DNA of 63,504 bases, the filler included, from Welwitschia mirabilis (taxonomy: Eukaryota), in assembly GCA_051453625.1 (NCBI GenBank). It is 7 parts of one record of this genome, joined end to end, with 100 filler letters (N's around TTAATTAATTAA, not from the genome) between each part and the next. Parts side by side here need not be neighbours in the genome. Positions count along the whole stretch, not along the records: positions 1 to 15,148 come from JBOZIK010000001.1; 6 more parts are not named here. One strand, 5' to 3'. The position numbers and the translations under genes were made by a program. Positions 1 to 63,504 of the stretch are shown piece after piece; position 1 is the stretch's first letter, and each line of letters begins with the position of its first letter. Under the pieces are notes generated by a model that saw nothing but the letters and a program-made list of their open reading frames with translations, did not search any database and was not told the origin of the DNA.

Positions 1-530
1 CAAGATGGTTCTCCGGTCCCTAGATCTCCTGTCACGAGAAAGTTAGGTACTATCGAAAATGATTAGGGATCGAGGAGGAGACCTTTATTTATAGACGAAA
101 AGGGGAAAGAGACTAACAGAAAAGCATAAGATAAACTATTACTAACAGGAAAAGGAAAGTCGCAATAAACAGGCGACAACTTGGGAATACAATGTGTAAA
201 AGTGTCAGAGGGGAGTGTCGTCCAGGTGGTCATCTGGATGATAGAGGGGACGACAGGGAATTACAATAAGTTAACTTAGTTTGCTTCCACTTCATCTGTT
301 TGTAATCTATATGCAAACTAATGTCGATTGATTCTTGAGTTATCATCCACTAGAGTCGTCTGGATGATTAGGTGGACGATGGATTCTGATGATAAGGACT
401 TCACTTTAACTGCAAGTCTTTTGGAATTAAGTCTGTGATCTATCAAAGAAGGGTTGTCATCCTGACTGTTGTCTGGACGACATAGGAGACGACAGTCTTC
501 TACTGGTCCTTTGTTAATCAGATCTCTGGT
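1..530 (-). mobile_element. LTR fragment of a gypsy family related to family A, relatively young (CpGs retained)
   Basis: TATA-like CTATAAATAAAG on the minus strand at ~82-93. Three GTCGTC...GACGAC nested palindromes (217-254, 342-380, 456-493) of the kind found in decayed form in family A LTRs. Confidence 0.55.
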
Positions 531-630
531 NNNNNNNNNNNNNNNNNNNNNNNNNNNNNNNNNNNNNNNNNNNNNNNNNNNNNNNNNNNNNNNNNNNNNN
601 NNNNNNNNNNNNNNNNNNNNNNNNNNNNNN

Positions 631-786
631 TGAAATCAACTCTTTATTGTCCATACCATTGGCCTTTGACGGAATTATGACATTCGGATCACTCCGTCTA
701 TACTAGCATGTTGTATTTTATATCTTATTGATAATTAACAGGATTGAATTTGAACATGAACGATTGCAAAAATACACACCGCAACA
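631..786 (+). mobile_element. 3' end of a family A-related LTR (3' or solo LTR)
   Basis: Aligns to 20606-20757 and 30050-30200 (AAATCAA..., TATGACATT..., CTATACTAG...). Ends ACACCGCAACA and is not followed by a PBS. Confidence 0.75.
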
Positions 787-3112
787 AAGTACAAGGAAAA
801 GGAATGGAGAAACATGAGTATACCCTTTAGGTTGGGTTATTGCATTCAAAGTATAAGTTGACTCTCTATTAAATTTGGTTAAATTTTTATGGGTTCTTCA
901 TTATTCCTCTCCTTCTTATTATTTTATTTATCACTACTTTGTTGAATGTTTTCTTCATTTTCTTCATTATTATCTTTAACTATATCTTCCTTTTCTTCAT
1001 GATACTCATTATTATTTTGTTGAATATTATTGTCATTTGCTAAGTTATCAGATTCATCAAAAAGATCATAAAGAGAAATTTGCTACTCATATTCTTCCTT
1101 ATCCTTCTTTTCTTCATTAAATTATTACATGTAATTATTCTCGAAATTATTAGATTCATTAGAAAGATCATAAAGAAAAATATAATCATTACTTTCTACA
1201 TGGGTTGAAAAAATTTCAAATTCTTTATGAAATGAGTCCTCTATTTCATCTAAATTTCCTAATAGTAAGTGGATGCCAGGGTGATAATCTAGTATCTCAC
1301 TATCATCATGTAATAAATAATCATCCTCATCCTTATGTTGAATAATTAAGTTAAGTTATCATTATCCTCCTTTTATCCACTCCTAACAAGTGGGATGTTG
1401 TAAGTTGATTCAAAGTTTTATGTTCTATTTCAATGCAAGGATTATTACTACCTATTTCTAAGTTCTTTTCATTGTTCTCAAGGTTAGATGTAGTAGAATA
1501 GGTGTGAGAATGTTGTATTATCAAAGAACCTTGTGATAGTTGATTTTATAATAAATTTTATTAAAGGTTTCCAATCATATTTTCTAAGTTTGCATTGATA
1601 TCTTATTGCCTATTCTTCATTTCATCAATTATTTCTTGCACTAAGTTATTTATTTCTTCCTAGTAATTCATGGAAAATGGATAAGGTTCAGTAAAACAAT
1701 TGGATAGTTCCTTTTTGATAAAGGTGGAATCTCTAAAATGTTGAAAATTCTCATTATCATTTTTCATCAAACCTAAAAAGAAGGGGAAGGGGAATAAGAG
1801 GGTTGAAGAGAATGAGGGGTCCAATTCCTCATCTTAATATCATTTAGTATTGTTCAACCTCTCTTTATAAATGTTTCTTAAAGTGTTTCTTTATCATTAT
1901 TCTTAGAAATTCTTACATTTCTTCTCCTTTTAGCAAGTATTTTTGAAAGTTGTCTTTTATCATTATCATTAGAAGTTCTCATGTTTCTCCTTGTTTTAGC
2001 TAGTATTTCTCAAAGGATCATTTTATTACTAGAATAGATGAGAAGAATAAATAAGAAGAAATCATATTTATTAGTTCTACATCATCAGCAGATTAAATTT
2101 CTAAGTGTAATATTCATAATTAAATTAGGAGTTCTGANNNNNNNNNNNNNNNNNNNNNNNNNNNNNNNNNNNNNNNNNNNNNNNNNNNNNNNNNNNNNNN
2201 NNNNNNNNNNNNNNNNNNNNNNNNNNNNNNNNNNNNNTCAGCAGATTAAATTTCTAAGTGTAATATTCATAATTAAATTAGGAGTTCTGATCATAATTGA
2301 TGTACTAGATGATACTACATAGATGAAAAAGGAATAAAATGATTTGCTTCTATCCTATTATTTACACAATCTTCTTTTAAAAAATTTATTTTTCATAATA
2401 AAAGTAAAAAACAATTTCTTTAATTCTTGAATTTTATATACCTAGAGTATTTATACCTAGATTTATTTTGTATTTGAATAAGGTTTCTCTACTATTTTCC
2501 TTAATTAAGCTTTATTCCATCTAATACTTTAGCTTTTTACTAGATTTTATCATGTTCCTGCATGCTTAGAAAAATACCTGCACATAGTCATCTTATTGGT
2601 TATTTAAACGATATCCTAAGTGACCAATATACAAAAGTCAAATTTAAAAACAGAGAAAAATAGACTTTATGAAAAAATAGAATAGAAATAAAAATTAATA
2701 CTCATCTACTTATGTCATCTAAACAATACAGGATATGACAAATTCATTATGATATGGGGTAAAAAAATGAAAACCCTATGTTTTTGAACAATCATCTATT
2801 TATGTTGTCCAGATGACAAAGAGGATGATAAGGCATTTTTATAGAATGGAAATCAAAAAATGCAAAAAAAAAAAAAAAAGAAAGCTCTAGAATCTATAGT
2901 AAAAATATAGCTCTACCACAAACAAATAACTTGGACTAAAATCCAAGGTATTTATCTAGATGATGAGAATCCTTTAACTCATTGAGTACTTCCCTAAGAA
3001 TGGATTCAAAATATTGTAGTGCATATTTATGCATTTATTAAGTCCTTAAGTGAAAATGTATCAATTCCAAATGTTTTCACAAATTACTAATATAGATGGA
3101 AGTTGATCCAAA
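787..3112 (-). mobile_element. 5' part of an Athila-like element: LTR end, PBS, 5' UTR and decayed gag-like region, no pol visible
   Basis: LTR end (reverse complement) starts at 3012 (TATTGTAGTGCA vs TGTTGTGGTGCA at 4101). Decayed tRNA-Asp PBS at 2991-3011. 2400-2460 is the reverse complement of the gag start at ~21330-21380. Confidence 0.7.
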
Positions 3113-4100
3113 TGTTGATGAGGATCAATTTGAACTTAGAGGAGAGGGATGAATGAATTCCATCAAATAAAATTTAAATCAAATAATAAAATAAAATAAA
3201 TAATGGAAGAACTTACCAAATAACATGGTTCCTCAACTTGAGTATGTCCATACATAAAGGGTACCTTATACTCATACCTTCAGATATTCTTGATGTGTAA
3301 GAAAGTGTGGTTTTTGTTGTACCACCAACCTTATAATAAGTAAGAGTATCCTTCCAAGGTAGCACTCTTTGTATCTCAAGGAAATAGTGGTTTTAATAGG
3401 TGCACCATAAACCATTACAATAATTAAAGTCTCTTCATAAGACAACACTCTCTCTTCCATAAAGGAATAATGGTTTTTTAGTTAACCCATAGCCTTACAC
3501 TCAACAAGTGCCTTATAAAGTATTTGATATTTTAAGAAATGAACTCTATAATAATATTCAATAATAAGATAGTCCATAATAAAATAATCAAAAAAATGTA
3601 ATATAATAACAAGCCTGACTATGCTTTAATGAATACTTTAAGGTTCTTGAAGTTGTTGTGGTAGTCATGAGTATAAATAAAGAAGATGATTGCAATAAAG
3701 ATCCAAATCAAAGAGATGAAACAAGGCTAGCTTCTTGTTATTAAATCTTTTTATATCTTCATGATAGGTGCCCTTTACTCATTCTTTCAAGATATATAAG
3801 TTTTATTAATTTAATGAAGTACCAAAAGTTCTTCTTTCATTTTTGACATCAATGCGTTATAATGATAAGAAAAATCTAGTCATTTGAGCTTGAAAGATAG
3901 CTGTTTGAATCTATGACTATCATGAAATGGATAGCTAATATCTATGCTTCAAGTGTATAACTTTATTTTTAATCAACATGAACTTTGGATTAAGATGTTT
4001 TGAATTTTTTAGATGTTTACTTTCCAGATGTCTTTACTTTTATATACCTCTTGAGTTAACTTGCCCAAAATCTAATGAATTTTACACTATAGTATCCTTA
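3113..4100 (-). mobile_element. Sirevirus-like Ty1/copia LTR fragment inserted into an Athila LTR
   Basis: Starts TG...CTTAGAGGAGAGGGATGAATG, the reverse complement of the C-rich Sirevirus LTR end (cf. 48137-48172). Also has the TGGTTC...TATGTCCA motif (cf. 48320-48345). Homology to the Athila LTR stops abruptly at ~3113-3115. Confidence 0.55.
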
Positions 4101-5498
4101 TGTTGTGGTGCAAATTTATGTGATCTAGAAGTCCTTAGGTAAACTTGTAATCAAATAACTTGTAGAAAACACACGTTAGTATAGATGGAAGTTCATCCAA
4201 ATGTCATAATCCAACAAAGGCACTAGTCTTAGAGTTAGAGAATTAATTTTGCTAATGTATTTTTGTTCTTTTATCCTTAGAAAAACTAAAAGGAAATAAC
4301 TTAAGTAAATGCAATGCTTAAATGGAAATGAAATGTAAGTAAATAGGAATTGAATGTAATGCAATGAAAATGGAATAGGAATGGGAATGAAAATAGATCC
4401 TACTTGGATCTTAGTCTTTCTTTCATAAAGACCACTTCTCTATAACTTATATAAAAGAAGAAGAGTATTCACTAGTTCTTAATCAATATAAACTATGATA
4501 TCTACCGAAGTAAGACTTGAAATGCAATATGAAAAGAAAGAAATAAACAATGCAAATTAATTCTCCTAAACAAGGTCAACCTTAACAAAGGTTGCTCTTA
4601 TGATCTAAATAAACCAAAGCTTGTCCCCTAACTAAGATCAACTTAAATCATAAGGGAGATGCATAATAATAAGATGAAAGAAGAGATTGTATTAATCCAA
4701 TAAAATCAAAACAACATCCACTTACAACATTAGAATAACAACACCTCAATGGAAGAGACATAACTTGAAGTTAAGGAGACTCCTTTCTGCAGTATGGAAT
4801 GGACCTCTTACCCTTTAAGCTTCCATCACAAGTATCAGGTACACAAGATGAGGAGAAATGAAGGAGGAGAAGGGAATTTATAGATTTTTCAAGGAGGGAT
4901 TTGGAGGTAAATCCTAAAGATGGGAAAATAGAAACCTTAACAACCCACATGGGTCGTTTGACCCTATTTATAATAGAATTTATTACTACAGTGTAAAAAA
5001 AGTTATCATCTTGTATGTCATCCATACGATAAGTGAGACAATACCACCTTAATGGCTTAGGCAGTGTGACATGTGCTGTCATTAGCCCTATGGGTTGTTT
5101 GCATGTAGTTCTGATGCCATTGTCCTATTTGTCATCTAGATGACTATATGATCAATAGTCTATCAACATGTGTCCCGTGTGCTACTATCGGTGCCACAGG
5201 TTTCTGATTAAGTCAGCCAATAGGTCGTCCTGGTTGTCATGAGGATGATAGATAGGACAATTGTCTTATTTTACTCTTTTGTCTAAGGTGAATCAGCCTC
5301 TGTATTATATAGTTCTTCTTCCAATTCTGTAGTATCAAAATAAAACTGGAAAACTGCCAATAATACCAAATATCACATGTTTTATTGATTATCATATCGA
5401 ATCATCATAATTATTAGTATTGCACCAAAACCTATATGAATGTCCTGCAAAAGTACTCAAAATACACCATCAAATTCCCACAAATTAGCATCACAACA
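4101..5498 (-). mobile_element. Complete 3' LTR (~1.4 kb) of a family A Athila-like element
   Basis: Termini TGTTGTG (4101) and CACAACA (5498) form an inverted repeat. Reverse complement aligns along 28972-30200. PPT directly adjacent. Confidence 0.9.
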
Positions 5499-5513
5499 TA
5501 GCCCTCTACTTAG
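5499..5513 (-). other. Polypurine tract of family A element
   Basis: Minus strand reads CTAAGTAGAGGGCTA immediately before the LTR start TGTTGTGATG. Same arrangement at ~28957-28971. Confidence 0.75.
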
Positions 5514-7027
5514 CCTTATCAGAAACTAATAAAGTAAGCAATTAAATAGATTGGAAGCTAATTTATTTAAGATGAAAATAATGCCTGTAAACTGAGTTTA
5601 TAGAAAATGATATTAATAGCAGATGATTAATATAAGTATTAAAAATTTCCCTATGCCCCCTACTTAAACATGTCATTATGGAATGTATGCAATACACATA
5701 TAGAAATCATGAAGTAAAACGTGATGACTCAAAAAGTGAAACTGTGTATACATGATCTGGATCATCATGACACTGAAGTAGTTTTTATATTGAATGATTT
5801 AGGTGATTAGAAAGACATGGCTATGAAAAACATATGCAAGTACTATTGGATTCTGCATGATAAATTGCATGAATGTGCTAAAAATTTTATTCAAATTGTA
5901 TGAAGGATGCATTAAAAATAACTCATCAAAATTTGATCATGAAAGCTTAGGATTGCTAAAAGTTGTTTGTTGATTTTACTAGATTAACACCCAGAAAGGT
6001 GTCCTGTTCTCCCCAACAGGAGAAGGAAGATGTCCTGAATTACACTTGTAACAAAAAAGCAAGTGTCGTTCCCTCTATTTTGGGGATGACAAAAGAATAT
6101 GACATACTCCAAACATCGGCTATAGAGAGGAAGATGAGATCTGAAGAACTCAGAAAATCAGAAAATGTAGGAATGCAAGGTAAAAGAGAGAGTGACCTAA
6201 GAAATAAAATGAATGAAGGGCTTGAAGGATGAATGCATGATGGAGAAATGAAAAAGGATCATAGAGGAAAATACTACTCAAAGATGCCTTAAATGTTCCT
6301 AAATGCATGGAAAGATAGAACTCATTGGATCAATAAAACCTGTCATAAAGAAATAACCATCCTCTAGAAAACATCATAAGAAACTAGAAAATGTTTAAGC
6401 CCATGATATAATACCTGAAAAAGTATTAAAAAATGACTTTGAAAATTCCAACAAAACATTTAGAGAAAAATAAAATGAAAATGGATAATTAGGAACATAA
6501 AGAAGATTGCATTATTACCCTAAATGCCATCCTAACAAATTCCTATAGTAACAATAATAAAATCACTTGATTAATGATGCATGACATAATGTATAAATTC
6601 ATAAAGTTCCACTTAATAGGGCAATGATTATTACGATGTCAAGTATGATAATGTTATTAAACAATAAATGATGAAATAAAAAGTTATTTAAAATACAAGG
6701 ACTTATAAGCTACCATGTCAAGAAAAACATTAAAATCCATAAAGTAGAGTGATCATGTGGAAGTACTAGAAATGAAAGAAAAGTGTTTTATTTTTCCATG
6801 ATGAGGGGAGTGAAACCACTATCAGAGGAGTAAGAACCTACACAGCATGACCGATTGACTCTCCAGTGGAGTTTCCATAGATATCATATTGCACTAACAA
6901 AGGCCTCTTTCGAGAAAATTTACCCTGGTGTACTTGCAGTAGGACATCATGATTACCATATGTGTAAGCATATAACATGAGAGAGCATGATAGTTTTCTT
7001 TTCTTTTCTTTTCTTATCTCTCTCTCT
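5514..7027 (-). mobile_element. Non-coding 3' internal region of family A element (copy 1)
   Basis: Colinear with 7251-8720 and with the reverse complement of ~27050-28960. Confidence 0.85.
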
Positions 7028-7127
7028 NNNNNNNNNNNNNNNNNNNNNNNNNNNNNNNNNNNNNNNNNNNNNNNNNNNNNNNNNNNNNNNNNNNNNNNNN
7101 NNNNNNNNNNNNNNNNNNNNNNNNNNN

Positions 7128-10100
7128 TTACACCAAAACCTATATGAATGTCTTGCAAAAGTACTCAAAATACACCATCAAATTCCCACAAATTGGCATC
7201 ATAACATAGCATCTTACTTAGCCTTGTCAGCACCTTACTTAGCCTTGTCAGTCCCTGATAAACTAAGTCATTAACTAGATTTCAAGCTAATTTGTTTAAG
7301 ATAAAAATAATTCTTATAAAATAAGTCCAAAGAAAATGATATCAATAGTAGGTAATTAATACAAGTACTGAAAATTTCCCTAAGCCCCCTATTTATGTCA
7401 TTATAGAATGAATGCAATACATGTATAGAAATCATGAAGTAAAACGTGATGACTCAAAAAGTGAACTGTGTATGCATAATCTGGATCATCATGCCAACTG
7501 AAGTAGTTTTTATATTGAATGATTTAGGTGATCAGAAAGAGATGGATATAGAAAACATGTGCAACTACTACTAGGTCCTGCATGATAAAGTGCATGAATG
7601 TGCTGAAAATTTTATTCAAATTGTATGAAGAACACATTAAAAATAACTCATCAAAATTTGATCATGAAAGCTCAGGACTGTTAAAACTTATGTGCTGATT
7701 TTACTAGATTAGTACCTAATAGGAGAAGGAAGATGTCCCAAATTTCACCTATAATAAAAAAAGCAAGTGTCATCCCCTATGTCATGGGGATGACAGAAGA
7801 AGATGACATACTCCAAACAGCAGATATAGAGAGGAAGATTGAGATCCAAAAAAACTCAAAAAATCAAAAAATGTAGGAATGCAAGGTAAAGAAGAGAGCG
7901 ATTTAAGAAATAAAATGAATGAAGAGCTTGAAGGATGAAGGCATGATGGAGAAATGAAAAAGGATCATAGAGGAAAATACTAGTCAAATATGCCTCAAAG
8001 TTTCCCAAACACATGGAAAGGTGAAACTCATCAGATTAAGAAAACCTAATCATAAAGAAACAACCATCCTATGGAAAACATCACAAGAGACTAGAAAGTT
8101 CTTAGACCCATGATATAATGCTTGAAAATGTATAAGAAAATAACTTTAAAAATTCCAATAAAACAAATCAAGAAAAACAAAATAAAAATGGACAACTAGG
8201 AACATGAAGAATATTGCATTATTACCCTAAATGCCATCCTAATAAATTCCTATATTAGCAATCATAAAATTATCTAATTAATGATGCATGACATAATGTA
8301 TAAATTCATAGAGTTTTACTTAATAAGGCAATGGTTATGATGATGTCAAGTATGCTAATGTTATCAAACAATGAATGATAAAATAAAAAGATATTTAAAA
8401 TACAAGGACTTATAAGCTACCATGTCAAAACAAATACTAAAACCCATAAAGTAGAGTGATCATGTGGAAGTACTAGAAATAAAAGAAAAGTGATTTATTT
8501 TTGTATAATGAGGGTATTGCAACCACTATCAAAGGAGTAAAAACCCACACAACATGGTTGACTAACCCCCCAGTGAAGTTCCCACAGCTACCATATCACA
8601 CTGCCAAAGGCCCCTCTTGGGAAAATTTACCCTAGTGCACTTGCAGTAGGACATCATGATTATTATGTGTGTAAGGATATAACATGAAAGAGCATGGTAG
8701 TTTTATTTTATTTACTTATGTTTTTTCTCTTTTTTTTTTGAGATGAGTATCATTCCACATGATCAAGTACTTGTAAGGATAAAAGTGAAGAAATGAAATG
8801 AGTAACAAGATAAAATCCTACAAAAACAACTAATTACTTACATTATTAAAAGATAATAAAAGAATCAAAACATCTTCCTATAGATATATGAATGTCTAAA
8901 AATTGGATTAAGCTAATTTTTATTGTTGTAAATTCCCAAAGTAAAATATTAATCATCATGGAAACTTTATAAGTAAATACAAATATCAAGTTAAATATGT
9001 TTAAGTGATAACATGATGTTAATAAAAGGGATAAGTTAGGAAAGAATTTAGATGATGGCAAAAGGAAGGTCCTCCTCTTAAAGAAGGGCTTCTAAAACAA
9101 GTGCTTCTATCATGTTCAAGGTTTTATTAGAGAATGACTCGTAAAGCGTTAACCTTTGTCCCTTCACTTTTTGGATTTCTTTAGTATTTAGATCAAAAAT
9201 TTCAACTAAGCCATTGAGTGTACCTTTTTGATAAGATAAGGGCCTAATCATTTTGAAGTTAACTTATTATGTAGAAGGTGTACTTGGGTGTAATACAACA
9301 AGACAAATTGGCTAGGTTTAAACTATTTATGAATAGTCTTTTTTATCATGTCGAAACTTGGCCTAAGCCTTATGAATAAGTTGATGATGTAAGGCATGAG
9401 TATATTTTTCATCTAGGTGTTCAAGTTGAGCTAAATAAATTTTGAGATTTTCATTTAAATCAACAAGGTTCAGTTAATGGATAAAATGATAAGAATTATA
9501 GCAAACATTAACTAGTAAAATACATACTTTACCATACACAAGTTCATAGGGTGAGAAACCTAGGGAGTTATGCCAAGTAGTACAATAAGCCCAAAGAACA
9601 TTATTAAGTTTAGAGAACCAAGTCTTCTTATTAATAGAGCCTAATTTTTCAAGCATTTTCTTGATCTCTCTATTTGAATTTTCATCTAAGCCATTAGTTC
9701 GAGGATGATAAGCACAAGTAACTCTATGTTCAACACCAATGAATAGAAGAAGTTTTTGAAAAAGTTGGTTAATAAAATGGGTATCTTAATCACTAATGAT
9801 AATTTTTGGAAATCCAAATCATTGAAAAATATGAGGTCAAACAAAGTTACACACTATTTGGGCATCATTTTTAGTGGTAGAAGCAGCTTCAACCCATTTA
9901 GTAACATAATCCATAGCTACTAAAATATATTTTTTTTCATTTGAAGATGGTAAAATTAGGCCCACAAAGTTAATTCCTCAATAATCAAAAGGTTCACATT
10001 TGAGTATAGGTTTAAGGAGCATGTCATGAAAATGAGTGAGATACCATAACATTGACAAGCATCACACTTCCAAGAAAAATTAAATGAATTCTTTAAAAGA

Positions 10101-13100
10101 GTTGGCTAATAGAATCCTTAGTGCAATATTTTCATGCTAGTCTTTTGGCCCTAAAGTGTCCCCACAAACTCCACCATGATAAAGTGTTAAAATTTCTAAT
10201 ATTTCCCATTCAGGCACATATTTACGCATAATTTGGTCTTTGTAATGTCTATAAAGATGTGGCTCATTTCACTCATAGTTACCAATCCTATGGAGAAACA
10301 TTTTTCGTTGATTTTGGTCCTACTGCTATGGGGTTTTCATAGTCATAACATAATTTACAATGTTAGCATACTAAGGAGTGGATGAGAAGAAGAGATAGCA
10401 TACAGTTGTTTAATTGTAAAGAGTTGCTCATCAAAAAAAGAATCATTAATAGGATTTTCATCAGTAAAGTAAGTAATTCAAGAAAGATGGTCTACCATAC
10501 TATTATGTTTTCTAGCCTTACCAATGATGGTAAGATTAAATTCTTTCATTAAAAGGATCCATCTAATAAGTCTAGAACTGGAATCTTTCTTGGTCATAAG
10601 ATAACAGATAGCAGCATGGTCAGTGTAGATATTGATGTGAAACCCAAGAAGATAGTGTTGAAGATGATCTAGATAAAAAATGATAGCAAGAATTTCTCTC
10701 TCAGTGGTAGTATAGTTGGTTTGGGCACTCGTCAAAGTTTTGCTAAGGTAAGATATGACTTTGAATTCATTATCATATTTTTGACTGAGAACCTCACTAT
10801 AGTAATGTTGCTTACATCACACATAAGTTCAAAGTCTTTATTCCAATTAGGGCCTGTGATAATAGGTTCAACAGAGATTTTATCCTTAAGGATTATAAAA
10901 GCAAGTTGGCATGATTTAGACCACTCAAATTTGACACCTTTTTTAAGAAGAGAGTGAAGAGGTTTATAAGTTTTGGCATAGTCATGGATGAATCATTGGT
11001 AAAAGCCACATGTCTAAGAAAAGGCCTATCTTATTTGATATTTGTTGGAGGGTTAAGATTTTTAATGATATCTACTTTTATGGGGTCCATCCTAATCCCT
11101 TCCTTTGAAATGTGGTAACCCAAAACAATCCCATGTTGAATAAGGAAGAAACTCTTTTCCCAACTCAAGTGTAATCCACTTTCAATACATTTATCAATGA
11201 CTTTTTCTAATCTTAACACAGTTTATTTGAAAGTATTACCAAAGATGGAAAAATTGTTCATAAAGATTTCTATAGAGTCTTCTATCATATTAGAAAATAT
11301 TCCCATCATGGCTCGTTGGAAAGTTCTAAGGGAATTGCAAAGTTGAAATGGTATCCGCTTGAAAGAAAAGATTCCAAAGGGAGATGTGAAGGTGGTTTTA
11401 TCTTGGTCTTCACTTGCTATGCAAATTTGATTATAGCCACTATACCCATCAAGAAAATAATAATAATCATGACCTTAGATCCTATCAAGAACTTGATCAA
11501 GAAAAGGCAAAGAGCAATGATCCTTTTTTGTAACCTCATTGATTTTTCTAAAATTAATGCACATTCTCCATTTTCCTCCCTTCTTTAGTACTACTATTAA
11601 GGGACTAACCCACCCATTATCTGATATGGCATAAATAATTCTATCATCCATAAGTTCAATAATCTCATCTTTGATAATTTGTTTAAGGGTTAGATTTAGT
11701 CTTCTTTAGGGCTATCTAATAGGTTTTGCATTATCTTCAAGATAAATTTTATGCTAAACTATAGAAAGAGGAATGGAATCTAGATCTTTATGCATCCAAG
11801 CAAAGGCATTTTTATTTGACTCTAAAAGTGAGGTTAAGTTAGATTCTTGTTGAGGAGTAAGAAGGTCACTGATTATCAGAGGTCTCATTTGATTTTCAAA
11901 CAATAATATGTATTTTAGATCTTTGTGTAACTTTTTAATATCATGGGCATTAAGTTGGACTATTGTCCTCTCTATCGTGGGGATAATAGTTAGGGGATGA
12001 CATTCTTCAAAGAGTTTTTCTATAGAGTAAAGATGTTCAGTTTCCTTCTCATCCTCAGAAATTTCTCCCTTAGTTTTAAAATAATTTATTTCAATTAGGT
12101 CACCATACAAAGTTGGCTTATGTAGAATAATTAATCTCTCTTCTATGAGTCAATGTTGTAGAAATAAAGTTTATCTTAAATCATCTTTAACTTTGAAATC
12201 AGTTCCTGTGTCTTTTTCAACAGCATCAAAGACCCTAATGGTAATTTCTTTATTATGAAAGTGGTATCTCATCATTTTGGATTAAGTGTCAATGATATAA
12301 TGAGCTGTAGTAAAAAAGGTGCTTTCTAGCAGTAGTGGATATCCTCCATTATATTCTATTTTAATTATGACAATATTAATAGGATACAAAGCTTTCTCTA
12401 TTTGGATGATTGGATCTTTAATGATTCCTAAAGATTTCTTGATTGAGGTGTCAGCTAGCTCTAGGATAATAGGTGTATGTTCAACTCTATTTTCTAACCC
12501 AAGTCTTTTGCATATATGAAGATGCATAATGTTCACACTTGTAAATATGTCAATAAAAACTTTTCTAATTCTTTTGTTTTCCTCTAAGGTAACACTAATA
12601 GCTGCAGCCCCAGGATCTTTAAATTTAGGACATTTTTTCATCACTAAGTTGTAAAGAGATTGGGTGAGAAAGACTTTACTAAGAAAGATGTGTGTTTGTT
12701 TTCTCCTCACTAACTCCTTCCATAACTTAGAATATTTGGAGTTTTCTTATAAGAGTTTCTAAAAGGAAAGGTTAATATTGACTTCTTGCATCACAGCTTT
12801 CAGGTGTTCATCAAAAGTAGGATTCTATCAAGCCAAGGAGTGGATGGTTTCTTTCCCTTATTTTCTTTTAAATTATTTTTGGTAAAGGCTTTAGCAGATG
12901 ATGTAGAGGGAAGGTTATAAGAATCTAAGATTTCTACATCATCTTTCTCAATTGCTTTGTTTTGTTTAGAAATTGAAACCTCATTGGTAGGAGGTGTTGT
13001 AGCTTTTCCACTTCTCGTTACAATTTTTAAATCTCTTCTAACTTTATTTGAGTTGGGTATTGATTGGAAAGCAAAAGACCCTTATGGTCTTTGATTGGCC

Positions 13101-13262
13101 AGCATTATTTGTTGGAGTACATTCACTAGGTTTTCAATGTTGCTATTGGTTTTCTCTTGCATCTTTCTCATTTCTTTAATGGATTCTCTAAGAGGATCAT
13201 TAATATTTTGTTGAGAATTTGGTTGAAATTTAGAATTTTTAAATCTATTCTCAAATGGTTTT
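7128..13262 (-). mobile_element. Athila-like Ty3/gypsy element, family A (copy 2): LTR start, PPT, 3' UTR, pol and part of gag
   Basis: LTR start at 7206 on the minus strand, then PPT, 3' region and INT-RH-RT-PR-gag remnants in gypsy domain order. Confidence 0.92.
9130..13262 (-). pseudogene. pol: Decayed gag-pol: integrase ~9130-10380, RNase H ~10480-10830, RT ~11060-11680, protease ~12230-12620, gag >12630
   Basis: ORF-track fragments: KLNNVLWAYCT..LGFSPYELVYGK (INT); QTNYTTTEREILAIIF..INIYTDHAAI..SRLIRWILL (RH); LSWEKSFF..GIVLGY.IS..GI..DP.K (RT); PKFKDPG..VFIDI.TSVNIM..LELAD (PR). Confidence 0.92.
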
Positions 13263-13362
13263 NNNNNNNNNNNNNNNNNNNNNNNNNNNNNNNNNNNNNN
13301 NNNNNNNNNNNNNNNNNNNNNNNNNNNNNNNNNNNNNNNNNNNNNNNNNNNNNNNNNNNNNN

Positions 13363-15148
13363 TTCCATTTCTTGGCACTATTGTTAAAGGATTAAATTAT
13401 TCACTATTTGCTATGGCATAAATAATTCCAACATCCATAATTTTAATGATTTCATCTTTAACAATTTATTTAAGGGCTAGATTTAGTCTTCTTTGAGGCT
13501 GCCTAACTAGTTTAGCATTGTCCTCAAGATAGATTTTATGTTGAACTATGAAAAGAGGAATGACATCCAAGTCTTTATGTGTCCAAGAAAAGGCATTTTT
13601 CTTTGATTCTAATAGAGAAGTCAAATCCAATTCTTGTTGAGGAGTGATAAGGTTACTAATTATTAGAGGTTTCATTTGATTTTTAGACAAGAATATATAT
13701 TTTAGACCTTTGGATAACTAGCTAAGCTCACAAGTGTTAAGTTGGAATGTCATCCCATCTAGAATGTGGACAACAAATAGAGGATGACATTATTTAAAAA
13801 GTTTTTCTATCGAAAATAGATGTTGAGTTTCTTCCTCATCTTTGAAAACTCCATTCTCAGATTTAAAACAATCTAATTCAGTTGGGTCATCATACAAAGT
13901 TGGCTTATATAGCATAGTTAATATCTCTTCTAAGGTTTGATGTTGTAGAAATAAAGTTGGCCTCAAATCATCTTCAATGTTGAAATCAATTCTTATGTCC
14001 TTTTTAATAGCATCAAAAACCCTAATGGTAATTTCTTTGTTGTTAAAGTAGTATCTCATCATTCCAGATTGAGTGTCAATGATACAATGAGATGTAGCAT
14101 AAAAGGCTCTTTCTAAAAGTAGTGGATACCCTCCATCATGCTTTATTTCAATTATAACCACATCAATGGGATAAAAAGCTTCCTTAATTTGAATGACTAG
14201 GTCCTCTATAATTCTTAATAGTTTCTTAATTGAGGTGTTAGCTAGCTCTAGAATAATAGGTATAGGTTTAATTCTACTTTCTAAACCAAGTCTTTTTCAA
14301 TGTGGAAGGGCATAATGTTCACACTTACACCTATGTCAATCAAATACTTTTTAATTATTTTGTTTCCTTCTAAATTAACACTCACAGTTGCAGCCCTAGG
14401 ATCCTTAAATTTAGGACATTTCTTCATTACTAAGTTGAAGAGAGATTGGGCAAGGAAGACTTTACTTGGAATGATACATTTTTATTTTCTTCTCACTAAG
14501 TCCTTATATAACTTAGAATATTTAGGGTTTTCTTACAAGAGTTTCCAAAAGGAAAGGTTGATATTAACTTCTTACATCAAGGCTTTTAACTATTCGTCAA
14601 ATGTATGATTTGAGTTTAATCTATTAAGCCAATGAGTTGATAGTCTCTTTCCCTTATCCTCTTTTAAATTGTGTTTAAAAGAGGTTTTAGTAAATGATGT
14701 GAAAGTAAGGTTATAAGAATCTAGAATTTCTACATCATCTTCCCCAATTGCTTCATTTTGTTTAGGAACCTCATGGGTAGGAGGTGTTGTATATTTCCCA
14801 CTTCTTGTTATAATCTTTAAGTCTCTTCTAACTTCATTTGGATTGGGCATTGGTTAAGAAGCAAAATACCCTTGTGGTCTTTGATTAGCAAGCATTGTTT
14901 GTTAAAGCACATTCACTAAGTTCTTAATGTTGCTATTAATCTTTTCTTATACCTTTCTCATTTCTTTAATGGATTCTCTAAGGGGATCATTAAAATTTTG
15001 TTGAGAGTATGGTTAAAAATTGGAACCTTTAAATCTATTCCCACTAGGTCTTTGTTGAAACAGTGGTTGGCTCTTAAAGTTAGAATTTCTTTTATTGAAA
15101 GCACAAACATCTTCAAATATTTTTTCCTTCTAAGTTGGTAATAAAGGA
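13363..15148 (-). pseudogene. pol: Second, diverged family A gag-protease-RT N-terminus fragment
   Basis: Colinear with 11570-13262. ORF fragments QHKIYLEDNAKLVRQPQRRLN, GGYPLLLERAF, RRDLKIITRSGK. Confidence 0.9.
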
Positions 15149-15248
15149 NNNNNNNNNNNNNNNNNNNNNNNNNNNNNNNNNNNNNNNNNNNNTTAATTAA
15201 TTAANNNNNNNNNNNNNNNNNNNNNNNNNNNNNNNNNNNNNNNNNNNN

Positions 15249-15840
15249 CTTAGTTTTATAAGATGAGTCAAGGATGGAAATAAGAAAGTAAAAAATAATA
15301 AAAAAAATAAATGAAGTATTTACCCTAGAATTAAATGAGAGTATTTGGCTTAAAGTATACCAATCCTATGGAAGAAGTAACTAAAAAAGTGATTGATACT
15401 ATGGTGGAAAAATTTGATTAGTTAGATGTACAACACTTTAAAAAATAATAAGGACCTATATGTGAATATTGTAGAGAAGATAAGCATGAAGAAATAGAAT
15501 GCCCCTAGATATAGGAATTTTTTTATTAATTAGATATTAAGAGAGTAGATTCAAATATAGGAAACCAACATCAAGAAAGGGGAAAAACATATCCTTAATA
15601 AAGTAGAAAATGAAAAGGTAACCTAAAAAGCTTTTATAAAAGTATGTAAATTCTAAAAGGCAATAGTAATATGATTATTATAAGAATTAGATAAACAAGA
15701 TTTAAAAGAAATGAAAAAATTATAAGAGATAAAGAATAAAAAAGGAAAAAATTTCTACTTAACCTCAATCAAATCCAAGGTAACTAATGAGTAAAGCAAT
15801 GACTAATAAATCTAGAAAATAGATGATGACAAATGAAGAA
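15249..15840 (+). pseudogene. gag: Decayed retrotransposon gag fragment with zinc knuckle
   Basis: 15461-15502 translates CEYCREDKHEEIEC, i.e. CX2CX4HX4C. K/E-rich flanks with stops. Confidence 0.65.
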
Positions 15841-16080
15841 TATTTTGATACCAATTTGTAGGATTTTAATCAAGTATTTAGGTACTTTTATATAACATTT
15901 ATATAGGTTTAATTGTAGTTATAATGCTTATGGAGAATTGATGGAATAATCACTAAAACATGTGATTCTTGGTATATTTAGAGGTATCTCAGGCTTATTT
16001 TAATTGTTTGTGCCTTGAAGAAAAGATTAATTATGCAGAAGACTTATTTCTCTTAAGCTAAAGAGATAAAGAGACTTGTC
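15841..16080 (+). mobile_element. 5' portion of a family A LTR, interrupted by a family T insertion
   Basis: TATTTTGATACCAATTTGTAGGATTTT matches the LTR start at 28972. Homology ends at GAGACTTGTC (16080). Confidence 0.8.
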
Positions 16081-16320
16081 CATAATTTCCTAAATTTCTA
16101 CAATTGAAAATATTTATCTTTAATGCTCTAATACCAAAGTGTAATGCTCATATTTCTAGCTTTAAAAGTTCTAACCTTACTTATTTCCCAAAGGGTTAAG
16201 TCCTTACAAGACAATTTGATAGTATTAAAATAATTAATCTCACCCTAAACATATGTAATTATGATGATACTTAAGTAATTATTAGCACTCTTTACATATA
16301 AAGTTATAATAATATTTTAA
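16081..16320 (-). mobile_element. Family T LTR end containing an internal PBS-like sequence
   Basis: Aligns with ~17052-17284. GCTCTAATACCA (reverse complement of a tRNA-iMet PBS) at 16125-16136. Confidence 0.7.
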
Positions 16321-16420
16321 NNNNNNNNNNNNNNNNNNNNNNNNNNNNNNNNNNNNNNNNNNNNNNNNNNNNNNNNNNNNNNNNNNNNNNNNNNNNNNNN
16401 NNNNNNNNNNNNNNNNNNNN

Positions 16421-16481
16421 ATTAATATCAAAATGTTTTACATAGTTTAGAAACCCTATTAATTAAAGCTTACAAAATGTG
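16421..16481 (-). mobile_element. LTR start (TGTTATAACCCAC...), probably the other end of family T
   Basis: Near-exact reverse complement of 32624-32690. Both copies sit at sharp junctions with other elements. Confidence 0.7.
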
Positions 16482-16996
16482 GGTTATAACAGTATTTTAA
16501 TAGTTCATGTCTTGAAAGAAAGATTAACTATGTAGAAGAATAATTTTCCTTTGTGCTAGAAGATGGAGAGGTCTGTCATCCTTATTATCATCACCATGAT
16601 AGATAGGATAATAGCATTGTAGTAGCCTATTACAATAGTGACATGGAATAGATATAGAAGTGAACGAGCCCTTTTTTTAAGGAGGTATCATCCCTAGTAT
16701 CATTCTAACGACATGAAGGATGATGATTCATTTGGAGCCAACTGCTAGGTCACTTATGGAGCTGAAAACTGATGAATTATCTATTATTATGGGGATTCAT
16801 CCCTAATTTCATATCCACAATAGTTAAATAATAAATGTTTTGTATAAATAGGATTAATTTATCTTATAACAGGTTCATGCACCCCATATGGGTTGTTAGG
16901 GTTTCTTCCTTAACTCCTAGGGTTATGATTCTATAATCTTTAATGTAAACTATAAATACCTCCCTTGTTTTCAATTCCAACTTGTCCTTTTGTACC
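16482..16996 (+). mobile_element. Internal segment of another family A LTR
   Basis: Aligns to ~29125-29510, including GGGTTGTTAGGGTTTC and the TATA box CTATAAATACC. Confidence 0.8.
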
Positions 16997-18084
16997 TATA
17001 AAACACTAATTTTCATAGTTCCAAAACTTCAAACTAGCTTTGATACCAAAATGTAAAACCCCAATCTTCACAGTTGTAAAACTTTAAACTAGCTCTGACA
17101 AAGTGTAACTCCTATATTTTTAACTTGAAAAGTTTGAATGTTACTTATTTACCAAAGGCTTAAGTCCTCACAAGATAATTTAATAGTATTGGACTAATTA
17201 ACATCATCCTAAACATATGTAATTATAATGATATTTAAGTAATTACTAGCACTCTTTACATATAAAGTTGTAATAGTAGTTTAACAATTATTAATGTCCA
17301 TCATCAGGCCTATTTATGATAGCATTTAAGCTTTTTTTAAAGTAAAGGAAAAAGGGAAACTCATAGCATTTTCTTGAGATTTAATTTTTAATAAATGGAT
17401 ATTAATATACCAATATTCTATGCTCATAATTAGACTTATAATCTTCAAGAAACATCTACAAGTGATGCCATAAATAAATTTCCAACTCCATATGTTGATA
17501 AAAAAAAAAAAATCTAATTTAGGAAAAGACAATCATAATTACATTTAATACATCTTTTGAGGTAATTATAAAGTCCCTCAAGAAAGACATGAAGAATATG
17601 CACTTAAATTTTCATGTTTTATTGTAAAAATCTTCAAGGAAAATATCCATTATTCAATACAGTATAAATCCTTAAAGTAGAATTTATAATATGTAAATCA
17701 TACATATAATATAATGGAGTTTATCTTTCATCACAAGCAAGGAACATTAAGCAAAAAAAACATACTGTGTTCTCATGAAAGTAAGGCATATGACATCAAG
17801 TATTAAGACAAATAAGAATTTTAATTAATCAACAAGATTTTTTATAATTACTAGATCAATGAACCTCTACATCTATATGCCCACTTTAGCATTTATACTT
17901 TAGAATTTCCACCTATCACAAAAAAATATAAGATGAGAACTGTGAAAATCTCATAGGTTCCAGTATGATCTAGGAAAGAATAAGTAATTTGACAAGGACT
18001 TTCAAGAGTTAAGGAAGGAAAGATAAATAAAGACTTTAAGAGGAAGAATATATATGACAGACATTGATCTTATGGTTATGAATA

Positions 18085-18089
<5 letters not shown>

Positions 18090-18121
<32 letters not shown>
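18090..18121. repeat. (TA)n microsatellite
   Basis: About 16 TA units read directly. Confidence 0.95.
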
Positions 18122-18123
<2 letters not shown>

Positions 18124-18139
18124 CATATCTCAATCATGT

Positions 18140-18262
18140 CATTGCCTCATTCAGCAATATGTGAATCCCACTACCTCATTTAATGATCTATGAAATTCTC
18201 ACTTTATTACCTCATTCGGTGATTTGTGAAGTCCACTACCTTATTCGGTAACTGTGAAAATC
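18140..18262. repeat. Four degenerate ~30-bp tandem units (CACTACCTCATTCGGTGAT-TGTGAA-TCC)
   Basis: Units start near 18140, 18169, 18205 and 18234. Confidence 0.8.
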
Positions 18263-20011
18263 CATAATCATAAGTTTTAAATATAATGATATCAAGAAAA
18301 TAAGATAAGTTTGAACCACAAGATATCAATTCAAAACCATATATTTTAATAGCACATTAACAAGATGAATACGATAAGGATTAATCATAAGCTATTATCT
18401 CATACTAAGAATTGATAACATCAAGACATCAAGCAAAATGGTAAATGAAGATAAGACATGTATCAAACGTAATTTATCTTTATTAAGCATCACATGATTT
18501 AACATTCAATTATAGAAATATAAACATGATGATCTTGATAATGGAATGCATAAAAAAGGATCAATAAGAAAGCAAGAAAGAATAAAATCATACCCATAAA
18601 TGTTCAAGATTTTTGAAGATCTTCTAAGTTCCAAAGCTCTTAGAGCTCCTAGATTCTAAGATTTTAAGGTAAGGTTGTTTCAGAAAATAAACTATACTAA
18701 AGGAAGAACTTTATTTAAAGTGAAATAATGTGGGTAAGATTGTAAAACTCAAGAATATAAAAGGATACATCATGGGCCAATGGTAAAGGGACGATTACAT
18801 AATGTCTCATAAAGGCTTGCCCAGTCATCGGGTGCCTTAATAATATAAAAAATAACGCTTTCACATTTAATCATAATAAAGAGGAAAAATAAATAACAAG
18901 CCTCTACAATTTAAATATAAATGCATAAATTTTAGGAAATTACAATAAAATGAAAATAAGTGAAATCATCACCACTACAAGAACATTCTTGAAAATTATA
19001 AGTAATATTTTTAATTAAGATAAAAGAAACTTAAGGCNNNNNNNNNNNNNNNNNNNNNNNNNNNNNNNNNNNNNNNNNNNNNNNNNNNNNNNNNNNNNNN
19101 NNNNNNNNNNNNNNNNNNNNNNNNNNNNNNNNNNNNNNNNNNNNNNNNNNNNNNNNNNNNNNNNNNNNNNNNNNNNNNNNNNNNNNNNNNNNNNNNNNNN
19201 NNNNNNNNNNNNNNNNNNNNNNNNNNNNNNNNNNNNNNNNNNNNNNNNNNNNNNNNNNNNNNNNNNNNNNNNNNNNNNNNNNNNNNNNNNNNNNNNNNNN
19301 NNNNNNNNNNNNNNNNNNNNNNNNNNNNNNNNNNNNNNNNNNNNNNNNNNNNNNNNNNNNNNNNNNNNNNNNNNNNNNNNNNNNNNNNNNNNNNNNNNNN
19401 NNNNNNNNNNNNNNNNNNNNNNNNNNNNNNNNNNNNNNNNNNNNNNNNNNNNNNNNNNNNNNNNNNNNNNNNNNNNNNNNNNNNNNNNNNNNNNNNNNNN
19501 NNNNNNNNNNNNNNNNNNNNNNNNNNNNNNNNNNNNNNNNNNNNNNNNNNNNNNNNNNNNNNNNNNNNNNNNNNNNNNNNNNNNNNNNNNNNNNNNNNNN
19601 NNNNNNNNNNNNNNNNNNNNNNNNNNNNNNNNNNNNNNNNNNNNNNNNNNNNNNNNNNNNNNNNNNNNNNNNNNNNNNNNNNNNNNNNNNNNNNNNNNNN
19701 NNNNNNNNNNNNNNNNNNNNNNNNNNNNNNNNNNNNNNNNNNNNNNNNNNNNNNNNNNNNNNNNNNNNNNNNNNNNNNNNNNNNNNNNNNNNNNNNNNNN
19801 NNNNNNNNNNNNNNNNNNNNNNNNNNNNNNNNNNNNNNNNNNNNNNNNNNNNNNNNNNNNNNNNNNNNNNNNNNNNNNNNNNNNNNNNNNNNNNNNNNNN
19901 NNNNNNNNNNNNNNNNNNNNNNNNNNNNNNNNNNNNNNNNNNNNNNNNNNNNNNNNNNNNNNNNNNNNNNNNNNNNNNNNNNNNNNNNNNNNNNNNNNNN
20001 NNNNNNNNNNN

Positions 20012-20757
20012 TGTAAAACTATAAATACCCCCTTTTCCTTTACTTCCATTTCCATATTTTTTATTGAATATTTTTATGATAAAAGATTGAAGGATAAGAG
20101 GTTTATCCATTAGCTATAGAGAGAAGATGTCCTTTATATTTGGTTGAGTATCCTCCATTGAGGTGCTACTACTTTGTTGAAAGTAGATGTTAAATTGATG
20201 ATCAATTAAAAAACTATTTTCACTTCTATTATGTAAATCTCTCTTATGGTTTAAGTTGATTATAAATTGGTGATAGATTAATAGTTTATCTAGATCATAA
20301 GGGCAACCTTTATTAAGGTTGACATTTTTAGTTTATATCTTGCATATCATTTCATTTTATTCCATTTCCATATTTACATTTATTCATGTTTTGTTTGTTA
20401 TATCTTATAGCTTATGTTGATTAAGAACAAGTGATAATTCTTTCTCATTAATCTAATTTATAATAACTGATCTTGATGTAAGGAAGATTAGTATTCAAAT
20501 AGAATCATCATTCATCCATTTGTATTTCATCATCATTCAACTTGGATTCCATTTGCATTATTATTTATCTTCATTTACTAAAGGAAAAAGACTAAAACTA
20601 TTTTATAAAATCAATTCTCTAACTTCTAATGTAGTTCTTTTAATGGATCACCACATTCAGGTTTACTCCTATCTATACTAGTATGTGTTTTTATGCAACT
20701 ATTATGATCTATAGGTTTTATCTAAGTATTTAAATTGTACAAATTTACACCACAACA
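20012..20757 (+). repeat. 5' LTR (3' part)
   Basis: Aligns with 29474-30200. Contains TATA CTATAAATACCC at ~20019 and ends CACAACA. Confidence 0.9.
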
Positions 20758-20760
20758 TTT

Positions 20761-20778
20761 TGATGCCATTATCAGGGA
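20761..20778 (+). other. Primer binding site, tRNA-Asp type (decayed)
   Basis: TGATGCCATTATCAGGGA, 3 nt after the LTR, differs from the Athila PBS TGGCGCCGTTGCCGGGGA only by C>T/G>A changes. Confidence 0.8.
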
Positions 20779-21218
20779 ACCTTGCAAAGAGCTAAAGGAT
20801 TGTCACTCTTTGGATAAGTGCCTTAGATTTTAGTTTAGGTTATTTATCTGAAATACTTCTATATTTTCTTTACTCTAGTTTAATAGGTATATTTTTCCCC
20901 TTTTTTCCCATAGTTGTAAAGAAAAATCATTGTAATCCCCTTAGTCATTCATATGATACTAAAAATAACAATTACAAATTTTTGAATTTATTTTACCTTT
21001 TCAGAAAATTCTCTTTCTTTTAGTAGTAGTAATAAAATACTATCATCCTCTATGTTATCCCCACGACAAGGTCAATGATAGTATTTTTTTTAATTACATT
21101 AATTTTTCTCTAATTTTAGAAATTCTCTATTGTGATCATCATCCCTCTAGTCATCCCCATAACTAGGTGGATGACTATTAGCTATTTTTTATTTTGACTT
21201 TTATTTTTTGTCTAAAGT

Positions 21219-24200
21219 ATGCAAGGACATGGGGAACTTTAGTAAAAGATGAAATATTAAAGAGAGTGGAAACTAATTGAGAAAAATATTAGAGAAGGAT
21301 TATTTAACTTTGAAAAAAATCCAAGTATGCACACTCTAGGTATGCAAATTCCAAGAATTAAAGAAGAGGATTTTTCTACTTTTGTTATTTCAAAGTTAAA
21401 TTTTGAAAAAGAAAATTATGAAAATAATAGCATATAAACAGATCATGTTATTTCTGTTTCATCTATGTCAAAATCATCAATAAAGCAAAAACAAGTCACT
21501 TCATCTAGTATACCAATCATTATAGGAACTTCATCTTCAAATGTAAATGCTATACTTAGAGATTTAATTGCTAATAAAAAACATGAAATTCAAAATACTT
21601 TCGATTTACCTACTAATGATGACATAGTGGCTATCTAACATTTTCAGGAAAACCTGAATAGGACACTTTTCAACATGTAGCTGATATTAAACAACTTGTA
21701 CTTACCTCAGAAAATGGGAATAAATGCATTAGTGATCATCTTCTATGATTATCTTTCCAGTCACACTTAGAGGAAAGGAAAAACTTTAGCTTAAAACCAT
21801 TCTATACAAGAGTTTTAAATCATTGAGCCAATTGTAAGACACTTTTATTAAAATATTTTTGAGTAAAAGTAGCATTAGAAAAAGAAGGAATGAAGTTACC
21901 AAATTCTAACTAACTTCATGAGGATTATGCCATAACTTATAAGTGTCTCATCATTGCTATTCATTCCAATCCTATTGATGAATTCTATAAAGACGAATTA
22001 ATAGATTATTTTTACAATGAATTGACTAGTCAAACTAAATAACTTTAGGCTTTTCATGTGATGGAAACTTGATGAACTTAATTTTATGTGATGCATAGAA
22101 TGTGTTGGAAAATCTAGTAGAGATAATTCAAACTTGGCTAAAATCCACTTCTAAGAAAAATAGAACTATAGGCCAAATTATAAAAGATTTAACAGAAGTA
22201 AAACATGTTAAGGAAGAAGAAAAAGGGGATTTAATTAACATGATTAAGAATTTCACTACCACTTTGAAGAAGTATGCTTAAATGATAGTTGATGCAAAGA
22301 TATTAAAAAACAAAAACATAACTTTAACATGTGATATTTGTAAATACAAATCTCATCAAACTAAAGAATACTTTTATTACTAACTTGTAAAGAGAGATAA
22401 AATTCAATCACAATTTGAACAAAGATTAGATGGACAATTGCATTGAAGCCTTTTGAAAATAGATCCAGAAATTCAAACATCCAATCAAATAACCGTAATC
22501 TTCAACCAAATTAAAATGATCCACTCAAAGATTCCATAGAATAATTAAAAAAGATATAAGAAAATAATAACAATAATATTAAAAACTTAGTGAATGTGCT
22601 TCAATAAATAATTCTAGCCAATTAAAAAGCACAAGGGTCTCTTACATCTAAACCTTTATCTACTCCAAAAGAAGTCAAGAGAGATTTAAAGATAGTAAGA
22701 AGAAGTGAAAATGATACAACACCTCCTACCCATGAGGTTTCAACTTTCAAAAATAATAAATAAAGCAATGAAGAAGATGATGTATAAATTTTAGACACAT
22801 ATAACTTTCCTTTAACATTAAATACTAAGCCCACTACTAAAAAGTCTTCACAAGAAAACAAAGGGAAGAAACCATCTACTCCTTGGCTTGATAGTTTAAA
22901 CATGAATCCTTCCTATGATGATTACTTAAAGGCTTTGATGCAATAAGTAAACATGAACTTACTTTTTTGAAAACTCTTGAAAAAAAATCCTAAATATTCT
23001 AACTTGTGAAAAGCCTTAGTAAGAAGAAAATAAAAACATACCATTCCTAGTAAGGTATTTTGTGCTTAATCTATTTTCAACTTAGTCATAAAAAATGTTT
23101 TAAATTTAAGGATCCTAAGGTAGCATCAGTGGGTGTTCCCTTAGAAGAAAATAAAAGAATTGAAAAATCTTCAATTAACATAGGATCCAATGTAAACATC
23201 ATTTCTCTTTGCATATGTAAAAGACTTGGTTTGGAAAATAAAGTGGAATCTACATAAATCATCTTAGAATTGGTTGATACTTTAATTAAGAAACCCTTAG
23301 GAATTACCAAAGGCTTAGTTATCCAAATAGAATAAGCTTTCTATCCCATATATGTAGTCATCATTAAGGTAAAACATGATGGAGGTTATTCACTACTCTT
23401 AAGAAGAGCCTTTTGTACAACTGCCCTACAGTATCATTGATACATGAACCAAAATGATGAAATGTTATATAGGCAATAAGAAGTTTATCATTTGAGTTTT
23501 TGATGCTATAAAAAAAGAAACAAGAGATGAGTATAACTTAGAAGAATAACTTAAACTAACTTTTTTTTTACAACATCATCCAATTAAGGAGAAATTAATA
23601 ATTCTACACAAACAAACATTAATGATGAATTGACTAAAATACACTATCTTTAGCATAAGGAGGAGGATTTTTTTTTTTTTTAACTGGAAGGAAATCTAAC
23701 ATGTTTACCTAGTGGAAAACCTATGTAAAGGGTATCATCCCCCTGACATCCCAAGATGATAGTCATTGATGATAATTTAGTATCCAAATTTAAAAATTCC
23801 AACTTAGAACTAAAAGAGTTGCATAAAGGTCTAAAATACATTTTTATATCCAACAATATGAAGAAACCTTTGATAATAAGTAACCTTCTCACTCCTTAAT
23901 AAGGATCTAACTTGATCTTACTTCTAAAGAAGATGCTTTTATTTGGACACATAAAGACTTAGCTACCATCCCTTTTTCCATAGTATAACACAAAATATAC
24001 TTAGAGGATAATGCTAAACTATTTAGATAACCTTAACAAAGGATCAACCTAGCTCTTAAGCAAGTAGTTAAAGATGAAATTATTAAACTTATGTATGTTG
24101 GGATCATTTATTCTATATTAGATCATGAGTGGATTAGCCTTTAATAGTAGTTCCAAAAAGGGATGGAAAATGGATAATGTGCATTGATTTTAGAAAACGT

Positions 24201-26620
24201 AATGGGATTACTAAGAAGGATCATTTCTTTTTACCTTTTTTAATTATGTAATTAATATAATACAAGGACATGCCTACTATTATTTTTTCATTGGGTATAA
24301 TGGCTATAATTAAGTTTACATAGCAAGTAAAATCCAAACAAAAACAATTTTTACCTCTCCCTTTACAAGTATTGCCTTTAGAAGAATGCCTTTTAGGATT
24401 TGTAATGCCCCTAGGACTTTACAACAAGAAATGATGAGGATCTTTTTTGACATGATAGAGGATTCTATTAAAATTTTTATGGATGACTTCTCCATCTTTG
24501 ATAAAACTTTTTAATGAATCATAGAAAGGTTAGAAAGAGTCTTGGATTGATATATAGAGAGTGGTCTAAACTTGAGATAATAAAAATGTTTCCTCCTTAT
24601 TAATAATGAAATTGCTTTAAGTCATCATGTTTCTAATAAAGGTATTAATATGGACCTTGCAAAATTTAGTATCATTAAAAACGTTAATCCTCTAAGTAAT
24701 GTCTAATAACTCAAATCATTCCTTAGCCGTGCTAGTTTTTATTGTCATTTTATTCATGATTATGCCAAGGTTTATACATTTCTTTATTCATTACTTAAAA
24801 AAGAAGCTAAATTTATTGGAATGATTCATGTTAATTTGCTTTTGACATACTTAAGGATTAAATTTCTTATAAACCTATTATTACAAGTCCTGATTCGACT
24901 AAAGATTTTGAACTCATGTGTGATGCAAGCAACATTGTTGTGGATAGGGTTCTTAGCAAAAAATGTAAAAATGGTCTTAAATTCATATCTTATCTTAACA
25001 AAACTTTTTCCAAAGCCTAATCCAACTATAATACTACTGAAAGAAAAGTGCTTTCCATTTTTTTTTTCTTGATCACCTTAGACACTATCTTCTTGGCTTT
25101 CATATTAATGTTTACATAGATCATGCAAGCATACACTATCTTATGACTAAAAAATATTCTAGTATCAAACTTATTGGGTGGATCCTTTTTATGCAATAAT
25201 TTAATCTTAGCATTATCAACAAGGCTAAAAAACATAATAGTATTACAGATCACCTATCTTGACTCTCTTTTTCTTATGATGAAATCCCCATAAATAACTC
25301 CTTCCTAGATGAACAACTATTTCTTATTGAATAACTTCATGTCATCTCTTCTATTCATTCTTCACCTTGGTATGATGATATTATGAACTCCCTTATTACC
25401 ATAAAACACCTCATCATTAGAATCATAACCAAAAAAAGCCTTTTCTTTAGAGGATTAGTGATTATGAGTGGAATGAACCCCATCTTTATTGAAGATGTAA
25501 TAACCAAGTCATGCATAAATGTATTCTTAATTGGGAAAGCCTAGATATCCTTAACATTTACCATGATGAAATATGTGGGAGACACTTTAGTGGCTAAAAG
25601 ATAATAATGAAAATTCTTCATTCTAGTTTTTATTGACCTACCCTTTTTAAAGACTCTTTTGACTTTGCTAGAAGATGTGATTCTTGTCAATCTTGTGGCA
25701 GCCTAACACATTGTTAATATATGTCCCTTAAATCTATGCTTGAATATGAACCTTTTCATTATTGTGGGATTGACTTTGTAGGCCCTATCAAATCACCTTC
25801 TCATGTTAAAAATGACATCATAGTGGTTATTGATTTTGTTACTAAGTGGGTCGAATCTTTTCCTACTACCAAGAATGATGTTAAACTATTTGTAATTTTG
25901 TCCAAACTTATATCTTTTAACATTTTGGTTTTCCTAGAATCATCATTAGCAATGAAATAACTGATTTTATTAATCATCTTTTTTAGAAACTTCTTTTATC
26001 CATCAGAATTTGACATAGAATTGCATGTGCTTATCATTTACAAACTAATGACTAGGTTAAAAATGTGAATGGAGAAATTAAAAAGATGCTCTAAAATTAG
26101 TTTTTATTAATAAAAAGATGTACTCCTCTAAACTTAATGATGTTCTTTAGATTACTACACTACTTGACAAAAATCTCTAGGTTTTTCACCTTATGAACTT
26201 ATGTATATGAAGGTTTTTGTCTTGCTAGTTGATGTTTGTTATAATTACTATAAATTCATCCATTAACTTAACCTTGTAAACTTGAATGAAAGTCTTAAGA
26301 CTCAATTAGCCCAACTTGACCATTTAGATAAAAAGTGTATCCATGTTATACATCATCAAATCATTCATAAATCCTAAGCCAAGTTCAAACATAACCAAAA
26401 AAAAAATTCATAAGCATTTGAATCTGGTCAACTGATTGTTTTACATAATAATTAAGTACATCTTTTACATAACAAGTTAGCTTCTAAATGATCAGATCAT
26501 TATTTTATTGAAAAAGTGCATTTCAATGGCTTAGTTAAAATCTTCAATTCAAATACTAGGAAAATTTAAAAAGTCAATGGATAATGGTTAAAATTTTATG
26601 AGTCATCTATTGATAAAACC
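21219..26620 (+). pseudogene. pol: Decayed gag-pol: gag ~21219-23000, protease ~23100-23480, RT ~24060-24660, RNase H ~24910-25260, integrase ~25560-26620
   Basis: KFKDP..IGSNVNII (PR); MCIDFRK, KKDHF.LPF, RRMPFRICNAP.T.Q, IFMDDFS (RT); FELMCDAS, VYIDH (RH); GIDFVGP..VVIDFVTKWVE (INT). Many stops and frameshifts. Confidence 0.92.
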
Positions 26621-28971
26621 TTTAACATGATAGAGTAACTTGTCTTGAAAGCCCCTCTTAATGAGGACTTTCCTCCTATCATTGTCTAAATTTCTTCTTA
26701 ATTAATTCATTAGGTAGCTATTATGCTATCAATTGAATATCTTTAACTTGACTTATGTATTACTTTATAAAGTTATCATAATTACTAATATTTTACTTGG
26801 GCATTTTAAAATGATAAAATTGAATTAATCCAATTTTAAAGACATTCAAATAACTATGAACTTCATTCAAAAGGAATATGACTTTATTCTTTTTAATTTA
26901 ATCTTTTAATGATGTGAGTATTTAGTTGTTTTTGCATGTTTTTACTTGTTTCTCATCTCATTACTTCACTTTTATCTTTACAACTACTTGGTTATGTGAA
27001 ATTTTTCTTTTCACTTTAGGGGAAAAAAGAAATTAAAAGAAAATAAATAAATAATAATCATGATCTAAGCTAAAATCATGGTCACCATGATGTCCTATCA
27101 TAAGCACACTGAGGCAAATTTTTTGGAGAGGGGCTTTGGCAGTGTGAGATGATAGCTATGGAAACTCCACTAGGGGGCTAGTTGATCATGCTATGTAGGT
27201 CCTTATTCCTTTGAAAATGGTTATATTCTACTCATCATGGTAAAATAATTATTACTTAAAGGCTATATGACTAGTGATGTCCCTAGTGTCATTAGAGGTA
27301 TTGCTTGTTTTCTATATTCATTTTGCATAGAGTAATTCCACATGATTATTCTACTTTTTTGAATTCTAGTGTTATTTTGATGTATGAGCTAGTAAGTTCA
27401 TATTTAAGTAGCTTTTTTTATTACCATTCATTGTTTAACAATATTAGACATACTTAACATTATCATAATCATTGCTTATTTGATTAGTACTTTATGAATT
27501 TTTACATATATTAAGCATTTTTCATCAAGTGATCTTATTATTTTTACCAAAGGAATTTGTTACGTTGGAATTTAGGGTAGTAAAACAATCTTATTTATGT
27601 TCATAGTTATCCATTTTTACTTTTGTTTTCTTTAGCTCTTTTTTTCAATTCGTCACAGTCATTTTCATACATTTTTAACATAAGATTTTGGATCTAATCA
27701 TTTAGTAGTTTGTTGTTAATATTACTCATAGTTTTTATCTGTGAAGGTTGTTTTTCATTTTTGACAGGTGATGATGATACTATCTTTCTTGAGTTTTAGT
27801 TTTCTACTTTTCCATGCTTACTAAGTTTGAGTACATTTAAGGAGTTCTTTTGGGCATTGCTTCTTTCTACTTAGTGCATAATTATGGTTCCATTCTTTTA
27901 TATTTGAGTTCTTCCACATAAGTATATTTTCATCATTATCATTATTTTTAAGAATGATTCTTTATTTTTTTACCATTTCCTTGATTTTCTATTGATTTTT
28001 TTATGCTTAATTATTGTTTCCCTTACTTTTAGACTTTTTTAAGTTTTTCCTATCTTCCTATAATATCATGTGATAAGTGTCATTCCACATTTGTCATCCC
28101 CATAATAGATAGGATGATAATAATCTTTTTAGCTATATTGCAACCTGGGATGTCTTGATTCACCTAAAGGAGAAGGGGTGGAACTTATTTTTGAGCTACT
28201 TCTAAGATATTAAGCAAAAATTTTAATTTTGAAAGGGTCATTTTTAGCTTTCATAATACATACTTGTGATGATATTGTTTGTATATGATTTCATATTATT
28301 TGAATAATCTTTTATGTACATTATCTAGCAAGATCATAGTAGCATAATCACAGAATTTTTCTATAGCTATGATTTAAAACATCTAAAACATTATGAATAA
28401 GGGAAATAATGTTATGACTATTATTTTAACTTCACCTCTTATAGAATATATTTAAAACTCGCTATAGATTTGTATACATCATTTGAATTATCACTACTTA
28501 GTTTATACACATTAGTTTTAGTATGACTATCTTGGATTATGCATACACATCATCATTTTCTAAAGCTATCATTATTACATCTTATAACAATTTTCTTGTG
28601 TATAACATTCATTTGTTATACTATGATGTGTTAAACATTTTAAATAGGGGTCTAATGAAGATGGAACTAATGAAGATGTTAGTATTTTTATTTCTCTGAT
28701 AATCTTATTGTAGGTATCTAACTTTCATTTTGATCTTAGAAATGATGTCGTCCTCATTTTCATTCAAATGATAAGGAGGATGGCATATCTATTATACATA
28801 CTAACCTATTATTATATTAGTTAATTAATTTTTAATGTTTATTTTTACATGGTAAAAATTCTTAAACTTAATTTACATGTTTTCTAGTTATTGATTATCC
28901 TAATAAAATTGGCTTAAAATATGATTGATCACTTACTTTATCATGGATTAACAAAGCTAAGTAGGAGGCTA

Positions 28972-30200
28972 TGTTGTGATTCCAATTTGTAGGATTTTGA
29001 TGGGGTATTTTAAGTACTTTTATAGGAAATTTATACAAGTTTAGATGCAATTCTAATTATTATGGAGAATTGATGAAATGATCACTAAAACGTGTAATTC
29101 TCAGGATATTTTGAGGAATCTCAAGCATATTCTAATACGTTGTGTCTTGAAAAAAAAGATTAACAATTTAGAAGAATAATTTTTATTAAGCGAAAAAGAT
29201 AAAGAGGCATGTCGTTCCCTGTATCATCTCCACAATAGTTAGGATGATACTACTACTAAAATGAACTAAAGCTACAAAGTTAACTATGATGCTTGAAGCT
29301 AATTGATTACCTCTTCTTATGAATTACCATTTCCATTATCATCCCCGTGATAGTTAAAATGATAACAATTTTGTATGAATAAAAATAATTATATTTGTAA
29401 TGGGGTCATATGCCCCATATGGATTGCTAAGGTTTCTTCTCTAACTTTTAAGGTTTCGCTTCTAGAACTTCAATGTAAAACTATAAATAACCCTCTTTGC
29501 CTTTCCTTCCATTTCCATATTTTTTACCATATATTCCTTTGATGGAAGATTGAAGAATAAGAGGCTCATCCATTAGTTATAGAGAAAATATTTCCTTGGT
29601 TTTGATGATACTACTTTGTTATAAGTATATAATAAATTGATGATTAATTCAAGAACTCTTTTCAGTTCTATTATGTAAATCTCCCTTCTGGTTTAAGTTG
29701 ATTATGATTTGGTGATAGCTTTATAATTTATCTAGAACATAAGGGTAACCTCTAGTCAGGTTGGTATTGTTAGCTTAGATCTTGCATTGCATTTCATTTA
29801 ATTTCATTTTTATATTTGCATATATTCATATTCTATTTGGTACATCTTATAGCTTATGTTAGTTAGAGATAAGTAACAAATCTTTCTAATTGATATAAGT
29901 TATAAAGACTAATCTTGGTGATAAGAAGATTAGTAGTTAAATGAACCCATCATTCATCCATTTTCATTTCATCATCATTCATCTTACATTACATTTACAT
30001 TATTCTTTATCTTCATTTACCAAAGGAAAAATACTAAAAATACTTTGTAAAATCAATTTACTAACTCCTATCCTAGTGCCTTTAATGGATTATGACATTT
30101 GGATTGACTTTCATTTATACTAGTATGTATTTTTTTGCAAGTGTTATGATTTACAAGTTTTACCTAAGGACTTAAAGATTGCACAAATTCACACCAAATA
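28972..30200 (+). repeat. 3' LTR (~1.23 kb), preceded by PPT AAGTAGGAGGCTA
   Basis: Starts TGTTGTGATTCC, ends ...TTCACACCAAATA. Matches the 5' LTR and 4101-5498 (reverse complement). Confidence 0.9.
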
Positions 30201-32623
30201 AATACTAAAGAAAGAAAACAAATTTAATCAACTATTCAATTGATGAAAAAATAAATTCAAGAAAGAAAGTAATAGTTAATAGATCAGTGAACCCTCTATC
30301 TTTTTTATGAGAATTAAACAAATAGAACATTTATAAAATGAGAAGACATAAATATTTAATAAAAACTTTAAAACATATAATAGTATCATTACATCTTTTA
30401 AAATTACTAAAAGATGTACTTATGTATTAAAAACAAATAAAGATCATATGCTTAAAATGAAGGAATAAAAAAAGATAAAATGGAAAAAATAAATTAAGAT
30501 ATTTAGAAAAGATCAAGTGTCTTGGGCTTCGACCCAAGTTCCTCAAAATAAATAACATAAAAAATTAAAATCATCTAAGAAGACCTATGATACATATTAA
30601 AATAGCTGGAAAGCTTAAAGTAGAAACACTTGTGAATCTAGGATCAAGTATTAATGTAATGGCATATGAAAATTATGTGGAACTAGGAAAATCAAAGTTG
30701 ATACCTTATTATGAAAAATGTACCTTATTAAGAAAAAGTGTACATGGTAGATGGTTTAGTAATGGCACTAAAAAGAGTTATAAATGATATACTCATTAAA
30801 CTCTAATAATTTATCTACTTGATAGATTGTTTAGTGATGAAGACTGGGGGAGATATCCATGCAATAATTTTAAGAAGACTTTGGATGGCTCCTATAGATG
30901 CTACTATTTATTTTAAAAAAGGGTTCATAGAAATCAGTTTAGCAGATCTTAAAAAAGAGATCAAGTTATCTGATGCAGCAGTTATAGAGGAAATGGTACA
31001 TAATATAAAAGCTAAAACCAAGGCAAGTCTAACATAAGAGGTTAATATGATGTTAAATAAGCAAAATTAAAAAAAGTATAAAGAAGAAAGGTTTGACATC
31101 CCTGGAAATAAAAAAACCTTAGCTTAAGAAAGGATTAGAGTATATAAAAGTAGTTTTAAGTAAACCTTTAATTATAAATAGTTCTTTATCTTATTCTTAG
31201 AAAAGGAAGCTTAAAAGAATATTAATTAAAAAAAAGATAATTTGCTTAAGATTATACTGATATTTAAGAAATAGATAAAAAAATATATCAATATAAAATT
31301 TATTTAAACACTTCTATTAAACTAAGCAGATAGCTAGAAAGAAGATGTAATCCACATATGCAAGAAGTAATTTCCTAAACTCTTGGATGTTGGATTCATC
31401 TATCCCATATACCATTTAGAATGGATTAGTTCAATCATAATGGTATTCGAAAAAGGAAATAAATGAAGAGTATGTATAAATTTTCAAATGTTGAATACAA
31501 CAACTTATAAAGATCATTTTTCTCTTTCATTTATAGATCAAGTTTTAGAAAGAGTATCTAGACATTAGTATTATAGCTTTTTTGATGGATATAATGGATA
31601 TAATCAGGTTCTAATAGCTTTAAGCCAAAATAATTTTTACTTGTCATTGGGGTACTTATTCTTATAATGTATTATCATTTGGATTATGTAATGCCTCTGG
31701 TACTTTCCAAAGGTAAGTAGATAGTATGTTTCAAGATATGATAGGGAGATTTTTTGAAGTATTTATGGATTATTTCTCAACTTTGGAAAATAATTTTGAT
31801 GAGTCACTTGACATATTGAAAAGAGTTTTAGAAAAGTGTGAAGAAAACCACCTAAAACGTAGCTAGTAAAAAAGTCATTTTATGATGACAGAAGGCATAG
31901 TTTTGGGACATAAAATATCTCAAAAAGGGATTGAGACTGATAAATAAAATTTAAAGTTATAAAATATATTTTACCCCTAACTAAATAAAAGAATTAAGAT
32001 CTTTCTTAGGGCATGTTAGATATTAAAGAAGATTCATGTCTAACTTTAGTAAAATTGCTAAACCTCTAAGTAACCTTTCATAGAAGGATGTGGAATATAA
32101 TTAGACTGATGAATGCCAAAGTGTCTATAAAACTGTAAAATATAAACTTTCACTAGCACTTATTTTATAGGGACCTAATTGGACAAGACCATTTCACATT
32201 ATAACTGATGCATCTAGGCATGTTATGGGAGTTGTTTTGGGGTAAAAAGATGAAAACAATAAATCATATACTATTGTCTATATTAGTAAGAACTTTAAAC
32301 TATCTTAACAAAATTGCATAGTAACTAAGAAAGATTTTTTAGTAGTAGTAATGGCATTAAAAAATTCAAACACTATATTTTAAATTATGAAGTAATAGTT
32401 CATATAGACCATAGTGCTATTAGATTTTCAATGAATAAAAAAAGCTAATTCAAGAATTACAATATAGATATTATTAATGTAAGAATTTGACTTAAAAATT
32501 ATGAATAGAGGAAGGATAAAAATTGTAGTAGCATATCATCTCTCAAAATTAAGATTTCCTAATGAAGAATAAATAAATATAAAAGATGAATTTCTACATG
32601 AACATCTCTTTTAAGTAAAAAAT
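30201..32623 (+). pseudogene. pol: Family D Athila-like pol fragment 1: protease ~30580-30930, RT ~31370-31940, RNase H ~32200-32550
   Basis: LVNLGSSINVM (PR); LLDVGFIYPI, KDHFSLSFIDQVLER, FFDGYNGYNQ, FGLCNASGTFQ, EVFMDYFS (RT); HIITDAS (RH). Confidence 0.9.
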
Positions 32624-32710
32624 TGTTATAACTCACATTTTGTAAGCTTTAATTAATAGAGTTTCTAAACTATGTAAAACATTTTTGACATCAATTCTAA
32701 TGAAAATCCT
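32624..32710 (+). mobile_element. LTR start inserted after RNase H of family D
   Basis: TGTTATAACTCACATTTTGTAAGCTTTAATTAATAG is the reverse complement of 16421-16481. Confidence 0.75.
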
Positions 32711-32810
32711 NNNNNNNNNNNNNNNNNNNNNNNNNNNNNNNNNNNNNNNNNNNNNNNNNNNNNNNNNNNNNNNNNNNNNNNNNNNNNNNNNNNNNNNNNN
32801 NNNNNNNNNN

Positions 32811-35020
32811 TTTACCTATCATTGGGGTACTGATGCCTATAAGGTATTACCATTTGGATTATGTAATGCCCCTACTACCTTTCAAAGTTTGGTAAATAGT
32901 ATTTTTAAGATATGATAGGAAGATCTATTAAAGTATTTATGGATGATTTAACAACTTTTAGAAATAATTTTGATGAGGCACTTGATAAATTTGAAAGATT
33001 TTTAGAAAGATGTAAAGAGAAATGCATAAAACTTAGCTGGTTGAAAAACCATTTTATGGTGATAGAAGGTATAATTCTAGGACATAAAATATCTTAAAAA
33101 GGAATTGAGACTAATGAATAAAAAATCAAACTCACAAAATATATTTTACCCTCAATCAAACTTAAAGAGTTAAGATCTTTCTTAAGGCATGTTGAATATT
33201 ATAAAAGATCTATATCTAACTTTAGTAAAATTACTAAACTTGTGAGTAACCTTTTACAAAAAGACATAGAATATAATTGATCTAAGGGGTATCAAGGTTC
33301 TTATCAAACTCTAAAATATAAACTTTTATTAGCACCTATTTCACAAAGATCTAGTTGAACAAGACTATTCCACATTATGATCAATACCTTTAGTCATGCT
33401 ATGAGATATGTTTAAAGGTAAAAAATAAAATAATAAATCATTTTCTATTGCCTATATTAACAAGAAATTTAAATTAGATTAACAAAAATATGTAGTAATT
33501 GAGAAAGCATTGTTAGTAGTAGTGATGGTATTAAAAACTTTAGATATTAGTTATAAAGTAAAATTTTACAAACTATAGTGTGATAAGATTTTTGATGAAT
33601 AAAAAAAGGGGTAATTTAAGAATTATGAGATGGAGACTATTGATGCAAGAATTTAACTTAAAAATTATTAATAGAAGAGAGACAAAAAATGTGGTGGTAG
33701 ATTATCTCTCAAGATTAGAATTTTTTAATGAATAATAAGAAACTATATGAGATGAATTTGCAAGTAAACATTTTTTTAAAGTAAAAACTAGTCCATGTTA
33801 TGCTAACACAGCAAATTTTACTATAAGTAAGAAACTACCATCTTTAATGAATTATTATGAAATAAAACATTTATTAAGAGAGTCTAGAGACTACATATAA
33901 CATGATAAGATTTTATTTAAAATATGTAAAGATTATGTTATTAGAAGATGTGTAAAACAAAATTTATAGAAATAAATTTTGAAGGAATATTAGAAAGGAG
34001 AAGAAGGAGGAAATTATGATGCAAGAGGATAAAATTTGTTCATATGGAATATTACTAGCCCATAATATTTAAAGATTCAAATGCTTATGTCTAGAGCTAT
34101 GATTAGTGTCAAAGAAATGGAGTATTTAATAAGAAATTAGAAATGTTATAATAAGTAATTTAGTATATTAAAACTTTTAATATTTGGGAAATAGATTTCA
34201 TTAGAGCCATCAATACTTCCTCCTATGAAAAAGGATATATTTTGGTTTGTATTAATTACTTTACTAAGTGGGATGAGGCTAACGCTATATCTCACTATTC
34301 TTCTCAAATTGTAGTTACCTTCTTTCTTAAGAATATTTTCTATCAGTTTGAAGCCCATTAAAGCCTTATATCTAATAGATGAAGTTAGTTTACAAGTGAA
34401 ATTTTCAAGAAACTTCTAAATCAACATGAATTTAATCACAAACGCTTTACTACCTATCATCCTCAATCTAATGAACAAGCTAAAGTGACTAGTAAAGAAA
34501 TTATAAAATATTAAAAAAAGTCATAAATATTAAGAAGATAGATTAGGATAATAAATCTAATGAATCTCTATAGGCTTATAGAATAACTTTGAGACATACA
34601 TAGGATTTACATCTTGTGAATTAGTCTATAGAAAAAGAGCTATTTTTTAATTTAATTTAGAATTAAAACCTTTAAATTGTCTAAAGAACAAAAATGTAAT
34701 TTGCATATAGATTAAGAAGAATGAATAAAAAGAATGAATATTTTAGATGAAAACAAAAAAAGAAGCTCTTGTACAAATAGAACTTATATAATAAAAAAAT
34801 TAAAATATGTCATGATAATAAAATTGGAAAAACCAACCTTAATATAGGAGATTTTGTACTAGTATATAAACCTAAAAAGATCCATTCAAAACAAAAATAT
34901 GAATACAATGGGCTACCTTATACTATAACAAAAATTTTAAAAAATGGAGCTATAAAGATATATAATCTTGATTGAAAAGTAACAACTAAGCAAATGAATA
35001 GAGAATAAAAATGTATTATG
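32811..35020 (+). pseudogene. pol: Family D pol fragment 2: RT C-terminal half, RNase H and integrase
   Basis: WGTDAYKVLPFGLCNAPTTFQ, KVFMDD, LSWLKNHFMVIEGIILGHKIS; TTYHPQSNEQAKVT at ~34450. Confidence 0.9.
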
Positions 35021-36344
35021 ATCATAAATAATTTCTTCACTATTTAAGAAACCTAATAGTGTGGAAATAATACTTTCACTCTACTTATAAAATAAAAATT
35101 TTTAGACTAGAGAATAAAGAATGTGTCATTTTGTTAAAGTTTATTTAAAATAGTAATTTATTAAGTTATTCAAGATAAAGCTAATGATACTAAAAGAAGA
35201 AGCTAACTTAATAAGTTTTTAATAAGAGATAGTGAATTATCCTTATTAATAAACTTGAGGAGATACATTCCATCACATAATAAAATATCTTCTAGTAAAT
35301 ATATATTTTTTAGAGAGAGAGAGAGAGAGGAGAAATTATTGTGGTTTACTGCAAGTGCACTAAGGCAAATATTCTCGAGAGGGACCTTTGGTAGTGCAAT
35401 AAAGTACTTATGATAACTTCACTAAGGGGTCAGTTGGTCACAATCTAGATTTCAAAAAAAAAAAATTGGATTCTTACACCTATGACAATGGTTACACTAT
35501 CCTTATTATTGTTAGAAATTTAAGTTATGACAAATAAAAGTTAAAGAATAGTTGTATCCTAGGAGTCATCTGAAACACAGCTAGTTGCCAAGGCTACAAC
35601 TATATATCATAGCTAACAAAAAAAGAAAAAAAGAGAAAAAGAATTTTATTCTAGTATGTGATGGAATGTAAACCAAAATATTTTTAATTTAATAGCATGG
35701 ACAATAATTAAATTCTATTTTAAAAAAGGATAAAGCTTCATAGTTTTAAAATCATTTTGCATTCTCTTGACAATTTGATAAATTATTTAGCATGAATTAT
35801 CTTTAATGAAACTAATATGTTCATAAGAAAATTAAAAATAGTCATGAAATAAATTTATTCAAAACCAAAATAAAAAATAAAAACTTTATTAAATAAAGAA
35901 ATTTATTACATCATTTCTTAAGACATAACAAAGCCTTGCTCAAACTATTTAAAACTAAGGAATAAATCACTCTAATAAAGAAAATTAATCCTTGAAGTAG
36001 CCAGAGAACTTATTATTTTGATTAGAATGGCTTGTCTTAGATGATGATGCTATAGAACTCTCACCCAAGGGTAGTGTATTCATTTCACTTAGGAATTTTG
36101 ATAACATATTAATTTCGTCTTGGTGAGCTCACCAAAAGTCCTTGTAAGGCTTTGCATTCTGTATCGTCTTCTCTATGATCTTCCCATCAAAACATAATGT
36201 ACTTAGACTAAGTACAGTATTCATTCCTTAAAGCTGATCAACTCTCTGGTTTTCCATCTACATTCATCTAGCTAATTGACCTAAGGAAACATCATAAGCT
36301 AAGTCTTCTTGATTAAGTTGCTGTTATATCTCTTCTGTCCTAAC
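35021..36344 (+). mobile_element. 3' internal region of family D element, interrupted at 36345 by element C
   Basis: Follows the integrase. Contains the conserved motif at 35343-35511 and layout similarity to 50230-51500. Confidence 0.65.
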
Positions 36345-37623
36345 TATTTGCATGCCATAATTAACATTTTAAGCAAGTATAATTGATAAATTTAGCATAA
36401 TAAAAGACACTAAATTTATCAATTTATCATAAAATATTGTCTTCTATTATTTTTAAAACAAAACTTAATGGTATGTTTTTCTTCAAAATGATTATAGGTC
36501 TTTAGCCATGTTTTTGAATACATGGTGGAAGATGGTCATAATTTCTCATACAACAATGATGATAATAAAGAAATGAAGTGGCAACATGTAGTAGTAACAT
36601 TGAAAGACATGTGGTAGAGGCATGTGGAGATGGCATTAGAGACATGCGCCAGTGGCACTAGTTGGTAAAGGATTCTGGCTCCAAAGATTACATGTTGAAC
36701 TCATCATGACAAAGATTCTATCAACTACTATATGATGATACCCATCAAGTACTATAAAATCACCTCTACTAGATGCTAACTAATAAAATATTCTACTTAA
36801 TGCTAGAGGACAAAATCTTATATAACTAATGCTATAAGACAACCTCCACCAAATGCTAGAAAAAATCTTTTACTTAATTCTAAATGATAAAGATTCTACC
36901 TAACACTACAAGATAAGAGTTTATAACCATTTCTTCCCTCATATCTCTCTATAAAAGGGCATTGAACCATTTATTTTTATCATCTTTTACTTGACTTATC
37001 ATGGGAAAGACTTAAAGGCTATAATGACATGGTGCTCTAATACTCTTTCATGGGAGTAAAATAATCCATGGCTAGTTGAGGAGTTCTTATTCTTTTTCTC
37101 CTCCACTAATGTAATTTATATTTCTTTAAAGTTTAATACAAGAATTGGTTTAAGCTCTTTTATTGTTAATACATAATTTTCATTAGTATTAGCAATGTTT
37201 AGATTGGACTAGTTCTTAAAGTAGGTTTTATTCTTTTTTTGTTAATATGTAGTAAAATGGTATTAGCAATCTTTAAGTAAATATTATTTAATTTAATTTT
37301 TTAAAATAATGTGAGTTATTTAATGTTGATTTTTTGATTTACAGTTCCTATTGTTTGACTTATTTTATGCACGTAGATTCATACTTTCTATGCTTATAAA
37401 GGGATATGAAGTATTGAGTGGACTTGATAACTAACCAACACTCATATGATGGATGAGATTATGCCTTCATGTTAAGCCTTAATGACTTGATAATTGTAAG
37501 TGTATTTTAGGGTACAAGAATATTTGGAGCAAAGGAGAAGATTTGGATGAATTATTAGATCTTTAAAGCATTTCCATTCCCTTGCATTGCTAACTGAATA
37601 TCACTTTCTCTTTCTTATGCTTT

Positions 37624-37691
<68 letters not shown>
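36345..37691 (+). repeat. LTR of Athila-like element C, truncated at a (CT)n run and gap
   Basis: Colinear with 41367-42174 from the first bases (TATTTGCATGCC vs TGCTCGCATGCT). TATA CTATAAAAGGG at ~36949. Confidence 0.88.
37628..37691. repeat. (TC)n microsatellite at contig end
   Basis: At least 30 TC units running into the gap. Confidence 0.95.
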
Positions 37692-37791
37692 NNNNNNNNN
37701 NNNNNNNNNNNNNNNNNNNNNNNNNNNNNNNNNNNTTAATTAATTAANNNNNNNNNNNNNNNNNNNNNNNNNNNNNNNNNNNNNNNNNNNN

Positions 37792-40700
37792 AATTCATAA
37801 GCTAAAACTTAAACCATAACTCTTATGATTTGTGTGTTTTGTATATTATTTTTTCAATTTTTGTAAATTTTTTGTATATTTTTAGTTCTATTTCAGTTTT
37901 TATTTTTTCTATAATTTTTTAATAAAATTAAAAAATGTTAGGTTTACTTTTCTAGATTGCAAAAATTTAAGTTTTAGATGTTTTTAAGTTTATGTTATCT
38001 TTTTCTTATACTTTACAACCTAAAACATCTTATGCTCCTCTGAAACCAATCTTTGTATTCTTCTGATCATCTTTGTTCAATCAAACTAGCACCACCACCT
38101 TCCTTGATTGGCACTATTGGTATTCCTTCTTAGGCTACTTTTTCTTTTACCTAAATCCATTTATGACCTTTTTAAACCATTTTTTATTATAGGCTTCCTC
38201 AGAAACTGTGAAAAACTTAAAAAATGCGGACTCTTAACCTAAATCATCAATCATATACTTGAACTTAAATAATGAGTTAGGCCCAAAATCCATTGTAAAT
38301 AGCTTCCAACCATTAAATTTCTATCCCTATAATTTCTAGAATGATAATTAATCTAAACAAAGTGTAGGATATTTCGTTAGACCAAAACAAACTACTAGGG
38401 AATTACCTTTATTGTAATTCATAATGATCACAACCCTTAGATTCTTCTAATAATAGAAAGATATTTAAAAAGTACCCTTAACTCCTCCATACATATATCA
38501 AACTCCTTATAACTTTGAACTCAAAAATCCCTATCATGAACCAAGAAAGTTTGATCCCACTTCTTCCTTCATCTCTTATGATCCCTATCCCTCAACTTCC
38601 TATCTGTTATCCTTTAATTCATATGCTTCCTTTTCTTTTCAATACACTTCATTATTTGATCACCACTTATTAACTTCATACACTCAACAACCCTCTTCAA
38701 ATTCATTAGAAGACACTCTTATGAGATTCATGAAAGCCCATATGCAAGCAAACCAAATACAAATGCAAATAAACTAAAGACTTGAGTATGATATCCAACA
38801 ATTAATCTAAGTTACTCCTCAGAACCCTAATGCATTATAAGAATAAAACCTTTCTACGTTCCATGCATTCACAAGCCTAAAAGGCCTTGAATGGATTAGT
38901 GAAACTAAAATCAATAACACCCAAACCTTATCCCTCAGAAATGAGCACAAAAGACTATAAAGAAACCAATGGTGAAATCCAAGAAGACCTTGAGTTTAGA
39001 CATTACTTAAAGAGTGAATGGTTGTGTGAATGTGGATTATACTTTGAAGTATAATTATTTACATCAAATGATGATTAATTCATAGTAAGTAAGTAAACAT
39101 TTAAGGAAGAAGAAAAATTTTGATGCTAAATAATAGATGATGAAAGTGACATTGATGAAATTGAACTTATTCTTGAATGTCAACCAATGTTGCCTATGTA
39201 ACCTTAAGAGAAGGAATTTCTTAAGGACCTTAACAAAGAACATAATATTAATCAAGGTTCCTATTGTGATCCATACTTTGATCAATATTTTTCTCAACAA
39301 CTTATTGAATCAAATATGCCATCTTTATCTTTTGACCAAGACTTAAATCTACATGATAAGACAAACCCTTTAGATGATCAAAACCATTTTCTAATACTTC
39401 TTTTGATGATTAATCACCTTTTCCTATTATTTCTTATTCAACTTTATCTTCATTAAAAAATGATTTCTTGCACGAGTAATTGAGTAAATACGAATATGCC
39501 AAGGATTAGAAGATTTTTTATTTTGAATGAATTAATTTTACTGTTGGTGTTAATGTTCTTTCCAATTTTATGAATTTATGTATAAATGTTTATAGGAATT
39601 CAATCACCTCTTTAAATGATTTTATGTAATCTTGATTCATCATTCAGATATTGCATTTATTATTTTGAGCCTTCAAATGTACAATACCTTTAAAAAAATC
39701 CAAAAAATAATTTTGTTTTATTTCATGCATTTAGATTAGATTTTTCTTTCAGTATCTATTTTACTTTTAGAATAAATTCTAGTTTGAAAAAAATTAAAAA
39801 TGCTTAAAAAGTTTCTGATGAATTCCCTTTTAATCTTTAACTGCCTAAGCATTTCCACCTATATAATCACTAATTTCATCCACATCGCTGAATAANNNNN
39901 NNNNNNNNNNNNNNNNNNNNNNNNNNNNNNNNNNNNNNNNNNNNNNNNNNNNNNNNNNNNNNNNNNNNNNNNNNNNNNNNNNNNNNNNNNNNNNNAGCAT
40001 TTCCACCTATATAATCACTAATTTCATCCACATCGCTGAATAAACTATCATTGCTTTTGCTTTTATCTTTTACCACCCTTTATTTGGCCCCATCTCATAA
40101 AGTCCACTAGTCATCCTTCCCTTCCATTTATCCATGAGTTCATTAGATTAGATAATCCTAGTTAATGACTATAAGTAAATAAATAGTTAATGAGTAATCA
40201 CACTAGTATTTTGAATTAGGTATAATTTAAGTTTACCTATAATTTTTGATAATAAGTTTTGATTATTTTCAAGTTAAACTATTAATACTAGATTTTACTT
40301 AAGCTTTTCCAATGAAAAAATATGGTTGAATTAAGGTAGAATCTACAATCATGTTAAGTAAATTGTTTTTAAGCATTTTTTTGTGGATAAGAATTATCTT
40401 GATTAGGTTAATGAGCAATGATTCTTTATATGCATAAAAATTATTGAATATGAGAATGATGATTAAAAAGAAAATAAAAATGTCTCCTCTTTACAAAACA
40501 ATATTATTTTTTAGTCATTAACAATTATGTTTAGTTAGTTGCATAAGGGCTATGGAAGCTCATAGGCAATGCATCTCTAACAATTCAACTTATGAGATGT
40601 TCAACTGCATCAGGGCTATAAATGCTCATTGGTAATGTAGCATTGACTGTACTCCTTTATAAATCAACATGTTTAACTTTGTTGGAAGGAGATGTCATGA

Positions 40701-42174
40701 CACAGAATGTCCAATTATATTAAAAATTATTAAAACAAGAAACAGGGCATGATTGTAGAAAAAGATAAAATTGAAATGAAAAAGATGAAATTAGGATATT
40801 CTTTTTGTAACTAGTTTTCCTTAACTTATTTACTTTAGAATTTTCTTAACTAATTTTTTATGGCTTATAGGTTTACATTGAGGATATCTTATTTCTTTAA
40901 TAATAAGACATATTTAAATTTAGAATAAAATGCATGAAATTTTCAATAAATTTAGCCATTAACTTAGGTATTTTATCTTTTAAATTTGTAGATAATGGAT
41001 TTTCCATTAGGTTTCACATTTTGTATACCTTACAAATTGCATTTTAGTTTAAGCCTTGCATGTGTAGTTTTATCTAAATGCATTCATTAAGTACTAGCAT
41101 AATTAACTTATTCTCTAAAGTGTTGCATAAATTTTTTATCTTTGTAATTTTAAGGATAAAGTATAATTTTGATTAGTGGACGTGACATCTTCTTTTATAG
41201 AATTCTTTTTACATTTCATGATTAATTATTAAACCTTGATAAAAATTTTCACAAAATATCACATCATTCCCTTACCTACCATTTTCACTTAGTCAATTTT
41301 TCCATAATTCACCATTTCTTTATCACCTTTTTACTAAGGGTCTGGCAAAAGACTAGTTAGGAGGTGTGCTCGCATGCTGAAATTAACATTTTAAGCAAGT
41401 TTAATTGATCAATTAGCATAAGAAAAGACAATTTAGTGATTTATCATAAAATGATGTCTTTTATTATTTCTAAAATAACATTTAATATTATGTTTTTCTA
41501 CATAGTAATTATAAGTATTTAGCCACATTTTGAAATACATGGTAGAAGATAGACACAATTCCACATAAAAAAATAGTGGTAATAGAGAAATGAGGTAACA
41601 ACGTGTAGCAATAGCATTAAAAGACATGTTGTAGAGGCATGTGGAGGTGGTATTGGAGACCTATATTAATAGCACTAGTTAGTAAAAGAATCTAGCTCTA
41701 AAGGTCATATGTTAAATTCATCAAAATAAAGATCCCAATAAATACTACATCACGGTCTCTACCAAATACTATAAAACAACCTCCATCAAATGATAAATGA
41801 TGAAATATTATATCTAATATTATATGAGATAATTTTATCTATTTAATGCTATAAGACAATCTCCACTAAATGATACAAGATAAAATCTTCTACCTAATTT
41901 TAAATGATGAAGATTTTACTTAATACTACAATCCAAGAGCTTGTAACCACCCCTTACTTCCATCTCTTCCTATAAAAGGGCCTTAAACCCTTAATTGGAT
42001 TCATTTTTTGATTGGCTTATCATGGGGAAAACTTAGAGGCTAGAATGTCATGATGCTCTAACACTCTTTCTTAGGGGTGAAATGATCCATGACTAGTTGA
42101 GAAGTTCTTATTCTCCTCCTCCTCCTTCATTGATGTAATGTATATGTATTTCAAGTTTAATACAAAAATTGGTT
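37792..42174 (+). mobile_element. Non-autonomous Athila-like element C: ~3.6 kb internal region without recognisable pol, then PPT and 3' LTR (41367-42174)
   Basis: Athila-style 3' end ACTAAGGGTCTGGCAAAAGACTAGTTAGGAGGTG directly before the LTR. Gag-like P/S/Q-rich remnant ~38400-38950. No RT or INT motifs seen. Confidence 0.72.
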
Positions 42175-45100
42175 NNNNNNNNNNNNNNNNNNNNNNNNNN
42201 NNNNNNNNNNNNNNNNNNTTAATTAATTAANNNNNNNNNNNNNNNNNNNNNNNNNNNNNNNNNNNNNNNNNNNNCCCTGCTCCGCCCAGTTTGTGTTTTT
42301 CGGATTGACAAAGCATTTTCCGTCACCTTTTCTCCTTTTGCTTGAAATAAAAGTTTTTTTCAATTTTTTAATAATGGTCTTCAATATTTTTTTAAAAAAG
42401 AGAGCGGTTTGTTGAAAAAATGTTAATTTGGCATCCTTACTAGTCACGAATGTATAATATCATACCACAACCTCACATTTTCATTTTTTAGTTTCTTAAT
42501 TATTCCTTTTGCTAGTGAGGTTGTAACGTAAATGGTGCAACACTCTTATCCAATCATAACGTTGTGTATTTGAATCTTGAGATGAATTATGTGGTAAATT
42601 ATGAGGCCTTTGACATACCTTAATTTGAATATGACATACCTTAATTTGAATAATGTTGTACTTTTAAGGGAAGTATAGGCACCAAAAGTTTCAAGTTTGA
42701 ATATGACATACCTTAATTTTTTCCCCCAGAGATTGGAATAGTACACAATAGTATTTACGTTGGGTTGGAATCTCAATTCCTATTAAAAACCAATATTCTT
42801 CACATTTAAAACACAATAAAAAAGGTAATGAGAGCTTTCAAATAACACAATTATTTTAGTCCTCAAGTGAAAAGAAAATTATTCAAAGGATTCCTATAAA
42901 AAGAGTACCCTATCCAACCAAAATGCCAAGGCACTTTGGTGGTTGAGCACTCCTGCTTATATTTATCACTTTCAATTCTCTCCCCAATACATGTGGGATT
43001 ATTCACCAACACTTGCCATCTCCTATGGCTCAACCATTGCGTCGCCTCCTATGACTCTTTGTGGGTGGTCCTGCATCAAATCATGTATTTTCTAAGTAGT
43101 TAACACATTTATAATTCCTTTATGTCATCATTGTATATGGAACATCATACAAGCATGATTACAAAGTAAATCTTTTCTTGTAATAAAATTACATTAATAT
43201 GGATATCATATCAATAAGAAACCCTTTCTAATAGCTACATCATATTTAAGATTTATTTTAATAAAGCATGCTCAAGAATTAACCCTTTTTAAAGTCATAA
43301 TTATTCTACCATTATGAACTTTTCATAATAACATCTTGTACTTATTCATACTCCAAATGTCACCCATATAATTAATTGTTTGTTTTATCTAATGGATGAG
43401 GAATGAATGTTGGCCATGCCATCTCTAATTTTCCAAATGATTATTAATTTTATTTGTACAGTCAATGTTGATTGTTGAGCATGAAGTCAATGTTTTAGCA
43501 TTGACTAGATGTCACTTATAGTCATTGATTAAAAAGTCAAAATTTAGCATTTGGTTTTTTTTTTTTTTTACCTTTTTATTTGAGAGGAAATGTTAGTCAA
43601 GAGGATGACTTTAACTTTTTTATGCATGACCAAAGGGACATCTAGACAATAGTTACACATTACGTTTATGGTCAATAACTAACATTAACTTTATGAATAA
43701 ATCCAATGATGCTTTGCTAATTGGATATGAAATGATCAACACTCATTAGTTATAGACTCATCATCATCAACCTTATTAGAAACAAAATTTAAGGAAAATT
43801 ATATAAAGTATTTGTTTATATTTTTAAACACAGAGTTCCGATATATATGTTAGTGAAATAATGATACGCCTTTATATCTTTCTTAAATAATCAATATTAT
43901 GATATGAACACATACATATAGGTATAAGTGTTATGAAGACTATCATTACCAATGGTGGCAAGCATAAAATTGCGCTCAATGTTAGTAAACATATTAAAAA
44001 AAATCATAATATTTATTTTCTCAAAAAAATACATTCATAAAGACTAAAAAATTAATGTGGACATATAAATGCATATAAACAAACACAATTTAGTCCTCGT
44101 CATGCAAAATGTGATCATCTATGAATGTAAAGTCATCTTAAAAATTTATTCATATAGAAAGAAATCCAAAAGTAAACTGGTTTATTTTTATACCTATGTG
44201 TAAGCAAATCTTAAACATTTATCTATAATTCTCTAGACCTATAAAATGCTACTCTTTTAAAATTATTTTTTCGAAGCTGTATTCTATCAATGTTTTTCTA
44301 TGTCTTTACTTTAAAAACACAACATAACTAATCAGTGATTTAATTGATATGACCCTTGAAATTACAATAAAAATTAATCATGTCATATATTTTGATCTGA
44401 TGTTTGTGCATTTATTTAATATTGTCATTCCTTATGATTTATGAGTTGTTAATACTAATGCAAGTAAGTGAAATTTTACATGTTGTACTATGCTAATTAG
44501 AATAATAGATATTTTTTTTTGGACATAGTATGTTAAATGGAATTTTTAAGTAAAAATAAAACTCTAAATGTACACAAGAACATTATTCTACTGGCCTTAT
44601 TACGTATTAATAAATTGTATTAGTAATGAAATCAAAGGTCCATTCATGTAGATTTTGGCTAAATTTTGGCTATTAATATTATCCTTGCATACCTATAAAT
44701 AAAATTTCTAGATCTAGTTATCCCTTTTTCCCGTCATAAAAAGATCCACTTATATTCTCATTTGCTAAACTTTTTCACATAGTATGTCATCTTAATTTTG
44801 TTAATCTAGGTTTGTTATATATATTAATCTTATTACTAATGACATATAAATGAACAAAATATTCAATTTAATATGGTTCATTAGAAGTTGATGGAAGATT
44901 ATTTATTTTCATGAGATAATCATAATCCTTATTTAAAGGATTTTTATCTTGGATATTTCTTAAAATACTCCTATATTAGTATTATGAATGATCATCTCTT
45001 ATATGCTTGTGTATAACATCTATACAATAGTTGTGTTAAACTCATGCTAAATCCCTTAATAGTCTCATTACCAAAATATGGTCAAAGATTTTTAACTACT

Positions 45101-45515
45101 AGAAGTTGGTTAAGATAACTCATTAAAGTGATGGATCTTTTCCTTCATGTAATTGGAAAGACATCTAATTCATTATAGCTAACTAGTTAACTCTTATAGT
45201 ATACTATACAAGTGTAACCCTAACCATATTTTTCTTAAAATCATTTTTGTTAAAAAAATAAGGTTATAAATTAATTAAAATAGAAAAATAAAAAATAATA
45301 ATGTCAAAGATATTTCTTTTACAATTACATAAAAGAAATAATAAGTGTTTTGGTATAGAATTTCTTATCTCATACTATAGGCATAGATCAAATAGAATTT
45401 TGTAGATAGCAAACATAAAAAAGGTGATAACTTATTTACTAATAGAGTATGTTGTTATTCCAAAGTTTTCAAATCTCAAAGAGAGTTCTTACATTGGTAG
45501 TTTTTGGTTTATATT

Positions 45516-45625
45516 TGTTGCGATGCCAATTTGTAGGAATTTGATGTGTATTTGGAGTACTTTTGCAGGACATTTATATAAGTTTAGATGCAATTATGCT
45601 GATTATGGAGAGAGGATAAGATGAT
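45516..45625 (+). mobile_element. Start of a family A LTR
   Basis: TGTTGCGATGCCAATTTGTAGGAATTTGATG...GAGTACTTTTGCAGGACATT matches the LTR start at 28972 and 5498. Confidence 0.85.
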
Positions 45626-45725
45626 NNNNNNNNNNNNNNNNNNNNNNNNNNNNNNNNNNNNNNNNNNNNTTAATTAATTAANNNNNNNNNNNNNNNNNNN
45701 NNNNNNNNNNNNNNNNNNNNNNNNN

Positions 45726-48070
45726 GTATGTTTTAGAATTATTTAAAAGAAATAGAACCCATGTATATCTAGAGAAATCACCAATCATAATAAAAAAATA
45801 GCTTTTACCTCCTAAATATTGAGTTTGAATGGGATCTACCAAGTTCATATGAATGAGTTATAAAGACATAGTTGTGGAAAATTGGTTTTTACTCTTGTGT
45901 GATGTTCTTATTTGTTTTTATTTTTGGCATACATCACAAAAGATCATGTTTTTCAACATTTATTTTCAAAATACCTTTGACAATTTTTTCTAATAATAAT
46001 TTTTAAATGATCATAATTAACATGATCTAATCATTTATGCTAAATCTCTTCTTAACTAATATTAAAAAAATAACAAGCAGAAAATGCTTGATCTATGTTA
46101 TAAACATTATCTATTCTATTTGCTTTGAGAATAATATCATTTTCTTTATCTTGCATAGCTTTACATTTAGAACTATAAAAAATGACCTTATGACCTTTGT
46201 TATAAATTTGGCTTATTCTAAGTAAATTATGCTTTAAAACATTAACATATAAAACTTCATTTATTTTAGGTAAGATACATCTATCAATGCTTTTAATACC
46301 TTTGATTTTTGCTCTTTCATTATTGTCAAAAGTAACTTCTCCTTCATTAAAATTGCTCAAATGTTTGAATCTAGATTTATCTTCCGTCATATATCATAAG
46401 CATCCATTGTCCAAATACTAGCTACTACCATTTAAAACCTTGAAAGTCATTTGAACTAAAAGACTTTTCAAATCATTAGATTTCACCCACTTAGTCCTTT
46501 TAAACATTTGTTATACACCTCCTTTTGAAATAAATTTAAATGTAAAGATCTGATTAAAGTTGAAAATAACATTAATTTTTTAGCATCATGAAATAGCTTT
46601 TAATGATCTCACTTACCACAAAAATGAGAAGTATCTTTAGAAATAAACTTATTTTGTCAAGTTACCTAATTTTGCTAACTTTATGGTTTTTTTGGATGAA
46701 AATAATACTTGTTTTATTATGAGCTAGTTTCTAAATTTAAAGCATTCATTTTAATTTATATGAACCACTAAAAAATTTATTAACAAAAAGAAATAAATCT
46801 TTTACCTGTAGAACAAGATTGGAATTTTTAAATTTGATTATTTTATACTTTGATTTCATTTCCTACTTTTTTTTGATGAGTGATTTTACAATCTTATTCA
46901 AATCATTTATGTGCTTTGCTCACTTTTATAGTTTCTAATAAATATCTTCAAGCTCATCCTATTCTTCTTCAATGACATCCAAATCATCAGGTTCCATTGT
47001 GCTAGACAAGTTATGAAATGGAGGCACAAGTACTATGAAAGAGAATCTTCTACTGCCATCTGAATATTAAGCTGAACTACTGTCATCATCCTCATTTACA
47101 TTATCCCATATTATAATGAATGAATATGTCTTAATTTTTTAATTCTCTCTTATTGTTCGAGCACTCATTTTCCATGTGTCTAAAGCCTTTGCATGCATAT
47201 CATTAGATCTCTTTTTTTTTGGTCTTGATTCTTTTTGCACTTTAAAAGTTCTCTTCTTGTACCTCTACTTGGCTTACTTTCCTTCTTTCTTCTGTACAAA
47301 AATTTCTTAAATATTCTTGCTAGAAGAGCAACTTCATCATCATCTTGATCTTCATCAAATTTCTCTAACCTACACCCTTTCTACATACATTTTAAAGTAA
47401 TACCTTTTTTATCTTTATAAGATTTTAATTTATATGTTTTCAAATTACCTTAAAGTTCTTCTAGATCCATCATGTTGATATTCTTACTTTCTTGGATTGC
47501 TATGACTTTGGGCTTAAATCTCTTTGGAAGTGATCTCAATAATTTTTAGACCACTTTTGCCTTATCTAATCTTTCACCCAGACTGGTCATGGAATTCATG
47601 ATGCTGGTAAGCTTGGTAAAGAATTTCTGCAAATTCTCCTCCTCATCCATATGAATGTCTTCAAATTTTAAGATAAGTATTTGAATTTTGGCCAATTTTG
47701 TAATGGATGTCCCTTCATGTGCAAATTCAAGAATATCCCATGCCTTCTTTACATATTTATAGTTTATAATCCACTTGAATTTGTCTCCACAAACTTCACA
47801 AAATATAGCATTAAGAGCATGGAAATCTATGGTAGCTTTAGATTTATTGGTGTAAGTTCATTAGTCTTAGGTTTTTGAAACTAAAATGGTATTATCATTG
47901 ACATTGGTTATCATTAGAGTAGGCATAGTATATCAATTACAAATAAGATATTCAATTTTAACATCTAAGTATCTAAGGAAGATTGTCATTTGGGCTTTTC
48001 AATAAGCATAGTTTAATATATCAAATATAGATGGGCAGTTAGTCAAAAAGCCATCAAATAAGTTACTCAT
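45726..48070 (-). pseudogene. gag-pol: Decayed copia gag-pol (gag with zinc knuckle ~47160-47200, protease ~46200-46420, integrase N-terminus)
   Basis: ATG at 48070 reads MSNLFDGFLTNCPSIFDILNYAY*KAQMTIFL. Also YLDNGCL*YMTED..EGEVTFDNNERAKIKG..VLYVNVLKHNLLRISQ, and LGGKSY..GDFSRYTWVLFL. Confidence 0.9.
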
Positions 48071-48122
48071 TTTTGGTTTTTAGAATCTAGATCTATTAGG
48101 ATCTTAACATGGATCCAACAAG

Positions 48123-48134
48123 GCTTTGATACCA
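48123..48134 (-). other. Primer binding site, tRNA-iMet
   Basis: TGGTATCAAAGC, 2 nt downstream of the LTR-terminal CA on the minus strand. Confidence 0.85.
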
Positions 48135-48136
48135 AA

Positions 48137-49620
48137 TGTAGGAATGAGAACCCCAGAAGGGGGATGACTAGGTTTTTAAAAATATTTAAATAAATCCACA
48201 ATATTAATTTGATTGAAATGAATCAATAAAAATGCATGCAAGAAAACTGAAACTATTCTAAAAAAAATAAAATAATAGAAAGAACAAAAATACTAATCAG
48301 AAGCACATGAGATTTATAGTGGTTCAGGAAAACCCCCTACTTCACTCTCAATAATCATCTACTATTTAAGTTTGATCTAAATCTCCATTAATATCTTTCA
48401 AGTATTATAGATTCACATGTATCCTTTATAAACAAATGTTTTTTGAAGTCTCAATCTCAATATTTTGCAAGAAAGCATAGTAGTGATGATTACATATCCA
48501 ATATGCATAGGTTTCACTTGATCTTTAGCTTAATAAAAGTATTGAAACTTTTCTTCTAAATATGGTATAATCTAGAAATAAAGAGTGCCACAAATTAGAC
48601 CATGTATCCAAAGATACCATAGTCCTTGATTCATATTTAATTAGAAATGATATGCCAATGACTATAATGAGAAAATCCAAAACATTCATAAGTTTGATAA
48701 AAGGTCTAACAATGATTTAACTCTTAAAAATATATAGTAAAAGGCTTCTAGGATATTTTTACAAGTAAAAAGATATTCTAATGGCCATAATTACATTTTC
48801 ATCATAGCTAGTTAACCCTTAAAAGTCTAGCCAACCCTACCTGATGTCATCTCTTAAATCAGTTGCTCTTGTATTCTTTTGGTTGATTTAGTTTCTTATG
48901 ACTCCATGTCTAGTTAACCCCTTAGGGTCTAGTTGACCACTCATCTGGTGTCTTGTATATCTATCTAGTCACATGCTTAGTTTAAATAACATCCATTAAA
49001 GTTTTTCTATTCTAAGTTTAGTCAACCCCTCAGGAATCTGGTCAAGCACTTGCTAATCATCTATGAAGTATTGATGCTTACTTGCATAGGTTCAATTATT
49101 TTCTTAGATGTTCAATTAATTCCTTGATGATTGACTAGGAATTATTAGATTCATATTGCTTAGATTAGATCAACCCCTCAAATTTCCAGTCGACCCCTTC
49201 GTAATCAGTTTAAAAGTATTGGTACATAGTTCTCAGGTCTAATCGACTTGTTAGATGTCTGGTCTACCTGTTGATGATCGATTCAGAAGCACTAGTGCTT
49301 AGGTTCATACGTTTGATCTATTCCTCAAATATCTGATTAATCTCTCTGACTTTAGTTCACTTTTGTATGTTTACTTTAGATGTGGTCAACTCCTTAGAAG
49401 TCTAATTGACCCTTCAAGAGGGTATTAAAACTTGATAGGTTTCAAGATCAAAATGTGACATAAATACTTCAGCTTATGACCTATAACAGATCAATATTTT
49501 TGCATAAGATATAAGAAATTTTGCTACATAGAAAACATTAGTTTAACATGAATTAGCAAATAATAATTCAAAATAGGAATTCATTTATTATTCAAGATTT
49601 TAAAAAGTCATTATCTTACA
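48137..49620 (-). repeat. 5' LTR (~1.48 kb) of the Sirevirus-like element
   Basis: Begins TGTAAGATAATG (minus, 49620) at the junction with a gypsy integrase. Ends CCTAGTCATCCCCCTTCT...CCTACA next to the PBS. Confidence 0.8.
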
Positions 49621-50230
49621 TCATGAAATCTCTGTTGCTTATTATCCCTGGTCCAACAATCAAGATGAACTCACAAATAAGGAACTGAACAAGATTTTAA
49701 CTAAAATAGTGAATACCAAAAGAAATAATTGGGCGTATAAACTTAACAAACCATTATGGTCTTATAGAATACCTTGAAAAAGTAGTATCAGTTTTATATC
49801 TTATGAATTAATCTATGGTAAAAAGGTAATCTTTCTATTGAATTAAAATTAATATATTATAAATTAGCTAAATAATTAGATCAGAATATAGATGAATCTC
49901 AAAATGAATGGATATAAAACATGAAGAAATTATATGAAGATAGAATAGAAGTCCTAATAAGAAAGGAATTGATTAAAAATAAGCAAAAGAGTAGCATGAT
50001 CATAACGTTCATAAAACTAACTTCAAAATTCGAGATAATTCTTGATTCTAAATATATATCTTCTAAGTAAAAGTATACTTAAAAATGAATTAAACCATAT
50101 AATTTAAGAAAAAATTTATCTAATGGAGCAATGGAACTATTTAATGAAAAAACTAAGGACATATACAAAGTTAATGGTCATAGAATTAAGACTTATAAAG
50201 AAAAAATTTCACTCTTAGAAGAGATGGGAC
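49621..50230 (+). pseudogene. pol: C-terminal half of Athila-like integrase (family D-like)
   Basis: HEISVAYYPWSNNQDELTNKELNKILTKIVNTKRNNWAYKLNKPLWSYR..SYELIYGK and NGAMEL..YKVNGHRIKTY. Confidence 0.9.
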
Positions 50231-51107
50231 AAACTTATAGGTGGAGAGAGTTGTACACATATATTTTCCTCCATAGTCCTATAGTATTATGATAATAATA
50301 ATAATAATAATAAATAACAAAATAAATAAAAGTCTATAAGGTTTAACTTTTAAGAAAGAAAATGGATGTTATTCAAGTTATAAAAATTTTTACTTAGTAG
50401 GTGAAAGTATCTTATAAAAATCAGTAATACTTCAAGAAGGGAAAAATTACAAAGGGTAAGAATGACTAGATTATGAAGGAAAATGAAGGTACTTGTGTAA
50501 TCATTTATGTTAAGTTAAAAAAATGATTAAAAAAAGAATAGTGTCCTATTATAAGTGCACCAAGTTAAATATTCCAAAGAGGGGTCTTGGTAGTGTAATA
50601 AAAGAGTTGTAAGAACTTTAATAGGAGATTAGCTGGCCATGATCAGGGTTTACAATTATATGGATCCTTATTTCTATGGCAGTAGTTGCACTATTCTCAT
50701 TACAAAAATATTTCTTAAAATAAAGGCTCTTTGGCTTTAAATTATAAAAAAAACAATTACTCTCTAGAAGTCATCTGAGGAGTGGTTAGTCTCCAATATT
50801 TTCTTCAAACCAAGTAAACCCTAGAATGAAAAATAAATATTACATAGGATATCATTATTTTATATCAACATTTAGAACATTTGCATAAATGTATCTTTCT
50901 TCTATGTATTTTTAAGTAATAAATTTCTATAAAGATAAAAAAACTTTATACTTAAAGGATTTTTATAATTTGGCATAACAAGAAATGAGTACTAGAATAA
51001 AAGTATCTAAAGCTTATAATTTATTAAAACAAAGATCAAAACTTTTATTTCATTATGTAGATAACAATAGTTCTTATGTTTTATCTTTCAAATAAAAATA
51101 GTCTTAA

Positions 51108-51750
51108 CTAGGAAATATAAGCACCATACCTATTTGACTTATCAATTAGGATATAACTTATCTCAGTAGCTTGGATTCTCAAATACTTAGTACATAGGTG
51201 ATGAACTATATGGCCAAAACAAGGGATAATCTCTCTAAGGCTGAATTGATTCCTTTCATTTTCTCAAAGGATGTCATGTAAGGCATTTAGTACCTTAGAA
51301 GCTATGCTATAAGAAGGAAGGTTAGGAGTGTAAATACTTTGAATAGAGATTTGAGAGGAAGCCTTACTAACACTTGTAATATTCATTTCTATTTGAAAAG
51401 ATCGTAACCTAAAAGAATAGCACTTGGACTTCATGACTTGAGAAGAAGTAGCAGGAGGTGTGGACAAGTTATTAAAGTTAAAAGTTATTTTTGATTTAAA
51501 GTATCAAGAGAACTTAATTCAATTTGAAAGCTATGATGGTGAGAAATTATTTAAGACATTTTAGTATACTTATATTAGAAAATATCATTATAAAGAATCA
51601 TTCATAATTTTAGGTATAAATCAGAATTAGAGATACTTAGAAGTGTTGATTTTACAGCCATTAGAAGAGATTTATTTAATCTAGAAAATTTGGACCAAAC
51701 TCTGCTTCTTCTAACTAAATAATAAATTCCATAACAATTACAACTATTTC
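51108..51750 (-). pseudogene. Putative decayed accessory ORF, antisense to pol (plant-transposon-protein-like)
   Basis: The track ORF 51264-51467 continues past one TGA in frame as ENERNQFSLREIIPCFGHIVHHLCTKYLRI..., and upstream fragments read LYLKL*MILYN and FQIELSSLDTLN. Resemblance to PF20167/PF03078-type motifs is from memory only. Confidence 0.4.
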
Positions 51751-53121
51751 CAGGGAGCTTTATAGATTTAAAAAATCCTCTTTGAGTAACCTTTTTTGCT
51801 CAAAGGCCCCCATCAAATTCTTACAAAAGCAAAAGATTCCATTTTTTAATGATGTATTAACAAGATATCCATTATCTATTGCAAACCCCTTTAATAGATG
51901 GATGTACCCCTTTGATGATGTCTTTAAAAATCCTTCAAATCTTAACTTCTTTATTTTTCCTTACCTACTCTTAGTACAAGCTTTAAGACCTCCTTTTAGT
52001 AACCATTATTGCTCAAAAACCCCATTTTAGGTTCTACCTCAAGCATAGTATGAATTAATTTAATAATGAGTGGATTCATGTTTCTTCTAATTTATCACCA
52101 CTTCTGAGACCTCTTTAAGAGCTTTAAATCTTCATTTCATATGACAATCTAATTTGATGCGTATTAGACATCTAAATGAAGACCACCTTTGCAGAGAGAT
52201 GTCTCACTTTGATTTTAGCATTTATAAATATGAATCAGGTGGTTCATAAATGGTTATATTAGATTCTTCAAAAACATTTTATTAATGAATCCTTAAAATA
52301 ACCTTTTAACTAACTCTTGATTGATCAAAAACCCCTTTTGAGCTTAGTCTTTGTTAGAAAGATATTTTAAAAAGGCAATTCAAACTTAAAGAATCCTGTT
52401 GAGTAACATTCATTGCTTAAAGAACCTCTTCAAGAAAGAAATTGCTACTCAAATGTAGAAATAAATTTGTGATATTAATAAAGAATTAGATGGAAAATAG
52501 AACCTTGTAAGACTTAATTTTACTAGTAGAAGAAAAACATTCATGGAATAAAAGAGAAATAGCAATAGTAATAAATAAGTTAGATTTTCAAAAGGAATCC
52601 TCTTTCAGAGGATTTGTTGTTTAGTGCTTTTCAAAATATATATAGAAAATAAAAATTCATTGAATATAATGTATTTTTGCAATCCAAGAGAACTATAATC
52701 ACATTTACATGATTAGCATTTTAAAGGTAATAATTTTGGATAAATTAAGACATACAAATTTCTAAAACTTTTACTTTACTAAATGGATTTATTAGTTTGA
52801 AGGACTCCTTCAAGTTGAAAATAATAACCAATCAAAGGACCCCTTTGAGTAATGTTTGTTTCTTAAAGAATTACTTCAAGGATGTAATTATTTATTGAAG
52901 GACTCCTTTGAACAATCAAAAACTCCTTTTAAATATATAAGAAAGACAAAAAAAAATTTTTATAGCAAATTTTATTAGCACCTCTATTCAATGATCTTGA
53001 TAATTTATTTTTCAAGGACTTTAATAAGTTAGGCTTTGATGCATGGTAAGAAGCTATAAAATTCTATAAATAGAGCATTACAACAAGTAGATTATTTATT
53101 CATAGTTTATTTTTAGTGCAC

Positions 53122-54119
53122 TATTTCCTTTGTTGTTTTTTAGTACTNNNNNNNNNNNNNNNNNNNNNNNNNNNNNNNNNNNNNNNNNNNNNNNNNNNNN
53201 NNNNNNNNNNNNNNNNNNNNNNNNNNNNNNNNNNNNNNNNNNNNNNNNNNNNNNNNNNNNNNNNNNNNNNNNNNNNNNNNNNNNNNNNNNNNNNNNNNNN
53301 NNNNNNNNNNNNNNNNNNNNNNNNNNNNNNNNNNNNNNNNNNNNNNNNNNNNNNNNNNNNNNNNNNNNNNNNNNNNNNNNNNNNNNNNNNNNNNNNNNNN
53401 NNNNNNNNNNNNNNNNNNNNNNNNNNNNNNNNNNNNNNNNNNNNNNNNNNNNNNNNNNNNNNNNNNNNNNNNNNNNNNNNNNNNNNNNNNNNNNNNNNNN
53501 NNNNNNNNNNNNNNNNNNNNNNNNNNNNNNNNNNNNNNNNNNNNNNNNNNNNNNNNNNNNNNNNNNNNNNNNNNNNNNNNNNNNNNNNNNNNNNNNNNNN
53601 NNNNNNNNNNNNNNNNNNNNNNNCTAGGTGGACATTTAGAGTTTAACAATACTTTTTATATGAGTAATTCAAACAAGAAAGAGGTAAAACTCCAAAGATA
53701 AACTGCAAAATATTTTCTACAGAAGTTAGAATTATTTCTAGTTAAAATTTTAAAAAGCTTCTTAAAGATCCTAGTTTACTAGACTTATTTCCTCTGTTGT
53801 TTTTTAGTACTTATAAAAAAATCATAGAAACATCTTTTGTTGTTTTTTTATAGGTAAAATATTATATTCAATTAAATCACTTATGCAATAATGCTATTTA
53901 TATAATTAAAAAGATTTATATTTTTAATTACATTTTATTTTCTTTGAAAAAAATGCTAGGTGGACAATTAGAGTTTAACAATACTTTTTATATGAGTAAT
54001 TCAAATAAGAAAGAGGTAAAACTCCAAAGATAAACTGCAAAATATTTTCTACAAAAGTTAGAATTATTTCTAGTTAAAATTTTAAAAAACTTCTTAAAGA
54101 TCCTAGTTTACTAGACTTA
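53122..54119. repeat. ~332-bp tandem repeat, probably three units (partly in gap)
   Basis: 53624-53787 is near identical to 53956-54119 (offset 332). 53122-53147 matches 53786-53811 (offset 664 = 2 x 332). Confidence 0.85.
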
Positions 54120-56333
54120 AACAAGGGGTAATTAAAGTTAGCTAGTGAAACTAGTTAACATTTTTAGAATAGTACAGTAACAAAGAAGTTTATTCTTTTT
54201 ATAGAAAATTAACATTTTCACCCCTAATATTATGTTCATCCATTAATAGTATGCCAATTCAGATTTCATTATTTGAAGTAAGAAATATACTTGGGATAGT
54301 GATCCATGGAAAATAACTCTAATAGATACATAAGAATAAGGACACTACCCTATGTCTGAAACATTTCTGACACATCATTGATAAGGATGGAAGGGTTGAT
54401 ATAGATAAGGAAAATGATATTAAGATATTTATCATTTTTACAATAGTTTCTTCTAATATTAACCCAATAATTAACAGAAGGGCATGAGTATGCCAAGGGT
54501 ATATTTAACAAATGCTATCAGAGACCCTTTAAGTGAAAGCATTGATGTAGGATTCAACACTTTCTAATACCATGCAAATTAGTGTCAAGAATTAGGAACA
54601 CCACAAAAATTACAAATATGGAATTGGGATTTTCCTTGCTAATTAGAAGAATTCTTTTAGAAATAAATGTTCTATAATTTTTTTAAGGGAAAGATATATT
54701 TTGAAGATCTTAGTTACTTTCTTATTTGGAGTTTCAGTTTTGATGCCCTTAAGTATTCAAGACATAGAAAAAGCATCATCATCAAGCTAGCCAGTGATAA
54801 ATATTTAGACATAGCCTATAGAGCCTTCTAGAGAGTAGGAAAATATGTTCACTCTATATTAAATAGGGCTAAAAAAACCCAGAATATTTCATGAAGTCAC
54901 TAAAAGAAAATAAGATGGATCCTTTATGTGCTGCAATAAATTCATTATCTATCTTCCTGGTAGAGAAGAACTAATTATAGAAAGAGAACAATAGCTTAAA
55001 GAAGAAATATAAATTTTTTAAAATGAAAAACCAATTTTGTAAAAATAAAATTTATTTTTGATAGAAAAAACATAATTAAGAAAAGGAAGAAAAGTAGTGG
55101 TTAGAGGCGAGATTAATCTCTTATTTTGAATTTTAAAAATTACATAAATCTTTTCTAACCAATGCTTAAGCTTAGTTTAAAGAATTAGAGTAAGAGGTTA
55201 AGGAGAAAAAAGAAAAATTACAGCTTCCTCTAGTTAATAAAAAGCACTTTTTTTTTAGAAATTTTAAAAAGTATGACCCATAGCAAACATTAAAATTCTG
55301 AATATATTGAGATGCAACAAGAGTTCATTACTTTCATGCACAATAACTTCCCTGCCCCTCTTAAGAAGGAATATTCAAAAAGATTTATATGGATTTGGGA
55401 GGAATGCATGAAAAGTATTTGATGATTCAAAAAGAAAATAATAAATTAAAAAAAAAATGGCATAGGCTTTAGAACAGATACAAATCAAGTAAGAGAGGAT
55501 TGAAATGCAAGAGAGAAATATTATTCTTCTTTAAGAAAAGCTAGAATCTACTTCTTTTTCTATGCTTGTTAATTATTTTTTATTACAGTGTTCAATAAAA
55601 TTTTTAAAAAATGAATTAACCTTAATCTCAGAAAGAATTAGGTAGCCTATTTTATACCAAACCTCTTCATTAAATTCAAAGATTATCACGCATTAAATTT
55701 CAGATGCCCTTGAAGAAATATTAGTTCCCCCTAGTCAATTGAATTTAATGGAGTGGGTAAAAGAAGAAAATAATAGATTACCTTATGAAAATAAACTTTT
55801 ATAGGTCTGATGAAGAAAGAAAATAGGGTTTAGAATTAAGGAATTAAGGGTATCATAAATCATACACTTCTACCCCAAAAATCTATATGATTATTTTAAT
55901 GATTGTAAAAGAGCTATATATGCAATCATATAGAAAATAGAAAAGGGATGGAATAGAATAATATAGATATTCAACCAAGTCCTAAATGAGGTAAATACTA
56001 TTAAAAGTAAAGTAAGAAGAGGACATAATCAGAAGATATTAAGCAAGCTCCTCTAAGTCTGTGAGGATTGTGAAAAGGACATTTGTCTTTTTACAATCAC
56101 TAAGCAAGATTTAAAATCTCTAAAAAAATCAAAGAAATTAGCTTTTAAAGAGTATGAGAATGCTTAAAGAAATCTTTATAGAAATTTGCTCCAAGATGAA
56201 AGGAGAAGAATGGATAAAAACTATCCTATTTGAAATCTCTTCTAGATTGAGGAAAGTAAAAAAAACCTCCTCCTACTCAACCTGTGAGGCCTAAGGAGAC
56301 TCCAACTACCAGAAAGGATACACAATGAAAAAG
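53990..56333 (+). pseudogene. Long decayed accessory ORF: N-terminal plant-transposon-protein-like domain (~54170-54680) followed by E/K-rich, coiled-coil-like sequence
   Basis: Manual translation gives KEVYSFYRKLTFSPLILCSSINSMPIQISLFEVRNILGI..G, IFTIVSSNINP, YLTNAIRDPLSESIDVGF and LGFSLLIRRILLEINV. This is the motif order I recall for PF20167 (Transposase_32)/ATHILA ORF-1-like proteins. Confidence 0.55.
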
Positions 56334-56407
56334 TGTTGTGATGCCAACTTAAGTGTATTTGATAGGGTATTTTGAGTTGTTTTGCAGATAAACTAACAGA
56401 TAAATGC
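56334..56407 (+). mobile_element. Start of a family A-related LTR
   Basis: TGTTGTGATGCCAA...TTTGATAGGGTATTTTGAGT..TTTTGCAG. Confidence 0.8.
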
Positions 56408-56507
56408 NNNNNNNNNNNNNNNNNNNNNNNNNNNNNNNNNNNNNNNNNNNNTTAATTAATTAANNNNNNNNNNNNNNNNNNNNNNNNNNNNNNNNNNNNN
56501 NNNNNNN

Positions 56508-59500
56508 CATTTAGCTTTTTAGATGTTGCAAGTTAAATTCGATCTTTAGAATATTGGAATTAGAAGCACAAATACGCATCGCAATAATGATGATACTAAA
56601 GATTAAGTTTTTTAAAATAATAAAGAATAAGATCAAAGGGTAATCAGAAATAAACTCACCTACTCACACCCTAAAACATACCCAAATCCTCAAAAGTAAA
56701 ATGGTCTTATGTGAATACTAAGAGTTTAGGAAATAAGCAATGTCTCCAATAATGATAAGAACACCACTAATCTTATAATCTAAAATTTTTATTACTACTT
56801 TTCATGATAATAGGAGTGCAACCATAATCAAAGAAGTAAGAACTTGTAAAGTATGACCAACTATAACTACTAATACCATTAATGATTCCTTTCACAAAAA
56901 TTTACCTTATTGTAGTATAAGATCATGGTGACAATGTATTTTAGCATAGATATAATAGATCATGGTCTTTGTTCTTTTTTTATTTTTCCTTCTGAAGTAA
57001 TCCCACATGATCACACACTCAAAAAGATAAAGGTAAAGAAGTGAGATAAAAAAATAGACAAAACATAGTTAAACAATTCAAGACCTTATACCATTTAAAA
57101 AAATTATAAGAACCAAGGAATCTTCCTTCAAAATTAAATTCATAGACATGTGAATGTTTTAATGTTGGGTGAATCTAATCTTATCACTATAAAAATTCCT
57201 AAGTATTAATACTATTTATAAAAACTTCATAAAGTAAATACATAAGATAAGTTAACAATGTTCAAGTAACATCATAACATCCACTAAAAAATTAGGCTAA
57301 AAAATAATTTAGATAATAATAGGAAGAAAGTCCTTTCCATTAAGGGTAACTTCTAAAATAATTGTTTTTTTCATGTTTAAGATTCCATTGAAAGGTTTTT
57401 CATATATTTTCAACATTTATTTATTAATATCTAAGCTGTAAATTTTAATAGAGCTATTAGAATGTACTCTCATTATAAGATTAGGACCTAACCATTTATA
57501 GGTCAACTGATTATATAAAAGATGCAATCTAATATTGTATAAAAGAATAATTAATCAAGTTTAAACTTTTTATGAAGTATCTTTCTATAATATTTGAACT
57601 AAGCTTAAGCTTTGTGAATGAGTTAATGAAGTATAAAAAATGTACATTTTTCATCTAAGTAATTAAGTTAGGCTAATATATTTTTAATATTTTTATAAAG
57701 ATCTATAAGATTAAGTTGGTGAGAAGAATAATAAGAGTTATAACACACATCAACTAGTAAGATACAAGATTTTTCATACACAAGTTCATAAGGTAAAAAA
57801 TTAAGATAATTACACTAATTAGTATAGTAAGCCTAAAGAATATAATTAATATTATAAGCCCAAGATATTTTATTAATAGAGATAAGTTTTTTTAGTATTT
57901 TCTCTATTTCTCTATTTGCATTTTTAGCTTGATCAGTAGTTTGTGGATAATAAGAATAAGGTACAGTATGTTCAATTCCAATGGATAAAATAAGTTTCCT
58001 AAAATGTTAATTAATAAAATAAGTTTCTTAATTACTAATAATAATTCTAGGGGGAAAAAATGTTGAAACATATGAGTTCTACCAAAAGTATAAATAGTTT
58101 AGGCATCATTCATAAAAGTGGGAATAGCTTCAACACATTTAGTAATAGAATCAACAACCAAAAAAATGTAGTTCTTATAATTAGAAGTTAGTTTAATAGG
58201 ACCTATAAAATAAATTTCCTAATAATCAAAAGGTTCACATTTAAGAATAGGTTTAAGAAACATCTCATGAGAATAAATAAGGATACCATAATATAGGTAA
58301 GCATCACACCTTCCAGAAAAATCAAAAGAGTCCTAAAAAAGACTATGCCATTAAAAACTAGAGTGAAGAATTTTTATTGTTGTTTTTTGTTCACTAAAAT
58401 GACCTTTACAAATTCAACCATGGTAAAGATGAAGAATATTTGATCTTTTTCCATTTACATACATATTTTCTCATGATTTGGTTTTTGCACCTATGGTAAA
58501 GATGTTGCTCTATTCATTTATAATTATCTATTTCATGGAGAAAGGATTTACTTTGGTTGTTATTCTAATGTGGTGGTGTTTTTATGGTAACAAAATAATT
58601 AACTCTATTATTATACCAAAGAGGAAGATTAGTAGAAGATATAGCAAAAAGTTATTTATCTGGAAAGGAAACATCAATTATAAGATCATTAAGAGAAGAA
58701 AATAGACGTGATAAATGATCTACTATATTATTATGTCTTTTTGGTTTATTAATGATAGTGAGATTGAATTCTTTTATGACAAGGATACATATAATGAGTC
58801 TAGCACTAGAATTATTTTTGGTCATGAGGAATCTAATAGCTACATGATTAGTATAAACATTCATATAAAAGCCAAAAAGTTAGTGCCTAAGCATATAAAG
58901 GCAAAATATTATTGGTCATGAATTCTCTAACATATCAAAAAAGATACCCATCATTGCACATTGAAAAGTACCAAGATCATTACAAATTCAAAAGACATGT
59001 GTCTTAAGGTAAATGTTCTTGATTCTCATTAGCTATTCAAAGTTAATCATAACCACTCTACCTATCAAGAAAGTAATAAAGGCATGTAATTAGATTATAT
59101 CAAGTATTTAATTATGAAAAGGTAAAGGGAAGTGGTTTTTTTTCGTTATTTCGTCTAACTTTATAAAATCAATACACATCCTTCACTTTTCACCTTTATT
59201 AGAAACTACTATTAAAGGCCTAACTCACTCACTATTAGATATGGTATAAATAATTCCAACATTTATTAATTTAATTATTTCATCTTTTATGACTTATTTA
59301 AAGACTAGGCTAAATCTATGTTGAGGTTTTTTAATAAGTTTTGCATTATCCTCAAGGTAGACATTATGCTAAATAAATGAAGTAGGAATGGCTATTAAAT
59401 CTTTGTTATTTAAGCAAANNNNNNNNNNNNNNNNNNNNNNNNNNNNNNNNNNNNNNNCTTATTAAGGATTAAGATTCTCATTTATTATCAATGATTTATT

Positions 59501-62363
59501 CTAATTATTACATAGAAAGATATATCCCAGTCTACTAGGTAAAGATTTTAGATTTAATTTTAGATTTTTCAGTTTCTATCATTTTTATCAAAGTTAACTA
59601 TTATCTCCGGCTTTCATCTGAACAAGTAGAATGGATTACCTTTCTAAAAATATTAAATTTTGGTTGTTTTCAAATGTTAAACTTCTTTATAAATTGTGAT
59701 TTTAGTTGCTTCATTCTCTGGATCAAAACTGTCCATTCCTAAATGCTCATAGTTGAGTTGATCATCATCAAAAGCTTTTAAGTTTTCTACTTTAAGTGGA
59801 TCAGCAAATTAGATAGGCTTATGAAGAATTAACCATCTCTTCTTAAGTGGATAATGTTGTAAAAATAATGTTCACTTAATTTCTTCTTCAATATTTAACT
59901 CATCAACTAGGTCTTTTTTAGTAGCATTAAAAACTCTAATGATAAAATTTTTATTTTTTAATTGATATTACATCATTTCAATTATTGTATTAGTAACATA
60001 ATGGGATAATGTACAAAATTATTTACCTAAAAGTAATGGATAACCTCCATTATGTTCAATTTTAATTACAATAACATCTATTGGATAGAATGCTTTCTCA
60101 ATTTGTATCACTAAATATTTTATTATTTCTAAATATTTCTTCATTGATGTATCTACTAATTCTAAGATAATACAAGTAGGCTAAATTCTACTTTTTAAAC
60201 TAAGTTATTGATAAATGTGTAAAAGCATAACGTTAACACTCACTCTTATATTAATTAAGGATTTCTTTATTCTTCTATTTTCTTCTAAAGTGATACTAAC
60301 TGTTGCTATCTCTAAAACCTTAAATTTTGAACATTTTTGTAGAACTAAGTTGGTTAAAGATTGGTCTTGGAAGACTTTACTAGGTATGGTTCATTTTTGT
60401 TTTCTTCTAATTAGATCTTTTCATCAATTAAAATATTCAGGATTTTCTTATAAGGGTTTTCAAAATGGTAAATTTATGCTCACATCTTAGATTAAGGATT
60501 TAAGATGAACTTTAAAAAAAGTAGGATTGGTATTTAATCTATCAAATCAAGGGTAGTAGGTTTCTTACCTTTATCTTGAGAAGAATTTTTTTGATTAAGC
60601 TTTTCACATAAAGGAGAAGTAAAAGTATGATTTTGTAATATTTTAATATCCTCTTCTTATTTATCATTCTTACCATTTTAGGAAGTTAAGGCCTTATGGG
60701 TAGGAGGTGTTATTTCATTTTCACTTCTAATTACAATCTTACAATCTTTTCTTACTTCACTAGGGTTTGATAAAGGTTGTGTTGTAGGTAATCTTATGGT
60801 AATTGATTTTTAAGCATAGTTTATTGAAAAATATTAATAAGATTTTTAATGTTTGAATTTATATTCTTTTGAGATTTTCTTAATTCATTAATGGAATTTC
60901 AAAATGGATCATTTTAATTTTAATAATTTGATGTACTTGCTTGATAATTTAAGTTACTTGGTTGGAATTTTGAATTATTTGTTTAAAAGCTAGCATTATT
61001 AAATATATTTATAAATGGTTGAAAATTTAAAAAATTTTCTTGAAAGTTATTAAATTTATTTTTCAAAATATTAAAAGTTTGGTTATTCATTCATCCTAGG
61101 TTGAAATTAATTTTGATTTCAGATTTGGTTTTAGATCTAAAGTCTGAATACTTTTGGTTGAATGTACATACCTCTTCATAAATCTTTTCTTTATAAGTTA
61201 GTAATTAAAAATATTCTTTAGTTACGTGATAGCTATTTTCACACAAACCACAAGTTGAAATCATATTGTTTCTAGTTTTTACTTTTTCATTTAGAATTAT
61301 TCAAGTGTATTTTTCTAATATTGTTATGAAATCCTTAATAAAAATTATTGCTTCTTTTTTAATTTTTACTTTCTTCTTTTCTTGTTTCACTTATTTAAGA
61401 TCTTTTATGATTTAGCATATAGTAAGAGCTTTTTTTAGGTGTTGATTTAGGTCATGTTTGGCTTACTTCTACTAGTTTTTCTAATAATCTTCATGCATTT
61501 TCTCATGTGAGATTCATCAAATATCCATTACATAAAAAATCTACAAGTTATTTAGTGTGACTATTAAGTCCACTATAAAAATAATTTACTATTTCTTCTT
61601 AAGTGAATGCATCTATGGGAAAAACTGTATTGCAATAAAAAATAATTTATAAGTAAAGGCATAATCTTAATTAGGTGGTTATTGGAAATTTATTACTTCT
61701 TTCTTTCTTTTTCGTATTTTTGTTTCACACAAATCTTTTTGTAAATGCTTGTTAAACTTGGTTACATCTTTTTAATATTTTATGAAAAATAGTTCTTAAT
61801 TATAATTTTGATTTTTCTTTTCATATTATGAGAAAGATAACCATATAAATATGATCACTATTTTTTTTTTTACTATTTCTAGAAGTAGCACTAATTGTTT
61901 GATGTCAGCTATATGTTGGAGGGGATCTTCATCATTTTCTCTATTAAAAATAAGATAAGCATTTAGATTTCTTAACTTGACATCGTTCCTAGAAGGTTAG
62001 GTCAAAATGATTTTGGATTTTATGCTTTTTATTTACAATTAGTTTTTTCAAAGTAAATTAGAATAAGTGTAGAGCCTTACATATTCTAATAATTAGTTTA
62101 TTTGATACAAATTATGATCCAGATTTGGATTTATAAGAGTCATAGATGTTCTAATCAAGATAGGAAAATTTGACAAAGTAAATTATTTTTATTTTTACAT
62201 GGAATTTCACATTATAATAAAATTATTTTCTTCTAAACTTTCTTTTGAAAAATTTTATTTGAAAAAATTAGATTCATAAATAATAAATGTGGAAAAATCT
62301 TCTTGCTCAATTCTTAGAATATTTTGTGTATCTAAGGTGTGCATACTTGGGCTAAGTTTGTAG
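56508..62363 (-). mobile_element. pol: Old family A element interior: 3' region, INT ~57400-58620, RH C-terminal half, RT N-terminal half, PR ~59940-60330, gag to 62363
   Basis: Colinear with 8500-13260 and the reverse complement of 21320-27300. ORF fragment VYTNHVAIRFLMTK..ARLI.CIL.IKEF..IVDHLSR. Confidence 0.9.
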
Positions 62364-62463
62364 NNNNNNNNNNNNNNNNNNNNNNNNNNNNNNNNNNNNN
62401 NNNNNNNTTAATTAATTAANNNNNNNNNNNNNNNNNNNNNNNNNNNNNNNNNNNNNNNNNNNN

Positions 62464-63504
62464 TTTGAGTTGTAAAATTACTCATGTTGATGGAAGCTTG
62501 AAAGGCAGCAAAGATGCAATGACACTAATGCAAGGTAAGAAAGAAGGGATGTTTTATACATTGAGAGCACATGCAGGTGGAAGATGTGTTGCTGCTGCAA
62601 TTTTAGAGGATGATGTTTCTTTGTGACATCATAGACTTGGTTACCTTAATGAAACTGGAATGAAGGTACTTGTTTCTAAGAACCTATTACCTAAGTTTTC
62701 TTTAATTTCTCTAGATTTCTGTCATGATTGTGCTGTTGGTAAAAATAGGTGTGTTGTTTTTAAGAAATTTGTTTTGAATCAGGCAATAGGAGATCTTGAT
62801 ATGGTGTATTTTGATGTTGTTGGTTCATGTCTGTCACGTCTTTAGGTGGTGCATTATATTTCATTACATTCATTGATAGATTTAGCAAAAAGATGTGGAT
62901 TTATTTTATGCATTCCAAAAGTCAAGCATTAGTAGAGTTTAAGGAGTTTCGAGCTAGAGTGGAAAATGAATCTGGCTGTAAAATAAAGTGTTTTATCACT
63001 GATAATGGAGGTGAATACACCTCCCAAGAGTTTTCTAAATTTTGCAAGCAGGCTGGAATGGTACATACCAAAACACCATTAGGAACACCACAAAATAACA
63101 ATGTTGCAGAAAGATATAATCGTATAGTTCTTGATAGAATTAGATTCATGTTTGCTCAATCTACTGTACCTAAGATGTTTTCAGCAGAGGTTGCTAGAAC
63201 AACTACTTATTTGATCAACTGTTCTCCTCATTCAGCCTTAGATGGTGATATTTCAGAATCTGCCTGGAGTGGGAGTCTTTTTTCTTTGTGCCATCTGGGT
63301 GTGTTTGGATGTGAGGTGTATGTCCATTTGCAGGGTACAGGAAACTAGAAGAATGTGGCAGGAAATGTGTTTTTCTTGGCTACAGGGGAGATGATTTTGG
63401 ATACAGGCTTTGGGATCTTGTGGCACATAGGATTGTTAGATCACATGATGTTGAAGTCATAGAAGATATGATGTTTTACAGGTCACAGGAGAGCATTCAG
63501 AAGA
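62464..63504 (+). pseudogene. pol: Ty1/copia pol fragment: pre-integrase zinc-binding region and integrase core (Tnt1/Tork-like), comparatively intact
   Basis: L*HHRLGYLNETGMKVL, LDFCHDCAVGK, LDMVYFDVVG, frameshift near 62825, then SLGGALYFITFIDRFSKKMWIYFM..TDNGGEY..TPQNNNVAERYNR..VFGCEVYVH. Confidence 0.95.

Follow-up and report, generated by a model that had tools for sequence, protein, structure and literature searches.

The window examined in this work, a stretch of 63,504 nucleotides of DNA from Welwitschia mirabilis (assembly GCA_051453625.1), contains a block of approximately 150 nt that recurs behind the integrase region of Ty3/gypsy elements belonging to different families, and the question that this locus raises is what kind of element the block represents and by what it is kept alike in families whose neighbouring sequences cannot be aligned. 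In an earlier note on this DNA, the block was interpreted as a conserved, non-coding and structured RNA that belongs to no described family. The analyses presented here uphold this interpretation insofar as the block is non-coding, is conserved and corresponds to no described RNA family, but the structured RNA itself finds no support in them.

Copies of the Block in the Window

The copies of the block, referred to as c1–c6, and the element families in which they occur are as follows:

6796..6948, (-) strand: copy c1, family A (blastn; nhmmer E 2.2e-44)
8503..8655, (-) strand: copy c2, family A (nhmmer E 5.3e-45), with block I at about 8568-8664 and block II at about 8505-8550
27089..27240, (+) strand: copy c3, family A (blastn, nhmmer), in the sole element of the window with both LTRs
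35343..35511, (+) strand: copy c4, family D (blastn, nhmmer), with a spacer that is 19 nt longer
50541..50705, (+) strand: copy c5, family D-like (blastn, nhmmer), with a spacer that is 14 nt longer
56802..56920, (-) strand: copy c6, family A (blastn; nhmmer E 3.1e-20), with internal deletions

All six copies had been located in the earlier note, and both their coordinates and their strands were borne out by blastn comparisons among the copies and by nhmmer (E values of 3e-20 to 5e-45). When a profile of the six copies was compared with the whole window, exactly these six matches were recovered (E 5e-45 to 3e-20), the next best match having an E value of 7.1. A 38-letter core word in IUPAC code, for which up to two mismatches were allowed, was found at three sites in the window as compared to none in 100 shuffles, and it is matched exactly in c2 and c4. 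The motif is made up of a first conserved part of about 90–97 nt (block I), a spacer of changing length, and a second part of about 45 nt (block II). By blastn, the identity between copies was 80% over 151 nt for c1 and c2, 74.5% over 153 nt for c1 and c3, 78% over 88 nt for c2 and c4, 75.5% over 94 nt for c1 and c4, 74% over 92 nt for c2 and c5, 69% over 156 nt for c4 and c5, and 77% over 56 nt for c1 and c6.

The mutual alignment of the family A copies (c1, c2, c3, and c6) extends over kilobases. The alignment of the family D copies (c4 and c5) with those of family A, and also that of c4 with c5, is limited to the motif and a few short pieces of pol, and the earlier observation that the flanks of the two families cannot be aligned beside the motif is confirmed by these blastn results. 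The motif is a discrete island with a GC content above that of its flanks, as had also been noticed earlier, the GC fraction being 0.40–0.42 in c1–c3, 0.32–0.33 in c4 and c5, and 0.29 in c6, versus 0.28 for the window. In addition, a third short stretch of similarity (around ...CTAGnAGTCATCTGA... in c4 and c5) is found 40–80 nt past block II in c3–c6, at the approximate coordinates 27290-27320(+), 35590-35620(+), 50790-50820(+), and 56740-56770(-); it is missing from c1 and c2.

Copies c1 and c2 lie on opposite sides of a gap of 100 N, within a 1.6-kb duplication of 83.6% identity, and they are probably two separate genomic copies that were joined by scaffolding and not a tandem pair. Gaps of 100 N that are flanked by direct duplications (77–84% identity) were observed at 5420-7023/7128-8730, 11577-13253/13364-15043, and 31636-32621/32811-33787. 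These three gaps probably mark scaffold-joined contig ends of different copies of one family, and the tandem appearance of the sequences around them is untrustworthy. Spacers consisting of 44 N, 12 bases, and 44 N were also found (15149-15248, 37692-37791, 42175-42274, 45626-45725, 56408-56507, and 62364-62463). In the two of them that were inspected, the 12-base linker is TTAATTAATTAA, which has stops in all six frames and is an assembly artefact, not biology.

Host Elements and the Position of the Block Within Them

The following features of the host elements were used to place the block:

20761..20778, (+) strand: primer binding site (PBS) TGATGCCATTATCAGGGA, a few bases past the 5' LTR end of the c3 element
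28972..30196, (+) strand: 3' LTR of the c3 element (1225 nt)
7136..7206, (-) strand: 5' end of the family-A LTR downstream of c2, which is over-represented in reads
9111..10040, (-) strand: integrase homology of the c2 element (tblastn with 152 proteins; Pfam rve fragment)

The c3 element has an interrupted 5' LTR that runs from 15841 to approximately 20752-20757. The first letters of the 3' LTR of this element are TGTTGTGATTCC and the last ones ...CACACCAAATA, and it forms direct repeats with the segments 15841-16080, 16493-16966, and 20012-20752; the two ends of the LTR are inverted repeats of each other. The PBS is the only match in the window to an R/Y-degenerate word, and when compared with the tRNA-Asp PBS given for the peanut element FIDEL in excerpts of its description (PMC2844528), it was identical at 12 of the 18 positions, the remaining six being transitions, with no transversion. 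At the corresponding position of the related metagenome locus L057, the sequence TGGCACCGTTGCCGGGGA is found. The integrase homology of the c3 element ends at 26656, 2.3 kb before the LTR, and among the library proteins those nearest to the pol of the host elements are plant gypsy polyproteins. The region that follows pol is decayed and contains only short ORFs without a Pfam match. According to excerpts of two published accounts, a tRNA-Asp PBS, an LTR of more than 1.2 kb, and a long stretch between the integrase and the 3' LTR are traits of the Athila/Calypso elements (PMC2844528, PMC1142308). Going by these sequence characters, the host elements are Ty3/gypsy elements of the Athila/Calypso type, with a decayed tRNA-Asp PBS and an LTR of 1.2 kb.

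The first 70–90 nt of the family-A LTR occur in the window at 7136-7206(-), 5428-5498(-), 15841-15936(+), 28972-29060(+), and 45516-45611(+). At 45516, a CpG is still present in this LTR head and the DNA upstream of it is unrelated. The window as a whole has a GC content of 28% and contains CpG at 0.12 of the expected frequency, and the units of c1 and c2 differ by 156 transitions and 60 transversions. These values indicate that the elements are old, methylated, and deaminated, with a very strong decay of methylated cytosines. Repeat-induced point mutation (RIP) was rejected as a cause of the AT-richness, as the TpA/ApT ratio is 0.91 and CpA+TpG is not depleted, and together with the low CpG value the composition looks like that produced by methylated-CpG deamination.

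To map the integrase, 152 related proteins obtained by searching a library were used as tblastn queries, and pieces of the RT, RNase H, and integrase domains were identified by Pfam upstream of the motif. The earlier observation that the block is sense to the element and, where the integrase is in view, follows it by some 300–500 nt agrees with these results. Every copy is on the strand of the adjoining pol homology, and the distance from the end of the integrase homology to the motif is 314–455 nt at all five of the integrase ends that are in view, i.e., 455 nt for c2, 432 nt for c3, 370 nt for c4, 314 nt for c5, and 439 nt for c6; the integrase end of c1 is out of view because its upstream part is lost in the 100-N gap. 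On the other side, the distance from the end of the motif to the 3' LTR is 1731 nt for c3, 1297 nt for c1, and 1296 nt for c2. With the LTRs and the PBS mapped and a long stretch separating the integrase from the LTR, the motif is placed inside the element, 1.3–1.7 kb before the 3' LTR.

Coding Potential of the Block

That the block is non-coding, as the earlier interpretation implies, is borne out by the stop-rich character of its flanks in six frames and by the outcome of the protein comparisons. Stops are dense in every frame of the stretch between integrase and motif, and the sequence after the motif is likewise dense in stops on both strands; with such flanks on both sides in all six frames, an ORF over the block can consist of at most about 55 codons. 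None of the ORFs overlapping the motif matched a Pfam family, and none of the 152 related polyproteins could be aligned over or behind the motif. The initial two protein searches returned a single distant match apiece. A chromodomain or a coding tail of the integrase was rejected, the stretch between integrase and motif being rich in stops in all frames and devoid of a Pfam domain.

A coding origin would nevertheless account for certain features of the block, which could then be a peptide-coding sequence or a captured piece of a host gene, e.g., a micro-ORF, the beginning of an env-like reading frame, or an integrase C-terminal domain such as a chromodomain. The family A copies start with ATGATG, wherever one copy has a stop in any of the sense frames, some other copy has a sense codon at that position, and related elements capture host genes at this place, as is seen from a LOG-type domain past the extra polypurine tract (PPT) of locus L012. 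However, in c1, c2, and c4 the longest ORFs that cover the block each use a different frame, the spacers of the families differ in length by 14 and 19 nt, the similarity between families A and D is equal across all three frames, and no homologue was detected by a protein search with the 46-aa ORF over c2, the last of these being weak evidence. We consider a coding role of the block to be very improbable.

Sequence Conservation of the Block

The claim that the block is conserved above its surroundings is upheld, as it is kept better than pol and its flanks are not alignable. Over the 88 columns of block I, the identity is 76–82% within family A and 63–74% between families A and D, versus 61–68% and 50–57%, respectively, for codon-aligned pol. 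The columns of block I comprise 41 that are invariant, 35 that contain transitions only, and 12 with a transversion, so that 76 of the 88 columns are invariant or transition-only. Between positions 3 and 100 of the motif, only four differences are fixed between the two families.

Examination of the Block for a Conserved RNA Structure

The statement that the block belongs to no described RNA family holds. A search of the whole window with Rfam gave no match at the gathering score, and when matches with E values of up to 10 were considered on both strands, nothing near the threshold was found on the motif (6400-9000, 35250-35600, and 8420-8740), the best rows that overlap it reaching 12–13 bits versus gathering scores of 40–77. 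A hammerhead or other ribozyme, a tRNA-like element, an snRNA, a 5S RNA, and an SRP RNA were all rejected, nothing of this kind being reported by Rfam. A comparison by eye of the motif with the arms and the A and B boxes of a tRNA was unconvincing.

The structured RNA proposed in the earlier note obtained no support from folding or from covariation. The z-scores for folding of the sense strand in comparison with dinucleotide shuffles were +1.44, -0.38, +0.99, +0.91, +0.24, and -0.54 for c1–c6, respectively, and none of the six copies folds better than its own shuffles. RNAalifold, which had been suggested as a check, gave -7.6 kcal/mol with a covariation term of -0.02. The pairings named in the note are present, with 87.3% of the 181 cells in a scheme of 32 pairs being able to pair on a new alignment, but they occur no more than is expected by chance, since shuffled alignments gave 86.0 +/- 1.0% and 70 of 500 of them reached the observed value. 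A hairpin loop of the GNRA type, as described in the note, is confined to c1 (GAAA) and c4 (GAGA), the loop of c2 being AAGA. In the six decayed copies, changes on both sides were seen in 6 pairs versus 3.8 expected (53 of 500 shuffles reach this number), and the covariation score was 0.279 versus 0.253 in shuffles (reached by 60 of 500). As a set of six decayed copies has low power, the fold is to be regarded as unsupported rather than refuted.

The block might still be a folded cis-acting RNA, such as an export element of the CTE/RTE type, a structure for packaging or dimerisation, an IRES-like leader, or a ribozyme. It is always on the sense strand of the transcribed region, its cells pair much more often than the 33–57% obtained when the partners are slid, and eight of the nine differences fixed between families A and D are in unpaired columns (estimated P of about 0.1). 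A surplus over slid controls is, however, expected for any scheme that is derived from the same sequences, and the changes on both sides all are from GC to AU, which deamination would produce anyway. In the light of these points and of the folding, shuffling, and Rfam results described above, a folded RNA appears unlikely, and we do not think that the block acts through a stable fold of its own. The best reading of the data is that the motif is constrained at the sequence level rather than by its fold.

Several other pairing possibilities were also considered and set aside. The palindromes GTGCAC, TCTCGAGA, and ATAGCTAT and three AGTGCA boxes are present in about the number that we estimate for chance. 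When the motif was examined for complementarity to the PBS, to the LTR head, and to the 5' leader, nothing stood out above shuffles: the duplex of c1 with the PBS was matched by 14 of 300 shuffles and that of c3 with its own PBS by 220 of 300, pairing with the LTR head gave no signal, and against the element's own 5' LTR end, leader, and gag start the minimum was -27.8 versus a shuffled mean of -26.8.

Purine Tract Upstream of the Block

A purine-rich tract is found upstream of the motif at the following positions:

7003-7027, (-) strand: purine tract on the c1 side
8715..8739, (-) strand: purine tract of c2 (23 of 25 purines)
27018-27042, (+) strand: purine tract of c3
35311-35335, (+) strand: purine tract of c4
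50434-50458, (+) strand: purine tract of c5 (21 of 25 purines)
56969-56993, (-) strand: purine tract of c6

A tract with at least 23 purines in 25 positions is present within 120 nt upstream in five of the six copies, for which the background probability is 0.017 per segment. In c4, c5, and the copies seen in RNA it adjoins the block at a distance of about 10 nt or less, and in family A approximately 45–55 nt separate the two. Of 53 related plant metagenome loci in which the downstream DNA is long enough, 33 have a tract of at least 22/25 after the integrase and 25 one of at least 23/25. An extra PPT in the linker between pol and env has been reported for Athila4 and Calypso (Wright and Voytas, 2002, as cited in an excerpt of PMC2829016), and the internal purine tract, which has the same place, matches this extra PPT of the Athila/Calypso lineage. 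The tract differs in sequence from the short 3' PPT of the same element: the stretch before the 3' LTR reads ...AAGCTAAGTAGGAGGCTA, whereas the internal tract is A-rich and of the AAAAGAAAAG type. Because of this A-rich composition, unlike that of the 3' PPT, the tract may not be a primer for the plus strand at all.

Representation of the Block in Public Reads

Two RNA runs, which were chosen by species label, and two sets of DNA contigs, together carrying two organism labels, were compared with the segment 7128-10100 at a likeness of at least 80%. The RNA depth has a peak over 8528-8727, with values of 24+33.5 and 13+12 on 8528-8627, versus mostly 0–2 in the adjoining bins (8428-8527 and 8728-8827). 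The reads fit only from about 8568 to 8664, which corresponds to block I, i.e., the first 95 nt or so of the motif. Upstream of it the loose ends of the RNA reads are purine runs, and downstream of it the reads continue into family-D-like sequence in which CpG is still present. The word depth of block I in the DNA sets was 313,592 and 574,690, and that of the LTR 5' end (7128-7227) was 303,159 and 390,342, while the other bins, excluding 7128-7227 and 9028-9127, ranged from less than 1,000 to about 140,000. Block I is transcribed, and its abundance in DNA is on a par with that of the LTR end. This pattern is seen across the runs labelled as two organisms. The RNA libraries are apparently unstranded, the two mate directions being about equal, and the strand of the RNA is not readable from them. 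At the low depth available over 7128-10100, no RNA joints, molecule starts, or pile-ups of ends were seen at the motif. Strong over-representation, both in the DNA contigs and in the RNA reads, is also shown by a second block, the LTR head of 70–90 nt, whose limits at 7136 and 7206 are marked by the depth and by loose ends.

An abundance of DNA equal to that of a proven LTR head is also what could be expected if the block were itself the 5' end of a present or former LTR, viz. the start of the family D 3' LTR behind its PPT and, in family A, a relic left after an exchange of LTRs; in that case, recent exchange between families, and not a function of its own, would account for its conservation. 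The block starts with TG, the purine tract abuts it in c4, c5, and the RNA reads, and the integrase is merely 314–370 nt upstream in family D. In addition, recombination between distant Athila families has been reported, as stated in an excerpt of PMC2410132. On the other hand, an integrase end precedes five of the six copies (upstream of c1 this is hidden by the gap) and none of the six heads a pair of LTRs. For family A, the start of the LTR is established at another place, its inverted ends matching, and in most DNA contigs the block is preceded by internal sequence of family A (loose ends at 8658-8660). Homology between the motif and the LTR head was rejected, the Smith–Waterman scores being no better than those of shuffles; this comparison covers the LTR of family A, the sequence that follows the block in family D being present only once in the window. 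Overall, we regard an origin from an LTR end as quite unlikely.

Occurrence of the Block in Related Elements

An alignment of twelve plant integrases was used to collect related elements, which yielded 80 loci with 57–71% identity to a Vitis (grapevine) protein. The motif profile found no copy in these 80 plant loci (491 kb; best E value 0.95), a profile of the stretch that follows the motif showed no similarity to the same loci, and the 38-letter core word had no match in the metagenome and viral collections. Furthermore, in 574 pairs of loci whose integrases share less than 76% nucleotide identity, the matches downstream were few and formed no peak. As the block is absent from the 80 loci and from the two collections, the lineage does not in general depend on it. 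On these sequence comparisons, the presence of a family-shared block behind the internal tract is special to the genome of the window and the second labelled organism.

Two of the related loci (L012:7532-8218 and L057:7765-7860) contain, past the internal purine tract, an ORF in which a LOG-type "Lysine_decarbox" domain was recognised (PF03641; E 6e-20 and 1e-8, respectively), and this resembles the capture of a host gene by a retrotransposon. A TATA-like sequence, CTATAAAA, precedes this ORF in L012 and is also found in most of the related loci; L057 lacks that stretch.

The arrangement in L012, where the stretch behind the extra PPT consists of a TATA-like sequence and then an ORF, is relevant to the possibility that the block serves as an internal U3-like promoter or enhancer for the post-pol region. 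The conserved boxes and the CpG islands upstream of env in Sireviruses provide a parallel for this (excerpt of PMC2829016). The block also heads a post-pol region of 1.3–1.7 kb, and it is a GC-richer island in AT-rich DNA, with CpG still present in the transcribed copies. However, no starts of downstream molecules were seen at the low depth of the reads, no TATA is conserved among the six copies, and no 3' ORF is demonstrable in the decayed copies. Regulatory parts of LTR elements, moreover, usually evolve fast, whereas the block is the best kept part of these elements. A promoter or enhancer role is consequently held to be rather improbable.

Putative Function and Significance of the Block

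For a block of this place, orientation, non-coding nature, conservation above pol, transcription, and LTR-end-like abundance, we tentatively propose that it is a cis-acting signal, specific to the lineage and constrained in its sequence, that lies beside the internal PPT and has a putative function in the element. The block would represent a non-coding module in the linker between the integrase and the 3' region of Athila/Calypso-type, tRNA-Asp-primed elements, where it may act together with the internal PPT as a signal in the replication cycle. Candidate roles for it include a packaging or dimer signal or a signal for plus-strand synthesis. The co-resident families could keep the block alike either through shared trans-acting machinery or by exchange through template switching. 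A role in replication is favoured because, among the non-coding parts of LTR elements, it is those serving replication that remain constant, whereas the regulatory parts drift. Against such a signal, priming by a PPT alone needs no 150 nt of conserved downstream sequence.

A more specific form of this proposal, which we regard as unlikely, is that block I is a cis signal for packaging, dimerisation, or primer selection shared by diverged families which draw upon a common pool of proteins and form a cross-mobilising guild. If this were the case, the families would keep block I nearly letter for letter for this reason, and the common currency of the guild would be block I and the LTR head. Non-coding signals that remain constant amid drifting proteins are usually tied to invariable steps of replication, examples being the primer site, the PPT, and the ends of the LTR. 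The proposed signal would provide a handle on the little studied internal PPT region of the plant "endogenous retrovirus" lineages, and it would bear on whether different families share their replication machinery. Even if the block is only a relic of recombination, it still marks an exchange between families.

Comparison with Known Systems

The CTE, RTE, and MTE are RNA export elements that are found downstream of pol in simple retroviruses and murine retroelements and are strongly folded. The block in the window differs from them in that it shows no fold signal.

In HIV-1, the central PPT and the central termination sequence are associated with a flap of about 99 nt. Internal PPTs are present in both Ty1 and HIV-1, as mentioned in an excerpt of PMC2829016. 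The module in the window resembles the HIV-1 central PPT and the Ty1 PPT2 in that a defined stretch of about 100 nt comes after an internal plus-strand purine tract. However, the internal PPT of HIV-1 and Ty1 is a copy of the 3' PPT and lies in coding sequence, whereas the tract in the window is unlike the 3' PPT and lies in a non-coding region. The likeness is one of arrangement.

In the Sireviruses, conserved boxes are clustered upstream of env (Bousios et al., 2010; excerpt of PMC2829016). As in the window, these are non-coding motifs that are common to divergent families, are located near PPTs or upstream of the env-like region, and are GC-rich or resemble CpG islands. The Sireviruses, however, are Ty1/copia elements, and according to the same excerpt their boxes are short and palindromic, have a CGG-CCG core, are repeated 8–32 times, and occur also in the LTR (PMC2829016). 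In contrast, the window contains one long block per element, which lacks the CGG-CCG core and is present in no LTR of the window.

The lineage traits of the host elements (tRNA-Asp PBS, long LTR, and long post-pol region) are shared with Athila4 and Calypso, in which the extra PPT has the same position in the linker after the integrase as the purine tract described here (excerpt of PMC2829016). In the published accounts covered, mostly at the level of abstracts and with Wright and Voytas (2002) represented by later citation rather than by the original, no description of a conserved block behind the extra PPT was found. The feature reported for Athila4 and Calypso in that excerpt is the tract alone, whereas in the elements of the window it is accompanied by the conserved block of about 150 nt behind it.
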